DNA of 11,244 nucleotides from Candidatus Hermodarchaeota archaeon (GCA_048885525.1 JBHLLP010000072.1:1-11244), one strand, 5' to 3'. Counted from the stretch's first letter, positions 1 to 11,244 are shown. Numbers and translations: made by a program. The notes: generated from the letters alone by a model not told the origin.

Positions 1-1
1 A

Positions 2-133
2 AAAATGGTTAGATTTGAAAAAGAATTTGAACCAATTAAATCAAATACAAGGATTTACAAGAAACTTAATAGATTATACATGCCTACTGCTTTAGATATT
101 TATCAAAAAAAGCGTGTTACCGAAGATCTTTAA
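2..133 (+). CDS. 3' end of a gene entering from the left edge; possibly the C-terminus of an FGGY-family carbohydrate kinase
   Basis: Frame open from position 2 to TAA at 131-133: KMVRFEKEFEPIKSNTRIYKKLNRLYMPTALDIYQKKRVTEDL*. The MV-x4-FEP-x3-N-x2-IY-x2-L-x3-Y pattern resembles the terminal strand and helix of FGGY (xylulokinase-like) kinases. A T9 tract follows. Only 43 codons are visible. Confidence 0.5.
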   Translation, partial: KMVRFEKEFEPIKSNTRIYKKLNRLYMPTALDIYQKKRVTEDL

Positions 134-146
134 TTCCTTTTTTTTT
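134..146 (+). terminator. Archaeal oligo-T terminator
   Basis: TTCC followed by T9 (138-146) directly after the TAA at 131-133. Confidence 0.5.
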
Positions 147-196
147 ATTAAAATATTAAGAAAGTGTATCACTTCAGGGTTTAATATATTTTTTTT

Positions 197-224
197 ATAA
201 TATCACGAAAAATCGTGATATTAT
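197..224. repeat. Perfect 12-bp inverted repeat with 4-nt spacer (28-bp palindrome)
   Basis: ATAATATCACGA-AAAA-TCGTGATATTAT; all 12 pairs checked. Preceded by T8 (189-196) and followed by TCTTTTT (225-231); lies between convergent genes. Confidence 0.85.
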
Positions 225-368
225 TCTTTTTGGAAAAATTTCCTTCCATCCAATTTAGGTTAAATGAGACTTATTTGCGTTTGTTTAGTAATGTTAATGG
301 TTTGGGTACTGTAATCAGGATAATAGGGTTCATAATAATGAATTTTCGTCTAAAAAAAGATAAAAAAT

Positions 369-3278
369 TTAGTGGTGATTTCTATTCTTTTTTGTTTTAT
401 TGAGTTGTCGAGTTGAGATTCCTATAACACATCCAGGTACTGCAATACATGCAACAATTAAAGGAATTGCAGCATTAATTTCGCCATCATAGTTTTTAGG
501 TGGTTTTGGAGGTGGAGGTTCAGGTCCTTCTATTGTAAAGCTTGAGTTTCCAATATTAAGAGTTAAATCTCTAACTTGGTCATTAAGAAGAATATCAAAG
601 TAATATTCTCCTGGTTCTGATAAGAAATATTCAAGATAAAATGTACTAGATAAATTAAAGTCTGTACGTGAGAAATCTTTCTGATCATATAGAACTGTAT
701 CTCTATAAATTTTGGTAAATACATTCCCTATAGATAGTGGATATTTGGAATTATTTGCCAAAAGTGAGCCGTTAACCTCAAACATAATTGTTGTAGAAGA
801 ATTGTTTATTTTGAGATTATATTCTAACCCATAAGATGTACCAAACATAATATTGGTTTCTGCTTTTATACGAGCTCCTTCATAGGCTCGAAGAACTCCT
901 TGAATTATTGGAAAATATTCAAATTCCATTGGGATTGGAATATCTTTTACATATGTATTATTATCGATTTTATCAAAAATATATGCACCGGTCTGATTAC
1001 TTTCGAACTTAAAGGTAATGTATGAACCAAAGTCATTTACTATTAAATTATGAAGGGATACTTCCATGTGATTGATTTCTCCTAATTCAATAATATCTGA
1101 ATATTGAGCATTTATTTGAATTGAACTATCCCGAGCCATTTCACAGATCCATAAAAATGCATTTTGATCGATTTTGTTTTTATCCGTATTTAAATAGAAT
1201 TCACTGTATTCTTTACAGAATATAGAATTCACTAAATTTTGAGTAAGTTCAACATTGAAATTTATCCCTAGATTCAAAATCTCAGAAATTTTATAGCAAT
1301 AATACACATTTTTAATATTATTATAATTTAAGGCGGTCATAACATAGTTTCTGATTTTTCCAATATCTTTATTGAATAAATTCAATGCCTTTAAAATATA
1401 AATCATATAATAGGTATTTTGTAAGATAATTTCTACATTTGAAATATATCGTGGAGAAAAATAGAGTATTGTGGAAGTTTCAACGGTATTTCTATCTAGA
1501 TATGTATAGAGAGCATTTACATCAAATCCTAATCCAGTAAAGTTTAATGACAATTGATTTGAAATAATCTCTAAGGATCTTATCGCATAATAAGTATATT
1601 CAAAATACAAGCGTTTACTAATAATTTCAGAAGACCAATAATCGTTATATTTTAATATGGGAGAGAAAGAACCATATATATTATAATAAGACTCATTAAG
1701 GAATTGTGTGGCCACAATATCATTAAGTAGACTCATAATATCAAACTCACCTGCAAAATCGTCTAATTTATAAAGTTTCTCTAAAGAGTTTAGAGCGTGA
1801 TAAGTTGATTCATGGGAATTTAACATTGAAATATCTTCAATATAATTTTTTTGTCCTGTAGTAAAATATTCAATTGGAAACGATCTCATCGCTCCCATTG
1901 AAACACTGGTATCTTGAGTTAATATACTTTGAAAAAATCTTGATATACCAAAATCAGTAAAATCATTATAAGAATATTTGAGCTGTAAATAGGTATTTTG
2001 AATGTCTAAACTAGAAAGTTTATCAAATTTAGCCAAGGATGATACAAATGCATTCATAAATCTACAAGAAGTAAAATCTTCTGAAAGAAGTGCGAATCCT
2101 CCATAAGAAGTATACATTAAAGTGGTGTTTCCTATTTGGTTTATCTCTTCTTGGGAGAATTGAGAAATATTATTACGTAACGCTCGGATAATTTGAAATG
2201 TATCTATTAATTCATGAATCTTATATTTCGTGGATTGATCCCAATTTCCATAAGAATTACGGTTTCCCATAATAAATTCAAAGACTTCATCTTTAGAAAC
2301 AGTGAGATAATTTGTAATTTCCGATAGTTCTAGCCCTAAAGCACTTGCAACTATATTAGTATAATTCATCCCGTCAATTGACATGAGAAAATAATGATAC
2401 TGTGAAGAATACAAATTATCAAGAAATTGATGAAACTCAATATTATTAATGGTATATTCCATTCCTAAAACTTCTAAAGTTTTAATGCTATAGTAAGAGG
2501 ATAATAAGCTTGGCTCAAAAAATGGATTTAGTGTATCAAGAGTTAGATCCTCATCATTTCGAAACCCTCCTTTTATCCCCGGAAAACTTCCAGATATCTG
2601 TAGGTCATTAATAAATTGTATTATTGCATCTTTCTCAATTGAATAACTGCTCCAATCATCCATCAATACTTCTAAAGTTAATACAGCAAAAAATGCATTG
2701 TCAGCAGTAGGAACTTTGAATCCTGCATCCAAATCAGAGTCATATTCTTGTCCTATAAATCCTCCAAGGTATTGACAATCCCAAATAAAATCGATCATCT
2801 CATCCGTATCAATTAGACTTGTACTGTTTAATATGTCTAATGAAAGGACAGCATAGCAATTAACCTCTAATACAGTACTTAAGGGAAAATACGTTAGGGA
2901 AAAGTCTGAATCCAAATATCGATAGGCCAACGTATCCATAAAGCGATTAGTACTGGGATTATAATGAGACATTATATAATCCAATATTTCTGTCTGATTT
3001 ATTTCATGAAGTTTTCCTAGACTTTCAAGAATATAAAGACCATAATATGTAGCTCGTAAGGATGGCTCGTAAATTTGTGGAAAATATCCCAATGTGGTAT
3101 AGTTCTCTATTTTAGTATTAAAAATAGATTTAATGATATCGCTATTACTTAGAGAAGAGAGATTTGGAGATTCTAACTGTGTCTCATAATTATTAAAATG
3201 AGAAAAGGGATGAGCTAAAATACCACTTAAAAGAATTATTACTATACTTCCAACCAATACAGAATATTTAGACTTCAT
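369..3278 (-). CDS. Membrane-anchored cell-surface protein with prenyltransferase/squalene-cyclase-type alpha/alpha repeats (969 aa)
   Basis: N-terminal basic-then-hydrophobic signal segment (MKSKYSVLVGSIVIILLSGILA). Recurring helical motif (PSLRATYYGLYILESLG, PTADNAFFAVLTLEVL, PSLLSSYYSIKTLEVLG, NSHESTYHALNSLEKL, FEYTYYAIRSLEII, LQNTYYMIYILKAL) with Q/R..GGF/GSF/GNW turns. Beta-rich last ~200 aa, PEPPPPKPPK linker, C-terminal TM helix, basic tail TRQLNKTKKNRNHH, many N-x-S/T sequons. Confidence 0.8.
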   Translation of the reverse strand: MKSKYSVLVGSIVIILLSGILAHPFSHFNNYETQLESPNLSSLSNSDIIKSIFNTKIENYTTLGYFPQIYEPSLRATYYGLYILESLGKLHEINQTEILDYIMSHYNPSTNRFMDTLAYRYLDSDFSLTYFPLSTVLEVNCYAVLSLDILNSTSLIDTDEMIDFIWDCQYLGGFIGQEYDSDLDAGFKVPTADNAFFAVLTLEVLMDDWSSYSIEKDAIIQFINDLQISGSFPGIKGGFRNDEDLTLDTLNPFFEPSLLSSYYSIKTLEVLGMEYTINNIEFHQFLDNLYSSQYHYFLMSIDGMNYTNIVASALGLELSEITNYLTVSKDEVFEFIMGNRNSYGNWDQSTKYKIHELIDTFQIIRALRNNISQFSQEEINQIGNTTLMYTSYGGFALLSEDFTSCRFMNAFVSSLAKFDKLSSLDIQNTYLQLKYSYNDFTDFGISRFFQSILTQDTSVSMGAMRSFPIEYFTTGQKNYIEDISMLNSHESTYHALNSLEKLYKLDDFAGEFDIMSLLNDIVATQFLNESYYNIYGSFSPILKYNDYWSSEIISKRLYFEYTYYAIRSLEIISNQLSLNFTGLGFDVNALYTYLDRNTVETSTILYFSPRYISNVEIILQNTYYMIYILKALNLFNKDIGKIRNYVMTALNYNNIKNVYYCYKISEILNLGINFNVELTQNLVNSIFCKEYSEFYLNTDKNKIDQNAFLWICEMARDSSIQINAQYSDIIELGEINHMEVSLHNLIVNDFGSYITFKFESNQTGAYIFDKIDNNTYVKDIPIPMEFEYFPIIQGVLRAYEGARIKAETNIMFGTSYGLEYNLKINNSSTTIMFEVNGSLLANNSKYPLSIGNVFTKIYRDTVLYDQKDFSRTDFNLSSTFYLEYFLSEPGEYYFDILLNDQVRDLTLNIGNSSFTIEGPEPPPPKPPKNYDGEINAAIPLIVACIAVPGCVIGISTRQLNKTKKNRNHH

Positions 3279-3284
3279 TATAAA

Positions 3285-3294
3285 TTACCTAAAG
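3285..3294 (-). promoter_or_regulatory. Shine-Dalgarno-like element CTTTAGGTAA
   Basis: AGGT core; the 10-mer ends 6 nt upstream of the ATG at 3278. The identical 10-mer occurs at 4694-4703 upstream of the TFB-like gene. Confidence 0.4.
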
Positions 3295-3430
3295 TTAACA
3301 TTTACTGGGTTACAACTACTTCTTAACGAACGTTTATAAATAAAAAACAGTGATTAAACACAAATTCAGAAGAAGGAATATAAAAAATTAAATAAAGAAA
3401 ATAAAATTTAGTCAGGGTTTAGACTAACTG

Positions 3431-4681
3431 TCAAGTCTTTATTCCGGGAGGATCTTTTGTAGAGTAATAATAAAATATCTCAAAATTTAGTAACTCGTTA
3501 GATTGAATTTCAGGTCGATTTTCAGATTTAACAACTAAAGGAAAATCGTTTATTTTGAGAGTGACAATTACTGGAGTACTCTTTTGTCCCCTCATGGCAA
3601 AATAATAGTAATCAAAATTATCTTTGGCATTGAAAATATTCGTGGCATTTCCAAGGACTATTTGTCTATAATCCTCTTCTTCTTGAATGGCAGTATCAGC
3701 TTCTCGTTTTTCCAATACTCCTATTTTTTCCATAATCTTTACTAAAATATCGGAGGATCTAATTAAGCTGATAAAACCATGTACTTTAAATTTCTCAAAT
3801 ATTTTTTTCTTAACTTGAGCTTGGATTGTACTCATTCTAATTCCTAAACGATTACAAATCGAACTCACACTAACTTTTTCTTTATATGAACATAATATTG
3901 AAATTGAACTTACTAATCCTGCTACTACATTATCCGTTGTATTTTTAATTCCTTGCCATAACCTATATAAAATCTTTTTTGAAAGATAGTAAAAGGGTAT
4001 CCCTAACTCAAAATGCTCAGATATCTCGAGTATTCTTTGGAGAATATACTCTTGTCTATTACGTTCAGCATAATTTGGTAAGAATCTTTGAAGTTGTAAA
4101 TTGAAATCATTAAACTCCTTTTTTGTAATATTAGAATTTTCAATTAACTCATAAGGATTAATAGAAATATTCCTAAGTTTAAGACAGAAATATATCGTGA
4201 TTGAAACCAACTTCTCTACGCTTCTGTATTTAGAACCTGGCCGAATACGAGCTCTTAATAATTTGAATTTATTTAAAACCATTTCTTTTATATCATCATA
4301 TCCTCCAACTAAATCTAAAGAGTTAAAAATTCTTGAGATTTCAATCCGAGCTTTATCTAGTACTGTTCTTTCACTGTTAGTTATTGAATTATACTTATTT
4401 ATTCTTTGTAATTTGATTGAATGAGGCGAGATTACCCTTTCTCGCCTCGTTCCAATCTGAGTTGTGCCAACACCCCTTGCATATTGGATTATATCTTCAT
4501 TATAAGGTTTATCATACTGCAATTTTTTAATTTCGAGAACGATTCCACATTCTCGACACACATAACCCTCTATAGTATCCACAATATCTGCAGAACCACA
4601 GATATCACATTTAAGATGAGAATAACTATGAGGAAGCGTGCTATTCTGAACTTCATTATAAGTTGCCATTGTTTTGATCAC
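3431..4681 (-). CDS. Divergent transcription initiation factor B (TFB/TFIIB) paralogue with C-terminal extension
   Basis: TFIIB-type Zn ribbon CDICGS-x11-CRECGIV. Two cyclin-fold repeats align by eye to TFB (ERTVLDKARIEISRIFNSLDL; RSVEKLVSITIYFCLK...ITKKEF; TDNVVAGLVSSISIL...SVSSICNRLGIRMSTIQ). No EWR B-reader motif. About 120 extra C-terminal residues. Start is GTG 4681 or in-frame ATG 4669. Confidence 0.8.
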   Translation of the reverse strand: MIKTMATYNEVQNSTLPHSYSHLKCDICGSADIVDTIEGYVCRECGIVLEIKKLQYDKPYNEDIIQYARGVGTTQIGTRRERVISPHSIKLQRINKYNSITNSERTVLDKARIEISRIFNSLDLVGGYDDIKEMVLNKFKLLRARIRPGSKYRSVEKLVSITIYFCLKLRNISINPYELIENSNITKKEFNDFNLQLQRFLPNYAERNRQEYILQRILEISEHFELGIPFYYLSKKILYRLWQGIKNTTDNVVAGLVSSISILCSYKEKVSVSSICNRLGIRMSTIQAQVKKKIFEKFKVHGFISLIRSSDILVKIMEKIGVLEKREADTAIQEEEDYRQIVLGNATNIFNAKDNFDYYYFAMRGQKSTPVIVTLKINDFPLVVKSENRPEIQSNELLNFEIFYYYSTKDPPGIKT

Positions 4682-4723
4682 TATTTTTTTATTTTACCTA
4701 AAGGATATAGGGCAGGAGTTTTG

Positions 4724-4739
4724 CTTTTAAACCTTTTCC
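4724..4739 (-). promoter_or_regulatory. BRE + TATA promoter of the TFB-like gene
   Basis: Minus strand reads GGAAAAGG-TTTAAAAG, a purine-rich BRE directly before a TATA box. This predicts a start site near 4700, just upstream of the SD-like element and start codon. Confidence 0.6.
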
Positions 4740-4842
4740 TCAAAAATTGATCTATGAGAAAAACGCGTCTACTCACAAATTTTGACTAGCAGTTTTTGGA
4801 CTATAACAAAAAATGATCTAATTTTTCTAATTTATCGATCAC

Positions 4843-4856
4843 TGACAAAAATGTCA
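4843..4856. promoter_or_regulatory. Operator-like palindrome TGACA-N4-TGTCA
   Basis: TGACA AAAA TGTCA within the divergent intergenic region. Function is inferred only. Confidence 0.3.
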
Positions 4857-5038
4857 ATCAAGGAAAGTAATACCCGAAATTCTTTGTGCAGAAGCTTTTA
4901 CCCCAGAATCTCAAGGGTTCGATCTTATTAGAGACTTCTATTTCTTCAAGGGCATTTTAGCATACAGTAGAACACTGTGTCAATAAGCTGTTAGAATATA
5001 TTTTTCAATATCTATATACTATCTATTTAAGACTAATG

Positions 5039-5071
5039 TTTAAAAGGAAAACTAATTTTTTCCTTTAAATT
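5039..5071 (+). promoter_or_regulatory. TATA box of the protease operon embedded in an inverted repeat
   Basis: TTT(A)AAAGGAAAA-CTAATT-TTTTCCTTTAAA forms 12 bp with one bulge. TTTAAATT at 5064-5071 starts 29 nt before the ATG at 5093, which fits a leaderless or short-leader transcript. Confidence 0.45.
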
Positions 5072-5092
5072 AGTAAAAAAGAAATAGAAATC

Positions 5093-5833
5093 ATGCTTGA
5101 GGAACCAATAGTATTTTTGGTCATTTTAATTCTTTCTTTACTTGCGAAGAATTTATTGTCTTACAAGTCAAAAGAAAAATTAGGACTTATATATCAAATT
5201 TTGCTACGGTTAGGGTATATTGGAGTAATGGTTCATGAGATTAGCCATTATATTATGAGTTTAGCAGTAGGAAAGATTCCAAAACGCATAGAAATAAAAT
5301 GGAGGGATAAAAGGGGAAATAAAAATCCTCATGGATCCGTCAATGTTACACCCCCTAGTTTCTTACAGGCTATTGTAATTTGTTTAGCACCCCTATATAT
5401 AAGCACTTGGCTCATATTTCTTTCCCTTAATATTATGATAGGTCCTGATTTTAATCCATGGTTAAGAATTATAGCTGGATTTTTATTTATTTCATTGTTC
5501 ATTGGTGCTGCGCCCTCGTACGGAGATTTTCTTTATATAATTGATGCTTTTAAAAAGGCCTCCCTCAATTCTTTTTATCAACTATTTCTAATTTTTATTT
5601 CAGGGCTGATTTTGTGGATGATTTTATGGTATACTCATGTAGTATTCATTTTGGATTTATTTTACTATTTAGCTATTGCGGGGATCTATTTAGTATTAAA
5701 ATTTAGTATTTTTAGTATTTTAACCGTGTCAAATTTGATACTTTCAAGAGATTATAAAAAACCAAGTAAAGCGAAAATAGGGCGGTTCACGCGAAAACAT
5801 TATAAACCAAAAAAGCCTCGGGCTAAGTGGTGA
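5093..5833 (+). CDS. Membrane-embedded zinc metalloprotease, M50/M50B (site-2-protease-like) type (246 aa)
   Basis: HEISH (aa 48-52) inside a hydrophobic helix, HGSV strand, LAP motif, and AAPSYGD (D145) at the end of a later TM helix as likely third Zn ligand. About 6 hydrophobic segments and a very basic C-terminal tail. Confidence 0.7.
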   Translation: MLEEPIVFLVILILSLLAKNLLSYKSKEKLGLIYQILLRLGYIGVMVHEISHYIMSLAVGKIPKRIEIKWRDKRGNKNPHGSVNVTPPSFLQAIVICLAPLYISTWLIFLSLNIMIGPDFNPWLRIIAGFLFISLFIGAAPSYGDFLYIIDAFKKASLNSFYQLFLIFISGLILWMILWYTHVVFILDLFYYLAIAGIYLVLKFSIFSILTVSNLILSRDYKKPSKAKIGRFTRKHYKPKKPRAKW

Positions 5834-5842
5834 TATGAAGAA

Positions 5843-6181
5843 ATGAAAGGATTATGTTATATCGTACTAATATTAGGTTTTTTTATTTTTTATCAACAAA
5901 ACCCCTTATATGCTATCATTATTATTGTTCTCTTTATAGGGTTATATCTCTTTTTTAAGTCTCGTTCTTCCCCGGGGAACAGAACTTTTGGATTTTTGAG
6001 TGGTAAACAGTCTCAATATGATTCTAAAATTGATAATTTAATCACATTGATGATGCTTCAGCAATTAATAAAACCAAGTAATCATAACCACCATTCTCTT
6101 AAAAATAAGAAAGAGAAGGAACGAGAAGACACCATTGAAAAAATAAAGAAAGAAGTACTTGAACTGTTAGAAGAAGATTGA
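5843..6181 (+). CDS. Small membrane protein: N-terminal TM hairpin plus charged soluble tail (112 aa)
   Basis: Two hydrophobic stretches in aa ~4-38. Amphipathic helices IDNLITLMMLQQLI and DTIEKIKKEVLELLEED. SD GGTGAT at 5829-5834 overlaps the upstream stop; 1-nt gap to the next gene. Confidence 0.75.
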   Translation: MKGLCYIVLILGFFIFYQQNPLYAIIIIVLFIGLYLFFKSRSSPGNRTFGFLSGKQSQYDSKIDNLITLMMLQQLIKPSNHNHHSLKNKKEKEREDTIEKIKKEVLELLEED

Positions 6182-6182
6182 A

Positions 6183-6881
6183 ATGCTTTTAGAACATGAA
6201 ATTTTTAAAGGAATCACTAAACTCTTTACATATAACAATATTATTTCTGTTTCTGGTGAATCTGGTACCGGTAAGACAACTCTAGCTCTTTCTTTAGTTG
6301 GAAATTGTTTGAAAGATGGAGAACAATGTATATGGATTCAGGCAAGTGAAATTTTTCCAATCAAAAGACTAGAACATATTTTTAAAAAACATCCCAACAA
6401 ATTGGATTATCTTAGAGACAATATCTATATTATCCCTAAAAATCATGTAATCCATACATATCAAGAACAACACAGTTTAATACAAAATTTACTCATTGAA
6501 TCCTCAATTTTACCACCTAATTTGCGTTTCATTGTAGTAGATAACATTTCTCATCATCTACGGTATCGGATTACTCAAAATGAGGGTATAAAGCATATCT
6601 CAAAGATATTAGATGATTTTTTTGAAGAAGAAATAATGCCCTTGATTTTATTTTGTAAAAGAAATTCCATTGTGTTGATATTTATTCACGAGATGACTTT
6701 TGTTCCGAACTTATCATGTACTAAGCCTTTTTTCTATAAATTATTCGATAGATTGAAGACTATAGATTTCATATTGAATAACGGTTCATATGGCAACAAG
6801 AAAAAAATACGTGTTTTACTAGATGGTGGTGAATGGGAGTTTAGTTATACTATTGAACAAAGAGGGATTATTTTTCACTAA
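6183..6881 (+). CDS. RecA/Rad51-family ATPase-core-only paralogue (RadB/aRadC-like, 232 aa)
   Basis: Walker A GESGTGKT, WIQASEIFPIKRL at the YIDTE..F..ERL position, Walker B FIVVD, C-terminal YTIEQRGI matching F.IT..GI. No N-terminal HhH domain, no FxxA motif, no KHR motif of euryarchaeal RadB. Confidence 0.8.
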   Translation: MLLEHEIFKGITKLFTYNNIISVSGESGTGKTTLALSLVGNCLKDGEQCIWIQASEIFPIKRLEHIFKKHPNKLDYLRDNIYIIPKNHVIHTYQEQHSLIQNLLIESSILPPNLRFIVVDNISHHLRYRITQNEGIKHISKILDDFFEEEIMPLILFCKRNSIVLIFIHEMTFVPNLSCTKPFFYKLFDRLKTIDFILNNGSYGNKKKIRVLLDGGEWEFSYTIEQRGIIFH

Positions 6882-6906
6882 CATTATAATAAGTTAAAAT
6901 TACCCA

Positions 6907-6922
6907 TTTTTTTTTTTAAATA
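6907..6922 (+). terminator. T11 terminator overlapping a possible TATA box
   Basis: T11 at 6907-6917, 25 nt after the stop at 6881, runs into TTTAAATA (6915-6922), which begins 29 nt before the in-frame ATG at 6944. Confidence 0.4.
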
Positions 6923-6925
6923 TAC

Positions 6926-7339
6926 TTGAAATATTTAGAGTTCATGGAAATAAATTCTATTGATTCTGGATCTTCTCAGCATCAACTTAATAATATAATA
7001 AAATGTGGTATTTGTCATGCTGAGATAGAGAATTCAGCAACAATTTATCAAGATGGGCTTCATTTTGGAGTAGTATGTGAGAAATGTTATAAAACTAATT
7101 CTCGAGAAGACCTCGAACTTATGGCAAACATGTTCTTGGCTTATGGAGGATACTTTGGAATGATAAAAGATTCCAACTACTCTTTATATAAGACCTTAAA
7201 AAGGGTAGTTTCACAAATAAGCACTAAGGAAAAAGATATCTCTGTTGAAAAATTAAATATTAAATTAATGCATCAAGTTCTCTTACATGGTATTACGCCA
7301 CATCAGTTCATACAGGGATTGAAAATACTCTTGGAATAA
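6926..7339 (+). CDS. C4 zinc-finger protein with helical C-terminal domain, function unknown
   Basis: CGIC-x21-CEKC followed by a helical region (MFLAYGGYFG; HQVLLHGITP). The true start may be ATG 6944 rather than TTG 6926. Confidence 0.7.
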   Translation: MKYLEFMEINSIDSGSSQHQLNNIIKCGICHAEIENSATIYQDGLHFGVVCEKCYKTNSREDLELMANMFLAYGGYFGMIKDSNYSLYKTLKRVVSQISTKEKDISVEKLNIKLMHQVLLHGITPHQFIQGLKILLE

Positions 7340-7341
7340 CA

Positions 7342-7410
7342 TTTTCTTTTTATTTTTTTCTAAAATAAATCCCTTTCTTTCTAAATCTTTTATTTTTTTA
7401 ACATTTTATT
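7342..7410 (+). terminator. Extended T-rich terminator region
   Basis: Several T4-T6 runs start immediately after the TAA at 7337-7339. Confidence 0.5.
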
Positions 7411-7500
7411 CATTTCAATCACAAAATGTATAAAAATAATCTTATAATTTTATATAATTGAAATCACATATTTTGGCGAAATAACTAGTAGGGAATCAAA

Positions 7501-8172
7501 TTGAGTGAAATAAGTCTAGCTATGAATAAAATTGCCAAAGAACTTAAAAAGACAAATCCTTCAAAAAAAAAGATTCTCAATTTTTTATATGACTTACAAC
7601 TTTATGATTTCGAATTTCTGAATAGTATCGGTGAAACATATAAACTTAACCCTCAATTTTTTATGAAAGAACTCTATTCAAATATATGGAAAAAAATGGG
7701 TAAATTACTAGGAAAAAACGGAAGAATTCGAGGAATACGATATATTTTTGAAAATTATTGTTTATATGATGGTGAAAAAATCCAGTATGAATGTGAGGGG
7801 TCAATTCAGAAAAAAAAGCCTTTAAAGAAGCCCTTAATTAAACTCTTAGTAAGTTTAGGAGTAATTTTTATTACTAATCATAGAATTATTGCAGAGGGTA
7901 AACTTACTGTTAACGAACTCTTACAAACAAGGAAAGCAAATATAAGAGATTTTAATGGACAGGAGCGATATAAAAAAAATAGAACCGCAAAAGAAATTTT
8001 AGTTAAAGCCTCAGAATTATGTTTTGGATATGTTTTCCAAGTTAAAAATCTCTCTAATTTAAAGAAGAGTGGACGAAAACTAAGTTATAATCTAGATGAT
8101 GGAAAGACGATTATCACTGCCAAAAAAGAACAAATAGATAAACTCTTTGACATATTAAATCAGTTTCAATAA
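7501..8172 (+). CDS. Lysine-rich hypothetical protein with probable PH-like (GRAM/bPH) domain (223 aa)
   Basis: L-x-x-GE-x-I (LYDGEKI) and G-x-h-h-h-T-N-x-R-h-h (GVIFITNHRII) motifs typical of GRAM/bacterial-PH folds, ending in an amphipathic helix (QIDKLFDILNQF). Start TTG 7501 or ATG 7522. Confidence 0.6.
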   Translation: MSEISLAMNKIAKELKKTNPSKKKILNFLYDLQLYDFEFLNSIGETYKLNPQFFMKELYSNIWKKMGKLLGKNGRIRGIRYIFENYCLYDGEKIQYECEGSIQKKKPLKKPLIKLLVSLGVIFITNHRIIAEGKLTVNELLQTRKANIRDFNGQERYKKNRTAKEILVKASELCFGYVFQVKNLSNLKKSGRKLSYNLDDGKTIITAKKEQIDKLFDILNQFQ

Positions 8173-8314
8173 TTTATATGAAAAGATTCAGATTTAAACT
8201 AAGATAAACATATATATCTATTTTTGTTATATAGATGTTAATGACACCAAATTCAATAATTAATATGAAAAAGATGTGATAAAAATAAAGATTGAAATAA
8301 TTTTCTTAGCCAGA

Positions 8315-8494
8315 ATGGCTCAGCAATTAATCCACCACAATTCAAGTGAGACAAAGATAACAAAAATAGAAAAAAAGAATTTCTTCCAGGAAGCGTTGCA
8401 ATATATTGAACAGTATATAGATAAGACTGGATTTAAAATATTCAGTATAGATTCCGAACAGGGAGGAATCTCATATTTTCTAATAAAAGAGTAA
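8315..8494 (+). CDS. Small hypothetical protein (59 aa from ATG 8315), weakly DUF4177-like beta-alpha-beta-beta pattern
   Basis: MAQQLIHH...FQEALQYIEQYIDKTGFKIFSIDSEQGGISYFLIKE*. Protein-like composition, no overlap with other genes, T-rich tract downstream. The ORF track extends it to GTG 8276. Confidence 0.5.
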   Translation: MAQQLIHHNSSETKITKIEKKNFFQEALQYIEQYIDKTGFKIFSIDSEQGGISYFLIKE

Positions 8495-8520
8495 TAAAAA
8501 AGAGTTTAAGGAAAAACCTC

Positions 8521-8570
8521 CTTTCTTATTAAATTTTTTTTCTTCTTTATTTTTTCATTTATTTTCCTTT
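8521..8570 (+). terminator. T-rich terminator region
   Basis: Multiple T runs (including T9 at 8534-8542) downstream of the stop at 8494. Confidence 0.4.
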
Positions 8571-8704
8571 AAATAATCTTGTACTACAAATATTTATCGA
8601 GAAAAGGAGGAAATAAAAAGATCTTAGTAATGGGATTTTTTCTCTTTGGTGTAAATTTAAATTTTTATTTCTTCTTTTTCTTTTCTTTTTTTTCTTTAAA
8701 TGAT

Positions 8705-8790
8705 TTTTCTTTTGCATTTAGGACATTAAGGAGAAGATGAATTCTAACCCTAAACCTTGTCTCTAAATTTTTTTTTGCAATTAGGACATT
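8705..8790 (-). repeat. Imperfect direct repeat (21/23 nt, 63-nt period) encoding CPxC-KxK
   Basis: 8705-8727 versus 8768-8790; core TTTTGCA(T/A)TTAGGACATT. One copy lies inside the 103-aa gene and the other downstream of its stop, in the same frame. Confidence 0.7.
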
Positions 8791-9061
8791 GATAAGTAGA
8801 ATCTGTCTCTAAATATTCCATAAAAATACTACAGTACGGACACTCTCTCTTTTTCTGTGATTTTTTACTTATTGTTGATACCACCAAACTTATTAGTCCG
8901 ATTATCGTTAGGATTATACCGATAATCAACCAAAATAACATATTCAACATATTCAGTGAATTCCAATTCCAATTTATTGACCCCGCGCCCCACAGGCCGA
9001 GTATGATGATTACCAAACCTACCATTAGAATTATCAAACCTGCTATTTGAGCTCTTTTCAA
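8750..9061 (-). CDS. Two-TM membrane protein with C-terminal zinc ribbon (103 aa)
   Basis: Two Gly/Ile/Leu-rich TM helices, basic stop-transfer KKSQKKR, then CPYC-x14-CPNC. TTG start preceded by SD-like GAGGATGA. Confidence 0.75.
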   Translation of the reverse strand: MKRAQIAGLIILMVGLVIIILGLWGAGSINWNWNSLNMLNMLFWLIIGIILTIIGLISLVVSTISKKSQKKRECPYCSIFMEYLETDSTYQCPNCKKKFRDKV

Positions 9062-9208
9062 ATTTTCATCCTCTAAATCGTTTTATAATTGAAATATAAA
9101 ATAGCTATAATTTCTTTTATTTTTGAATTTTCTCTTTTTTTCTTTATATAAGCTTACTTGATTTACATTTTAACAAAATCATTTAAAGGGAGTTGATATA
9201 CAAAAAGG

Positions 9209-10450
9209 ATGGCTGATTTAGATCAAGTAAAGGGTATTAATTCACGCCAAATAAAGTTACTACAAGAGAATGGAATAAGTACAGCGGAAGCTTTAGCTAT
9301 GAGTCCTCATTCTACAGTAGCAACAATTGACGGGTTAGGTGAAAAAACAGCAAAAAAGCTTATCTGGAACGCGAGGAATGCATTAGGAATGACTGATTTT
9401 ACTCCTGCGGCCAAAATTGATGATAATGTAGAGTATTTTACAACTGGTTCTGCCGAATTAAATCGTATTTTAGGAGGAGGATTTCAAACTGGGAAACTAA
9501 CAGAAGTATATGGGCCATTTAAGTCTGGAAAAACAGCATTGGCTCACACTTTATCAGTTACAGTTCAATTACCTCCGAAGAAGGGTGGAATTGATAGTGC
9601 AGCTGCTTATGTTGATACCGAAAATACATTTTCAAAAGAAAAGATTAAACGGATTGCAAAACGATTTGATTTAAATCCAAAAGATGTGCTCTCAAGAATT
9701 TTTCATGCAAGGATTTATTCTTCAGATCATCAAGCTCAGATGATTCAAAAAGCTGAGACCCTCTGTAAGACTCGTGGAGTCCGTTTGATAATTATAGACA
9801 GTCTAATGGCACTACTTCGAGCAGAATACATCGGTATTGGTAAACTAGCTCCAAGACAAGCAGTTCTTAATAATATGATTCATGCATTATCACGAGTGGC
9901 AGAAACTTACAATTGTGCTGTCTTGCTTACAAATCAAGTTGCCACCAAAATGATGGGGATGTTTTCAGCTGATGATGCTATTGGTGGTAATATTGTTGCG
10001 CATGGGTGTCATTTTAGGGTCATGTTTAAAACAAAGGGTTTCTCATCAAACAACTCATTAAAGCGTAGAGCTGTAATCGTGGATGCTCCTGACTTACCCC
10101 CTGAAGAATGCGAATTTTTTATTACTGGTGCGGGGGTAGCCGATACAGATAAAGTAGACCTTCCCGAATCACCTGGATTGGATTTTGAAATCGAAACTTT
10201 ATATGAAGAGGATGAAGATAACCCAGAAGTTAGCGATGGTTCAGATCAACAATCAATTGAAGATTTACCTTTAATTAAAGTGAAAGGTATTGGCAAAGGA
10301 ACTGTAGAGAGTTTGAATTCTCAAGGAATAAAAACTATATCGGATTTATTAGCAGCAGATCCCGAAGAGCTTTCTGCTAGTATCTCGGGAGCCTCGATAA
10401 AGACGGTGAGCGATTGGCAGAATAATGCGAAAGCATTAATGGATTCTTAA
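9209..10450 (+). CDS. radA: RadA/Rad51-family recombinase (paralogue) with acidic linker and extra C-terminal HhH domain (413 aa)
   Basis: N-terminal (HhH)2 domain, FxxA polymerisation motif (FTPA), TTGS..L..ILGGG, Walker A GPFKSGKT, YVDTENTF, Walker B LIIIDS, RAEY, TNQV, IGGNIVAH, DAPDLP..E..F.IT..GV.D. About 100 extra residues follow. Confidence 0.92.
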   Translation: MADLDQVKGINSRQIKLLQENGISTAEALAMSPHSTVATIDGLGEKTAKKLIWNARNALGMTDFTPAAKIDDNVEYFTTGSAELNRILGGGFQTGKLTEVYGPFKSGKTALAHTLSVTVQLPPKKGGIDSAAAYVDTENTFSKEKIKRIAKRFDLNPKDVLSRIFHARIYSSDHQAQMIQKAETLCKTRGVRLIIIDSLMALLRAEYIGIGKLAPRQAVLNNMIHALSRVAETYNCAVLLTNQVATKMMGMFSADDAIGGNIVAHGCHFRVMFKTKGFSSNNSLKRRAVIVDAPDLPPEECEFFITGAGVADTDKVDLPESPGLDFEIETLYEEDEDNPEVSDGSDQQSIEDLPLIKVKGIGKGTVESLNSQGIKTISDLLAADPEELSASISGASIKTVSDWQNNAKALMDS

Positions 10451-10451
10451 A

Positions 10452-11243
10452 TTATTTTTTTTTCAATTCTTCTTTTGAAATGTTCTCGGAAGTTTTGATA
10501 TCAATCTTGGGTTCATCTTTTTTATATTTCTTTGACGGTTTTGAAGGATCGATTGGAGAATCACATACCCAACAAACATTATTTAAATTACTTAGAGCAG
10601 TTGCACATTTAGTGCAGTATAATGCATTACAGGATGAACAAATAAAATTAAATCCTTCTACTTTTCCTTTACAAACCAGACAAATAATTTTTTCTCTAAA
10701 AAAAGTTACCTCTGCTTCAGAAATCTGCAAAGGTCTTAAACGCGATAATGTATCTATTAATGAAATTTGTGAGGTTTTAGAAGTTTGATTTTTAATCGAA
10801 ATAAAATCTCCAGTTTGAACTTGTTTTTCCCTTAGAGCAAAATAAAAAAACCACGAACTACTCTGATATCCTATTCTGACTAAAAATAAAGTAATACCTG
10901 GATCAGTTAATGCATCTAATGTTCCAGTGATTACAAATATAATCCAACCAACTGATAATAGAGAGAACCTTTTTCTTATTTCTCCAGCAGCTTGTTTAGC
11001 TTTAATAGCAAATCCAAATCCCATAAATACCAAAGCACTAACTAGGAAGAAAGCAATAAGTATAAATGTAGGGTGAGTTCTATTAAAATTTAGATCAATT
11101 ATATCAGCACCAGGTTGATCTGGTAGTGTTAATGTAAATGATTTGTTCAAATCAAGTATCAAGAAAAACTCAAAAATAATTCCTAGAATTAAATACGTCC
11201 CTACAATTCCTATAATCGTTCTCTTTTTTTCGGAAATTAGAAG
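10452..11243 (-). CDS. 3' part of a multi-pass membrane protein with C-terminal C4C4 RING-like zinc finger (5' end outside window)
   Basis: The frame stays open from the TTG at 11162 to the window edge (LLISEKKRTIIGIVGTYLILGIIFEFF-LILD...), so the gene is truncated. At least four TM helices, then CLVC-x10-CSSC-x4-CTKC-x10-CWVC and a Lys-rich tail. Confidence 0.8.
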   Translation of the reverse strand, partial: LLISEKKRTIIGIVGTYLILGIIFEFFLILDLNKSFTLTLPDQPGADIIDLNFNRTHPTFILIAFFLVSALVFMGFGFAIKAKQAAGEIRKRFSLLSVGWIIFVITGTLDALTDPGITLFLVRIGYQSSSWFFYFALREKQVQTGDFISIKNQTSKTSQISLIDTLSRLRPLQISEAEVTFFREKIICLVCKGKVEGFNFICSSCNALYCTKCATALSNLNNVCWVCDSPIDPSKPSKKYKKDEPKIDIKTSENISKEELKKK

Positions 11244-11244
11244 G

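Follow-up and report, generated by a model that had tools for sequence, protein, structure and literature searches.

A diverged TFB paralogue within a Lokiarchaeial island of recombination and envelope genes that share a promoter element

The window, that is the whole stretch of DNA analysed, comprises 11,244 nt of one contig (C72) and is numbered from its first letter, with genes labelled g1 to g11 (Table 1). A preliminary description had singled out five adjacent genes, namely an alternative TFB divergently paired with a membrane metalloprotease, a 2-TM protein, a Rad51-like ATPase and a Zn-finger protein. All of its ORFs, gaps and motifs were reproduced, with the ORFs at the coordinates given there. 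The recomputed gaps are 411 nt for the g2-g3 divergent region, 9 nt between g3 and g4, 1 nt between g4 and g5 and 44 nt between g5 and g6, while the RadA-like gene starts 1869 nt past position 7339. The five genes are genuine and linked, but the interval 3431-7339 omits most of the system, as they are the middle of a larger Lokiarchaeial gene island. Contigs C46, C72 and C83 together form this island of about 38-45 kb, which is split in the assembly, collinear in four genomes and conserved in one family of Lokiarchaeia (Promethearchaeia). No published description of the island or its promoter was found.

Table 1. Genes and promoter elements of the window.
Feature	Position	Strand	Remarks
g1, 969-aa surface protein	369..3278	-	downstream of g2, same strand
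Degenerate island element TTTTTTATTTATAA, 2 mismatches	3334..3347	-	55 nt ahead of g1 ATG
g2, diverged TFB paralogue, 416 aa	3431..4681	-	profile, hhalign and AlphaFold-model comparisons
g2's own promoter, GGAAAAGG-TTTAAAAG	4724..4739	-	conserved block in alignment of 21 intergenic regions
Island element TTTTTCCTTTAAAT	5057..5070	+	end 22 nt from g3 ATG; same position in 31/48 loci
g3, S2P-like intramembrane zinc metalloprotease, 246 aa	5093..5833	+	HEISH 48-52, PSYGD 141-145
g4, 112-aa 2-TM protein	5843..6181	+	conservation among homologues
g5, 232-aa single-domain RecA-fold ATPase, RadB/Rad57-like	6183..6881	+	domain and profile matches
Island element TTTTTTTTTTAAAT, 1 mismatch	6908..6921	+	end 22 nt from g6 ATG 6944
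g6, C4 Zn-finger protein	6926..7339	+	CxxC...CxxC, conserved ANxFxAYGGYFG motif
g7 (223 aa) and g8 (72 aa)	7501..8494	+	variable insert; few relatives have g7, g8
Island element TTTTTTCTTTATAT	9136..9149	+	59 nt ahead of g10 ATG; present in 19/22 loci
g10, RadA paralogue	9209..10450	+	second HhH domain at C-terminus

The product of g2, initially proposed to be an alternative TFB, indeed has a true TFB/TFIIB fold. It consists of an N-terminal C4 Zn ribbon with invariant C25, C28, C42 and C45, a shortened B-reader/linker, two cyclin folds with an altered recognition helix and, as an addition at the C-terminus, a beta-rich domain that terminates in K(G/D)PP; its GTG start is conserved and the first ATG lies at 4669. 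Pfam and NCBIfam recover only a weak Zn ribbon (PF08271, E 0.0015, below cut-off), and PF00382 (Pfam) gives no match. The homology of the two cyclin-fold repeats to the TFB core is evident from hhalign against the canonical TFBs of the same genome (probability 99.1%, E 6e-19, 251 columns) and from the AlphaFold model, the top PDB matches of which are TFIIB/TFB (Foldseek 1d3u_B, TM 0.79, rmsd 3.1). In addition, the g2 family profile finds these canonical TFBs, ten of which are encoded besides g2, at E 1e-11 to 9e-8. The canonical B-reader/B-linker and BRE-recognition helix are lacking: the helix reads RMSTIQAQVKK, a conserved replacement of TEVTLRSRYKE, and about 19 residues are absent from the B-linker at the LPDMGLSTIID segment. 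We thus regard g2 as a diverged paralogue and not as a standard TFB; given the B-linker loss, it might not support promoter opening alone.

The protein encoded by g3 is S2P-like, with H48, E49, H52, P141, S142 and D145 invariant or nearly so among 18-43 homologues. Its HExxH lies inside predicted TM helix 32-58, while the PSxxD motif, the candidate site of the third zinc ligand, opens helix 143-155 and differs from LDG. The top five PDB chains matching the g3 model (pLDDT 91) are all site-2 proteases (Z 7.3-8.4, 122-125 residues aligned), the values being middling (RseP 8.4, MjS2P 7.8, SpoIVFB 7.5), and Foldseek probability is 0.98-0.99, yet E is about 0.02. With RseP (7w6x), MjS2P (3b4r) and SpoIVFB (8vjl), g3 shares the HExxH in a TM helix, an Asp in a later TM helix, a beta hairpin that re-enters the membrane and a three-helix core fold (Z 7.5-8.4, residues 22-156). 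It differs from them, as well as from Peptidase_M50B (PF13398) and DUF3267 (PF11667), in having no Pfam M50 match and PSxxD instead of NxxPxxxLDG; compared to the S2Ps it also has no PDZ or CBS domain and only 246 aa. By sequence it falls outside S2P (MEROPS M50, PF02163), with no Pfam/NCBIfam match at E <= 0.1. PF13398 and PF11667 are carried only by distant relatives, and the family profile reaches RseP in the PDB at E 0.85.

The product of g4 consists of two short hydrophobic TM helices, linked through an invariant QQNP, and beyond them a conserved tail and an acidic C-terminal helix. It adjoins g5 in all 31 loci and accompanies it even where the protease is missing (L080, L107). The NTD-less Rad51-like ATPase of the preliminary description is confirmed in g5, a single domain of RecA fold with conserved Walker A (GESGTGKT), E56 and Walker B (IVVDNISHH), which places it in the RecA/RadA superfamily. 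Its closest solved relative is Rad57 (E 7.7e-8). Like RadB of Euryarchaeota and the eukaryotic Rad51 paralogue Rad57, it is a lone RecA-fold domain without N-terminal HhH, with conserved Walker A and B and linkage to a RadA-type recombinase gene. However, it falls far under the cut-off of the RadB model TIGR02237 (38.3 versus 172.4 bits) and differs from both in its operon, which includes a membrane protease gene and the gene of a 2-TM protein with which it is apparently co-translated.

The surface protein g1, which adjoins g2 in 24 loci, comprises an N-terminal signal/anchor, prenyltransferase-type alpha/alpha-toroid repeats (Pfam PF00432, E 4.7e-14), a Pro-rich linker and a C-terminal TM segment. 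For g6, of a family found in Promethearchaeota only, the C4 Zn finger was borne out, but the TTG start at 6926 is less likely than the ATG at 6944. The RadA paralogue noted about 1.9 kb beyond the five-gene run is g10, which scores 325 bits against RadA NF003301 (cut-off 259) and carries the N-terminal HhH and ATPase core; it is classed as a paralogue because it ranks third of the three RadA-like genes in the genome. Besides g10 and the RadB-like gene, the island encodes Hel308-like, DEAD-box, FEN1-like, RPA-like OB-fold and HhH-NYN proteins, and for every one of these DNA genes the genome contains a distinct paralogue elsewhere. Many island ORFs could not be assigned to any family.

The order g1, TFB-like gene, divergent protease-2TM-ATPase-(Zn finger) and RadA paralogue is kept in eight genera of one Lokiarchaeial family. 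The arrangement is therefore far beyond chance, and the linkage postulated for the five genes holds. A TFB-like gene lies within 8 kb of 87 of the 150 protease homologues (154 genomes), many of these seemingly independent loci being kin of common ancestry; 76 of the 87 pairs are divergent, mostly 380-680 bp apart. The flanks g7-g9 and g11 differ even inside the genus, the block itself being constant. The G024 block is broken into two halves, both of which retain a g2 copy (L019, L071). The pairing also persists, with the genes ordered differently, in paralogous modules where a short TFB-like gene is followed by the protease and a HerA-like ATPase (L062-L064, L076). Furthermore, five same-genus genomes without g2 and g3 are also without g5 and the g10-type RadA, a joint absence of adjacent genes that could stem from a single deletion or a missing contig. 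Conserved synteny, this joint absence and a common promoter element support the earlier proposal that the genes act as one functional unit.

The common element is a 14-nt sequence, TTTTTYCTTTAWAT, found at a fixed distance ahead of the protease operon, the Zn-finger, the RadA-paralogue and the surface-protein genes, and not ahead of g2. It precedes g6 in 17/17 g6 loci, and a copy with <=1 mismatch lies 34-58 nt ahead of g1 in 20 of 24 orthologous loci. It is also present ahead of g4 where g4 is split from g3 (3 loci) and ahead of the HhH protein (3/3). The g3 operon transcript is probably leaderless. Intergenic DNA has otherwise diverged among relatives, and the 14-nt element alone stays fixed there. 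The window contains seven sites with <=1 mismatch, all on the + strand (0.54 expected; 0/200 shuffles reach 7), while among general promoters of the same genome the motif is rare (2/351). Genome-wide, 14 PWM matches have a downstream ORF as opposed to one for the reversed control, nine of the 14 being on the three island contigs and the copy ahead of g10 scoring highest, although the core scores are partly circular since the PWM was trained on motif-selected sites. The exact motif is enriched 25-fold on contigs C46, C72 and C83. In G017, 21 sites fall within 46 kb of island sequence, with zero exact sites in the remaining ~109 kb of the contig. Motif density in same-genus genomes without g2 and g3 is about half (4.9/Mb versus 8.9/Mb). 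In two g2-less genomes the exact motif still exceeds the reversed control (G013, 24 versus 7; G023, 16 versus 7), and the motif could have a reader other than g2, for instance any of the 10 canonical TFBs, a variant of TBP or some further factor. TFB-like genes carry the motif in just 1 of 43 cases; instead, g2 is preceded by a separate promoter of ordinary appearance, unlike the island element (GGAAAAGG-TTTAAAA, ~42 nt ahead of the GTG).

From the folds, homology, synteny, motif positions and enrichment, and joint absence observed here, we infer that g2 reads the motif, and derive an order of events and a physiological role. We consider it somewhat more probable than its negation (about 0.55) that the island is a regulon of recombination and envelope proteins, with g2 as its dedicated initiation factor. 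Having retained the Zn ribbon and cyclin core, g2 would act as a promoter-selective factor that, together with TBP, recognises promoters with a T5-Y-C tract directly ahead of TTTAWAT. Given its own ordinary-looking promoter, g2 synthesis itself would be the switch for the island, and about 16 transcription units with the element, including g1, g3-g4-g5, g6 and g10, would respond. One output would be the envelope, with the giant toroid surface protein, the S2P-like protease, g4 and further membrane proteins. The other would be a second, specialised recombination set with the two-HhH RadA paralogue, the RadB-like ATPase and its Zn-finger partner, Hel308-like and DEAD helicases, the FEN1-like nuclease, the RPA-like OB-fold protein and the HhH-NYN protein. 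Most likely, g4 would anchor the ATPase g5 at the membrane, and the protease would process an island membrane or surface protein (g1 or g4) and not the TFB. Judging by domain content, the island may serve an inducible DNA exchange, repair or recombination programme tied to the envelope; the programme of DNA recombination, damage or uptake guessed at the outset fits the extra RadA, RadB-like, Hel308-like, FEN1-like and RPA-like paralogues.

TFB3 of Sulfolobales acts in the UV response, its programme tying damage to DNA both to machinery of the envelope and to the exchange of DNA, much as proposed for the island. In the TFB2 division regulon of Sulfolobales, the TFB2 BRE looked similar to that of TFB1, with spacing alone differing, and tfb2 binds its own promoter (bioRxiv 10.64898/2026.09.06.749720). 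The island resembles these paralogue regulons, and the multiple TFBs of haloarchaea, in that an extra TFB paralogue would direct a defined gene set. In contrast to the TFB2 case, the BRE position of island promoters is occupied by a distinct tract of pyrimidines and g2 is without the island motif. The island regulon also differs in being clustered physically around g2, which retains both cyclin folds, whereas its recognition helix is new, its B-linker is shortened and a domain has been added at the C-terminus. Bacterial alternative sigmas (the competence sigma ComX/SigH, ECF sigmas) likewise combine a dedicated initiation factor with a private promoter motif, and their regulons mix envelope proteins with DNA-processing and recombination proteins. 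However, g2 belongs to an unrelated protein family (TFIIB fold), no anti-factor is apparent, and ECF sigmas usually autoregulate, while g2 seemingly does not. Taken as a whole, the island looks like the archaeal equivalent of a regulon under an alternative sigma, switching on a second recombination and envelope set.

TFB homologues are also encoded by Asgard viruses and mobile elements (bioRxiv 10.1101/2021.07.29.453957; PMC13700489), and the island may be a domesticated or integrated virus- or plasmid-derived element whose own TFB drives element-specific promoters. Such elements typically combine a uniform promoter on all units with private replication/recombination-type genes, about a fifth of the same-genus genomes searched lack the island, and the short TFB-like/protease/HerA-like modules are multi-copy in some genomes (G104 has eight protease matches, one a fragment). 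Still, this origin appears unlikely. No integrase, capsid, terminase or conjugation genes were recognised, PHROG gave 0 matches, PADLOC found no anti-phage system, its matches being generic P-loop only, and no protease relative was seen in IMG/VR with the search pattern used. Gene order is constant over eight genera with divergence as in vertical descent, identities among relatives being 77-94% for the RadA paralogue and 33-59% for the protease, and the left-end gene of the compared region (374 aa, G000 C46:1685-2788) is 83-85% identical in four genomes.

The preliminary description envisaged a circuit in which the protease cuts the membrane-tethered g4 and so frees or activates either the TFB paralogue or the ATPase. 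Models for such a circuit are RseP with RseA/sigma-E and SpoIVFB with pro-sigma-K. It would agree with the S2P-like fold and catalytic motifs of g3, with the adjacency of TFB-like and protease genes in three arrangements, paralogous modules included, and with the QQNP of g4, which breaks the helix inside the hydrophobic segment and is reminiscent of the Asn-Pro required for S2P cleavage of SREBP; as a small 2-TM partner, g4 also recalls the SpoIVFB inhibitor BofA. However, the regulon promoter on the protease operon makes the protease an output of the regulon, and G099 keeps g1, g2, g4, g5 and g10 while the protease is cleanly absent, with no homologue in the genome searched. The invariable partner of g4 is g5, not g3 or g2; neither a TM segment nor a discernible pro-sequence is present in g2; TFB-like/protease pairing is absent in 63 of 150 cases; and elsewhere, in further Asgard families, the protease is consistently partnered by the giant surface protein and not by a TFB. 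Tethering by g4 until an S2P cut is favoured by gene order alone, we find the circuit quite improbable, and comparison among genomes tends to speak against the protease being indispensable for the release of a transcription factor.

Another possibility is that the products of g3, g4 and g5 assemble into an ATP-dependent protease complex in the membrane that matures or sheds g1, with the TFB-like gene and RadA paralogue as mere neighbours. Elsewhere among Asgard families, protease homologues are encoded in one operon with giant proteins resembling g1, at times with a RadA-like ATPase between (L082-L089), a P-loop ATPase from a different, HerA-like family directly follows protease paralogues in 11 loci, g1 has a C-terminal TM anchor, and the 9-nt and 1-nt gaps suggest coupled translation. 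As a full account we judge it very unlikely, since it leaves unexplained why g6, g10 and the genes for helicases and nuclease have the common promoter, and why a g2 copy stays with each half of the split G024 block; as a sub-function it is compatible with the TFB regulon rather than a true alternative. Mere inherited gene order, though all loci come from one archaeal order and shared ancestry thus inflates the counts, is hardly credible when flanks vary within the genus around a fixed block and element amid diverged intergenic DNA, and the TFB-like/protease pairing survives rearrangement and duplication.

Within the proposed regulon led by g2, a complete second recombination toolkit and surface and membrane proteins under one TFB may constitute an inducible cell-contact/DNA-exchange programme with the protease and tethered ATPase acting at the envelope, a suggestion we offer as speculative and rather unlikely. 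The RadA paralogue, the RadB-like mediator with its Zn-finger partner, and the Hel308-like, FEN1-like and RPA-like proteins would form the toolkit, and the protease and membrane-tethered ATPase would act on incoming DNA or a surface protein. The Ced/Ups system of Sulfolobales DNA exchange comprises a polytopic membrane protein, small 2-TM proteins, an ASCE ATPase and a TFB-paralogue-dependent response. The same kinds of components occur here, the ATPase being HerA-like in the paralogous modules and the TFB-dependent response a proposed one, but g3 has a protease active site and no pilus genes were seen. If true, the DNA-exchange programme would be a prokaryotic parallel to the eukaryotic meiosis-specific paralogues (DMC1, HFM1, MEIOB) and to competence regulons, and the regulon itself would mean that a lineage of Asgard archaea has a TFB paralogue set aside for a private, BRE-like promoter code.

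The window takes up the whole of contig C72 (11,244 bp), which belongs to a Lokiarchaeial (Promethearchaeia) assembly of 3.58 Mb (genome G000; other G numbers denote relatives' genomes and L numbers their loci). The ORFs and spacings matched the preliminary description exactly, and the RadA-like gene that it placed further on (g10) was confirmed by a RadA model. This gene carries a second HhH domain and ranks only third-best among the RadA-like genes of G000.

Features of the window, with spacings and element copies
Feature	Position or length	Strand	Remark
g1, surface protein	369-3278	same as g2	969 aa; absent from the list of the preliminary description
g2, TFB paralogue	3431-4681	-	ORF call
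g2-g3 divergent region	411 bp
Promoter element	5057	+	exact or near-exact; before g3
g3, S2P-like protease	5093-5833	+	ORF call
g3-g4 gap	9 nt
g4, 2-TM protein	5843-6181		ORF call
g4-g5 gap	1 nt
g5, RecA-fold ATPase	6183-6881		ORF call
g5-g6 gap	44 nt
Promoter element	6908	+	exact or near-exact; before g6
g6, Zn-finger protein	6926-7339		ORF call
Promoter element	9136	+	exact or near-exact; before g10
g10, RadA-like	start 1869 nt beyond g6

A weak Zn ribbon was the sole match of g2 in Pfam and NCBIfam; a single-sequence PDB search gave no match and its family profile a marginal one to TFIIB (E 0.16). For g3 no family was found in Pfam, NCBIfam or PADLOC scans, and its profile matched RseP in the PDB only marginally (E 0.85). 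Predicted folds were thus needed for both. The AlphaFold model of g2 (pLDDT 72.5) matched TFIIB, TFB and Brf chains only among significant PDB matches, with a TM score of 0.79 (rmsd 3.1) to the Pyrococcus TFB core. In addition, the g2 profile, built from 26 orthologues, matched the canonical TFBs of the same genome over the Zn ribbon and both cyclin repeats (profile-profile probability 99.1%, E 6e-19, 251 columns). Around 19 residues are deleted in the B-linker region, the recognition helix reads RMSTIQAQVKK (conserved within the g2 family) instead of the canonical TEVTLRSRYKE, and an added C-terminal domain ends in K(G/D)PP. A search of 192 genomes from other Asgard families (E <= 1e-30) revealed no g2-type protein. 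Besides g2, G000 carries ten canonical two-cyclin TFB genes, an unusually large repertoire, located on contigs C32, C28, C1 (two genes), C3, C4, C55, C2, C25 and C7.

Only two conserved blocks were present in 21 aligned g2-g3 intergenic regions, namely GGAAAAGG-TTTAAAA adjacent to g2 and, on the g3 side, TTTTTYCTTTAWAT, located 22 nt before the g3 ATG. The latter, a T tract and C followed by a TATA-like sequence, occurs seven times in the window, each copy with no more than one mismatch and all on the plus strand, against 0.54 copies expected; seven were reached in none of 200 shuffles. In a positional survey of 58 loci, the element was found at a fixed distance before g3 (31/48), g6 (17/17), g10 (19/22) and g1 (20/24), as well as before g4 where it is split from g3 (three cases) and before an HhH-domain membrane protein (3/3); g2-type genes were preceded by it in only 1 of 43 instances. 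That the motif is a general promoter consensus was rejected, since TTTYC precedes TATA in only 2 of the 351 TATA-bearing upstream regions of long ORFs in G000. A weight matrix, which is partly circular, gave 32 sites on the genome versus 11 in the reversed sequence, and 14 versus 1 with an ORF start 10-85 nt downstream. Nine of these 14 lie on contigs C46, C72 and C83, where the exact motif is 25-fold enriched. Two more copies (8561-8574 and 8688-8701, plus strand) stand between g8 and the minus-strand g9; what follows is not a convincing ORF but a hydrophobic frame of just 36 aa (8630-8740), and a small protein or non-coding RNA could be expressed from these copies. Upstream of g2, ~100 nt (4682-4800) are conserved across the genus well past the TATA box, including a block near CTACTC; this stretch could control g2 as an operator or as part of a 5' leader.

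In G017, 21 motif copies fall between 13.8 and 51 kb of a single contig, the other ~109 kb of which contain no exact copy. The region is collinear with G016, G005 and C46, C72 and C83 of G000, so that the window represents the central part of a single island that was broken up in the assembly. Beyond the window, the island encodes a Hel308-like and a DEAD/ResIII helicase, an XPG/FEN1-like nuclease, an RPA-like protein with an OB fold and an HhH-NYN protein, alongside a PP-loop-like protein, an Arf-like GTPase and a 1290-aa membrane protein accompanied by two smaller TM proteins. For every DNA-metabolism gene of the island, the genome contains a distinct paralogue at another location, so that the island constitutes a second set. 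Viral, conjugative or defence hallmarks were not detected in it (PADLOC, IMG/VR, PHROGs), and PHROGs returned nothing for ten island ORFs without a family except one weak QueC-like match. At the right end (L102:6568-7841 in G017, corresponding to G000:C83:1-887), the motif is followed by a 197-aa protein without recognised family and then by the small GTPase. The window itself ends with a multi-pass membrane protein (10452-11243, minus strand) bearing a C4C4 RING-like finger at its end, whose family occurs in at least 11 other places in G000, amounting to a dozen or more paralogues.

The linkage on which the preliminary description was built held up, as the g1-g5 order recurs across eight genera and presence and absence are joint. 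Specifically, g1 and g2, divergent from g3-g4-g5-(g6)-(g10), keep this order in nearly every genus member at 33-75% protein identity and in seven further genera of the family, and the genes beyond the block (g7-g9, g11) vary. In five genus genomes that have neither g2 nor g3, g5 and the g10-type RadA are missing as well. G006 as a case of g1-g3 without g4 and g5 was dropped, as a 100-N gap lies directly behind g3. Across 154 genomes of the order, a g2-type gene was located within 8 kb of the protease in 87 of 150 matches, divergently in 76 of these 87 pairs and mostly 380-680 bp apart. The pairing of protease and TFB-like gene outlives rearrangement: in G024 the block is in two pieces (L019, L071), each half with its own g2 copy, and one genus has operons of a short TFB-like gene, a protease paralogue and a HerA-like ATPase (L062-L064, L076). 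The protease is followed by the HerA-like ATPase in many loci; a sequence search yielded no solved relative of the latter. A second module type has a protease paralogue directly before a 650-aa HerA-like (DUF87) ATPase (L040, L044, L037, L062-L064, L072-L078), in many cases with a short TFB-like gene or a 1290-aa membrane protein in front. G104 has eight protease matches, one a fragment, with the HerA-like module observed at five of them.

The sister family contains the protease homologue DSAG12_02159 of the cultured Prometheoarchaeum syntrophicum, whose type of neighbourhood was found in a closed 4.3-Mb genome (L046, G038:C1:1747000-1763700). Here a TFB-like gene and, after it, the gene of a 1070-aa toroid protein face an operon that encodes an 88-aa protein, a TM protein of 410 aa, the protease and a protein of 253 aa. 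The last shows a weak ERCC4-nuclease match (E 0.004; L046, L028, L048), and promoters near the TFB-like gene carry a variant element in which a T tract precedes G/C and TATA. Asgard families further away lack g2; their protease homologue shares its operon with a g1-like protein of giant size (1340-1645 aa), and in one case a RadA-like gene separates the two.

The findings are most simply explained if g2 serves the island promoters as a dedicated initiation factor. This is suggested by the new recognition helix of this TFB, a novel element located exactly at the BRE position of ~16 neighbouring promoters, a g2 promoter without the element and the joint presence and absence of the genes. We infer that g2 reads the element, although the motif is somewhat above control also in two genomes without g2 and the circularity of the matrix further weakens this assignment. 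Judged from sequence alone, factor, promoter code (14 nt) and compact regulon (~16 transcription units) form a candidate system.

Regarding the protease, H48, E49, H52, P141, S142 and D145 of g3 are invariant or nearly so (18-43 homologues), and Peptidase_M50B or DUF3267 is present in distant sequence relatives. The predicted model is confident (pLDDT 91); Foldseek E values were weak (0.017), and in a second comparison with VIA site-2 proteases occupied all five top PDB ranks (RseP Z 8.4, MjS2P 7.8, SpoIVFB 7.5), matched over residues 22-156 with middling Z values. We class g3 as S2P-like and not as a Pfam M50 member. An IMG/VR pattern search found no relatives.

The product of g4, without a family match in the Pfam, NCBIfam and PADLOC scans, consists of two short hydrophobic helices with an invariant QQNP between them and a conserved tail. 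The same databases gave only generic P-loop matches for g5, which consists of one RecA-fold domain in which Walker A, Glu and Walker B are conserved; RadB and Rad57 are its nearest relatives, yet it scores far below the RadB cut-off. In the preliminary description, g3 was proposed to cleave g4 as a tether and thereby free the TFB or the ATPase. This circuit gained adjacency alone as support; against it, the protease is cleanly missing from G099, in which g1 and g2 face g4-g5-g10 and the promoter stands in front of g4 instead, g4 accompanies g5 in 31 of 31 loci, and the shared promoter has the protease operon among its own targets. We therefore infer that g4 is the membrane anchor of g5 and that g3 serves to process one of the island's membrane or surface proteins. 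Among the island's envelope proteins, g1 combines alpha/alpha-toroid repeats of the prenyltransferase type with a membrane anchor at its C-terminus. No family was found for g6 in the three scans; a C4 finger protein, it is known from no group other than Promethearchaeota (in the ESM Atlas, only unnamed Promethearchaeota clusters). In L013 (8703-9353) g5 is split into two adjacent frames, as is the RadA paralogue in L034 (357-1647), which could reflect a frameshift, a stop or a small intron. Seven of ten otherwise intact canonical RadA matches in relatives, including G020:C152, G008:C87, G023:C1:943467, G004:C30 and G013:C56, contain one in-frame stop each, which may be a tRNA-type mini-intron.

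In archaea, promoter-selective TFB paralogues take the role that alternative sigma factors have in bacteria and, to our knowledge, few have a defined promoter code or regulon. Regulons of TFB paralogues are already known; the BRE of Sulfolobus TFB2 resembled that of TFB1 (bioRxiv 10.64898/2026.09.06.749720), and TFBs are encoded by Asgard viruses and mobile elements (bioRxiv 10.1101/2021.07.29.453957; PMC13700489). Two RadA clades have been described in Asgard archaea. Our literature search found no description of the g2-type factor, the element or the island, nor of any promoter-selective TFB paralogue with a promoter code or regulon in Asgard archaea. The content of the island regulon, with duplicated RadA, Hel308, FEN1 and RPA together with envelope proteins and an S2P-like protease, bears on the origin of specialised recombination programmes in the lineage closest to eukaryotes.
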